From the NCBI GenBank assembly GCA_030390025.1, contig JASTWF010000228.1:496001-560000 (forward strand): a stretch of DNA of 64,000 bases. The letters run 5' to 3'. The stretch is from Squalus acanthias. Taxonomy: Eukaryota. The stretch's first letter is position 1. The number at the start of each line of letters is the position of its first letter. The notes under the pieces are model-generated. The model was not told the origin of the DNA. It saw only the letters and a list, made by a program, of their open reading frames with translations, and made no database searches. Shown here in pieces: positions 1 through 64,000 of this stretch. The position numbers and the translations under genes were made by a program.

Positions 1-1080
1 TATAAAACACCTTGGGATTTTCCTTTATTTTGCCCGCCAGTGTTTGTTCATTCCCCCTCTTCGCTCTCCTAATTTCTTTTTTAAGTACCCCCCTACACTT
101 TCTATACTCCTCTAGGGCTTCCACTGTTTTTAGTCCTTTGGATCTGCCAAAAGCCTCCCTTTTTTTCCTAATCCATTTTTGTATATCCCTTGACATCCAG
201 GTTCCCTGGGCTTGTTGGTCCCACCCTTGACCTTTACGGGAACATGTTGGGGCTGTACTCTCTCTATTTCCTTTCTGAATGACTCCCACTGCTCTGATGT
301 GGATTTTCCTACAAGTAGCTGATCCCAGTCCACTTTGGCCAGATCCTGCCTTATCATATTAAAATTGGCCTTCCCCCAATTTAGAACTTTAATTTCCGGT
401 CCATCTTTGTCCTTTTCCATGACTACCTTAAATCTCACCGAATTATGGTCAGTGTCACCAAAATGCTCTCCTACTGACACTTCTACCACTTGCCTGGCTA
501 CATTCCCTAGAATTAGGTCTAGTACCGCCCCCTCTCTTGCAGGACTTTCTACATGTTGGCTCAAAATACTCTCCTGGATGCACTTTAAGAATTTCGCACC
601 CTCTAAGCCTTTCACACTCTGACTATCACAGTTAATATTGGGGAAGTTGAAATCCCCTACTATTATTACCCTACTATTTCTACACTTCTCTGAGATTTGC
701 CTACATATCTGTTCCTCTATCTCCCCCTGACTGTTTGGGGGCCTATAGTACACTCCCAGCAAAGTGCTTGCCCCCTTTTTGTTTTTAAGTTCTACCCATA
801 TGGCCTCATTAGAGGAACCTGCTAAGATATCATCCCTCCTTACAGCAGTAATTGACTCCTTGATTAATATTGCAACACCCCCTCCTCTTTTACACCCACC
901 TCTGTCTCGCCTGAAGATTCTATACCCCGGAATATTGAGCTGCCAGTCCTGCCCCTCCCTCAACCATGTCTCTGTGATAGCAACAATATCATACTCCCAT
1001 GTGTTCATCAACACCTTCAATTCATCTGCCTTACTCGCAAGACTCCTTGCATTAAAATAAATGCCATCCAGCCTTGCCAT
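1..1080 (-). pseudogene. CR1 ORF2 N-terminus (APE endonuclease), frameshifted near 200
   Basis: MARLDGIYFNARSL...DIVAITETWL...GGGVAILIK...GVYYRPP...IIVGDFNFP...LDLIL...DTDHNSVRF are EEP/APE motifs. Confidence 0.92.
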
Positions 1081-1198
1081 ACTCCCTTGTGCCGTTACAT
1101 ATTTGCTCTGCCTTCCAGACTGACTTGTTTTTTCCTCTATATTTGGCTGTGCACCACCCCCTACTATAGCTCCACTCCGTATCCCATCCCCCTGCCAA

Positions 1199-2149
1199 GT
1201 TAGTTTAAACCCCTCCCCAACAGCACTAGCAAACCTCCCCGCAAGGATGTTGGTCCCGTTCCAGTTCAGGTGCAACCCGTCTGACTTGTACAGGTCCCAC
1301 CTTCCCCAGAAGCAGACCCAGTGATCCAGGAAACTAAAGCCCTCCTTCCTGCACCAACTCTTTCACCACGCATTCATCTGCTCTATCCTCCTATTCCTAT
1401 ACTCACTAGCACGTGGCATCGGGAGTAATCCAGAGATTACAACCTTTGAGGTCCTGCTTTTTAATCTGCTACCTAGCTCCCTAAATTCTTGTTGCAGGAC
1501 CTCATCCCTCTTTCTACCTATGTCGTTGGTACCAATGTGAACCACGACCTCTGACTGTTCGCCCTCCCCCTCAGAATGCCCTGAAGCCGTTCAGTGACAT
1601 CCTTGACCCTGGCACCAGGGAGGCAACAAACCATCCTGGAGTCACATTTGCGGCCGCAGAAACGCCTGTCTGCACCCCTCACTATTGAGTCTCCTACCAC
1701 TATTGCCCTTCCACTCTTACTCCTTCCCCCTTGTGCAGCTGAACCACCCACAGTGCCGTAAACTTGTCTCTGGCTGCACTCCCCAGAGGAACTGTCACTT
1801 TCACCGTTTTCCAACACAGAAAAACGGATGTTGAGTGAGATGCACTCTGGGGCTTTCCTGACTACCTGCCTGCCCCCCTTCTTCTGACTGGTGGTCACCC
1901 ATTCTGTCTCTGACTGCACTTTCTTAAGCTGCGGGGTGACCACGTCTAAAAACGTGCTATCCACGTAACTCTCAGCCTCGCGGATACACCGCAGTGCCTC
2001 CAGCTGATGCTCGAGCTCCGAAAACCGGATCTCAAGTTGGCCAAACTGTTGGCACTTACTGCACATGTGGTCATCCTGACTGCAAGAAGCGTCTAGGAAT
2101 TCCCACATGCTGCAGGTCATGCAACGCACGGGACTGAGGTCCCCGTCAT
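1199..2149 (-). pseudogene. CR1 ORF1 (zinc finger/leucine zipper plus SGNH esterase), disrupted
   Basis: RCMTCSMWE...CSKCQQ, VVGDSIVRG, CLPGARVKDV, VHIGTND and DGLHLN. In-frame TGA at 1363-1365 and frameshifts near 1565 and 2140. Confidence 0.9.
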
Positions 2150-2488
2150 ACTTTTAATTAAAAAACTCTTACTTCAAATTTAAACTCTCGGATTCTCACT
2201 CTCCCGAACTACCTTAACTATGAACTACCTTAAAAGAAATAGACTTAAAATTGAAGAAAAAAAAAGCACTCACCCACTACTCACCAATCAGCTTCTTCCC
2301 CTGCGCCGGCGTCACTTTGGAACACATATATCTTTTAATCTACACCAAGGCACTTAAATTTAGACGCCCAAGTTTTGAAAAAAAGCGAGAAATAGAGAAA
2401 TACTCACCAACCAATCATTTACCTGCTTTCTGGTGATGTCACACTTCGATTACTTTTTACTTCATTATACTCACTGGTACTTTGTAGC

Positions 2489-2852
2489 CGCTCTCCTGGG
2501 CTCCCGCTGCTGTTTACTGCCGCCGAAGTCTCGCGCTCTCCTGGGCTCCCGCTGTTTACTGCCGCCGGAGTCTCGCTCTCTCCTGGGCTCCCGCTGCTGT
2601 TTACTGCCGCCGAAGTCTTGCGCTCTCCTGGGCTCCCGCTGCTGTTTACTGCCGCCGAAGTCTCGCGCTCTCCTGGGCTCCCGCTGCTGTTTACTGCCGC
2701 CGGAGTCTCGCGCTCTCCTGGGCTCCCGCTGCTGTTTACTGCCGCCGAAGTCTCGCGCTCTCCTGGGCTCCCGCTGCTGTTTACTGCCGCCGAAGTCTCG
2801 CGCTCTCCTGGGCTCCCGCTGCTGTTTACTGCCGCCGAAGTCTCGCGCTCTC
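2489..2852. repeat. 45-bp tandem repeat, 8 copies (one is 42 bp), at the CR1 5' end
   Basis: Unit ctctcctgggctcccgctgctgtttactgccgccgaagtctcgcg repeated head-to-tail with no spacers. Confidence 0.97.
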
Positions 2853-2857
2853 ACACC

Positions 2858-3145
2858 GACTGAAGCCTGCAGGAAGAAACAAAGGTATGTACTCTTTTAA
2901 AAACACTTTGCACTTACCTCAGATACTCACCTCTACACTCTTGCACCCATCACTTACCTTCACACCACACTTTTGCACCCCCCCGACCCCCGCAGACCCA
3001 GTACTCACCTCACTGAGCCTTCGGGAAGCCCGCACTTGTGAGGGCAAAAAGGGGATAATCCTATTTTCTGCCTGTTAACTACCCCCAAATTCTGCCATTT
3101 TCCCGCCTCCATACCTGCCTCCCCAGGGCTGACAAAATCGCCCCC
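2858..3145. mobile_element. One end of a Harbinger-like non-autonomous element (same family as 14212-14985)
   Basis: 2870-3083 aligns by eye to 14604-14834, and it ends in the TIR-like gacaaaatcgccccc. Confidence 0.7.
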
Positions 3146-4115
3146 ATAATTTTTGAGGTTTTAACTAGCAGGGTAGATAAGAAGGAGCCCGTGGATGTAG
3201 TTTATTTTGATTTTCAAAAAGCATTCGATAAGCTGCCACACAAGAGGTTATTATACAAAATGAGGGCTCATGGGATTGGGGTTAATATGTCAGCATGGAT
3301 TGAGGATTGGTTAATGAACAGAAAACAGAGAGTAGGAATAAATAAGTCTTTTTCAGGTAGGAAGGCTGTATCTAGTGGGGTACCACAAGGATCAGTGCTT
3401 GGACCTCAGCTATTTACAAGCTATATCAGTGACTTAGATGAGGGGACCAAATGTAATGTATCCAAGTTTGCTGACAATACAAAGCTAGGTGGGAAAGTAA
3501 GTTCTGAGGAGGATGCAAAAAGGCTGCAAAGGGATATAGACAGGTTAACTGAGTGGGCAAGTATGTGGCAGATGGAATACAATGTGGAGAAATGTGAAGT
3601 TATCCACTTTGGTAGGAAAAATAGCAAAGCAGAATATTTTTTAAAAGGTGACAGATTGGGAAATGTTGGTATTCAGAGGGACCTGGGTGTCCTTGTACGC
3701 AAACCACAGAAAGTTAACATGCAGGTACAGCAAGCAGTTAGGAAAGCAAATGGTATGTTGGCTTTTATTACAAAAGGATTGGAGTATAAGAGTAAAGATG
3801 TCTTTCTGCAATATAGGGCCCTGGTGAGACCACACTTGGGGTACTCTGTATAGTTTTGGTCTTCTTACCTAAGGAAGAATATGCTTGCCATAGAGGGAGT
3901 GCAACGAAGGTTCACTAGGCTGATTCCTGAGATGAGTGGAGTGTCGTGAATCTTTGGAATTCTCTATCCCAGAGGGCTGTGGATGCTCAGTCACTGAGTA
4001 TATTCAAAATAGAGATCGATAGTGCAGGGAGGTGGAGTTGAGGTCGAAGATCAGCCATGATCTTATTGAATGGTGGAGCAGTCTCAAAGGGCCGAAAGGC
4101 CTACTGCTGTTCCTA
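3146..4115 (+). mobile_element. CR1 fragment (RT domain, internal deletion, 3' end)
   Basis: DVVYFDFQKAFDK, GVPQGSVLGP and KFADNTKLGG, followed by the CR1 3'UTR. Confidence 0.92.
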
Positions 4116-4452
4116 AAGAACATAAGAAATAGGAGCTGGAGTAGGCCATTTGGCCCTTTGAGCCTGCTCCACTATTCAACAAGATCATGGCTGATCTTCT
4201 ATCTCATCTCCACCTTCCCGCACTATCCCCATATCCCTTAATTCCCAAAAAATTATTGACCTCTGTCTTGAATATACTCAACAACTGAGCACCCACAGCC
4301 CTCTGGGATAGAGAATTCCAAAGATTCACATCCTTTGAATGAAGAAATTTCTCCTCATCTCAGTCCTTATTCTGAAACTGTGACTCCTAGTTCTAGATTT
4401 CCCAGCCAGGGGAAATATTTTCTCAGCATTAAGCCTGCCAGGCCCCTTAAAA
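4116..4452 (-). mobile_element. CR1 3' fragment inserted antisense into the tail of the previous CR1
   Basis: Reverse complement of the CR1 3'UTR and tail (aagaacataagaaatagg). The host tail resumes near 4454 (tttctatgttcttatgtt). Confidence 0.8.
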
Positions 4453-5676
4453 ATTTCTATGTTCTTATGTTAAGCATGAATCAGCACCTTTGGGAAAGGA
4501 GTAACTCTGGCTGCCTGTTTATTTGTATCTAATGAACCTATTCCAATGGCAATACAAACACTGTTCTTTTGTCAGTTTCTCTGTTCAATAGCCATTGATT
4601 TTTTACTGACTTTTGACCTGTACAGTGAATGCTCACACCCCCAGACAACTATATGTCACAGAATATTTCTATCTGTTTTGTAGAGTGGATAAGTTATCTG
4701 TCAATATTAATTATCAATGCTACTAAGATTTTTTTTAACCTAACTCCTTAACTATATTACTGATACATTTAAGGTAAAGTATTTAAATCAAATGGTCCCG
4801 GGAGGAGTAGTTCAGAGTAAAGATATGAGATAATAAATCTCAAAGCAAGTTTTTATTATAACTCAAGGAACAATTGAAATGCCTGGGGCCATGTCACAAA
4901 TCTAAACAGGACCATAAATCGTTGATGGATGTGGCCAAGTTCAGATCTTTCATTGTACACCTTAACTAACACTTTCTCATGATCAGTGCTAACCAAAAGC
5001 ATTAATTTGAGCCAATCCAGTTTAGTAATTTTAAAATAACTCAGAAGAATAGAAATTCCTAATTAGGACCAATTTAGAGTTGGAGATATCTATCACTTTA
5101 AGCAAAATAGTCTCGCAACAGAAGCAGCATCAAATAAGCAGTGGCAACGTATTTTTTTTTAAAAGGCACATCTATTTATAATATATTAAAAATCTTACAT
5201 CTGCCTGCACTTCCTGTCTGCCTACTTGACTTCCTGTTGTTACGTTTTTGTGTCCCATTTTTCTATCATAAGTTCCAATGTGTACCTTTGTAATGGAAAA
5301 TGCCTATGTCAACTCATCACTTTGATTATGCAATTGGGGCGCCAAGTTGTGTAATCTGCCCACTATTCTCTTGATTATTCAATTTTTTATCCTCAATTAT
5401 TTTCTCAGTAACTGAAATTTCCAAAGTCCAAAAGCGGCTTTAATTCAGAATTCAAAATTCAAAAAATTACATATTTCACAATAATGTGATTACATTTATT
5501 CATTGAATTTCCTTTTGTATCTTTTAATGCCTTCATTGATAATATTTTTGCTGAAGTTGTGATTCTTCAGCTTACATGTTTTTCAGAATTATTTGAAGAA
5601 ACGTTAGTAGAAAAATTTCAAATGCTTTATTCGGGTGAAATTTATATTAAATATTTTCTATATAAAGACAAAGAGA

Positions 5677-5988
5677 TTGGTGTTGAAATTGCGTTAGGCC
5701 CATTTTTTGGGCCTGAAATAGTCACCATGCTTGTCATGCCTGCACAGGCAGCTTGCCCATTGTAAGAAGATGAACAGTGGGCCGCTTGCCTAATTTGCAT
5801 ATTCCAACAGCCTAACGTCTTTTTCATGTGCGGGCCCTGGCCGACTCTTTTTATGCCTTTACCAATATGGTGGGTGGCGGACTTCCAGTGCACAAATAAA
5901 AATAACCAGTGGCGCGTAACCTGTTCAACATCTTGGATGCCTAGGCGCCCATTTTGCGCCTGTAAAGCAACCTCAAAATTCTAGACCA
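5677..5988. mobile_element. Degenerate MITE (related copies near 11580-11719 and 52176-52360)
   Basis: Shared terminal motif aaatttctaggcc/ggcctagaaatt and internal ccaatatgg. Confidence 0.5.
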
Positions 5989-6429
5989 GTATCGAATTTC
6001 TTCATTTAATCTTTAAAAATTAAGTTAGTGGTCGGTGGAAAATTGGACCAGGGTGTGCAGATGTAATCCACTCCCTATTTAAATGGCATACATTCTGTTC
6101 TTATTTTTATATTTCCTATGTCCACAGTTACAATGTGAATTGTGTATGTAAACTTGTCGCACTGTAATTACACTCTCCAGCCAGAGGGGCACTGCATTAC
6201 CACCACAGGGGAGGAATGTGCAATTAGAGCTTGACAAGTTTTACAGCAGCAGGGCTAGAGTTTCTGTTAGTTTTGCGCCCAGATTCCAGCATAATCCGTC
6301 AAACCAGTGGAAAAAATTGGGGAATTTTAAATGTAAGTGAGTTACGTCCAAAACCACTTACGTTTGTGTTTTCCGTGATCTTATATGCTGGTTCAAGATT
6401 CAATTTGCCCAAATCAGACCCCGCCTCAT

Positions 6430-6592
6430 TGCTATTTGTGAGATACTTCTGTACACAAAATGACTGCTGCATTTGCCCACATACATTACAACTGTGACTA
6501 CACCACAAAAGTACTTCATTGACTGTAAAGCACTTTGGGACATCCTGAGATCATGAAAGGCGCCATATAAATGCAAGTCTTTCTTTCTTTCA
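6430..6592 (+). mobile_element. Deu-domain SINE 3' part with L2-type tail
   Basis: aaaagtacttcattgactgtaaagcactttgggacatcctgag...gaaaggcgccatataaatgcaagtctttcttt. Confidence 0.75.
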
Positions 6593-6600
6593 TAACAACT

Positions 6601-7020
6601 GTCTAGAAAAGAGAAGGCTGAGGGGTGACCTGATAGAGGATTCTTTAAGATTATGAAAGGATTTGATAGGGTAGATGTAGGGAAGATGTTTCCACTTGTG
6701 GGGTAGACCAAAACTCGGGGCCATAAATATAAAACATATACTAATAAATCCAATAGGGAATTCAAGAGAAACTTCTTTACCCAGAGTGTGGTTAGACTGT
6801 GGAACTCACTACCACAAGGAATAGTTGAGGCGAATAGCATAGATGCATTTAAGGGGAAGCTAGATATACACATGAGGGAGAAAGGAATAGAGTTTTTTTT
6901 TGATAAGATTAGATGAAAAGGGATGGGTGAAGGCGCTTATGGAGCTTAAACACTAGCATAGGCCAATTGGGCCGAATGGCCTGTTTCTGTGCTGTACATT
7001 CTATGTAACTCTATGTAACT
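6601..7020 (+). mobile_element. CR1 3' end
   Basis: Degenerate RRLRGDLI...FFTQ region, the 3' hairpin gggccgaatggcc and a (ctatgtaact)n-like tail. Confidence 0.88.
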
Positions 7021-7555
7021 GCACTTCAAAAGGAAAGATGTTCTTGCCATGGAGGGGGTGCAGCGGCGATTCACCAGGCTGATACCAGGAATGGCGGGAT
7101 TGACCTATGAGGAGAGACTATGTAGTTTAGGGATGTACACACTGGAGTTTAGAAGATTGAGAGGGGACCTCATAGAAGTGTATAAAATTCTGACAGGTCT
7201 AGACAGACTAGATGCAGAAGGAATGTTTCCCTTGGCGGGTGAGAACAGAACTAGAGGACATAATTTAAGGATAAGGGCTAAACCATTTAGGACAGAAATG
7301 AGGGGGAATTTCTTCACTCAGAGGGTGGTGAACCTGTGGAACTCATTGCCACAGAGGGCAGTGTACGCCAGCTCATTAAATATATTTAAGAGGGAATTAG
7401 ATATATTTCTACAGGCAAAAGGGGTTAAGGGTTACGGAGAGAAGGCGGGGACGGGATACTGAATTGGAGGATCAGCCATGATCTCATTAAATGGCGGAGC
7501 AGGCTCGAAGGGCCGGATGGCCTACTCCTGCTCCTATCTTCTATGTATCTATGTA
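7021..7555 (+). mobile_element. CR1 3' end (second subfamily)
   Basis: EGVQRRFTRLIPGM...RRLRGDLIEVYK...FFTQRVVNLWNSLP followed by 3'UTR. Confidence 0.92.
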
Positions 7556-8149
7556 AAAGTGATTCATCAGATGTGAAGCAATTAGGGACAGCCTGAAAGA
7601 TGCTATACAGATGCAAGATCATCAATGATATCCAAGATCATTTCTATTTGAACAAATACTGGAGAGAATTAACTGATGCCTGAGCAATTGTTCCTGGTCA
7701 GTGAATGTTCCATTCAACTGGCCTCCAGTAAAGCGTGAATATAAACAGAAGTTTGCTGTCTGCTACCAAAAGAAAGATTGTCTCCCATTTGACAATCTGT
7801 GTCATATCCTGTGATAATTATGTGCTTATATCAATTTTCTATGTGGGTGAAAGACACTACTTGTCATCAAACATCTGTTGCCTTGAATTACTCCAAACTG
7901 CTTAATGAAAAACCCCATTTAGGTACGTGTCAAGATAACTGGTGTAAAGTAACTTGTTTAAGAATTTACTTTATGCCACACAACTGGATATAAGATAATG
8001 GTTATAAGTGCTAATATATGATATTGACTAGAACTACATTAGGATCTAGTACGATAGCAAAATACTGCGGATGTTGGAAATCCGAAATAACAACAGAAAA
8101 CGCTGGAAAAACTCAGCAGGCCAGGCAGCATCCGTGGAGAGAGAAACAG

Positions 8150-8186
8150 AGTTAACGTTTCAGGTCGAAGACCTTTCGTCAGAACT
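8150..8186 (-). ncRNA. Minimal hammerhead ribozyme motif (PLE pLTR)
   Basis: Reverse complement is agtt-CTGACGA-a-aggtc-ttc-gacct-GAAAC-GTT-aact. Confidence 0.75.
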
Positions 8187-8916
8187 GGAAAAAAGCAGGA
8201 AATGAAATAGATTTTAAAGCAAGTATAAAGCTGGGAAAAGGGGGAGGGGATGAAAGAACAAAAGGAGAGATTAAGAGACATTGAGAGACATTAAGAGATA
8301 ATCAAGGCAAGAGGAGGTGTTAATGTGACAGGTTGAGGCTAAATGAAGTGTGAAATGCGCTGGCAGAATGATGTGGTCTCCTCTACATTGGGGAGACAAA
8401 CGCAGATTGGGTGACCGCTTTGCGGAACACCTCCATTCAGTCTGTCGGGGGACCCCGAGCTCCCGGTGGCCTGTCACTTTAATTCTCCGCTCCACTCCCA
8501 CTCTGACCTCACCGTCCTCAGCCTATTACACTGTTCCACGGAAGCTCAGCGTAAGCTCGAGGAACAGCACCTCATCTTTCGTTTAGGCACCCTACGGCCC
8601 TCTGGACTCAATATCGAGTTCAACAATTTCAGATCATAACCTCAGCCCCTATCACATTTATATTTTATTTTTTCATCCACCCTTTTGTTTGGTCCCCCTT
8701 TTTTTTCCCTCCCAGAAGCTGGCAGCTGTCCTTCATTCTGCCAGTGCATTTCACACTTCATTTAGCCTCAACCTGTCACATTAACACCTCCTCTTGCCTT
8801 GATTATCTCTCAATGTCTCTCAATGTCTCTTAATCTCTCCTTTTGTTCTTTCATCCCCTCCCCCTTTCCCCAGCTTTATACTTGCTTTAAATCTATTTCA
8901 TTTCCTGCTTTTTTCC

Positions 8917-8953
8917 AGTTCTGACGAAAGGTCTTCGACCTGAAACGTTAACT
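8917..8953 (+). ncRNA. Minimal hammerhead ribozyme motif (PLE pLTR)
   Basis: agtt CTGACGA a aggtc-ttc-gacct GAAA c g TT aact: conserved core, stem II, palindromic stem III and stem I agtt/aact. Confidence 0.78.
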
Positions 8954-9386
8954 CTGTTTCTCTCTCCATGGATGCTGCCTGGCCTGCTGAGTTTTTCCAG
9001 CGTTTTCTGTTGTTATTTAAGATCTAGTATGTGGCTCGCTACTGTGATTTTTGTGCCATATTTATGCTGCTATATTTATGCTGTAAATGTAATACAAAAA
9101 TTGAAGTATAACAAGGGTACTATTAATTTTAATGAAAATGTAGCCTGCTTGTTGAAAGTCTAGACGAATTCTGTGCAGTGGTGTGAAATTGTATTACATG
9201 ATAGCAGCATTGATACACGCAGACATGTTCATCTGAAATTGGGGTAGTTAAAGGAAGGTGTTAACCAATTTGCCCTTTGGTTAAATATGTTTCTTGAATT
9301 GTATATGAATGTGCTCATCTGCTATATGACACATTGTGCTTTCACTCCATGTAAGTACCACTGGCTTCAGGCCATTGTCCCTTAAT

Positions 9387-10945
9387 CAACAGCAACAACA
9401 ACTTGTATTTATATAGCGCCTTTAATGTAGTAAAACATACCAAGGCTTCACAGGAGCATTATGAAACAAAATTTAACACCGAGTCACACAAGGAGATATT
9501 AGGGCAGAAAGAGGTAGGTTTTAAGGAGCATCTTAAAGGAGGAAAGCGAGGCGGAGAGGTTTAGGGAGTGAATTCTAGAGCTTAGGGCCTTGGCAGCTGA
9601 AGGCACAGCCACCAATAGTTGAGCGATTAAAATTGGGGATGCTCAAGAGGCCAGAATTAGAGCAGCGTAAATATCTTGGAGGGTTGTGGGGCTGGAGGAG
9701 ATTACAGAGGTGGGGAAGGGCGAGGTCATGGAGGGATTTGAAAACAAGGATGAGAATTTTAAAATTGAGGTGTTGCTTAACCGGGAGCCAATGTAGGTCA
9801 GAGAGCACAGGGGTGATGGTTTAATGGGACTTGGTGAGAGTTAGAACACGGGCAGCATAGTTTTGGATGACCTCAAGTTTACATAGGGTAGAATGTGGGA
9901 GGCCAGCCAGGAGTGCTTTGGAACTGTCAAGTCTAGAGGTAACAAAGGCATGGATGAGGGTTTCAGCAGCAGATGAGCTGAGGCAGGGCAGAGTTGGGCG
10001 ATGTTACGGAGGTGGAAATAGTGATGCCGCGGATATGTGGTCGGAAGCTCACTTCTGGATCAAATATGACACCAAGGTTGCAAACAGCCTGGTTCAGCAT
10101 CAGACAGTTGCTGGGGAGAGGAATGAAGTCGATGGCTCAGAAAAGGAGTTTGTGACAGGGACCGAAGACAATGGCCCAGATATTCCGATCCCTACGGGTG
10201 GGTACGCGCTGTGTACCCACCCGTAGGGATATTGGAGATGCCGGTTTCAGGCATGCACAACGTATGCGCTGAAAACCGGAATTTCTGATCTGTCAAGAAT
10301 GGTCTTGACAGATTCTCCAGCTGCCCTGGAGAAGGGCCTCTGCGGGCGGATAGTTCCGCTTTTTGGAGACCCTCCGCCCGCAGAAAACCCTTACAATTCT
10401 TACGCCTGGTAAAAGCAGGCATCCTGCTTTTACCAGAATAAGAGTTGAAAAAAGTAAAAAAAAAATTCTTCACTGATTTATCATTTAAAAATACTTTTTA
10501 AAAAAGTTTATTTTTAGCCCCGTAAAAAACTTTAATTATTTTTTTCAAAAAATTAAATTTTTCTTTCAAATACTTAATTTATTGTAATTTCAAGTCATTT
10601 TAAAAATGTGATTTAAAAAAAATGTATTTAAAGTTTTACTATGTTTTGGGGGTGATCTCCATTCATATATTTGACAGGTCTTCCTGTCAAGTGTATGAAG
10701 GGAGATTCCCTTCTTTGATTGGCTCGGCATGGCCCACGTGATCCTAGGGACGCTGCGAACTGCATGCGCCCCTGGGATATGTGGGCACTGCGCACTTGAA
10801 GTTTGGTGAGGCCCAGGAGTCGGAAGCGTGTGCGCCTCCCGGGAGCCCTCAGGTAAGGGCGCAGATTTTTCCAGATCGCAGGCCTCCGCCCGCGGGAGGC
10901 CTGCGATCGGAAAATATGGGCCAATGGCTTTGGCCTTCCCAATAT
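9387..10945 (-). mobile_element. L2-clade LINE 3' part, split by a MITE at 10173-10922
   Basis: LSDLHWLPVKQHLNFKILILVFKSLH and a ggcgctatataaatacaag(ttg)n tail. L2-like sequence resumes after the MITE. Confidence 0.88.
10173..10922. mobile_element. 750-bp Harbinger-type MITE
   Basis: Imperfect 18-bp TIRs ggcccagatattccgatc / gatcggaaaatatgggcc, 3-bp TSD AAT and subterminal hairpins. Confidence 0.85.
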
Positions 10946-12734
10946 TTCCCAATATAATCAAATAATAAGTGTGGAGATGATGTAGATTGAATATGTAGAT
11001 AACCAATAAGCCAATAATCCAGCTATCAGACTGGATACTTCAAGCAGTAGGCTCCTTACTGTGAAGTACAGCTGCTGTCTGACAACTGGTCAAATCTCTC
11101 ACAGACGTGGTTGGCTAATTAAAAAATAAGGTAGCTCTGGAGTACAGGATTGTGAAGCACATGAGTCTTCACTGCCCCCATAGGGCAACATACCTGTAAT
11201 GTTGTGGGTTGTAGAAATACTGAGTCACACTTCATTCGCAACAGTGAGTTTAACTTAATTATCCAGTTGTGTTTTTCTACAGAGGAGAATAAAGATATGC
11301 CATTCCTTTTCTTGTGTTACTCTCCTCTCTTGCATGACTTCATACACAATAATTATCCCTCACAGTCATAGATAGTTAAGAGTTTCATGCAAGCCAACCA
11401 TTTGATTAAAGGGCACATATAAGTTACCAAATTTGGTTAATTTCGAAATGTTACCAATGAAGAATATTTGAATATAGCCCAACATCGGCTGCATTCAGGG
11501 CAGCCCAATATTATAATCTGTTAAGCATCTTACTTGCATATGCAAAGGGTCTAACACTTGTTTCAGGCACAAGCTCTGGACATCTCTATTCTGACTTCAA
11601 CAATATGGTGGGCAGCGCAATCCTGGCATGTGATGAGTCTTCCTTGCCCGCCATATTGGAGGCTTAGGCGACCGTTTTGAGCCTGAAAAACAGGTGCGGT
11701 GCCATCAAATTTCTAGGCCAAAATGTGTTTGCACAGGTAATAAGGAACATTGCGAATATTATCTAGCTGTGCTCACGCCACCATCTGAAAGCCTCAGGGT
11801 AGCTCTGTATTTGAAAAATTTCAAAAAAGTCATTTCTGAATGACCAGTCCAGAGTTCAGAGCGCAGCCTTATTTATTCTCTCAATCTAGTGTGATATAAT
11901 ATGGGGACTTATACTGTCTTTGAGGTAGATTATGATTGCAAAGCAACAAAAACTCTTACAGACTCTATTTAAGTAATTTACATTAATCTTTAAATTGCAG
12001 TTTAAGGAATTAAATCACTTAATGATACTTAAAACTTTAAGTGTGTAAAAGTAAGAATAATGACATTCCTTCATTAGTAGGTCACTAAAATGGAGCTCTA
12101 AGTAAAACTATATTTTGCCTCCAAAAGCATTTTGCCCTTTGTTACAGAAGTCTTTACAGGACTGGAAGAATCCAAGGTCTTGATCCTTAAGTCCAAGATT
12201 TTAATAGACCAATAGACCACTGACCCAACAATAGTCACTTAAACTTCAAACTGTTCGGTACATTAGGTAAAGAGCATGTTTGATCTTCAGTACCACTGCA
12301 TGAGAGATCACTGCTATCTTTGTGTGTAATGTCTAATGATTACTGCCTGTTAGTTTCATAGATTGTGTTACAATTTCAGGTTGTACAGAACTGTTTTCTT
12401 TCTTAACAGTGACAAAAGTTCCTGTAAGTGACCCTTATGATCAGGATACTTTTGTGGGCAATCTTCCCTTTGCGGAGTTGTGTCCTTAGGAATTAACAAG
12501 TATCCTATTTGCAGCAATCTCCTTGCTGCATTGTACATAGTCTATGCTAGCAAATCACTTTGGATTGGTTGGTATCAAAGAAGATCAGATGCTCCAGACT
12601 AAAATAACTATTATATTTATAAATATGAAGCACAAAAATTCATCAAATACTAACAGCTCAATATAAACATATACATATATTGAGACAGATTCACAACAGG
12701 AAAATTGTACGTGAAGAAATAGCATTTAAAAAAA

Positions 12735-13110
12735 ATCATTCTCATGATACGGGCATTGCTGGCATTTATTGCTTATTCCTTGTTGAGAAAGGTGGTGTTG
12801 AGGGCCCCCTTGAACCATTACTTTTTATAGTAGTTTGATAAAATGGAATGGCTTACTCGACCACTTCAGAGGGTAGTTAAGAGTCAACAACATCGGTGTG
12901 GGACTGGAGTCACATAGGTTGCCAGACTGAGTAAAGGTTGGCAGGTTTCCTTCCCTAAAGGACATTAGTGAACTAGTTGGGTTTTTATGACAATCCGACA
13001 GCTTCATGGTCACTTACTGATACCAGATTTTCTTTTATTTCCAGATTTTTTAAACTGAATTCAAATTCTCAAGCTGCCATGGTGAGATTTACTGGTCCAA
13101 TAACGTAAGC
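12735..13110 (-). mobile_element. tRNA-derived SINE with CR1-type tail (degenerate)
   Basis: Similar to 17735-18162 (ttccctaaaggacattagtgaac...ttcatggtcac...gaattcaaattc). Confidence 0.7.
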
Positions 13111-14015
13111 GCTTCAGTACTGTACACATCTTTCTTCTGTTTTGAAAAAAACAAAGTTCTGGTTACTGGAAATTTTATACAGTTGTTTTATCTTTTTTGC
13201 ACTACTTTTGGAATCTGCACAACATAATATAATAAATAGTTTCTCTTAATGAATAGTCCATCTGCTCAAATAACAAAAGAAATCAGGACTGATAAACTAA
13301 GGCAACTCCCTACTTTTAGCAACTTTATTGCTTTAAAGTTGAAATTTACAGACAAACATAACAAAATTGTATTTCTAATATACAACGGATGAATGCACAA
13401 TATCAAAATATGAAATAATACAAATTGTGTTACTGTGGAGCTTGACAAAATTTACATGATCAGATAAACATCAAAATAACATTTGCATCAGTGAATGAGC
13501 CACTTTGAATTTAAATTTAAAGTCATAATTCAGTTGGAAGCTAAACAAAGCAATTCAAAATCTGTGCTGTAAGGAATGGAACCACAGCACAGCACATAGA
13601 ATAGTGGATGAGAGGTCAATTACAAAAGTGCTTGGGCTGCTTTGGGAGCTTGTATGCATATATGATGCTTACCTGCCTTTGGTTTGTAATGATAATGTCC
13701 TTATAGTACAAATAGGGTGCATTGCTAATTATGCGGTGACACAACTCTGAAAAGAGCAGATTAGAAATAAAAATATAGCTTTAAGATTGCAGATTGAGTT
13801 TCACAGATCTCTGTATTGGGACCATTGTTGTTCATCAATTTTGTCAATAATCTAGAGGAAGGCCGAATTTAAACCATTCTTAAATTCATGGATAATAAAA
13901 TAAATGATCATAGAGGTTAAAAATTCAGACCAAGTCAATAGGTTTCAGGCTAAGTTAGATAAATCAGGTGAATGGGCCCTCGTATGGTAGATGTCATTTA
14001 ATCTGGGCAGTTACA

Positions 14016-14210
14016 ATCTCTCTGTCCTCGGCCTCTTACACTGTTCCAATGAAGCTCAACGTAAGCTCGAGGAACAGCACCTCATCGATTAGGCACTTTA
14101 CAGCCTTCTGGACTCAACATCGAATGCAACAATTTCAGACTATAACCCCTGCCCCCATTTTTTCAGGCGGCAGGTGTTGATGATTCTGCCATCCCCATTT
14201 GCAACATTTT
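14016..14210 (+). mobile_element. Penelope-like 3' fragment
   Basis: gaagctcaacgtaagctcgaggaacagcacctcatc matches the elements at 8054 and 29209. Confidence 0.8.
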
Positions 14211-14211
14211 A

Positions 14212-14985
14212 GGTTGGATTTTGGCAATGGGGAGCTTTTGGAGGCGGGACTCCCACTTGTTGGGTTTCAGTCCCGCCTCCATCAACTTCTGGTGAGCCCC
14301 CGCTATTTTCCCTTGATTGATCTTGTTAAACCCGCCCAGCGGGTTTAGCAGGCCAATTAAGGGAAAGCCGGTTACAGAGAACGTCAACGTATGACGTTTC
14401 ATCTGTCAAAATTTTTGACAGATGAATTCTCATCGCTCTGTGAAGCTGTCAAACACTGACCTTCTCTGTAGTTTGATGAGTTCTTGAATTCAAGACCTCA
14501 TCAAATCTCTATCTTTTGCAAAAATTAGATGGTTGTTGTATTTGAGAATGCAACGGCCATCTGTCATCTCTGCCGTGGAGGTGCGAGACTCTCCGCATAC
14601 CCAACAAGAAACAAGGGTAAGTAAACTTTTTCTAACACTTTCTACTTACCTCACATACTCACCTCTCCACACTTGCACCCATCACTTACCTTCACAGCGC
14701 ATTTTTGCACCCCGCAGACCCCCGCAGACCCACTGCTCGCCTCGGTGACCCTGGCGGGGTTCTGAGCCTTTGGGAAGCCCACACAATTGTGTGGGTAAAA
14801 TGGGGATAATCCTCTTATCTGCCTGTTAACTACCTGTGACACTAATCCCCTTCCCGCCTCCAAGGAGACGGGACCCGGTGCGGGTCATCTACCCGCCTCC
14901 TGGCAAGATGGCACAGAGGCGAGTTGGGGCCCCGCCCCCAGATTCTGCCATTTTCCTGGCAGTCCCGCCTCCACACCACTGGCTG
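14212..14985. mobile_element. Harbinger-like non-autonomous element
   Basis: Starts ggttggattttggca and contains repeated cccgcctcc motifs. Homologous to 2858-3145 and, in reverse complement, to 36707-36905. Confidence 0.65.
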
Positions 14986-15101
14986 TGAGTGCGCATTCAG
15001 AAAACTGGTCATTTGGAGTCTTTTTGCTATTCTCTGAACCCTCTTCAATGTGTCTTTTCCAATGCCTTTGCATTTTTTTGATGCTCAGAACTGAACACAG
15101 C

Positions 15102-15259
15102 AGGGTCAATTTTCAACCTCACCACCTGGGCGCTAACCTGGAGGAGTGGATTATTTGCCCATTTTAGAACCCACTTGATTTTCGGGATGAAAATCGAGTG
15201 GCTTCTGCAATGGCCGGGCCAGATTACCGCCCAGATGGTGAAGTTGAAAATTAACCTCT
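15102..15259. mobile_element. Short MITE (about 158 bp)
   Basis: About 31-bp imperfect TIRs: agggtcaattttcaacctcaccacctgggcg / cgcccagatggtgaagttgaaaattaacctc. Confidence 0.7.
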
Positions 15260-17734
15260 TTATTTCAAGTGTGGTTTGACTAGTGCATTGTAGTAGTCAA
15301 ACCACACTATGTTCAATTCTGTAGGATAACTTCTCAAAACTGTTGTGGCTATATATCCCAGCATTCTATTAGCTTTTTTAATTGTTTCACCACATTGTTT
15401 TAAGTACCACAGCATAAATTGCATATACTTGTGCTTCACAACAGTGTTAATGCAACACAGCTATAGATGACACAGCAATACGATAGATCACCTGTATGTT
15501 TTCCTTAATTACTGGACTTCATATGCAATCTGTAAGAGCTCAGAGAACAATGATCACAAGAACTTTTCCAAGTAAAATGTTAGCAGTGTAACCTTTGCCC
15601 TGTTGGGTGATTTGTGCAGGTGGTTTTGGAGGTAGAGGTTAGGGTGCTTGAGGTGATGAAGAGCCTATCATCAAATTGCCAGGATTTCAAAGCTAGACCT
15701 TGAATTGCAGGCTGTAATGACACCACCTTGACACTGTAATCTCAAGGTCTGAACAATCTCAAGTCTTTTATGACCACATGAAAGTCTTATGGTATATTAT
15801 TAAGTTTAAAAATGTCTTTCATTGGATAAAAAGTATTATCTTAAATCTTGCTGTCAGCACTTTTTCTCATGCAATGTAATTATTAGTCACTGGACCAAGT
15901 TGATTGCCTGATTATGGTAAATTAAGCAACAGTAACACCCACAAATAAACTCTGAGTGAGTGTGACTATTGGGGGAAGAGCAAGAGGCTGGAATTAATTG
16001 ATATCCATCAGATTATTTTGTCTAGAATGGCGGGCCTCACAAATATCCATGGGCTGCCGTCCTGGTGGTTGCTGTCCAGCGCTGACCCTGCCAGAGTTTG
16101 TGGGGTCAGCAGGAGGGCACCTAACTTGCATGGAACCCATGGTGCCTGCGCCGCTAAAGGTGCCTCTCTGGTGCACCTACCACCCCCATTGCCTATACAG
16201 CCAAACCACCACTGGGTGTTTGCCCAACACCCCGTTCTGCCCCACTTTTGCCCCTGTATAAGGAGGGCAATCCAATTATTTTCCAGGGTTCAGGCTGCTC
16301 TCCTCACTTGGAATCTCACAGTGGAGCAAATGTACACTTAGCTAGAGGTCAGGACAGCTCCCCTCACTCAGCAAACCAACCTCCAGTAATACTCCAGATC
16401 CCAGCGAAGCTGGAGAATTGGGCCTGGGGATCACACGAGGGGATTAATTTTGACTTTCGGCGATAGTGTAAAACAAGCAATATAAGCTCGGCCACTTGTT
16501 AAACACCTCTCCTGATTTTCATTTCCATTGAGGGGAAAAGTCACAACTGGGTGACACAAATTCTGAAAGACTTTGGAGAGCTTCAAAAGCTATCTCAACC
16601 CATTAGCAGAGTCTGCCAAGGCTGAGGCAGCAATGGACTAAGAAATAATAGACAAAAAAGGCGATCCAAAGGGCAGGCATGAGTCTGCAGACAAGTCATG
16701 AAGCAGCCTAGCATCGACCCCCCAGTTTAATGGCTGCTGATGATGGAGGTGGTGTATGAAGTAGCTGTGAGGATGGTGGCCATCTGTATCACTTCATGAC
16801 ACATTCCCCACAATGCATTGCAGCTCAGAGGTGGAGCTAATTTTGAGGCCTTAGTTCGCTATTACTGTCACTGGATACACCAGTCCTGTACTGCTTGGTG
16901 CAATTGCAACTGATGACACGGCTCTGTGTTTGACTCTCTGCAGATCCAGCGGCTGTGAAGACAGCTCCCCACAGCCATTGCCATGTAGGTATATGAAGGC
17001 CTGCAGAAATGGGTGGTGAGTGTGGTCTATCAGGATATGCTGGCTGTAGATCACCCTGACATGCCTTCCGACATACAGTGCCACTGAAACCATGACATGC
17101 TGTTATTGGATGCTTCTGTGGAAACATACAACATTATAGCTAGTCAGGTGTTCATACATCTTGGTGGTGCCACCAAGTCTGCTATCCTTGCTTCCTTTGG
17201 GAAGATGAATCTCCAAATGCACTAACTGTTGACCAAAATGAGGTATGGCCACCTCTCTCAACACTTGCAGGTGGCAGGGCGCCAGTAGATGTAAACAGAG
17301 CACCTGTATGGCAGCCTGATCTACCTGGAAGTCCTCTGTATGTCTTCCTCTTCTTTTTCCAAACACCTGAAATGGGGTGGGGGAGGGGGATTCCCAATGG
17401 GAAACTCACTGATACCAATAATGGTAGAGGAGAGCAACAGTTGCTACAAAGGCTCATTTTGAGGCTGTTACTGCCTCGTTAGCGCTCGGCAAAGCGAATG
17501 AAAATCAACCACTCTCTCTTTCATCCTCTGGTTTTGTGTCCTGTTTTCATTCTTTGTATTCTTTCATGTTTATTTACTGTTTTGTACCTTTTCCAGTTTT
17601 ATGTTTCTTTGTCTTTTTAGGTAGGAGGTGGTTGGTGGTGTGGCCAGGAAGGTAAGATTTTCTGGTGGTGGGTGCAGGTGGTGCAGGCCAACAGATTGGA
17701 GCTGCCTTTTGAGCTGTAACTTTTAAAAAAATTC

Positions 17735-18162
17735 ATTTACAGGATGTGGGCCAGCATTTATTGCCCATCCCTAATTGCCCTTGAGAAGGTGGTGGTGAGC
17801 TGCCTTCTTGAACCACTGCAGTCCGTGTGGTGAAGGTACTCCCACAGTGCTGACATTGTCACAGCTGTTTGGCTTGCTAGGCCATTTCAGAGGGCAGCTG
17901 TAGGTCTGGAGTCACATATAGGCCAGACTGGGTAAGGACAGCAGCTTCCCTTCCCTAAAGGGCATTAGATGGGTTTTTGCAACAATCCGGTAGTTTCATG
18001 GTCACCATTACTGATACGAGCTTTTTAATTCCAGATTTTTTTAATTAACTGAATTTAAACCCCCCAGCTGCCCTGGCGGGATTTGAACTCACGTCTCCGG
18101 TTTATTACTCCAGGCCTCTGGATTACTAGTCCAGTAACATAACCACTGTGCTACCGTACCCT
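17735..18162 (-). mobile_element. tRNA-derived SINE whose 3' tail matches the CR1 family at 34878-35950
   Basis: Minus-strand head ggtacggtagcacagtggtta...gagttcaaatcccgcc resembles A/B boxes. Tail ...caccaccttctcaagggcaattagggatgggcaataaatgctgg. Confidence 0.82.
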
Positions 18163-19099
18163 GTAACTCACAGACAGGCAAGGGATCCAACACAAAAGCT
18201 AACATTTCTGATGGTGAATGTGTGGTGGTAGTCAGAGACAGCTGTAGGCGTGGCTGGGAGGTGGTGGAGAGAGAAAGAAAGGGTGAAGGGGAGAAAGTCA
18301 TGGGGGTTTGAATTGCTTGGGGGGTTAGATGGAAAAACAAGGAAAGCGGAAGTGGGTTCCAGGTGGGGAGGAATCAATGCAGTGCTGCAGGCCGGGGATC
18401 GTTGGTGTCTTTAGGAAAGCAGTAGGGCAGGATTGGGAAAGGCTGAAATCTGGGTGCTTGGAATGGGAGGCAGTTCTTACTCCACTTGGCATGAAGCTGA
18501 AGTGGTGTGAGACTGCCTTTTGGAGGTGGTTTCACACCACTTGCTTATATGCAATCAGATGACTTTATACCTGATACGAAGGCAAAACCACATTGAATGA
18601 TGCAAATTGTAATACAACTGGCTTATTAGATCCTGTATAAGAAGACATTACATAACCCATTTACTCAATCTTTACATTATTGTTTCAAAGCATCCAGCAA
18701 AACATACATGTGGTACATATTCTTGTTCGGTGAACTTGTGAACTTGTACATGAGTTTACCTTTGGACTTGTTTTTGAGTTTGGATAAAAATAAATGTGAT
18801 CATTTAGGAAATTGAATCTTGATGAAAAATAGGATTTGCATGAACTGAATATTTGTATAACTACATTTAGAATACGATGCAAAAGGCAATGCAGTCAAAT
18901 TTGTGGGTCTGCTTCAGGCACTTGTCCTTTTGATAGTATACAGAGTCTGTGTTCAAAATCACGCTTGTGGGTTGATAACATACAAATGGTTAGTTCATAT
19001 AGATGTCCGTTGCTGTTTGCGATGGGATATTATATCTGATTGTGTGGCTATCCTTTTGTATTGCCACAAAGTTTATCCTTACGTTGAAGACCCCAAAGT

Positions 19100-19100
19100 G

Positions 19101-19133
<33 letters not shown>

Positions 19134-19148
19134 GATACATACATACAA
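19100..19148. repeat. Compound (TA)n(CA)n microsatellite
   Basis: Direct reading. Confidence 0.95.
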
Positions 19149-19875
19149 GAACATGGTGGGGATGTTGGGACCGAATAGGTTCAAAGTTAACCAATGGATG
19201 TTTATCTCCTATTCTCCTGAGACCCCAACCCCCACAAGGCTGTTAGACCCCGCAACTCTCCAATATTGTCAAACATTCCCTCCGCCCGCCCCCTCCCCCC
19301 CACCCCCCTACCCATGCTCCAATATCCCATCTTCAGTCCTGCTGGACCCAGAATTCCAACCCCCCCCCCCCCCCATCCGCAGTTTACTCCCAGATCCCAG
19401 GCTAATCTCTCACTGCTCACAAATTCCTAGATTGCAATCCCAGTTCTCCCTAATCCTAGAACTGCCCCAATTCTCCCAGACCTGAGACATTCTCACCAAT
19501 TCCCACCGATCCAAGATCCCACTCCCAATATTCACAGATCCTAGGATCTGTTTCAGTGTTCCCAGAATCCTGGGACCCTCCCCCCGCCCTTTGCATTGCT
19601 CTCAGTTCCTGGGATCCCCCTCTTCAAATTACTGCTGAGACCCTGAAATTTCATTCCAGTAATACCATTTGGTGGGCCATGTTCCCAGTGCTCCCAGGGG
19701 CGCCCCAATGCCAACATGTCAGCAACCCTAGTAATAATAATGGCATAACATCTCTGTCCTAATAAAACTTCCAACTCACTACGAGCAATGCCACAGGAAA
19801 TCTGCGTTTCCTGAATTTCCAGCATCCGCAGTATTTTGCTTTTGCCACAGGGAATCTGTTAGTTTCTATAACATG

Positions 19876-20039
19876 ATGCGGAGATGCCGGTGTTGGACTG
19901 GGGTGGACAAAAGTGAGAAGTCGCACAACACCAGGTTATAGTCCAACGGTTTTACCTGACGAAGGAGCAGCCGCTCCGAAAGCTTGTGATTTCAAATAAA
20001 ACCGTTGGACTATAACCTGGTGTTGTGCGACTTCTCACA
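19876..20039 (+). mobile_element. 164-bp Penelope-like pLTR-only insertion with a hammerhead core
   Basis: 13-bp TSD tttctataacatg, perfect 42-bp inverted repeat 19913-19954/19997-20038, and CTGACGA-a-ggagc-agcc-gctcc-GAAAGCTT at 19956-19985. Confidence 0.82.
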
Positions 20040-20362
20040 TTTCTATAACATGGTTGAGCTTTTAGTGTGTTTGAAGGCGATAACCTACACCAGACGAGCT
20101 GAAAAGAGATACTTTGTCCAAATCTATAACATGTTCATATGAACAGATCCAATACAATTGCTTACTTTCAAAAGTTACTTTGGCATTCAATTAATTCTCT
20201 ATTGATTGACTTTGTTCCATTTCCAGGTAATAATACAATAACTGCTTTTAAGAACATGGTTGCAAAAGGATGACATAATAATAGAGAACCTAATATGGTA
20301 TTTGTTGTGAATTCATCATTAATCATTTGTTTTTCTTGAGGAAACTCTGTCAGTTAGGGCGT

Positions 20363-21272
20363 CATAGAATCATAGAATGGTTACAGCACAGAAGGAGGCC
20401 ATTCGGCCCGTTGAGCCCGTGCTGGCTCTCTGCAAGAGCACTTCAGCTAGTCCCACTCCCTTGCCCATTCCTGGTAGCCCTGCAATTTTTTTTCCGTCAG
20501 GTACTTATCCAATTCCCTTTTGAAAGCCACGATTGAATCTGCCTCCACCACCCTTTCAGGCAGTGCATTCCAGATCCTAGCCACTCGCTGAGTGAAAAAG
20601 TTTTTCCTCATGTTGCCTTTGGTTCTTCTGCCAGTCACCTTAAATCTGTGTCCTTTGGTTCTCGACCCTTCCGCCAATGTCCAGACCCCTCATGATTTTG
20701 AACACCTCTATCAAATCTCCTCTCAATCTTCTCAATCCAAGTTTCTCCACGTAACTGAAGTCCCTCATCCCTGGAATCATTCTCGTAAAGCTTTTCTGCA
20801 CCCTCTCTAAGACCTTCACATCCTTCCTAAAATGCGGTGTCCATAATTGGACACAATTCTCCAGTTGAGGTCGAACCAGTGTTTTATAAATGTTCATCAT
20901 AACTTCCTTGCTTTTGTACTCTCTGCCTCTATTTATGACTTCACCTGAGGAAGGAGCGATAGTTCCGAAAGCTTGTGATTTCAAATAAAACTGTTGGACT
21001 ATAACCTGGTGTTGTGCGACCTCTCAATTCTATTTATGAAGCCCAGGATCCCGTATGCTTTTTTAACCGCTTTCTCAACCTGCCCTGCCACCTTCAACGA
21101 TTTGTGCAGATATACCCCCAGGTCTCTCTGTTCATGCACCACCTTTTGCATTGTACCCTTTAGTTTATGTTGCCTCTCCTCATTCTTCCTACCAAAATGT
21201 ATCATTTTGCACTTTTCTGCGTTAAATTTCATCTGCTATGTGTCCGCCCATTTCACCAGCCTGTCTATGTCC
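20363..21272 (-). mobile_element. CR1 3' part, interrupted at 20939-21028
   Basis: KFNAEKCKMIHFGRKN, LVRPQLENCVQLW and FFTQRVARIWNALP; (catagaat)n tail on the left. Confidence 0.92.
20939..21028 (+). mobile_element. 90-bp Penelope-like fragment consisting mostly of a hammerhead motif
   Basis: 11-bp TSD tctatttatga; tcac-CTGAGGA-a-ggagc-gata-gttcc-GAAAGCTT-gtga; same family as 19876-20039. Confidence 0.8.
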
Positions 21273-21274
21273 TC

Positions 21275-21904
21275 GGAACTTCATAGATCATCCGCACTGA
21301 CACCGCACCAACATCGAAAACCTAATTGCTGGCGCAGAGTTGGGCTAATTGCCCACTAACTGCCCAGCAATTACGTACAAAAATATTATGGCTGATGGAA
21401 ACAGGCGCAGGACCTGTTTCCACAGTGTAAGGGGATACCTCCTGACAAATCCAAGTAATTTAAAAAACTTAAGCGGCCAGAAATGGAAGCAGTTTAGGAT
21501 TTTGTCCATGGAAAGTATTTATTGTCCATGAAAAGTTCGGAGGAAGCGATTGCTACATTGATACAATTATTTCTTTTTTTGCATCTATGTGGAGCAAAAG
21601 CTTAAAAAACATCAATCTGAATGTATAGATCTTTATCCCGGAAGGTTTGTTTTGTTTTCCTTTCCGGAGATCATAAATGAATGAGAGACCTTCTGTTTGA
21701 TGATTGGAGCACCAGGCCCACGTGATCCCAGGTACGCTTCCACACACACGGCGCCCCGGGATCCATCAGCCATTACGCTGCCCTCCAGTACACAGCATCA
21801 AACAGCAAGTTCACGAAGGAAGGTCCCCATCAGGTAAGTTTGCATTCAATTCAGATGCCAGCAGCATATTCCGTCGGTACGCCGCTGACCGCAAAATCCA
21901 GGCC
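21275..21904. mobile_element. Degenerate MITE related to 10173-10922
   Basis: Shares tgattgg...ggcccacgtgatcc(c/t)agg and ends aaaatccaggcc. Confidence 0.5.
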
Positions 21905-22849
21905 AATAATTTAGTTGCAGAACCAACTAAAGTAAGACAACCACTGATTCGTGCACCATTTTTTGTCCATTGAACATGGATATAAAACGACAATAATTTA
22001 CATTTCTGTAGGGCTTCTCGTGTACAGATGTCACAGAGTCATTTCAGACGAGTAAAAAAGGACATTGGGCAAGAGGGAAAAAAAAGTTGCAGAACATGAG
22101 GAAAAAGCACAGTCCGAGGAGGTGTTTTGAATGCAGGGTGGGAGTTGACAATGCTTCAGGTTTGCATTTTTAATGTTTCTTCCTAACTCCAGAGAACATT
22201 GCAATCTTATTGCTAGACTATATGATGTTTCCAACCTCATATTTGAAGCTGCTACTTTCCTCATGGTACCATCTCCACAATTGTTTTAAACTAAAAGTGC
22301 CATGTACTGGAAGAGCACGATCCTTACTCACACCTCCACCAACGCCATTATCCAACTTTGCACGAAATAGCATTGGGTGGTGGTGGGGGGGGGGGGAGGT
22401 GAAAAATATGATGAAAACTTTTTCACTGAAAGGCGTTATCATAATGATAACAACCATAACATAGCTGGAATGAGAATAGCCCATTGAGCCCATCAGCCCA
22501 TTTATTCTCCAGAGAAGGTTCTTGTTAAATGTGTAACTTATTGAACCTTCTCAGATACAACACCCAAAATATATGACATTAAATATATGAAACACTCTTT
22601 ATTATATGGTAAACAGATTCTCACTGTGCTTTCAGATATGCACGTTTGCTACTCACAGTTTTTTATGTAACCATACAAAATGACTTTGTAACTTAATTGT
22701 CCAAGATTTGGGAATCTCCTACATTTGGAATATTTAACTTTGCCTAATTTTCCTTGATCCAGTTTTAAGACATGGATTGTTTTTGGTATCTGCATCACTA
22801 TTGCTGGACACTTATCTCCATTGTCTCATGTTGCACCATGACAGTTCTC

Positions 22850-24850
22850 ACTTGTAAGACTGCTGCTTTCGCATTCCTTGTAGGAATTTGGATCTCACCT
22901 GTTGGTAGCGTTGGTGTAGGTGTCGGCGTCTCAACATGTGGACTTTGATCCTGAATGTTCAAATTAGATTTGTGGAGAAAATTTTGGTTAAAATGACATC
23001 TTCTTTCGTATGGCAGCTTGAAAAAGCAACATTAACTGTCGATGTCCAGTTTGTCATCCACTCTATGGCCTCTGAGTGATACAGAGTGATTGGAAAGCTA
23101 CTTTTCCAGGGAAGGAGCTTAGCGAGCAATGGTTCAGAAAATACTCCATGGAGCATCTACATGAAGTTCTGATGTGGTTCGTAGTAACCTATATTTTACG
23201 TGGCATGATGAAGCTGAGTGGTTGATATGATGAAACATCGTTGGTTCTGATTGGTAAGATCTTTAAGATCTTGTATCGATTTTCTACAGCCAGTTCATCT
23301 CTGAAATGCCATTATTCCTTTATACCAACAGGTGCATCCTACTTGAATCCCCATCACCCAAACGGGGCATTAAATGTAGTTAGCTTACTGATTTCCTCAT
23401 TGAGAGCTACCTGTCAGTATCCTAACTTGACATCGAGGACAGAGAAGACTTGTGTGTTAGCAAGTTTACATGTAATGTTTTCAGCTCTTGCTATTGAATA
23501 GTGTTCTCTATGATTGCTTTGTTTAATTCATTAGAATTGATGCATATGCAAATCTCTCAATGTCAACTGTACAAAAAGCTCAACAATGGCATTTGCTCCA
23601 TTGTCTTTTTAAAATATCTATTTTCTCTGTATGTTCCAGTTTTTTCTCAACCATGTAATGCCTATGGTACTGACTGATGTACATGGACTACTTGTGGTAC
23701 TCTGTAGTTAGCTTTATGTTTCTGTCACCTGGAGCACAACTGAAACCATCAGTAACATAACTGTACTCTTTGAATATGGTTATTGGTGAAACATTGGTAA
23801 ATTGGTCTATCTTTTCATTTTTTTCTTACTGAGCCTAGTTCCACATATAATTTCTTGCCAAAAATGTCAAAGTTCACACTTTGAATTTCAAAACATAGGG
23901 GTAGACTGACCACCATAACAGCGTTTCTCTGGGGTTTCCACAGATCTTCTACCGACGTTATGGTGGTCGATTGGGAGAATCCCTGTGGAAATTGATGGTG
24001 ATATACTTTTCCCTATTAGGTGACAGCCAATTTATTTTGCCTATCTTGCCTTTTTTTGTTTTTGATGAATGATATCAGTTGAATAGGCAGTTCCTCCAAT
24101 GCCTTGTCCTTTGAGCTGCATTCAGTTGTACTGTTGCTGGGTTATGACATTGGCTTGTGCGCTGACGTTAACCTGAAAGTTGATGTTGGTGTTGCTGGCC
24201 ATGATCTGTTGAACCCAATCATCATTATCTTTCCATTTCCAACAAAGAGTTAATATACACTTCATTTGGTGATGTTTCCTCTTGGACATAATCATTTTCA
24301 AGATCATGCATCATATTCTTTCACTGTATGTCTCCTGTGCATAACTAACATATATTTTCTAAATGTTAATTTTTCCCAAACTTATGCCATTTAGCCTTTA
24401 TGGCTGGGCATTTACCGTGTGGCAGAACATATTCAATGCTTCTTCTACTTGAAATTGTAGACCGTCTTGTCTGTATGCTTGATTGCACCTACAGATGCTG
24501 TGGCTTGTGGTCGCAATGGATCAACTGCTTCGAACAATGAAATTGGTTGCTTTAATTTAGCCTTTCATAAATCCCATTTTTCTTGACGGGGAAATGTCCT
24601 TCAAACTTTCCCATCATGGTTACATGCTTTGTGCTTTTTTTGTATATCAGGTTGTATGATGCGAGAATATCCTCCACTTTCTCCTTCATGCAGCAAATCA
24701 GCGCGTTCAGTTGTGTAATTTCAGCAACATCAGCTAGTCCTGACATGATGCAATGTGTGCTCCCAATGCTTTCTCCAGCTATGCCATTCCTCAGGCATGG
24801 ACAAATTCAATTTCACTGGAGGAGCTACAGCAGTATTGCCTTCTGTCATA
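22850..24850 (-). mobile_element. Highly decayed Ty3/Gypsy internal region (gag-protease-pol remnants); no LTRs seen
   Basis: PPVKLNLSMPEEWHSWRKHWE and QLNALICCMKEKVEDIL...KFEGHFPVKKNGIYER (gag), FQVNVSAQANVI (protease-like), WHFRDELAVEN (pol linker). Confidence 0.72.
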
Positions 24851-25328
24851 TTTTGTTTTGTTTGACACTTAACTCACTTTTCAGAATGTCCTAATAGTGT
24901 TTCACTTGCAGCTGACATGACTTTGACGTTCCTGCTTAACGTTTGCACTGGCTTTTGTTACTTTTTTCTTGCTTATTGAGAACACTTCAGCAACTCAGAT
25001 TAAGAGTTTCCTTTTCTTTCAGTGGATATGATGCAACTTAGAGTCATAGTGCTCGATTTTGCCATTGGGGGCGGGCTGGGGCATGTCAGGTGGTTTTCGT
25101 GTCAGGACCCCGACTCCGATGTGAAGTGGGAAAAAAGTGTGATTTTGCCCAAATTGGGCACTTGATTTCCAGCGTGTGGGAACCCCTGGCCCAATGAGTC
25201 TTTTCATACAGAAAGTCGCCTCCGATGATGTCATCAATGCTGCTGGATTTAAGGCCTGCAAGCAGCCTTGCTTCTTCTGGAGATTTTAAACTTTATGCCC
25301 ATTGTTGTGATCGCTTCATTCAGCAACT

Positions 25329-27302
25329 ATGTCCAGCAGTAGGCCAAAGTGTGCTCCAAGGTTCGATGAGGCCTCCCTCCAAGCTCTGGTGGAGGGAGCA
25401 AGATCAAATAAGGAGGTGCTCTTCCCTTTCTCAGGGAGGAAAAAGCCTCCCAAGCAGACTAAAGCTGTGTGGATGCAAGTGGCCCAGGAGGTCAACTCAA
25501 TGTCTATGTGCCGCAGAACCTGGCTGCAGTGCAGGAAGAGGTTTCATGACCTTCTCCGCACAGGAAAAGTGAGTATGACTTTCCCATCACCCTCAATCTG
25601 ATCCCCATCGCCTCTCCTCACCAGCACTCTGCTTTGGCAACCTCTTCCTCCATATCCCACTTGACACGGACATCCCTGCACCCTTACCCATTCCCTCTCT
25701 CTCTCGATGGTCACATTCACTTAACTATTCGTCCATGAAGCCCTCACACTCCCTATCACTGTGATGCAATGACAACAACTTACAACACACAGGGAGGGTC
25801 CTTTGTCTCCTTCTAAGCATCTATGCTATGGATTCTCTACACTCACTCCTTCATTCTCACTCAAACTCCACTTGTGTCCCTCATTGCAGGAAAAGAGAGC
25901 CCACAATAAGAGGGAAAGAGCGAGGACAGGAGGAGGGCCACCCTCAGTAGCCCAGCTCACCACCTCGGAGGAGGCAGGCCCTGGAAATCGCCGGTGTCGA
26001 GGAAGATTCGCAAGTGGGGGATGGACAGACGGGCGCATCACAGCAAGCTGGTGACAGAATAGTTTGCCATCTCTCTCATTGACATTGCATGAGTGACTGA
26101 TAATGATTCTGATACTCTAACAGATTGACTTATGATCATCTGCACAATTCAATGTGCATGCAACCTTTACCTCACATCTCTAACTCTTTCCTTTACTCCC
26201 CCACAGGACCATCGACAGCTCCCGTCCCCACTGTCCAGGAGGAACAGCCTGAGCTTCCAGACTCAGAGGAAGCTGCAACCTCTGAGGGCGCAGCGTCAGC
26301 AGAATTCAGCGCACCCAGCACCAGCGCAGACACTCACACCTCGGTGGGACCTTCGCAAGATAGTGTAGTGTTGTCACTTGGTGTATCAGAGCTCACAAGT
26401 GAGCATCAGCAGATGGTGGAGACAGGGACAGCAGTGGAGAGTCCTCGTCGGAGGGCGCAGGACTGTGCCAGCTCGGCTCAGCTGCATGTCGACCCTGTGC
26501 CTCCGGGTTCATCCAGAAGGAAAGCGGTGCTGGAACTCCAGGAACAAGTGCAGGAGTCTCTGGCAGGTTTTGTCTCCAGGGTCGCTGTGAGTGTGGAGCG
26601 AATGGAGGAGTCCATCGCTAACATGAGCAAAGCCTTTGTGGAGGCGTTGGCGCATGAACGCATCACCACGGAAAGGATGGCAACCTCTGTAGAAAGGATG
26701 GCTACCTCCATGGTAAGGCTGGCTACCGTAGAGGAGAGGATGGCTACTGTATACAAGAGGATGGCTACTTCCATGGAGGAACTTAGTCGCCAGGGTTTTG
26801 AAAACATGGACATTGTTCAGAATAGACTGACATCTCTTGAGGAGCGATGGTCAGCTATTGAGCATAGAAACCAGACCTTCATGGAAGTCCTCTGGAGTAG
26901 GACTTCCAGTGCAGAAACAGGTCCTCATGGCCCCCCTGAAGTGCAGCAAGCCACTTGCTAGCTCTGAAGTGGGGCTGACCCGTGAGAGGGCTGTTGGTGG
27001 CAGACAACAAGGAAGTGGGGGGCTCCTCTCCAAGCGCTCACACGACCATGCCACTGCAAAGTCCTCGCTCAAAGCCCCACCAGAGTCCTCACCCAACTGA
27101 GATGGGCGCCTCATCCCCTGCACAGCCGCAGGAGCAGCAGACTGTTGCCGAGCCCTCACAGGTTCGCAACCCCAGAGGACGGCCGCCAAAGGTGTCGAGA
27201 CAGGAGCAGCAAGAAAGTGAGCAAGGGGCCTCCACATCTGCTGAAGCCACAGGGGAAGCACCACGTAGGAGCACGCGTAAGAGGAAGATAATGCACAAGT
27301 AG
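25329..27302 (+). pseudogene. Harbinger Myb/SANT-like DNA-binding protein gene, 3 exons (25329-25568, 25890-26050, 26207-about 27302), frameshifted
   Basis: APRFDEASLQALVE...WMQVAQEVNS...RRTWLQCRKRFHDL | EKRAHNKRERARTGGGPP. GT-AG introns; intron 1 is phase 0, and intron 2 fits after correcting a +1 frameshift near 25973. Heptad repeats and a C-terminal RGRPPK AT-hook-like motif. Confidence 0.85.
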
Positions 27303-27561
27303 TCACAAGGGTAGTCACTTGGGTGTTATGTTGTGTTTATTTTTGAAATGCCATCAGTTGCTTGTTGTGATAAAAAAATTCTGATGGCAAACTGTTGAAG
27401 TTGTGGCCTGTGTCATTTCGCAAATGGGACTTCCACATTGAGGGCTTAGAGCGACTTGCAATTGTCAGTATGGTGGTCAGAGTAATAGGAATGCGTAGGT
27501 TCTTGTCCATTGTCGATGCTCTGGTAAGAAGGTGCGAGGCAAAAGTGTTTGATTGTGCAGG

Positions 27562-27772
27562 CTAAGCAAATCTGGCCAACATGAGTGCATCCCTTGCATC
27601 CCAGGCAGCAATGTGGTCATGCCTGGCCTGTGCAGCTTCAAGTGGGTGAGCAGCAGCTTGGCGCTCCTGTTGTTGGTGCTTCTGTTGTTCATGGTTCATG
27701 GTTCTGCTGCTGCCGCGGCTGGTCTTCGTCCGAATCTGATGTCCAGGAGGAAAGGAAATTAATGGTTCCCAT
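27562..27772 (-). pseudogene. Probable fused N- and C-terminal stubs of a Harbinger transposase
   Basis: MGTINFLSSWTSDSDEDQPRQQQ... abuts ...AAWDARDALMLARFA*. No DDE core; position and orientation are those expected of the transposase. Confidence 0.55.
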
Positions 27773-28291
27773 GCTTCTGGTATATGCCTCAGTTGAGGAA
27801 GCACTCAGTCAAGGTGGGGGGGAGGGGTTTCCCAGGAGGTCACACTGGAGATGGGTGTCAGGCTCCAAACTTCCACAACAATGAGTATGCCTGTTAAAGT
27901 TCCCCCAGACCTGAGACAACAAAGTTCTGCCACCTGCAAATGATCATTGGTGAAAACTCCTTTGTAATGGTGGAGCTGCAGCTGTTCGTAAGCAATCCAC
28001 TTGTGAGGCCGCCAGGATTAACTGGCATGTTCCAGAGGAGACGTGCAGGATGGGGGAAAAGTGTTAAAATCAGAAAGGCCTCTCAAAATGCGATTATAAA
28101 GGTGATTAAGTGGTTGTTAAGGGCCTTATGGGCCTATCCTGCCTCTTGGAGGTGGGATGGAAACGGGATCTGAAACCCCGATTCTGGGAAAATTGCTCGG
28201 AGGCGGGATCGGAACCGCCTGCCATTTTTTGCAATTTTAACACCTCACACGCCTCCAATCCCGCCTCCTCAGGCCTGGCAAAATCGAGCCC

Positions 28292-28995
28292 ATAGAGTCA
28301 TAGAGTCATAACGGCAAAGAAGGAGGCCATTCGGCCCATCGAGTCTGTGCCGGCTCTCTGTGGAGCAATCCATTCAGTCCCATTCCCCCGCTCTATCCCC
28401 ATAGCCCTGCAAGTTTATTTCCCTCAAGTGCTTATCCAGTCTCCCTGTCTCCGCTTCCACCACTTCTGTCGGCAGCGAGTTCCAGGTCCTCACCACTCGC
28501 TGCGTAAAAAACGTTTTCCTCACAACCCCCCTGTATCTCTTGCCTAAAACCTTAAATCTGTGTCCCCTAGTCCTTGTACTATCAACTAGTGGGAACAGCC
28601 TTTCCCCGTCCAGCCTATCCAAACCAGTCATAATCTTGTACAGCTCCATCAAATCACCCCTCAACCTCCTTTGCTCTAATGAAAACAAATCCAGCTTCTC
28701 TAACCTGTCCTTGTAGCTAAGATCCCCCATCCCCGGAACCATTCTGGTAAATCTCCTCTGCATCCTCTCAAGGGCCTTCACATCCTTCCTAAAGTGTGGT
28801 GACCAGAACTGGACGCAATACTCTTGTTGTGGCCTAACCACCGCTTCATAAAGGTTCAGCATAACTTCTCTACTTTTGTACTCAATACCTCTATTTATGA
28901 ATCCCAAGATCCCATATGCTTTGTTAACCACTCTTCCAATATGTCCTGCCACCTTCAGGGACCCATGCACATTAACTCCCAGGCCCCTCTGTCCC
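28292..28995 (-). mobile_element. CR1 3' part
   Basis: AYGILGFINRGIEYKS...FFTQRVVRTWNSLP. The (tagagtca)n tail is split by the Harbinger. Confidence 0.92.
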
Positions 28996-29208
28996 TGTCC
29001 CTTCTGACAATATATAAAGTTTTGAGATTTCAGTGATCCACACACAGACTAATAACACATAGAATCGTAACAGGATGTGCCTAACTTTCTTAAGAAAGAA
29101 CTTGCATTAATGTAGCACCTTTCATGTAGGAAACACAGCAGCCAATTTGCACACAGCAAGATCCCACAAACAGCAATGAAATAAAGGGATAAATGTTGGC
29201 CAAGACAC

Positions 29209-30503
29209 CGCACTTCTGCTCTCACCCCTTCCCCTCCCTCCCAGAACCATGATAGGGTTCCCCTTGTCCTCACTTTTCACCCCACCAGCCTCCACATTCA
29301 ACGAATCATCCTCCGCCATTTCCGCCACCTCCAACGTGATCCCACCACCAAACGCATCTTCCCCTCACCTCCCCTTTCAGCATTCCGAAGGGACCGCTCC
29401 CTCCGTGACACTCTGGTCCACTCCTCAATCACCCCTAACAGCCCTTCCCCTTCACCTGGCACCTTCCCATGCAAGCGCAGGAGATGCAACACATGCCCTT
29501 TTCCCTCCTCCCTTCCCACTGTCCAGGGCCCCAAACACCCCTTCCAGGTGAAACAGCGATTTACTTGTACTTCTTGCAATTTAGTACAGGAAACTCTTTA
29601 TTAACCGGCACCGATGGGACCGGCATGGTGCTGGTTTATCAAAAAGTCCGGATAACGGAGAGTAACATCTACCAACGTACGAGAGCCCCGTACACATTGA
29701 CATGCGCCTGCATTCGGAGCTCCATCTCCCCGGGGACCGCCAGCTGACCATCTGTCGTGTCCGCTGCCTACCCGGGCTGCACATTCCCCTCCCAATCTAC
29801 ACGCTCCGATACAAGGCAAACGCCTCGGGGTTTTTTTTAAAGTTAATCTTAAACGAGAGATGAAGGAAAACCCCGGTTACCTACTCAAGAATTTTGCCGG
29901 CTAAGAGAGATTTCTGGATATTTGGGTGCCGGTTAATAAAGAGTTTCCTGTATACTGTATTCGCTGCTCACAATGCGGTCTCCTCTACATTGGGGAGACC
30001 TAACGCAGATTGGGCGACCACTTTGTGGAACACCTCCGTTCAGTCCGTAAGGGTGACCCTGAGCTTCCGGTCGTCTGTCACTTTAATTCACCGCTTCACT
30101 CCCACTCTGATCTCTCTGTCCTCGGCCTATTACATTGTTACAATGAAGCTCAACATAAGCTCGAGGAACAGCACCTCATCTTTCGATTAGGCCCTTTACA
30201 GCCTTCTGGACTCAACATTGAGTTCAACAATTTCAAACTATAACCCCTGCCCCCATTTTTCATGCTGTATGATTTTGCCATTCCCATTTGCAACATTTTA
30301 TCTTTCCTGCCTCTTACAAAAGCACAGTATGTTCCTTCAATTCCTTCCTCCCCTCCCCCCTGTCTCTGCACCTGCTTAATATCTGTTACATTTCCAGCTT
30401 TTTCCAGTTCTGACGAAGGGTCACAGACCTGAAACGTTAACTCTGTTTCTCTCTCCACGGATGCTGCCTGGCCTGCTGAGTGTTTCCAGCGTTTTCTGTT
30501 GTT
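29209..30503 (+). mobile_element. Penelope-like element 3' part (GIY-YIG, pLTR with hammerhead motif at 30406-30442)
   Basis: DRVPLVLTFHP...GTFPCKRRRCNTCP...FTCTSCNLV|YCIRCSQCGLLYIGET; agtt-CTGACGA-agggtcacagacct-GAAACGTT-aact. Confidence 0.88.
29587..29950. mobile_element. 364-bp Tc1/mariner (Tigger/pogo-like) MITE
   Basis: Perfect 26-bp TIR caggaaactctttattaaccggcacc and TA TSD. Removing it restores the PLE reading frame. Confidence 0.92.
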
Positions 30504-31176
30504 ACACCAGGAGCATTCCCCTGCTCTTCTTCAAATAGTGCTGTGGGATCTCTTATGTCCATTTGAGAGGGCAGAGTTGGTTTAATGTCTCATCCAAAAG
30601 ACAAGGGAAACTAACAGATCAAGAGACAGGTAAATGTAATGGATCATAGAGATGCGAATGCATTGCACTCTGCTACAGGTGTCCAATTTTTTCTTTTGGT
30701 CACTTTGGTGCATAGAAACATGCTTAACCTTCTCCAAACCAATCTATTGAGAAGTATGCACACACTCCTCGTAGAGACATTCCCCGTTTATTTAACTCTG
30801 GAGAGCTTATATTGTTATACCCCCTGACAAATCCCAACTCTTGGAGATGTGCAGTTTCTGAAACCCAGTCATGTGACGCACCAAAGCATGGATATATAAA
30901 TATGTGTTCTTATACCTGGCCTCCTGGTAATGTCTTCAAGCAGCTGCTGACCAAAGGCTCAAAGTTTCTTCTTCAGATATACAATGGACATCTGCCTTCA
31001 GTATGGTGGAAGGAATTACATGAAATAACCGTCTTCTTGTTATAGATGTCCAAATCCAGTGCCACGTGCCAGGCTTACTTATCACCAACTGCTTAATCAA
31101 GGTAATTTAAAAGGTTTTGGCAAAGAAACATGCCTACCTTGAGAGGCTGCTATCCTTCCAAGGTGCTCAATAACAT

Positions 31177-31233
31177 ACGTTTCAGGTCAATGACCTTTCA
31201 TCAGAACTGATGAAAAGTCATCAACCTGAAATG
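31177..31233. repeat. Palindromic PLE remnant with two back-to-back hammerhead cores
   Basis: acgtttcaggtcaatgacctttcatcag-aa-ctgatgaaaagtcatcaacctgaaatg. Confidence 0.7.
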
Positions 31234-31249
31234 GTGATTCTTCTTCACA

Positions 31250-31570
31250 TGTGAGCTTTGATAGTGAGTGCTGGCAGGCTATTTGACTGTTGGGGCATCA
31301 CAACTGAGCTCAATCATGTTCTTAATCTAATTGCCCATACATGCACTTTCCAGCAGGACTGCTTTTATAGAAATCAAGAATTGAAACCTTGGCTGATTTT
31401 TCCTCTCACTAGATTGGGGCATTGTGGCCCTTTGCAACAGCCAATGTGTTGCTTTGGGTGAAATTAGCTGAACTCCACACAGACTGGGGATTGAAGCTGG
31501 TTTATTCTCGGGCTGTAGTAGTCTGGCTCAGTACCACACCAGCAATTCCATTTGCCATTGTGCTATCAGG
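31250..31570 (-). mobile_element. Old SINE-like repeat (related copies at about 49190-49420 and 50205-50520 on +)
   Basis: Loose shared motifs by eye (tagcctgccagcactcac, gctggaa..tg..tgt). Confidence 0.45.
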
Positions 31571-33256
31571 GTAGTGGAAAGCAATTTTATACAAAATATT
31601 TTACCTCAGATTTCTTATCAGTTATTTTGTTCTGCTTAACCCCTTGAAATACTTCAGTAGCTTTTGAAAATTATTTCTTTATCAGTGGTTTTAAAACACA
31701 ATATTATGAAGTAAAATCAGATAGCTGACCGGACCAGACAACAGTTCTTAATCACGGTGTCATTAAAAAGAATTGTAGCCTTATTTTTTTTTCATCTCTG
31801 TGCTACTGCCATCTTCAAAAGGTTAAACCACAAATTATCCTTCACACTGTAAAGGTTAGAAGTGTTAAATCAGGGTTTTTAAAAATAATTTGAAGGCTGA
31901 ATTTCAGGCAGGCATCAGGCTGTACTTCTGATCAATAAAATGTCAGAATACTCATTACACCAATGCTGCTAAAAAGAGAAAAATTGCAGGATTCAAAAAG
32001 CATGAAGGGTTCCATTATACCTCTACAATAAATGGTGACCTTTGGGCTACAGGTTTATTTATTGTGCATCCCTGTTTCCAAATGTACTGTACTTTTACTT
32101 CTGCGGACTGCCCATCATTTATATCTCTATCAATTTAGGTCGAATTGAGTGGTGATGTCTCTCTTTATTTTTCAGGCTCTGTTCCCAAGCTTGTATCATC
32201 ACAATGCTGCAAGATAACACTGAGTGGATTTTATTGGCTGGAATTCAGGTCATTGACCTGTGTTTTGGATGGTTGCCAGGCATGCAGTTAAAGCTGAGTT
32301 AGACTATCTCCCTAAAGGGTAATTACAGCAGGTTTCCTGCATCCGGAGGTTCATTTGCATTATGTTATGTGCCTATTTGAGAAATTTCTACTGGTAGCCT
32401 ACATACCTGTTGAAAACTATTGTTGAGTAAATGGTAGCCAATCATATTATTATAAAAATTATATTTTGCTTACTTTAGTTTACTTTTGAGGTTTAATAAT
32501 TTTATTAAATGTTTAAATTGTAAAATCCTTTGGAGAAAAAAAATCGCAATTAAATCTTATGGGGGGGGGCAAATTGATAAATTTGATCAGGCATCTGGCA
32601 AAGGGTTCAAATATCAGGGGACGAAAGTTAACAATTAGAGAGTTAGGAGTAAAGAGGGAAAGTTAGGTGGAACTTTTTCAACAACATGGTAATAGATTTG
32701 TGGGTTACATTACCAGGGAAGGCCTATGAAGCTTGCAGGATAAATTGGTTTAAAAGACAATTAGACGTATTTTTTGATGAGAGAAGGAATTGAGGGACAT
32801 AGTGAAAAGGGTGGGCGGATTTTTTATATAGTAGCAGATGTCCTGTGGTGATGCCTATGGTGAGTCAGAGGAGTTGATGTAATTTAACAATAGTTATTCC
32901 ATGTAACACACAATGCACTATCAGGGTCACTGATTTATGGCGACTGAATAAGCCAAGTTCTGTTTTTATTCATATTTCTTGGGTTTTGGGGATTAAATTC
33001 TGCAACTGTTGATTTTTCTGTGAAAATGGTAAATCAATGACCCTGATTATTTTTATATTCATAAATGAATGGCCTTTATTTTATATATAGTCCTTTAATT
33101 TTTTTATGCCATTTCTTTTTTTAAAGCTGATGATACACAGCAATAAGTTATGCAAGGCATAATATAGATCAGAGGTAGCGACTTGGACCTAGAATTTCCT
33201 CAATGTAATGTGCACAGCTATTGCCCATTTAAGAATATCATTGTACCCACTGCTGG

Positions 33257-33725
33257 CCTGCAAAACTCTACTACCCATATCCTAACTCACACCAAGTTTC
33301 ATTAACCCATCACCTCTGTGTTCACTGATCTACATTGGCTCCCGGTCCAGCAACGCCTCGATTTTAAAATTCTCATCCTCCTGTTCAAATCCCTCTATGG
33401 CCTCACTCCTTCCTATTTCTGTAACCTCCTCCAGCCCTACAACCCTCCAATAACTTCTGGCCTCTTGTGCACCCCCAGTTCCTTCGACCCACCATTGGTA
33501 GCCGTGCCTTCAGCCATCTAGGCCCTAAGCTCTGGAACTTCCTCCCTAAACCTCTTCGCCTCTCCCCTCTTTAAAGACGCTCCTTAAAACCTACATCTTT
33601 GAACAAGCTTTTAGTCACCTTTCCTCATGTCTCTTTCTTTGGCTCAGTGTTAATTTTTTTTCTGATTATGCTCCTTTGAAGCATCTTGGGGCGTTTTACT
33701 ACGTTAAAGACGCTATATAAATACA
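33257..33725 (+). mobile_element. L2 LINE 3' end
   Basis: FTDLHWLPVQQRLDFKILILLFKSLYGL; tail gacgctatataaatac. Confidence 0.88.
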
Positions 33726-34877
33726 CACTTGGGCTAGGGTAGGGAAGAAAGTCATACAAGGTTTGTGCTCCTAATCCAAATGCAGTGTTATCTGTTAGAA
33801 AGTTTGCTTCTCTATCTGAGTTCACACATGAAAAATGGCCGTTTGTGTAAAATAGTGTCGACCACTGTTGCCAGCATGAATCAGAACCTTCAGGGGAGGA
33901 GGGAAGAAAAGGTGAGAAATTGGGTGGGGGCGAGAGGAAATAAAAAGGAGCTGAATTGACAGGCAATAATTAACCCAGGGTACTTCATTGATTATATAGT
34001 GTGTGTATGTTAATTAAATCTCTTGCACTGTTGGGGTCAGTAACTCATCGAAGCCAATTATGCCATCACTACTCCTGTTTAAATAAATATCCATTAATCA
34101 CTGAAAGAGACAGAAAAAATCTAAAGGATGTTGGAACTAATCATAATTCTGTGTGACTGCCTTTTTAAAGGAATTCTTGTATCAACACTTCCTCTTAATC
34201 ATCACTTTCATTCAGGTTTGATTAACAGGCTGTGTTCAAAAATTATAACCATCTAATTGCTGGATTTTGTTTACAGCTTAAAAAATATTATTTTTGTCTA
34301 CTATCTGCAGTAATAAGAACAATTGAATAATTGCTAAGTAAAGTATGTGTTTTTGATTAAAATTAGCCTTCTCCAGGTCTTAATTCCTTCTCTCAGGCTG
34401 ATAATTAAAGGTATCTATAGATCAGCAGTCTGTTGATTCTTCTGAACGTCTGTAAGTTAATTGTCAAAATCTTTAAAACCTGGTGGACACATTGATAAAG
34501 TTGTCTTGAAAAGCACAGAAGATCCTAGGATTTATAAATTGAGGCATAGAATACAAAAGCAAAGAGCCAATGTGAAACCTATGCCGATCATTGTTTAGGC
34601 TACAGTTAGAATATTAGGGGAGGTTTTCCTGGGCTTGTGCCCAGACACACTGGATTGTCTGGGGGATTTTTTTCACAGGATATGAACATACAAAAATGAC
34701 AAGCAGGAAAAGACCAGCTGGTGCATCAAGCCTGCCCCACAATCATACTGCCTGAAGCGTCATGACTAGACATTTCCTACTCTATGGCTAGGAATTTCTT
34801 CGGAGCTGCTCCTGCTCTGCTACCATAACTTCTTCGGAAGTGCAGAGGAAACGGGAAATTTTAACCTAAACCGCCCA

Positions 34878-35950
34878 TGGCTGGAGTCATACCTAGCACA
34901 AAGGAAGATGGTTGTGGTGGTTGAAGGTCAATCATCACAGCCCCAGTTCATCGCTGCAGGAGTTCCTCAGGGCAGTGTCCTAGGCTCAACCAGCTTCAGC
35001 TGCTTCATCAATGACCTTCCCTCCAACATAAGGTCAGAAATGGGGATGTTCGCTGATGACTGCACAGTGTTCAGCGCCATTCACAACTCCTCAGATAATG
35101 AAGCAGTCCATGCCCGCATGCAACAAGACCTGGACGACGTTCAGGCTTGGGCTGATAAGTGGCAGGTAACATTCACGCCACAGAAGTGCCAGGCAATGAC
35201 TATCTCCAACAAGCGAGAGTCCAACCACCTCCCCTTGACATTCAATGGCATTACCATCGCCGAATTCCCCACCATCAACATCCTGGGGTCACCATTGACC
35301 AGAAACTTAACTGGACCAGCCACATAAATACTGTGGCAACAAGAGCAGGTCAGAGGCTAGGTATTCTGCGGCGAGTGGCTCAGCTCCTGACTCCCCAAAG
35401 CCTTTCCACCATCTACAAGGCACAAGTAAGGAATGTGATGGAATACTCTCCACTTGCTTGGATGAGTGCAGCTCCAACAACACTGAAGAAGCTCGACACC
35501 ATCCAGGACAAAGCAGCCCGCTTGATTGGCACCCCATCCACCACCTTAAACATTCACTCCCTCCACCACCAGCGTACCGTGGCTGCAGTGTGTACCATCT
35601 ACAAGATGCACTGCAGCAACTCGCCAAGGCTTCTTCGGCAGCACCTCCCAAACCCGCGACCTCTCCCACCTAGAAGGACAAGGGCAGCAGGCGCATGGGA
35701 ACACCACCGCCTCCAAGTTCCCCTCCAAGTCACACACCATCCTGACTTAGAAGTATATCGCCGATCCTTCATCGTCGCTGGGTCAAAATCCTGGAACTCC
35801 CTCCCTAACAGCACTGTGGGAGTACCTTCACCACACGGACTGCAGCGGTTCAAGAAGGCGGCTCACCACCACCTTCTCAAGGGTAATTAGGGATGGGCAA
35901 TAAATGCTGGCCTTTCCAGCGAAGCCCACATCCCATAAAACGAATTAGAA
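34878..35950 (+). mobile_element. CR1-clade LINE 3' part (distinct family)
   Basis: AGVPQGSVLG, MFADDCTVF, YKAQVRNVMEYSPLAW and KSWNSLPNSTV...FKKAAHHHLLKGN*. Confidence 0.9.
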
Positions 35951-36093
35951 AAAGCTGACTGGGTCAGGTGCAATGCTGGTTTTGCACCCCGCCCAGTTTT
36001 ACTCTACATTGAAGTCAACAGAGAGTAATATAGGGTGGGTGTCAAACCAGCGTTCCACCCAATCTCACGGGATTCCCACCCAGCGAGTTACGT

Positions 36094-36706
36094 TCATAGA
36101 ATCATAGAATGGTTACAGCACGGAAGAAGGCTATTTGGCCCGTCGAGCCCATGCTGGCTCTCTGCAAGAGCACTTCAGCTAGTCCCACTCCCCCGCCCTT
36201 TCCCCATAGCCCTGCAATTTTTTTTCCTTCAGGTACTTATCCAACTCCCTTTTGAAAGCCGTGATTGAATCTGCCTCCACCATCTTTTCAGGCAGTGCAT
36301 TCCAGATCCTAACCACTCACTGAGTAAAAAAGTTTTTCCTCATGTCGCCTTTGGTACTTCTGCCAATCACCTTAAATCTGTGTCCTCTGGTTCTCGACCC
36401 TTCTGCCAATGGGAACAGTTTCTCTCTATCTACTCTGTCCAGACCCCTCATGATTTTGAACACCTCTATCAAATGTCCTCTCAATCTTCTCTGCTCTAAG
36501 GAGAACAACCACAGCTTCTTCAGTCTATCCACGTAACTGAAGTCCCTCATCCCTGGAATCATTCTTGTAAATCTTTTCTGTACCCTCTCCAAGGCCTTCA
36601 AATCTTTCCTAAAGTGCGGTGCCCAGAATTGGACACAATACTCCAGTTGAGGTCGAACCAGTGTTTTATACAGGTTCATCATAATTTCCACGCTTTTGTA
36701 CTCTAT
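36094..36706 (-). mobile_element. CR1 3' part
   Basis: LVRPQLEYCVQFWAPHFRKD...RRLRGHLIEVFK; (catagaat)n tail. Confidence 0.92.
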
Positions 36707-36905
36707 GGGCTCAATTTTCACCAGCCCGTGGAGGTGGGTTTGGAGGCGGGAGTGCTGTGAAAATAGCAGATTTGGGGATCCGAACCCATCCCGCCCCCAA
36801 CCCGCCTCCATGCCAGTTTCCCAGGAGGCGGGTACCCGACCTGTGCTGGGACCCGCCTCCCCGAGGCGGGAAGGGGATTAGTGCCAATAAACTGCCTGTT
36901 AACAG
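36707..36905. mobile_element. Terminal fragment of a Harbinger-like element
   Basis: Begins gggctcaattttcacca, similar to the TIR of the 25049 element; reverse-complement similar to 14820-14985. Confidence 0.65.
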
Positions 36906-37312
36906 AATGAGAGGGGATCTTATTGAAACATATAAGATTCTGAAGGGGCTTGACAGGATAGACACAGGGAGGATGTTTCCCCTCATGGGGGAATCTAGAA
37001 CTAGGGGGCATAATTTCAGAATAAGGGGGCACCCTTTTAAATCAGAAATGAGGAGGAATTTCTTCTCTCAGAGGGTCGTGAATCTTTGGAATTCTCTTCC
37101 CCAGAGAGCTGTGGAGGCTGGGGCATTGAATATATTTAAGGTGTAGATAGACAGATTTTTGAATGGTAAGGGAGTGAACGGTTATGGGGAGCAGGCAGGG
37201 AAGTGGAGTTGAGGTCAAGATCAGATCAGCCATGATCTTATTGAATGGCGGAGCAGGCTTGAGGGGCCAAATGACCTACTCCTGCTCCTACGTCTTATGT
37301 TCTTATGTCTTA
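36904..37312 (+). mobile_element. CR1 3' end
   Basis: RMRGDLIETYKILKG...FFSQRVVNLWNSLP; (ttatgttc)n tail. Confidence 0.9.
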
Positions 37313-37610
37313 TTTCTGTCAATCATGACAGGAGAATTATTCCAGAAACTGATTTGGAGACCTGATTAATGAGGTCAGATTTGGAGATATTTAGGTAAGT
37401 TTTTAGGAACTTACAGGAACATGTGTTAATTGTAAATTAAGGAAAGTAACCTTTCTTGCCCCTCTCTAGTCTGCACTAGGATTTAATGAGTTACAAAAAT
37501 AATTAATAAGCATTGGTATTGGATTGGGAGTGCATGTTGCAGAGATTTGCCGTGTATGACTAACTTTAGGAAATATTTTTAATTAACTCACACAGGCCCT
37601 TAAACACTTA

Positions 37611-38335
37611 GGGTGGAATTTCCTGTGTATTTTTATCCAGAGACACACATAACTGGGGCGTAGAGCAAATACCCAGCATAAAAGATCGAGGAAACTTGGG
37701 CTCAAGTGAGTTGCACATGTCATTATACTACAACAACATTTCCTTGTTCTTTTATACCCATCTATTGACCCCTGTGCCTGAACGCATCTCAACTCATTAT
37801 AATGGCTCCAACCTCAGGCTGAAGAGCCATACACACGAGTTTCCAGCAACTCAATTGGTTTAGAACCGCTTTAAAATTACGTTCAGAATTTTAGGCCCAG
37901 CAGGAAACAAAATCATATTTCTGGTGTTTTATGGTGATTGCTTTTTAATTTATTCTCATTGAGTCCTGCAATGTGTTTTCTGTTTCTTTGAATGTATTTT
38001 TATGGCATCAATATGAGTGATATTAAAAATCGGAAAGCTTCCATGATTGCATTAAAAAAAAATAATGCGCCTAATGTGCATGAATGATGGTTAGATGGCT
38101 TTAAATTTTAATTTTCATTCTTAAAGAAGGAAGATATGGTGTAAGTTCATCTTTTCCTCAGGCCCCAATTGTTTATGCTGATTTCTGCTCATTTACGGCA
38201 TTTTTTCCTTCAGGCATATGCTAATGAGACTGGCAGGAAATTTAGGCATAAATTGACATCTGCAAAATGAGGACGCAAATGTACGTAATTTCGGGTGTAA
38301 CTTCCTGATTACGTCCCCAAAGGAAATTCCACCCC
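37611..38335. mobile_element. About 725-bp Harbinger-type MITE
   Basis: 14-bp TIR gggtggaatttcct / aggaaattccaccc, with TTA on both flanks. Confidence 0.8.
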
Positions 38336-38752
38336 TTATTATTCAATTCCATTTAATATATTTGAGGCCATGTTTTAATGGGTGGGCGATTCCTGTGAGG
38401 AAAAAATGATTGAAAAATCCATGCTGTTGCGCATAATAGTACATTTCTAAAGATATAGAAATTGCAGGATTCAAGATAAATTGGGCAGGAATTTCCTGGA
38501 ATCTTGTATTGTTGGAGTGGTGTATCTACGCTTTTGAGTCTGTTTTCCAGAGCACACATCTGAGGAAATTATGGTGTAAGTAAGTTACGCTGTTATTCAC
38601 ACTACGCCATTATTTCCTGGGACAATAGCACCTCTCAGCCGAAACTCTCGCCGAAACCGTGAAAAGTCGATTATCATAGCTCCACCCACAATTCAAGAAA
38701 ATGGCGAACATAAATTTTCTGAATTTATGTTAGTTTTCTCTCCACATCGACA

Positions 38753-39150
38753 AAGCAAGAAAGAAAGAACTTGCATTTATGTAGCGCCTTTCACAACCTC
38801 AGGATATCTCAAAGCGCTTTACAGCCAATGAAGTACTTTTGAAGTGTCGTCACTGTTATAATGTGGGAAATGCAGCAACCAATTTGCACACAGCAAGCTC
38901 CCACAAACAGCAATGTGATAATGACCAGATAATCTGTTTTAGTGATGTTGGTTGAGGAATAAATATTGGCCAAGACACCGGGGCTTCTTCGAAATAGTGC
39001 CACGGGATCTTTTACGTCCACCTGAGAGGGCAGACGGGGCCTCAGTTTAACGTCTCATCCGAGAGATGGCACATAACAGTGCAACACTCCTTCAGTACTG
39101 CACTAGAATGTCTGCCGAGATTATGTCCTCAAGTCTCTCGAGTGGGACTT
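38753..39150 (-). mobile_element. Deu-domain SINE (SacSINE/AmnSINE-like) with L2-type tail
   Basis: Reverse complement contains ggatgagacgttaaactgaggccccgtctgccctctcaggtggacgtaaaagatccc and ends ggcgctacataaatgcaagttctttcttt. Confidence 0.85.
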
Positions 39151-39414
39151 GTGTGGGACTGAAAAATCCTGGTGCAAATGAGCCTTGATTAGCTGGTGGT
39201 GACATGATTGAAGGCTGTCAGCCTGGGAGGACCATTGATGCTTTGGAGCTTCATCTCTGCAGCCTGGAATTGATCTCTCAGATTTTTCTTCTGCTTCTCT
39301 GTTACTGAGATCTTCAGTTTTGCCAGTTCTGCCATCCAGCATCCTGTGAGTGTCTGAAGGTAATAATTTTAGGGCCCCACCTCTCTCAAGGCATAAGAAT
39401 GTGAAAGGATTGCA

Positions 39415-40690
39415 ATGGCCTTTCCACGGGGCATCCCCCTATTCTGCATTACCATTGACGAGGAAGAGCAGAGGGAAGAGGCACAGGGCATGCGGCACCA
39501 TGGCCAGAGACTGCAACAAACTTGCTACTAACCTTTCAGAGTGTACAGGAAATAAATGTCATATCGGCAGCTGTCGGAGGAGCTGTGCATGCACAAGTTG
39601 CGTTCCAACAACAACGACTTGCATTTATATAGCGCCTTTAATGTAGTAAAATGTCCCAAGGCGCTTCACAGGAGCATTATCAGATAGAATTTTGACACTG
39701 AGCCACATAAGGAGATATTAGGACAGATGACCAAATGCTTGGTCAAAGAGGTAGGTTTTTAGGAGCGTCTTAAAGGAGGAGAGCGAGGTAGAGAGGTTTA
39801 GAGAGGGAATTCCAGAGCTTAGGGCCCAGGCAGCTGCATGTACAGCCACCAATGGTAGAGTGATTAAAATCGGGCATGCGGACGAGGCCAGAATTAGAGG
39901 AGTGCAGAGATCTCGGAGGGTTGTACGGCTGGAGGATGTTACAGAGATAGGGAGGGGTGAGGCCATGGAGGGAATGAAAACAAGGATGAGAATTTTAATA
40001 TTGAGATGTTGCCGGATCGGGAGCCTATGTAGATCAGCGAGCACAGGGGTGATGGGCGAACGGGGCTCGGTGCAAGTTTGGATACAGGCAGCAGAGTTTT
40101 GGATGAGCTCAAGTTTATGGAGGTTGGAAGATGGGAGGCCAGCCATGAGAGCATTGGAATAGTCAAGTTTAGAGGTAACAAAGGCATGGATGAGGGTTTC
40201 ATCAGCAGATGAGCTGAGACCTCAAGACATCCCAAAGCACCCCAAAGTAGCAATTGGGCACCTGTGTGAAATGCTGCAGGAAGACCTGAAGCCACCGTCT
40301 ACTTCCTGCAAGGCCTTGTCAGTTGAAATGAAGTTGACCTTTGCCCTCCATTTCCATGGCTCCGGTTTCTTGCAGTCATCCATTGGAGATCTCTGCCGAA
40401 TCAGCTGGAGGGCTGTGAGGACCTGCATTCGACAGGTGCCCTCTTTTGCAGGGCATCAGACTTCAGAAAATACAGCATGTGCCCTGCGGAACAAAGAGAC
40501 GGGGCTATCAGCTTCCACGTGGTTCCCCTAGTTGCAGGGGGCTATTGATGGTACTCATGTGGCATTGAGGGCTCCACTCAAGGACTCTGTCACAGTTATC
40601 AATAGGAAGGCGTTTCACTCGTTAAATGTGCAAATTGTCTGTGATGCCCAACAAAGGATATTGCTGTGCACTGCACAATTTTGCAATTCT
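39415..40690 (+). pseudogene. Harbinger (HARBI1-like DDE) transposase pseudogene, split by L2
   Basis: RVYRK*MSYRQLSEELCMHKLR | LSVEMKLTFALHFHGSGFLQSSIGDLCRIS, and QGAIDGTHVALRAP...INRKAFHSLNVQIVCD. Confidence 0.85.
39606..40218 (-). mobile_element. L2 LINE 3' part
   Basis: LAGLPSSNLHKLELIQNSAA...ITPVLADLHRLP; ggcgctatataaatgcaag tail. Confidence 0.9.
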
Positions 40691-43594
40691 GCCCAGGGGG
40701 CTGCAAACTCAAGGAATGACAGGCAAGGTAACGTAACAAAAAATAGAACTTTTATTCAGTACAAAATTGCAAATGCGAACATCAATGAAAATTGAGTTAA
40801 AAAAACAGCTTTATTAAACTTTTATCCAACAAATATCATAAAAACTCTTACTCTGCAAGCTTTTACAGTGATAGGTGAAGGTTTTCGGGGCCCACCATTG
40901 GCTGCTCCACTCCTGAGGTCCGTGATTCGCCATTATGCTCTGCGACGTATTGAAATTACTTTCCCAGGAAATTTTGGAGCAAGTTTGCAATGGGAAAGTC
41001 GGTGTGCAAAACAGCATAAGTTATGGCGTACGTCGCCAATCGCCCCATTCCAGGAAATTCTGCACCATTGAAAATACATAACATATTTCAGTCATATTTC
41101 AAAATATAAATTTTGATGTTATGTATAATTTTATTCTGCAATATTGTACTGGGTCCATGCTGAGAGCCCCTCTATTTTTCTAATTTTAATACTGCCCAAA
41201 ATTCAACCATGGACAATGTTCTATATTAGTGTATGCTTCTGTGACTATTAATTTCCCTTAAGATATCCACAGTATGTTCTTTTATACAGACAGTTGCAAC
41301 CAATGAATCCCACTTGGTACTTCCAGCCGAAGTTTAATTCAGAATATCAAAATGATTCAATGCTACCATTGCTAATCATATTAAACCCAATTAAATCTGC
41401 AATTTTATCATCATCTCCCTTTCTATGAAGTAAAGATGAAACACAACAGTCAATGAGGGTGATACTTCCAGTCTGGAGAAATACTGCTTTACAACAACAG
41501 CAAAGCAATTGGAGACACCAAAAACCAGACCAGACCCAGTTACTGTTATTGATGGGGGCTCCCAAAAGCTCTCGAGTCATATTGAATGGAAACGCTCTTA
41601 GTCCAGAGAATTGTCCAGGGTCATAGAACAGAAATAAACTTGGAATCTCAGAAATGTCAGGGGTTGATGAGTAGAAAGGACAGCGCTGAATGTAATAATG
41701 ATCCTGAGGCAGATAGAAGGTGTGTCAACACATGGGGCCACAAAGTCAGCAGGGAGTCCGTTGCTATCAAAAATGTCATGACATAAATAAGCAGGTGAAA
41801 CCACAGCTGACAAGGGCAGTGGAGAGAATGTTCTTAGGCTATGGATAACCTAAAAATAATTATCCTTAATGGGCTATGAGTGCCCTTTCAGTGTAACCTC
41901 AGGTATCTCCTTGATATCTTTGTAGGTCGGGATACTTTCTGGGGTCTATATCAAAACAAATATGTAAGTGTCACTCTTCATGATCAAAGTGATTGAAACT
42001 ACACTGGCTAGTCATTTTTCAATGTGTGGGCATGTCTGACAGATTGCTATGATTAATGAGGAGTAAGTCATATGTGGGTAGTGGACAACTATTTTTTTAA
42101 CTGTTACTTTTTCACATTTTGTGCCTAATGTTTTTCCTTGTGCGATAGTTCTGTGTTCAATAGAAAGCAGGGACGGAGCTTTGGGGAGTAAAATAGTATA
42201 TAATAACACAACAAATTATAAAGTATCAATCCTTTGTCCAATTATAAGGTGTTTTAACTCAGCAAAATAAATACGTACATGGATTTTGTGAAGGCGGTGC
42301 TTAGAGTTGTTAGATGTAACCTAAAGGAGAATACAAAGACACATTGAGTATTGTTTGAGGAGTTAAGCGCACGTTTTTTAATTGTTTCTCCAAGGATTTC
42401 GGCAACCTTACAGCGGGAGATCGGCAGAAACCTCCGCAGAGATTCCAGGCGCATAGGTTTTGGGGTTCAGTATAGTTGGGTGGCGTGCTTCAGGGTCAGT
42501 TGAGTCAGGGATATTTCAAGAATCCTGCCTGTGTAAGGAGGTCAGCAGTTCAGGCGGCCACAGATAAAATGACAAAACTCAAGATACCCTTTTGAAAGTT
42601 ACTATTGAATCTGACTCAAGACCCAGGCCTGTACCTATTGGCCTACCCACTGGAAAACGAGCCCCCATCGAAACGTGTACACTAATGTGACTGTCACTGC
42701 TAGCTGTATTCCCCCCTCATTCCCCCCTATACTAAGATACAAACTCCCCCGCCCCCCTCCCCGCCTTACATCAAACATATGAGTGAAACATGTGTGAAAC
42801 ATGTTGGTTAGAACAGACAATTTACCGACTCCATTTGGGAACATTGGGCAATCTGGAGACCTTGCCTCGAGACTCAGGCCCTGAAACCTGCAGGATGGTG
42901 CATGTTGCTTTAAGTGGCTAATGCTCATCATCAAAGTTTGTGCAGTCAGGGGGAGGGCACATTATTTGCCTGGTTCCAGCAGGCCAGGCATGGATCTCGG
43001 ACACCCTACCTCACAAAGAGGCTGGAAGGTCTAGCAAAGAATCCTGGGCTGGAGGGAGGTGGGGGGGGGGAACCAGTGTCAGATACCATCAGAAGAAGAA
43101 TTTAGGTGCCCACCCATCGCTTCCCTACAAAGGGATTTGAAATTATTTAAAAACATTTTTTTTTTCATCTTTTGGTCCTGGACCTTATTTACATTGGTGG
43201 GTCAGCAAGCTCACCAGACATTCCAACGCTGAACATACACTAGTTCCCCAAGTAGGCCCGGCGCTGCTCCCTTCGCTGACGATGACCGTGTTTGGGGCAG
43301 GCGGTAGCTCCGCCCCCAACAGGCTATTTAGCAAACTTGAGTACTGGGTCAGGACACAGAATATCTGGGACCCAGCTTAGTCCTTAGCTGTGTATTTTCT
43401 ACCCCATATTTTATCCAGACATCCCCACCCATAGACCTGAACTGCACCAAAGAAAGATAAGAATGGTTAGCTTGGAATGTGGTCACAACCTATCAAGTAT
43501 TCCGTTCTGGGTAGAGAAAACTTAGCAGGGCAGATTTTTTAACAGATAAATCAATCTAAAATTTTTATTTGACAAGTAAGCCTTTAAAATATTA

Positions 43595-44392
43595 GGGGGC
43601 GAAATTTGCCTCCTTTGCGCCCGCCATTAGCGCCCCAGGCACTAAAGGCTTATTGCCCGAGCGGGGGTACTAATAGTGCCTGCCGAGAAATTCGGCGGGG
43701 TGCTACTGAGGCACTAGCTGATAGCGCCGCGCCCCCAATGGTAGTGCCCCGGGCTACTGCGCCACTGGCAATGACGTCATCGGCGTGTGAGACACCCCAT
43801 GGGTGCCGCATTGCGGTCCCTTAGCGCCCCGCGGCAGAAATTCGGCTGCGCCCCGTGAGTCTGCTGCGGCGATGTCAGCGACAGCCTCGCAGGTCGTGAA
43901 TCAGGCTGCACACCGCTGGTGGGGAGGTAATTAAAGGGGCGGTCCGGCGGCGGACCCATTTTATTATTTTGGCTGACCTCCAGGTCGGCCCCATTGGCAG
44001 CCCTTGACATGGTCCGTGGCCGCCATCGCGCCGTCCAGCACCGTGTCTCGGTGCCGGGCTGCGGCCACAGCACCATGCTGATCTGGTAGGCTAGTGGAGG
44101 CCATCAAATGGCCTGCAGAGCTCGCAGTGTCCCTCCCCTTTAACGGAAGGGGAGGGGCGGTGAAACGCGTCAGTGCTACACGGAGCAGCCGCATAGCGCG
44201 CTGGCGCTACCGTGCTTTGCGCCCCAGACACCGCCTCGAGGGGAAGTGGAGTGCCCGAGATAGCGCTCCACTTCCTCGCCCGGACAGTAAGCCCAATTTA
44301 GCGGCTGGGGCGGTACTCCCGCGACGGGCGCTAAATGTCTGCCGCTATTTCGGTTACCACCCCGAAATGGGGCGTAACCGAATTTCGCCCCC
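43595..44392. mobile_element. 798-bp GC/CpG-rich Harbinger-type MITE
   Basis: Perfect 12-bp TIR gggggcgaaatt / aatttcgccccc; TSD TTA. Confidence 0.88.
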
Positions 44393-44395
44393 TTA

Positions 44396-44695
44396 GATTC
44401 TTAAACTTCAGTTATGTGGAGAGACTAGAGAAGCTGATATTGTTCTCCTTAGAGCGAAGTATGTTAAGGGGAGATTTAGTAGAGTTGTTCAAAATTATAA
44501 GGGGTATTACTAGAGTAAGAAAGGATAAACTGTTTCCATTGACAGGAGGACATAAATTTAAGATAATTGGCAAAAGAACCAGAGGGATATGAGAAAACAT
44601 TTTTTATGCAGCGAGTTGTTATGATCTGGAATGTACTGCCTGAAAGGGTGATGGATGCAGATTCAATAGTAACTTTCAAAAGGGAATTGGATATT
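44396..44695 (+). mobile_element. CR1 fragment
   Basis: FSYVERLEKL...LRGDLVELFK. Confidence 0.82.
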
Positions 44696-44699
44696 TTTT

Positions 44700-45389
44700 T
44701 TATTTGTTGCTGGGATGTGGGCTTCGCTGGCAAGTCCAGCATTTATTGCCCATCCCTAGTTGCCCTTGAGAATGTGGTGGTGAGCCGCTTTCTTGAACCG
44801 CTGCAGTCTGTGTGGTGAAGGTACTCCCATAGCGCTGTTAGGGGGGGAGTTCCAGGATTTTGACCCAGCGACGATGAAGGAACGGCGATATTCTTCCAAG
44901 TCAGGATGGTGTGTAACTTGGAGGGGAACTTGCAGGTGGTGGTGTTCCCATGCACGTGCTGCCCTTGTCCTTCTAGGTGGTAGATGTCGTGGGTTTGGGA
45001 GGTGCTGCCAAAGAAGCCTTGGCGAGTTGCTGCAGTGCATCTTGTAGATGCAGCCACAGTGCGCCGGTGGTGGAGGGAGTGAATGTTGAAGGTGGTGGAT
45101 GGGGTGCCAATCAAGCTGGCTGCTTTGTCCTGGATGGTGTCGAGCTTCTTCAGTGTTGTTGGAGCTGCACTCATCCAGGCAAATGGAGAGTATTCCATCA
45201 CACTCCTGACTTGTAGATGGTGGAAGGGCTTTGGTGAATCAGGAGGTGAGACACTCGCTGAAGAATACCCAGCTTCTGACCTGCACTTGTAGCCACAGTA
45301 TTTATGTGGCTGGTCCAGTTAAGTTTCTGGTCAATGGTGACCCCCAGGATATTGATGGTGGGGGATTCGGCGATGGTAATGCCATTGAA
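44700..45389 (-). mobile_element. CR1 (same family as 34878-35950) 3' part
   Basis: MEYSPFAWMSAAPTTLKKLDTIQDKAA and FKKAAHHHILKGN. A further remnant lies at about 47358-47420. Confidence 0.88.
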
Positions 45390-47357
45390 CATAAGAACAT
45401 AAGAAATAGGAGCAAGAGTAGGCCATTTGGCCCCTCAAGCCTGCTCCGCCATTCAATAAGATCACGGCTGATCTTCTACCTCAACTCCACTTTCCTGCAC
45501 TATCCCCATATCCCTTGATTCCCTTAATATCCAAAAATCTATCGATCTCTCCTTGTATATACTCAACGACTGAGCATCTACAGCCCTCTGGGGTAGAGAA
45601 TTCCAAAGATTCACCACCCTCTGTGTGAAGAAATTTCTCCTCATTTCAGTCCTAAATGGCCGACCCCTTATTCTGAGACTTTGACCCCTGGTTCTAGACT
45701 CTCCAGCCAGGGGAAACATCCTCCCTGCATCTACCCTGTCAAGCCCTGTAAGAATTTTGTATGTTTCAATGAGATCACATCTCATTCTTCTAAACTCTAG
45801 AGAATATAGGCCTAGTCTACTTAATCTCTCCTCATAGGACAATCCCCCCATACCAGGAATCAGTCTGGTTAACTTTCATTGCACTCCTCTATGGCAAGTA
45901 TATCCTTCCTTAGGTAAGGAGACCAAAACTGTACACAATACTCCAGGTGTGGTCTCATCAAGGCCCTATATAATTGCAGTAAGACGTCTTTACTCTTATA
46001 CTCAAATCCTCTTGTAATAAAGGCCAACATACCATTTGCTTTCCTAACTGCTTGCTGTACCTGCATGTTAACTTTCAGCGATTCGTGTACAAGGACACCC
46101 AGGTCCCTCTGAACACCAACCTTTCCCAGTCTCTCACCATTTAAAAAATACTCTGCTTTTCTATTTTTCCTACCAAAGTGGATAACTTCACATTTCTCCA
46201 TATTATATTCCATTTGCCAAGTTCTTGCCCACTCGCTTAACCTGTCTATATCCCCTTGTAGCCTCTTTGCATCCTCCTCCCAAGTTACATTCCCACCTAG
46301 CTTTGTATCATCAGCAAACCTGGATATATTACATTTGGTCCCCTCATCCAAATCATTGATATAGATTGTAAATAGCTGAGGCCCAAGCACTGATCCTTGT
46401 GTTTCCCCACTAGTTATAGCCTGCCAACCCGAAAATGACCCGTTTATTCCTACTCTCTATTTTCTGTCTGTTAACCAATCCTTAATCCATGCTAGTATAT
46501 AACCCCCAATCCCATGAGCCCTAATTTTGTTTAATAACCTCTTGTGTGGCACTTTATCGAATGCCTTCTGAAAATCCAAATACACTACATCCACTGGTTC
46601 CCCCTTATCTATCCTGCTAGTTACAACCTCAAAAAACTCTAATAGAATTCATAAATCCATGTTGACTCTGCCCAATCCTATTATTATTTTCTAAGTGCCC
46701 TGTTACCACGTCCTTAATAATAGATTCTAGCATTTTCCCTACTCCTGATGTCAGGCTAACTGGTCTATATTTCCCTGTTTTCTCTCTCCCTCCTTTCTTA
46801 AATAGTGGGGTTACATTTGCTACCTTCAATCCGCGGGAACCATTCCAGAATCTATGGAATTTTGGACGATAACAACCAATGCATCCACTATCTCTATAGC
46901 CACCTCTTTTAAAACCCTAGGATGTAGGCCATCAGGCCCAGAGGATTTATCGCTTTCAGTCACATTAATTTCTCCAGTACTATTTCCTTACTAATACTAA
47001 ATTCTTTGAATTCCTCATTCTCACTAGACCCTTGGTTCTCCACTACTTCCGGAATGTGTTTTGCATCTTCTTCTGTGAAGACAGACACAAAGTATTTGTT
47101 TAATTTCTCTGTCAGTTCCTTATACCCCGTTATAATTTCTCCTGTCTTAGCCTGTAAGGGACCCACGTTTACTTTCACTAATGTTTTCCTTCTTACATAC
47201 CTATAGGAGCTTTTACAATCTGTTTTTATGTCTCTCGCTAGTTTACTCTCATACTTTATTTTCTGTTTCTTTATTAATTTCTTGGTCCTCCTTTGCTGAA
47301 TTCTAAAATGCTCCCAATCTTCAGGCTTACTACGCTTTTTGGCAACATTATAGGCCT
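45390..47357 (-). mobile_element. CR1, about 2-kb 3' part with RT pseudogene
   Basis: KVANVTPLFKKG...YRPVSLTS, LGPQLFTIYINDLDEG...RFADDTKLGG; (ttatgttc)n tail. Confidence 0.93.
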
Positions 47358-47550
47358 ACTTGAAGCAGCTGAAGATAGTTGGGCCGAGGATACTGCCCTG
47401 AGGAACTCCTGCAGTGATGCACTTGAACAGAAAAAAATTGCATGGCTATGAGGAAAGAGCAGGGGAGTGGGACTAATTGGATAGCTCTTTCAAAGAGGTG
47501 GCACAGGTACAATGGGCCGAATGGCCTTCTTCCGTGCTGTAAGAGTCTAT

Positions 47551-48560
47551 GGAGGAAAAATTTGTGGCATCCACGAGAGTTGCCGGTAACTGCCGCTGAA
47601 AATGGATGCAGAGCTGCCCAAGAAAGATTTGCGCTAGGAGCTAAAGATTTTTAGCCCAGCGGTAACTTACGGTGTAACGCCCTCCTGGTGGCGTTACTGC
47701 AGGTTTGGAAGTTGAAGTTCTCATCCTGAAGTGGCATTCCAGCTTCTAACAGCCTCTGGGAGTGAGGCTGTGGAGTTCGCAAGGAATTGTGGGCAATTAA
47801 AAGGACTATGATTTAAAGGGGCAATGCGTTCAGAACTAAAAAAAATTAAAATGAAGTGAAAAAATGCAGTTTTCAGCCCTTACTGCCTTTCAAAAAAAAA
47901 TTAACATTGAAAAGAATTCCCAAATGGGAGTCATCTACTTTCTCCTCTTCTGCTTCCTCATCTTCTGTTTCTTCCTCTTCTGCATCTTCCTATTCCCTCT
48001 GCGAGCAGATGCTGCAAATCTGAAATGACTGTATAAAATTAACTCTGTTTCGCTCTCCATGGATGTGGCCTGACCTGCTGAGTATTTGCAGCATTTTCTG
48101 TCTTCTCAGAGGCATTCCTTTACCATCCGAGGCTTTGCAAGCATCCAGCACCACTCCTTACACACTTAAAACATTTTTAACATCTATTGCAACAAGCCAC
48201 TAATTCAGTAAAATAAAAAAAAACAGTCCAAAAGCTTAAATGCAAACTTACCTGAAAGGTGCTGACAGCGCCTCTGTGAGTCTGCTTGCTCACTGGGTTT
48301 ACCTCAGGTGCTTAGGACCGAGCGCAGAACTCAGCGCTAGGGTCGATGTTCGCCCTGGTGATGTTAAGTTGGCGTTGCATGTTGACTGACGTCACCGCTC
48401 CGTCATTTTTCTTTGCGTGGTGATACTTCTTAACGGTAGCGCTACCGGGCTTAGGAAAATGGAGGATGCCGCAGGACCTGCCACCAGCTGGCGAAAGAGC
48501 GTCGGCCGCCATCTTTTCATCGGTAATGGGTGGCGTTAAGCCCCCTGAATTTTTAGCCCT
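47551..48560. mobile_element. Degenerate MITE-like element containing a PLE remnant (48005-48102)
   Basis: Ends ...gaatttttagccc; internal aactctgtttcgctctccatggatgtggcctgacctgctgag matches the PLE pLTR. Confidence 0.45.
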
Positions 48561-51159
48561 AATATTCTAGAATCAAGTCCAACCAGAGACTTAACCTTCA
48601 TGGAGGTTAGTATCCTTTAAATTGCATTTCTGCAGCACATTTCCAGACTGTTAAGCCAATGACTTTCTGGTCAAGGTTACGACCTAGCGAATCAGCTGCT
48701 TCCATGCATGAATTTAGCAAATGGGTCCTTATTTAGGTGCAGGACCCTCAGTTTAATATTGAAATCAATGCTTCTGGCAGCCGCCTAAAAGATCTCAGGA
48801 TCAATTTAGCAGTGGCCTCAGCGCACGTGCAGATCGGGTGCCAGCTGTCGCATTGCTAAACTGGTCATTGTTGAGCCAGTTCCGTGCCTGAATGATGTCA
48901 AGTTGACAGGGAACATTAGTCTCCTTCAGTGCTGAAGGCACTGTCCAATGGTACTGATGAGAATATAGGTTTTTAAAATTTCCGTCCCCTGCCCTCACCA
49001 ATTTTTCCCCTTTGCAATTTTTTCCCCCGGTGCAGGTGGCTTTGAATTGCACTGCGTTCAGGATTGAGGTGGGCTTTCTTCACAGCATGAAAAAAAGACT
49101 ATGGGTACAGTTAAATAAACTTACAGTGTTAATATCGCATTGTAAACTATTCATTATAAGCCAAGTGTTACGAGGTTTAATTCCAAGTCCATCTTGAGTT
49201 AGTTGACCTCATCCAGGATGCCAATAGGCCTCAGTACTCCTGGGCTTGGGAGTGAAGTATTACCCAGGGTCACTGCCCTGTAACACTCTCCAGTGACCCC
49301 TGCTGGAACGTGTTTGTACATCAGGTATGAACAGGATTGACTGCCTGCGATGCCATCTACAGTCAAGTAGTCTGCTGACACACGTGAAAAATGGCCACTT
49401 AATTGAGGGCGATCGGCATCTATGGAGGTTCAACATGAGCCAAGACACTCAGGAGCCAAGAGAAGGGAATGGGGGAGGGGGTAAGGAATGTACCTACAGA
49501 TACACAAATGGATGTGGAAAAAAATATTCTATCTCGAGGAACAAACAGCATACGTTCCCATCAAAGCGAAGCAGTGCCTGATATTAATGGCTGCACAATC
49601 GCCCAAGGCGAGCAAAAAAACACAATCGGACAGTTACAATTTAAACGTATTGACCTAAACAAGTGAGCCGAGTTATAGTACAAGCTTCAGGATTGATCCT
49701 GCATGGTAAAATGGATTGGGCCAGCTGGATGCATATGCTGTGCGACAGCTGGTCCAATCAATTTTACAATTCCTTATTGGTTTATTAAAATAAGCTACTG
49801 TTTTTGAGCTTTCATCATGCAAACACTGCACAGCCCAGATTGTATTTGCTAGGTGCACAGCTGAGTGTTTCCACAACAGTTGATTCGATATGTTTTAAGC
49901 TTCAGGTTGAATCAATTTTTTGAATTGAATAGTCTCATCCTGAAATGTAAAAAAATGTATGGAACCAACTGCTGCGCAAATGTGCACCTAGTACAGTAAC
50001 TCAAGGCCAACTGTGCAAGTCTTTGAGCAACCGAGGTTATGAACCCATGAAGCTGTGCTTTTAGGACGCTAAATTTGTCTGGTTACTAAGTCCCTGTGTG
50101 GATCATGTTGGTATCATGGATGTCACCTTGGTTGATCGGCACGACCATGTTGAGTGCCAAACCTTAACTAGTCACCAAAGGGGAAAATGTTTAAATTTGT
50201 AAACATGGCCAGCTCAGCGGGTTAAAGAAATAAGCAGGGTGGGAAGGTCCCCGGATTGGATCACCGCTTTGTGCTAAGTTAGTGATCTGAGCCAGATTGG
50301 AGATAGAGGTGTTACAATTGGCCTCAGCACCCTAGGTCAGGGAGAAAACAAATCAGTCAGATTTCTGATCACGTGAGTGTTGGGTGAGGTCAGGATTGGA
50401 CTCAGACATGGTATCCTTCCCACCCTCGTGCTTGAATAACCTGCCAACACTCACTGCCTGAGATCAGGTCCATTCAAGCAAGGTAGTGGAGGATGACTGA
50501 CCCTTTAGATCTGAATCACAGCAAGAAATTGAACGACTTCAGTGGGGTTACCATGCTTTGATATCACTGTTGTTTGTACCTAAACATTCCCAGCATTATC
50601 TAATAACATTTTTAAAAAAACATAGAAGACAAAAAAATTCTGAAAATCCAAGAAAGAAAGATTAGCAGTAACAATAGAATCTTACAGCACAGGAAGGAGG
50701 CCATTCGGCCCATTGTGCCTGTGCCGGCTCTTTGAAAGCTAGCCAAGTAGTCCCACTTTCCCTGTAGCTCTTCAAAATTTTCCTTTTCAAGTATATCCCA
50801 ATGTGTTGCTCAGCGCGCCTTCCATTTAGTGTACTTGCTGTATTTTAGAACTTAAGCACACTTGATTTATACATGTTGGCAAAATGATTTAGCTTTTTAC
50901 AAATCTTTTTCTTGAGCTGAGGAGGGAATGAAGGATGCTTGAATTCACATGCAGCCTTTCACACTTTGATTCACTGCTATGACTTTTACCATTTCCCAAA
51001 ATTCTGGGGGAGGGAGGGGGTCAGATCTGGGGTGGAGCGGACCTCTCATCCACTCCTTGAATATGATCCAACTCTGCCCAAAATCCCAGAGTAAGGGTCA
51101 TTTCAATGTTTCCAGCACACCTTGGGGGATGGCCACCTGAGTGGGGGGTGGGAGAGATT

Positions 51160-51860
51160 TCATAGGGTTACATAGGATTACATAGGATATACGGCACAGA
51201 AACAGGCCATTCGGCCCAACCAGTCCATGCCGGCGTTTATGCTCCACACGAGCCTCCTCCCGTCTTTCCTCATCCAAATCTATCAGCATAACCCTCTATT
51301 CCCTTTTCTCTCATATACTTGTCTAATCACCCCTTAAAAGCATCTATACTATTCGCTTCAACCACTCCCTGTGGTAGCAAGTTCCACCTTCTCACCACTC
51401 TTTGGGTAAAGAAGTTTCTTCTGAATTCCCTATTGGATTTCTTGGTGACTATTGATGGCCTCTAGTTATGCTCTTCCCCACAAGTGGAAACATTTTCTAT
51501 CAAAGTTTTTCATAATTTTAAAGACCTCTATTAGGTCACCCCTCAGCCTTCTTTTTTCAAGAGAAAAGAGACCCAGCCTGTTCATCCTTTCCTGATATGT
51601 ATACCCTCACATTTCCGGTATCATCCTTGTAAATCTTCTCTGCACCCTCTCCAGTGCCTCTATATCTTTTTTATAATATGGCGACCAGAATTGTATGCAG
51701 TGCTCTAAGTGTGGTCTAACCAAGGTTCGATACAGGTTTAGCATAACTTCCCTACTTTTCAATTCTATCCCCCTAGAAATAAACCCTAGTGCTTGGTTTG
51801 CTTTTTTTTTATTGCCTTGCTAACCTGTGTCGTAACTTTTAGTGATTTGTGTATTTGTGT
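51160..51860 (-). mobile_element. CR1 3' part
   Basis: Reverse complement of the CR1 RT C-terminus and 3'UTR; (ttacatagga)n tail. Confidence 0.88.
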
Positions 51861-52359
51861 ATTTCATCTTCTGTTTACTTTTTTAATGCTGGTTTCAATC
51901 TTTGAATTTTTTAATTCTCCCACTGTGGCCCTAGGAATGTGGGATACCAATGGCACTGAAGCATCCCTGTTGCCCAGTGTTGCTAAAGACATAAATTAGG
52001 AAAATATGTTGCTTGATGTATTTCTCTTAGTGATATGACTTTATAATGCACCCATCCATTGTGTGCCTGCCACCAAACGTGCCTGGATTTCTGATGGGGC
52101 CAAAAAGGGGCGGAATCCGAGTGTGGGATCTGAGGTCCACTCCCCTCCCACTGCCAGTACACTTGAAAACCATGGCCTAGAAATTCATTGGTGCTGTGCC
52201 TGTTTTACAGGTATAAAACGGGCACCTAAGCATCCAATATGCGATGCATGCACATATTCTGTGCCGGATGTGCGCCGCCCACCATATTGGCAAAGGCTCC
52301 TACATACGCTTCCAGGGCTCGCTCCTGAAACAGACATTAGCTCCTTTGCATATGTGGAA

Positions 52360-52720
52360 CACACTACCATATGGAGAAGTTGAGGCGAATAGCATAGATA
52401 CATTTAAGGGGAAGCTAGATCTGTACATGGGGGAGAAAGGAATAGAAGGATGTTTTGATCGGGTGAGATAAAGTAAGGTGGGAGGAGGCTCGTGTGGAGC
52501 ATAAACTCCGGCATAGACCTGTTAAAGCTAAAGGTATCAAGGGATATGGGGAGAAGGCAGGTACAGGGTACTGAGTTTAGATGATCAGCCATGATCTCAT
52601 CGAATGGCGGAGCAGGCTCGAGGGGCCGAATGGCCTACTCCTGCTCCTATCTTCTATGTTTCTATGTTGGGCCGAATGGCCTTTCTCTGTGCTGTAAAAT
52701 TCTATGTAATCTATGTAATA
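52360..52720 (+). mobile_element. CR1 3' end with a second CR1 3' end nested at about 52525-52667
   Basis: Two 3'UTR/tail sets; the host 3'UTR resumes at gggccgaatggc. Confidence 0.75.
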
Positions 52721-54059
52721 TGCAAATAGAGGGCACAACGGCAATTTAAGGTCCCTTTTGTAAAATTCATTGGCGACTGACCACAGCACGCTGCCGTCAG
52801 TATTCTCAGGTGCTCGGCAGCCAAAGCAACGGTTCTAAAAGAGAACGGAGGAAGCTGTTTCTGGAAAGGTGCGTTTTTATTTTATAAGTTACCTTATTGA
52901 GGAGCAGGTTCAACATTAAATTCACAGGCCACTGCCAGCCACCGCTTGCCCTTTCACATATTGATCAATGCTTTTGCTTAATTTTAGTACCCTAGTATTA
53001 ATGCTAAGTCTTTCACATTATGTTCTTTCCTGAGTTGCGATTGGTTTAAAACACTCAGACTATATCAAGCATATCCTTTTATTCCTCTACAAGTATAAAC
53101 ATAATGAATACTTCAAAAGCAATTTTACTCTTAATAATCTGAAATAATGTTATTTAATTTGTATACAGGCCTGAGATCAGACGACTAATAAGGCAGACAG
53201 TGCTTACAACTTTTATATTTATTGTCTTTTATTAGGTGGTGCAGTCTTAGTTTACTGGTACTTTTTAGGGAAAAGTAACAATTGGCTTCTTTGTCATTTA
53301 GTTAGTAACTTGCTTACAATCAGATTAAAGTCCAACATTATCACTAACCCTTCACAGCGTGTGGACCATCTGATTACAGACTTCTGCTTCTGGTACTTTA
53401 ATCAGACAATTACATTGCGAGGACTTCAGTATCACAAGATCACAGATAGATATGGGTGAAGAAGACCATTGAGCACATCTAAGCTCACCCCTCCATTCAG
53501 AAAGATCCTATATTTTCTGATCACAGTAAACAACTGATCTTAAATGATTCCAGAATTTTTGTCTTCACTACCCTACCTGGAAGTGCATTTCATATGTTGA
53601 TCAGCTTTTGTGTGAAAAACTTCTTTGACATCAAGCCTAAATTTGAATCTAATGCCCCCTTGTCGTACTGCTTAGCTTAACTAGTATTTTGGATTTACCT
53701 TTCCTATCGTGTTTACTATTTTCTGAATGCACACTCTCAGTGCAGAGCCTTACCTGCCAGGAGTGTTTCTTGGGAAATTGTGGGTGCACTGCCCATTATT
53801 TTCGAGACTGCAAATTACTTATATGCGCTCACGGCAGGTGAGGTTTCATGTGTCACCAAGCTATTGCCTTCACCACCCTACTATATGGATTGGAGTGATG
53901 GATCTGCTACCACCATCATATCAAGAGACTTGACCATTTCCACTTGCCCTGACCATGACATAGCGTTGGCATCAAGTGCCGAACACTGATGCCCTCAAAC
54001 GCTGCAGTATAACTAGAATTGAGGCCGCTATCAAAAATGTTCAGTTGCATTGGACATAC

Positions 54060-56177
54060 AGTGGCTAACATTCAAGGAAATAATGCATAATTTGCACAAA
54101 CATATATTCCTCTAGGGCATAAAAACCCAAAAGGAAAAGTGATCCAACCATGGCTAACAAAAGAAATTAAAGCTAGTATTAAGTCAAAGGAGGAAGCTTA
54201 TAACGTTGCCAGAAAAAGCGGTCAGCCTGAGGATTGGGATCTTTTTAGAAATCAGCAAAGGGGGACCAAGAAATTGATAAAGGAAGGGAAAATGGAATAT
54301 GAGCACAAACTAATGAAAAATATAAAAACGGATTGTAAAAGCTTCTATAGGTATGTGAAAAGGAAAAGACTGGCGAAGGTAAATATAGGTCCTTTACAGT
54401 CAGAGACGGGAGAATTTATAATGGGGCATGAGGAAATAGCAGAGAAATTAAATAAATACTTTGTTTCTGTCTTCACGGAGGAAGACACAAAAAACCTCCC
54501 AGAAATATGAGAAAACCAAGGGTGTGGCGAGAATGAGGAACTTAAAGAAATGATTATTAGTAAAAAAACAGTACTAGCAAAATTAATGGGACTAAAAGTC
54601 GATAAATCTCAAGGACCGGATGACCTACATTCTAGGGTTTTGAAAGAGGTGGGATAGTGGACGCATTGGTTGTCATCTTCCAAAATTCTATAGATTCTGG
54701 AACGATTCCTGCAGATTGGAGGATAGCAAATGTAACCCCGCTATTTAAGAAAGGAGGGAGAGAGAAAATGGGGAACTACAGATCTGTTAGCCTTACATCA
54801 GTAGTTGGGAAAATGCTGGGATCTATTATAAAGGATGCAATAACTGGGCACTTAGAAACTAATATTAAGATTGGGCAAAGGCAACATGGATTTATGAAAG
54901 GGAAATCCTCTTTGACAAACCTATTAGAGTTCTTTGAGGATGTAACTAGTGGAGTAGACAAAGGGGAACTGGTAGATGTGGTGTATTTGGATTTTCAGAA
55001 GGCCTTCGATAAGGTCCCACACAAGAGGTTGGTGAACAAAATTAGGGCACATGGAATTGGGGGTAATATACTAGCATGGATTGAGAATTGGTTAACAGAC
55101 AGAAAACAAAGAGTAGGGATAAACGGGTCTTTTTCAGGATGGCAGGCTGTGACTAGTGGGGTACCGCAAGGATCGGTGCTTGGGCCCCAGCTATTCACAA
55201 TCTATATCAATGATTTGGATGAGGGGACTAAATGTAACATTTCCAAATTTGCTGATGACACAAAGCTAGGTGGCAGTGTCAGTTGCGAAGAGGATGTGAA
55301 GAGGCTTCAAGGGGATCTCGACAGGCTCAGTGAGTGGGCGAGAACATGGCAGATGGATTATAATGTGGATAAATGTGAAGTCATCCACTTTGGTAGAAAA
55401 ACAGAAAGGCAGAGTATTTCCTAAATGGTGAAAGATTGGGGAATGCAGATGCTCAAAGGGTGCCCTTGTACATGAGTCACTGAAAGTGAATGTGCAGGTA
55501 CAGCAAGCCATTAGGAAGGCAAATGGTATGCTGGCCTTAATTACAAGAGGATTTGAGTACAGGAGTAAAGAAGTCTTACTCCAATTATATAGGGCCTTGG
55601 TGAGACCACACCTGGAGTACTGTGTACAATTTTGGTCTTATTACTTAAGGAAGGATATACTTGCCATAGAGGGAGTGCAATGAAGATTCACGAGATTGAT
55701 TCCTGGGATGGCGGGACTGTCGTATGAGAAGAGATTGAGTAAAGTAGGCCTGTATTCTCTTGAATTCAGAAGAATGAGAGGGGATCTCATTGAAGCATAC
55801 AAAATTATTACAGGGCTTGATAGGGTGGATGCTGGGAGAATGTTTCCCTTGGCTGGGGAGTCTAGAACCAGGGGCTACAGCCTCAGGATAAAGGGTAGGA
55901 CATTCAGGACTGAGATGAGAAGAAATTTCTTCACACAGAGGGTGGTGAATCTTTGGAATTCTCTACCCCAGAGCGCTGTGAAGGCTCAGTCATTTGGTGT
56001 ATTCAAAACAGAAGTTGATAGATTTCTGACTAGTAAAGGCATCAAGGGATATGGCGATAAGGCCGGTGAATGGAATTGAGGCAGAAGATCAGCCATGATC
56101 TCAATGAATGGCGGAGCAGGCTCAAAGGGCCGAATGGCCTACTCCTGCTCCTATTTCTTATGTTTTTATGTTCTTAT
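54060..56177 (+). mobile_element. CR1, about 2.1-kb 3' part with RT pseudogene
   Basis: WRIANVTPLFKKG, YLDFQKAFDKVPH, GVPQGSVLGP and KFADDTKLGG; 3'UTR and tail. Confidence 0.94.
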
Positions 56178-56179
56178 TG

Positions 56180-56560
56180 GTATGGACATATGATTTGCAT
56201 ACCTGATTGTAGAATTCTAAAAGCTGTCTTCTGCGACGAGTTGTAGCTCAGAAAACGCAACAGAGTTGGGCACTCTATAAAGACATATGAAAGATCACCT
56301 CAAAATCTTGCAGTATTAACCCTGACATCTGTGAAGACAGAACCACTGATAGACCATGATGGCATTACATCTGCCAGGTTAATCTGAGGTTGCAGAGTTG
56401 TGAGATCTGGCTGCCAAGCGCCTAGCACACAAGGAAACCCATTCTATCTGCCCCATTTGGCTTCCAAAGTGATATGTGTGGCCATTTAGTAGCATCCAGG
56501 ATTGGGCTCTTCTCCAATCAGCACACACAACAACTAAGATTCCGCTGTCAACTCAATGGG
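56180..56560 (+). mobile_element. RTE-clade LINE 3' remnant
   Basis: PDCRILKAVFCDEL and the C-terminal CGHLVASRIGLFSNQHT, an RTE C2H2-like terminus. Confidence 0.7.
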
Positions 56561-57344
56561 AGACTTCATCCCAGGCCTGAAGTGTGCATTTGGAAAATTG
56601 ACCCTTTGGAGTCAGCCTCTTGGCTGTTTGCTACACTACCTTCAGGGTTTGAATGTCACCATTGTGTCTTGATGACCAAAACTGGGCATAGTACCCAAGG
56701 TGCATTTTGACTAGAATATAGGTATAGTCTTAGCTCAATATTTTCTAACCAGTAATTTTGGCTATATAGTTCAGCATTCTAATTGCTAATACCTCTTGAT
56801 CTCTTTCAACTTCACTCTCAGCCATTTATATATCATTTATGGTTTGCATATATCACCCAGTTTTTCTTCTCTGTGCAATATTTTACACTTACCTTTATTA
56901 GATTTCATGCATGACTTCTTCAAAAAGCCTCAAGGTGATTGGTGAGGCAGGTTCTTCCCCTTCTGAAGTCATGTTGGCTATTGTTAACAGTTCCAATGGA
57001 CTGCGCTCCACCAAGTTGGTCACCTGAAAGTCAAAATTGACCTCATTGACTTCAATGGAGAGTACAATTGGATAGGGTGGAAAAACAAGCCTTTGACCCA
57101 AACCTGTCCCCTTCCTGCCGTGTGAGTTAGGTCAAAATCGGTGCTACTGTCTTCATGAAAATAAAAGACATTTGCAAACCATTTTGTTTGGGAATGGGGT
57201 AAAACAGAAAAGATGTACATCCTTTTTGTCACAATGATGTTGCTTGCAAACAAAGATATCATAGGGTCAATTTTCTGAATCTGCACTGATGGTCAGAAGT
57301 GTGATATTAGAAAATTCATCCAAAATAGTTTTAATGTGATTTGC

Positions 57345-57950
57345 ATTGGGAAAATAGGAACAGGAGACGGCCATTCTGCCCCTCGAGCCTGTTCCACCAT
57401 TCAATTAGATCATGACCGATCTGTACCTCAACTCCATTTACCCATCTTCGGTCCATATCCCTTCATACCCTTACCTAACAAAATTCAATCGCTCTCATTC
57501 TTGAAAATTTCAATTGACCTAGCCTCAGCAGCTTTTTAGCGAGAGTGTTACAGATTTCCTCCACCCTTTGTATTAAAAAGTATTTCCTTATTGCACTCCT
57601 AAATGACTTAGCTCTAATTTTAAGATTATGCCCCCTTCTTCTGGATTCCCCCACCAGAGGAAATAGTTTCTCTGTATCTACCCTATTGAGTCACTTTATC
57701 ATGTTAAACACCTCAATTAGATCACCCCTCAATCTTCTACACTCAAAGGAATAAAAGCCAAGTTTATACAAACTGTCCACATAATATAACTCTTTAAGAC
57801 CCGGTATCATTCTGGTGAATCTGTGCTGTACCCCCCTCCAAGGCCAATATATCCTTCCTGAGGTTCAGTGCCCAGAACTGAATGCAGCACTCTACATGGG
57901 GTCTGACCAAGGCTCTGTATAATTGAAGCATCACTTCCTCACTCTTGTAT
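57345..57950 (-). mobile_element. CR1 3' part (older)
   Basis: EYKSEEVMLQLYRALVRPHVECCIQFW. Confidence 0.85.
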
Positions 57951-60879
57951 TCACACATCATCTCTTCATTTATAAGCAAAAGTGGTCGGCCAACATTTTT
58001 TAATGAAGATAGTGCCCCTTTAATGATTAAGTTTTTCTTTGCCTTTTTCCGAACACAAATCTCAATAATCTAAGATGAATAATCATTTTAGTAAAACAAA
58101 AATGACTCGTGAAGGAATGTAGCTTTAAGAAGGATTGCACACTAAGTGAAAACTGTATGTAAAGAGCACTGCTTATTGAGCACCTTATATAATAGTTTTC
58201 CTTCTAACAGAAAGATTAACAAAGGAAAACTGAATAGATATCGGATGGAAAAAAATCCTCTGACATTCTCATGTGACCTGAATAAACAGTCTAACAAGCA
58301 AGGCTGTCGAACCTGCAGCTCGCCCTGCCAGGTTCATGAGAAAAGCAGCACGGACTGCTACAGATTGATTTGAGATGTAATTGGGGTCTCACCTCTGCCC
58401 ATTATTGCGAATCAGATCTTGGCAGGGTTAATAAACTCTGGGGCCTCAGGTGTGTGCTTTGAGTCCTGAGCCCAGCACGGAGGGAGTATACCGGCCCCTC
58501 AAAGATTAATTAATAACGCCAACCTCAAGGCACAAACCCAGGAACTGCACAGCTTTCAGATAAAGTGAAACACCATGGCAGCATTTCATCAATCATGGTC
58601 TATTTTTTGTCTGACAGGTAGCCTAATGAAAGAGAAAAATCTAGGGGCAAAAGACTTTGACTATGAGTTTTTTCACTCCAGTTGATGTCTATAACTTTTT
58701 TCTATTTTTGAAGTATGAAAGAACCTCAGTTTTGTGCTTTCTGCAGCACAAATCCACTGCTATTGATAAAGTAATGTGACTTCTACAGGTAATCGTTTGG
58801 CCTTGAAACTATGCTATGTGAAGATTTGCAAATGGACACTTAATAAATGGACACTTAATAAATTGGTTTGTCTACTATTTTAATGGAGGCTTTAACCCGT
58901 ATAAAATAAAAGGTAAAATAGTGGAACAAGGGATACAATATAAATGCGCTAAGTGATCATCTGATAATCTTTGGACTGAATAACTTCCTCTACCGTGCCT
59001 ACTCCATGTTAAACGGCATTTCAAGTTCTAAAGCCATAGCCAAACATTTATTTACCACGTCAGTTTTATTCTCACACAGGGAAAACAATAAAAAGGCATT
59101 AAAAAGATTTCAGTTTGAGAATTTTCCAAATGTTCCAATGGACTGCTTGACACTGGACTTCAGTTAAAACACAGCCAGTGTGAAACTCCTGGAGATGGTT
59201 TCGCCCTTTTTGTTTTTCGAGTCTAGTCCATTGTCAGATCATCGTTCAAGCTCCTAGATATACTGCTGGTTTTGTGGCAATGGGCTCAAGTCTTCAGGGC
59301 ACTTCTATTGCCTTTAAATCAGTTCCTTCCTCTTCACGATATTACAGGGATATCCCATTGCTGCTGAATCTTCCTCATCCTCAATGGCTTCCTCTTGATG
59401 ATGGGGATTCCACTGGGAGCCTCCTCTGTATATTTAGTCAGCCCAACCCAGGAAAATGAGTCAGGTCATAGCTGGGTCAGAGGGCAAGCAGCAGTTCTGC
59501 TCTGCCCGCCCCACCCGGCTCCTCCTCTGATTGGGAGCCTGCCCTGGAGGAAAATCTGGCTCAATATTTCAACAAAGCCTATTTAGAAACTGCAAAAATA
59601 TGTCAGTTGGAGGATTACCTGTTGGAATTTCCCACATACAGTTAAAACTACAGTGAAATAAAATTAAAATAAAAGAAAAACAATTCTACTTTTCCACTAT
59701 TGTTTTGTGTAGAAATAATGGAAATTTATACCTGTATATTGCTCCTCACATACAGAGACATCTCTGAAAGCTTTACAGTATAATGGGTAATGAGTAGACA
59801 CTGAGCTGGAAGGAGAAAAGGGAGTGGAGTTGGTGAGGGGGCGGGGGGGGGGGGGGGGGGGCGGTAGGGGGCAGGGAGGGAGAGTGGAAACACATTTAAA
59901 GAGGAGAGTTTGTGGAAGACATTTGAAGGCAGGGAGGGTGTTAGAAAGGCAGATGTATTGAGAGTTGCAGAGGGTCAGGGACATAGTGGCTGAAGAAGAG
60001 GCCACTAATGGTGGAGTGGAGGAAGCAAAAGACAAGCAGTAAGTCAATGCCAGAGAAGTGGAGGATGAGCAATAGGACAAATGGGTGAGGGAGATTGCGT
60101 GAAGTGAGGAAGAAAACTGAGCTTAGCATCAAGCAATACGTCAAGCTTCCATACTTCTGAGCTCAGCCTGAGTGGCAGTGGTGGAGGTGGAGGAATCAAG
60201 GCTGCAGATGCACAGGTATTTGTGGGAATCTAGGTGGTAAGAATGGTTTTGTGACATTAAGCTGGAGGAAATTAGAGGCCCAATTTTCCTCTTGGATTCC
60301 TGGCCCAGCACCAGACAGCAGCAATGTACCAGAGGTGTGCTGTGGCTGCTGTGGCAGGATAGTTCCCATATTTTCTGGCTCAGGATAGTTAGATAACCCA
60401 GGCACTCTCTCAGCACAGGCCTGCCCCTCGGCAGAGCTTTGCACTGGAGAATCGAGGGGCAGAACCAGGAGTGTAGCTGCAGGCCTGAGAGGCTGCTGGC
60501 ATTGGGACTTTCTGCTGCTGCAGGAGGGAAATAATTTTCTGATCTTCTGCCTCCTTAGATCTTCAAGGTGCCCCTGCGACCTCCCACTTATCCCTGCGGT
60601 CCTGGTGCAAGCCGTACTGCCAGCTTTTTGGGGCACCTTTGGTTTGGCGTTCTATAGCCGGATGCATCGATAGTAACGTACGAGAGCTTGGAATTCCCCC
60701 ACTTGCTGCTTTAGGATATTAACACTGGGCCTGTGTCTGTGCTGACTACAGAGAGAGGGCCTGTATCACCCGTTTTAGGAAATCCTGCAAATTATGGGGG
60801 TAGAGACCTGACATAATGGTCTCCACCCCCATTTCCACTTAGCTGCACCAGGGAACGCAGCATTCCCCACGCACAACAA

Positions 60880-62390
60880 GGGTCTTAACAGAAGTGGCTG
60901 CAGAGATAGTGGATGCATTGATTGTAATCTACAAAAATTCCCTGGATTCTGGAATGGTCCCAACAGATTGGAAAACCTTCAAGAAAGGAAGGAGACAGAA
61001 AGCAGGAAACTAAAGGCCAGTTAGCCTAACATCTGTCATTGGCAAAATGCTGGAATCCATTATTAAGGAGGTAGTAGCAGGACATTTAGAAAATCATAAT
61101 ATAATCAAGCAGAGTCAGCATGATTTTATGAAAGGGAAATCGTGTTTGACAAATTTACTAGAGTTCTTTGAGGATGTAATGAGCAGGGTGGATAAAGGGG
61201 AACCAGTGGATGTGGTGTATTTTGATTTCCAGAAGGCATTCGATAAGGTGCCGCATAAAAGGTTACTGCACATGATAAGAGCTCACAGTGTTGGGGGTAA
61301 CATATTAGATTGGATAAAGGATTGGCTAACTAACAGAAAACAGAGAGTCGGGATGAATGGGTCATTTTCAGGTTGGCAAGCTGTAACTAGTGGGGTGCCA
61401 CAAGGATCAGTGCTGGAGCCTCAACTATTTACAACCTATATTAATGACTTGGACAAAGGGACCGAGTGTACTGTTGCCAAATTTGCTGACGATACAAAGA
61501 TAGGTGGGAAAGCAAGTTGTGCGGAGTACAAGAGTCTGCAAAGGAATATAGATAAGCTAAGTGAGTGGGCAAAAATTTGGCAGATGTTGTATAATGTGGG
61601 AAAATGTGAGGTTATCCACTTTGGTAGGAAGAATAGAAAAGCAAAACATTATTTAAATGGAGAGAGACTACAGAATGCTGCGGTACAGGGGATCTGGGTG
61701 TCCTCGTACATGAAACACAAAAAGTTAGCATGCAGGTACAGCAAGTAATTAGGAAGGCAAATGGAATATTGGCCTTTATTGCAAGGGGGATGGAGTATAA
61801 AAGTAGGGAAGTCTTGCTACAACTGTACAGGGCATTGGTGAAACCACATCTGGAGTACTGCGTACAGTTTTGATCTCCTTATTTAAGGAGGGATATACTT
61901 GCATTGGAGGCAGTTCAGAGAAGATTCACTAGGTTGATTCCTGAGTTGAAGGGGTTGTCTTATGAGAAAGGTTGAGCAGGTTTAGAAGAATGAGAGGTGA
62001 TTTTGTTGAAACATATAAGATTCTGAGGGGGTTGGACAGGGTAGATGCTGAGAGGATGTTTCCCCTCGTGGGGGAATCTAGAACTAGGGGGCATAGTTTC
62101 AGAATAAGGGGTCGTCCATTTAAAATGGAGATGAGGAGGAATTTCTTCTCTCAGAGGGTCATGAATCTTTGGTATTCTCTACCCCAGAGAGCTGTGGAGG
62201 CTGAGTCATTAAATATATTCAAGGCTGGGATAGACAGATTTTTGAAAAACAGGGGAGTGAAGGGTTATGGGGAGCGGGCAGGAAAGTGGAGTTGAGGCCA
62301 AGATCAGATCAGCCATGATCTTACTGAATGGCGGAGCAGGCTCGAGGGGCCGAATGGCCTACTCCTGCTCCTATTTCTTATGTTCTTATG
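60880..62390 (+). mobile_element. CR1 3' part with RT pseudogene
   Basis: SQHDFMKGKSCLTNLLEFFE...KFADDTKIGG...FFSQRVMNLW; tail. Confidence 0.93.
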
Positions 62391-62760
62391 ATCAAAGAGA
62401 GTCAGCATGTATTTGTGAAACATAGGTCACGCCTGACTATTCTAATTAAATTTTTTGAGCAGATCACTAGCATGGTGGATAGAGAAGTGTCCATGAATGT
62501 TGTCTAGATGGACTTTCAGAAGGCATTTGGTAAGGTTTTGAACAAGAGATTATTAGCAAAAATAAGAACGCATGGAATTGGAGGTAACCTTGTGTCATGG
62601 GTTGGTAATTGGTTGGGAGGTAGGAGACAGACCGTAGGGAATAGGTTTATTTTCTGATTGGCGGGATGTAACAAATGGTGTTCCCCAGGGAGCTGTACTG
62701 AAGCCTCAGCTATTCACTATATACATATATATTAATGACATGGATGAAAGAATAAAGAGT
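62391..62760 (+). mobile_element. Older CR1 RT fragment (further piece at 63840-64000)
   Basis: Degenerate SQH.FVK, DFQKAFGKV and GVPQG motifs. Confidence 0.75.
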
Positions 62761-62908
62761 TAAAAATTCGAGGTCTTTCCGCTGGCCATTTAGGCCCGTT
62801 TTGGGGCTGCCGCACTTTCACCTGCTGCCGGAGGGTCCTGCGGCGGTGGCCATTGCTTGCGCTCGCCGACAGTATTGTAATTAGTCGGAGAATGACGTCA
62901 ATCATATT

Positions 62909-63650
62909 GGGGGAGAAATTCGGCTGCTTTGCGCCTCCCGTTTAAGGGTTTAGCAACCGGGCGCGGCAAATTCAGCAACACTCGCGAACTTCCCTGCCGG
63001 TTTAGCGCTGGCGCTAACACTTACCACCTCACCCTCTAGCGCCTCACAGATCGTGACGTCATATAATATGCAGCGCCCCGTTACCGTCCCCGGATGTGAA
63101 ATTGCCTCCCGCCCCCTGCTGTATCGCCGGGCGTCAGCAACGGCAGGAAGAGGAGGCGTTGTCAACTCGGCTGGCCGCTGGGAGAGCGCTAATTAAAGGC
63201 ACTGGTTTTCAGGTAGGCCAAACTTTATTCTTTGCACCAGTCTGGTGCCTGCTGAAAGTTTTCGATGCTTCATTGCTGCGACATGTCCAAACCCTCCACT
63301 CTCTGAGAGTGTTTGGGGCTGTAATGGCAGTTGCGCAGGTCGCCTGGCAACACAGAACTGAGCAGAAGTATGTTGTGCACCATCATTGGCCCTTCCCTTT
63401 AAGCGAGGGAAGCAGCCTCTGATGCCAGTATCTTTGCGCTTTAAATTGTTCAGCGCTCTGCTGCTACCGCCCCGCTCTCGCACTTTAGCGCCCGAAGAGA
63501 AGTGGTTAGCGCTTGATTTAGCGCTCCACTTCCCTCTTGCAGCGCTAAAGCTCAATTTCCCGGGACCAGAGAATGATTATCGCCTGGCGATACTTTTCCG
63601 AGATTTCAAAAGTTATCGCCCCAAACGGGGTGCTACGGAATTTCTAGCCC
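62909..63650. mobile_element. 742-bp GC-rich Harbinger-type MITE
   Basis: TIRs gggggagaaattc / gaatttctagccc and TSD ATT. Shares tagcgctccacttcc and gaaattcggctgc with the 43595-44392 element. Confidence 0.8.
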
Positions 63651-64000
63651 ATTGTCTCTTACCTCATTTGTTGGCCATGATGGGTTAACTGCACAAGTGG
63701 AGCTTTTGCCTTTTATGGGTATGTACTGGTTTTGTATTGTACCAAACACTTCATTGAATACTTCCTACTGTTTGTCTGTTTACCCATGAACAGTTCTGCC
63801 CAGTTTACTGTAGTCAATTTATTTCTAATGCCATCAAAGATTGCCTTACTTATGATACAAAAATTGGCCATGTGGTTGATAGTGAGGAAGATATCAATGG
63901 ACTGGTCAGGTGGGCAGAAAAGTGGCAAATGGAATTCTATCCAGAAAAGTGTGAGGTAATGCATTTGGGGATGGCTAACAAGGCAAGGGAATACAGAATA

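Follow-up and report, generated by a model that had tools for sequence, protein, structure and literature searches.

The locus described here raises the question of whether a 164-bp hairpin-like unit carrying a hammerhead motif, found in a 64,000-nucleotide stretch of Squalus acanthias DNA (contig JASTWF010000228.1, positions 496,001 to 560,000 of the forward strand; hereafter the window), is itself a mobile ribozyme or the residue of an insertion by another element. The anatomy of the unit, as set out in an earlier note made from the letters alone, was confirmed at every coordinate. A 13-bp direct repeat (19863-19875 and 20040-20052), which can be extended on neither side, encloses 164 bp; the longest perfect inverted repeat (IR) measures 42 bp (19913-19954 and 19997-20038) around a loop of 42 nt (19955-19996), and an extension of 37 nt (19876-19912) is present on the left side only. 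The hammerhead core as a whole occupies 19956-19985. The perfect 42-bp IR together with the flanking 13-bp repeat lies far beyond chance expectation, and reversed-pattern controls for the pattern searches of the unit's parts gave 0 matches. An AATAAA does follow the hammerhead core, as the note had it, while its placement in the loop did not hold, the motif lying mostly in the right IR arm. The features are as follows.

19863 to 19875, no strand: left TSD, 13 bp, of which the final 4 nt also fit the element's tail end and ORF start context
19876 to 19912, minus strand: the Penelope-like element (PLE) 'tail', the 37 nt that directly precede the ATG of the ORF in full-length units
19913 to 19954, minus strand: the remaining 42 nt of pLTR in the antisense arm, the one with the tail, ending 41 nt downstream of the hammerhead core start
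19952 to 19955, plus strand: junction region with a 1-nt arm overlap, forming a replacement 5' strand for hammerhead Helix I
19955 to 20038, plus strand: sense, tail-less arm, 84 nt, beginning 1-2 nt before the hammerhead core
19956 to 19989, plus strand: type I hammerhead motif of the minimal kind, with cleavage predicted between 19985 and 19986
19995 to 20000, plus strand: AATAAA, pLTR-derived, with no poly(A) after it
19997 to 20038, plus strand: right half of the perfect 42-bp inverted repeat, the same pLTR bases as 19913-19954
20039, no strand: single base which, by sequence comparison, fits neither the parent haplotype nor the TSD
20040 to 20052, no strand: right TSD, of which the first 3 nt also fit the element
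20938 to 21029, plus strand: solo arm of a younger subfamily, 98.9% identical to an intact unit and unmentioned in the earlier note

Microhomology is present at both boundaries of the unit, since the element is matched by the left TSD over its final 4 nt and by the right TSD over its initial 3 nt. Both arms carry the same rare haplotype, the antisense arm (19913-19954) being identical to same-haplotype copies such as that at L129; the sense arm starts 5-6 nt inside the putative RNA 5' end, and at the junction (19952-19955) one parental C-G pair of Helix I has been turned into U.G. An empty site for the left flank was found for 0 of the 40 scored among 182 candidates in the assembly, and the perfect arms and TSD are compatible with a recent insertion.

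Sequence comparison shows the unit to consist of two copies, placed head to head, of a Neptune-type PLE's pLTR end, the clade being assigned by the linker motif. A hammerhead 25-mer has 59,854 exact matches in the 3.7 Gb genome. The sequence common to copies on its upstream side ranges in length from a few bases to over 1,100, and its translation contains an RT thumb, the linker C-x4-C-xx-C and a GIY-YIG domain. A 141-aa probe from this element gave 23,392 candidates, of which 150 were scored and all 150 were 100% identical; 20 of these (hand count) lay in 921-codon open frames, some of them in 3,138-bp tandems. The parent unit is 3,138 bp long and its ORF, counted from the ATG up to which the 37-nt tail runs in full-length units, encodes 892 aa with an RT (RVT_1, E=2.7e-8) and, at the C terminus, a GIY-YIG domain (E=8.8e-4, under the curated Pfam cut-off), along with the motifs DKG, YIDD and WYIG and the linker at residue 753. 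The pLTRs arise from a tandem or partial-tandem arrangement, comprising 3,138-bp tandem units and partial upstream copies. A C-terminal GIY-YIG domain with a CX2-5CxxC linker, as found here, is described for Neptune and Nematis PLEs (PMC8557442; this and the other papers are cited for those parts of their text that were available), and the linker would place the element with these two clades, by motif alone, which cannot separate them. None of the sequencing runs listed as containing the element is recorded as RNA; contigs from four possibly-RNA runs span the pLTR and the ORF start and are uninformative on start or strand. Intact 3,138-bp units whose ORFs are identical at the protein level are arrayed in tandem at L124 (G000:C2:211212500-211222499), L125 and L126, and given these the family looks recently active.

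With a parent encoding an intact RT and GIY-YIG ORF in the genome, the suggestion that the unit is a very short PLE insertion with an inverted pLTR is upheld. The unit shows what is expected of EN+ PLE insertions, namely an adjacent inverted, 5'-shortened copy, a 37-nt tail where 30-40 bp at one end is reported (PMC8557442, PMC3846280; a tail is also described in PMC11167929), and a TSD. The resemblance is closest to Pen2a_Av (PMC3846280; scheme in PMC8557442), which shares the head-to-head pLTR copies, the tail on one arm, the TSD and a TATA with an Inr-like motif; here, in contrast, no ORF lies between the repeats, only the two ends are present in a total of 164 bp, and the TSD is 13 bp as against 8-10 bp. 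The architecture is already published, and the locus is an ordinary dead transposon stub.

The hammerhead motif comprises the core at 19956-19962, an extra A, a 5-bp Helix II, GAAA and a palindromic 4-nt remnant of Helix III; the 3' strand of Helix I is formed by 19986-19989, and three of its four 5' bases (19952-19954) lie inside the IR arm. Every minimal hammerhead feature listed in the available text of PMC4209133 is present in this copy with the core intact, including the extra base after A9, the G10.1-C11.1 pair and the palindromic 15.2-16.2. Across 49 distinct variants the core is invariant save at N7 and H17, and Helices I and II are backed by variation, 95.9% of 441 cells being paired as against 25-49% in slid controls; one Helix I pair is C-G in 22 variants and U-A in 22, which, the variants being related, possibly reflects one or a few compensatory events. 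Loop II is the most variable part across subfamilies (2-8 nt), and the downstream 80 nt to the ATG are nearly fixed. An Rfam scan gave no hammerhead match at E<=10, which is uninformative for a motif without Helix III; its 9 matches at that level were mainly to miRNA-type hairpin models, all under the gathering score.

The earlier note had pictured the hammerhead as clamped by the IR, a view that folding predictions turn around. The predicted pairing probability of Helix I is 0.01-0.03 in the unit's own RNA as compared to about 0.27 in the parent leader, and enforcing the hammerhead fold in the unit's RNA would cost 2.8 kcal/mol; in these models the IR weakens the ribozyme fold by competing with Helix I. 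Minimal hammerheads have been reported as inactive as monomers and weak as dimers (PMC4209133), and hammerhead self-cleavage to require the protein (PMC11167929). In metazoan PLEs, hammerhead pairs lie 100-700 bp apart on opposite strands, with most occurrences being single motifs from truncated PLEs (PMC4209133); unlike these, just one arm keeps the motif here and its Helix I has been rebuilt by the junction.

The mode of origin was assessed in 156 loci sampled from contig C1 within its first ~10 Mb and drawn from the match lists of the hammerhead 25-mer and the tail end; tailed arms are favoured in this sample, and pairs that exceed the loci in length are missed. The top-30 similarity matches to the unit, being biased to similar junctions, were excluded from all counts. 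The sample contained 82 head-to-head pairs with 75 different junctions. One tail was present in 79 of the 82 pairs, none in three and two in no pair, and an apparent TSD of 12-14 bp flanked 62 of them. The median insert was 219 bp among the 80 pairs with a TSD of at least 7 bp, 20 of which measured 200 bp or less, and the 164-bp copy lies at the short end of this commonest class of insertions. Most junctions form an asymmetric, non-palindromic loop, like that of the unit; many carry overlap or templated filler, and palindromic junctions and snap-back-like fillers also occur.

Arm lengths proved to be coupled, with both arms short in 57 pairs, both long in 20 and mixed in 5 (77/82 concordant; P=6e-14), at a threshold of -25 that was picked after the histogram had been viewed (positions are numbered from the start of the hammerhead core, negative values being upstream). 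The coupling also held within the long pairs (rho 0.63, n=20), where it would also be expected from simultaneous synthesis by a dimer. The simplest reading of the coupled lengths is that two template classes exist, using a near and a downstream tail copy respectively.

Several sampled loci were more elaborate. Short templated repeats of arm ends mark the junctions of L221, L224, L240, L051 and L036, resembling the outcome of repeated template switching or microhomology-mediated repair. A cluster at L027/L028 (G000:C3:100936200-100936700) contains several alternating arms, including one pair tailed on both sides, and represents either a complex multi-arm insertion or nested insertions. At L048/L049 (G000:C1:889200-889500) two long copies lie tail to tail with ~30 bp between them; each seems to be the partner end of neighbouring insertions into a single target.

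The position at which arms stop bears on the strongest competing explanation, in which the parent and the on-site assembly are the same and the short arms result from ordinary 5' truncation of cDNA begun at the 3' end of a long RNA; any pile-up would then reflect either joining by microhomology at the palindrome of Helix I or release of the enzyme past the ribozyme fold. Heavy 5' truncation of PLE insertions is known (PMC8557442), the median insertion for a Chlamys pair is 128 bp (PMC9977147), and the overlap or templated filler at many junctions is in keeping with such an origin. The arm ends were, however, concentrated at one edge: 68 of 235 arms ended at 0 to -9, a hazard of 0.037/nt as against 0.002-0.004 at -20 to -49, with 17 of the 235 censored on reaching the 300-nt end of a short reference. 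Solo arms joined to host DNA cluster at this same edge (8 of 41 at risk, 0.020 against 0.003/nt), contrary to what truncation would lead one to expect. The local-sample pile-up is an edge 10-15 nt wide. Genome-wide, with the pattern of one subfamily, 2,934 purine breaks fell at -7, against 14,959 copies going on with a pyrimidine, and the counts at -8 and -10 were 435 and 93, a 30-fold fall within 3 nt upstream which likewise speaks against truncation, although microhomology between arms (TCAC/GTGA of Helix I) may shift the -7 count and perhaps inflate it. A stall of the RT, moreover, would be expected at the 3' side of the structure and not past it.

The edge tracks a putative transcription start. 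In all nine references of the main subfamilies a TATA occupies -37 to -40 and position -7 is an Inr-like A, 30-33 nt behind it, and in all seven references of the other subfamilies a TATA-like motif lies at -43 to -45, with an Inr-like A at -13/-14 in five. Short arms of these other subfamilies extend further up (9/21 at -14 or beyond, as compared to 7/83; P=5e-4), and this shift of the edge with TATA/Inr position counts further against truncation; the youngest subfamily has a weaker edge, with 9 of 42 arms ending at 0 to -19 against 68 of 168. A G preceded the break in 81 of the first 100 listed at -7, in 54 of 100 at -8 and in 59 of 93 at -10 (hand counts), an excess at -7 (P=7e-5 against -8, P=0.009 against -10) that is not creditable to a cap since about 16 of 25 G cases inspected by eye could stem from the partner arm. 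Arm ends at +26 to +33, around the ribozyme cut site, numbered 8 of 235, with no major hot spot, noting that arms picked by the 25-mer cannot end there. A splice acceptor at the Helix I edge, as in D. virilis (PMC4209133), was rejected as no AG acceptor precedes the core in the references. A TATA and an Inr-like TCACT are present in a rotifer pLTR (PMC3846280), and the TATA-less internal promoter of D. virilis Penelope (PMC2377424) counts against the start-site reading.

Two further observations qualify the picture. Among 17 full-length ORF copies with a delimited upstream pLTR, just two begin within 20 nt of the putative start and none at -7, which is a point in favour of truncation, and 6 further full-length copies sit inside tandems; full-length copies rarely begin at the putative start, so read-through multimers or circles would also be needed as templates. 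In addition, the tail-bearing arm of the 164-bp unit ends at +41, short of the putative start, so that this arm was trimmed or truncated in any case. Taken on the arm-end distributions, the short stubs are likely run-off copies of the RNA 5' end and not truncations of a 3-kb copy, and ordinary 5' truncation is an unlikely account of them. The description of the hammerhead arm as an extreme 5' truncation is accordingly probably wrong, its end falling within the cluster at the putative transcription start. Clustering of ends at a putative start is undescribed for Pen2a_Av-type insertions in the available text of PMC3846280 and PMC8557442, and a search of the main texts of the open literature turned up no account of PLE stubs as start-site run-off products, which does not imply its absence from print.

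Our preferred reading, to which we give a probability of about 0.6, is that a high-copy Neptune-type PLE left the unit as a dead-end insertion, likely assembled at its landing site, with short arms bounded by the putative start. Of its parts, we consider it probable that a double-strand cut is followed by priming at both 3' ends, at points that bound the tail, and then by joining of the cDNAs. The GIY-YIG endonuclease would cut both target strands ~13 nt apart; each target 3' end would prime reverse transcription with the help of microhomology over 3-4 nt, the start points being the far end of the 37-nt tail for one and its near end for the other; microhomology or end joining would then link the two cDNAs. 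Priming from both target ends accords with the single tail per pair, with the narrow range of TSD lengths and with the presence of microhomology at each outer end. It is reasonably probable that short insertions start at the 5'-proximal tail copy and long ones at the downstream tail copy in read-through RNA. For short insertions the enzyme would start at the tail copy ~130 nt from the RNA 5' end, and hence neither arm would extend beyond the transcription start, which would lie 7 nt upstream of the hammerhead core; the hammerhead would be a passenger of the 5' leader. There is, in our view, an even chance that the commonest product is a palindrome of two 'strong-stop-like' cDNAs, run off at the TATA/Inr start abutting Helix I and joined.

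In vitro, a Poseidon protein cuts and extends both target strands, with two internal RT start sites bounding the tail and the hammerhead being dispensable (PMC11167929). Poseidon_Ac resembles the present element in having its tail between two recurrent cDNA start points, AT-rich targets and a hammerhead upstream of the tail, but it belongs to a different clade and its tail lies inside the ORF, whereas the tail ends at the ATG here, which limits transfer of these in vitro data.

That the mirror arm instead comes from one cDNA priming itself or folding back, or from synthesis on an antisense template, has been put forward for rotifer Penelope (PMC3846280) and would account for the palindromic junctions, the snap-back-like fillers and the rare haplotype common to both arms. 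We consider this distinctly unlikely, given that the 37 nt on the antisense arm are missing from the sense arm, that microhomology to the target is found at both outer ends, that most junction loops, including the 42 nt here, are asymmetric and non-palindromic, and that both strands are extended in vitro (PMC11167929).

The earlier note had also entertained a non-autonomous, ribozyme-only family, and proposed to test whether many copies share the inversion junction. The junction 31-mer was found at 7 loci as compared to 35,538 tail-bearing ends of related subfamilies, and these 7 loci are of 7 different haplotypes, differing in tail variants, loop II, right-hand end and arm ends; carrying the variants of different subfamilies, each arose anew. 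The unit's own haplotype has 12 matches, of which the other 11 all lack the junction and 4 of the 11 continue upstream into the ORF end. Two or more consecutive direct-tandem units, each with a hammerhead, would identify a retrozyme, and a single inverted pair is present here; nor was a junction and haplotype common to many TSDs found genome-wide or in the sampled pairs. The copy has no TATA box and so would not be transcribed or moved by itself. The non-LTR retrozymes (10.64898/2026.07.22.740005) also have a type I hammerhead of pLTR origin and no ORF, but they are direct tandem repeats with a ribozyme per unit, in contrast to one inverted pair with one ribozyme and a junction that is not inherited. 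A retrozyme-like hairpin family whose 164-bp unit is transcribed and moved in trans is therefore highly improbable and largely refuted, for while non-autonomous PLE derivatives are known (10.64898/2026.07.22.740005; PMC8557442) and the junction recurs at 7 loci, these differ in subfamily variants, same-haplotype matches lack it, the locus has neither a tandem of the unit nor a promoter, and the predicted Helix I pairing is poorer than in the parent leader. Judged by these comparisons, the unit is a dead-end stub among tens of thousands and not a mobile ribozyme itself. Five loci (L008, L009, L015, L016 and L023, on contig C26 and two small contigs) have identical junctions and flanks, i.e. one insertion multiplied by segmental duplication of the host and not by transposition.

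A second, unrelated insertion lies 0.9 kb from the 164-bp unit. This solo arm (20938-21029) corresponds to the loop and right arm without an inverted partner, is flanked by an 11-bp TSD (20928-20938 and 21029-21039) and begins exactly at the putative transcription start (-7). It belongs to the youngest subfamily and is inserted within a LINE-like repeat, and its target sequence recurs, in the same or near-identical form, as the TSD at L082, L089, L091, L153 and L208, suggesting a preferred site inside a host repeat. A second recurrent target is shared by three independent insertions (L090, L190 and L210).

The origin of the inverted pLTRs and tails of PLEs is called unresolved in PMC8557442 and is partly addressed in PMC11167929. 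The value of the present stubs is collective, as sharp predictions for assays in vitro or in cells follow from the tail count, the coupled arms and the TATA/Inr-tracking edge; the many identical intact ORFs in the genome are a possible enzyme source for such work. Isolated hammerheads in such genomes are mostly by-products of insertion and not retrozymes. Should the strong-stop-like reading be true, the inverted pLTR, the tail on one side and the great number of solo hammerheads in such genomes would all be accounted for, and the tens of thousands of stubs would represent a base-resolution map of the element's transcription start.
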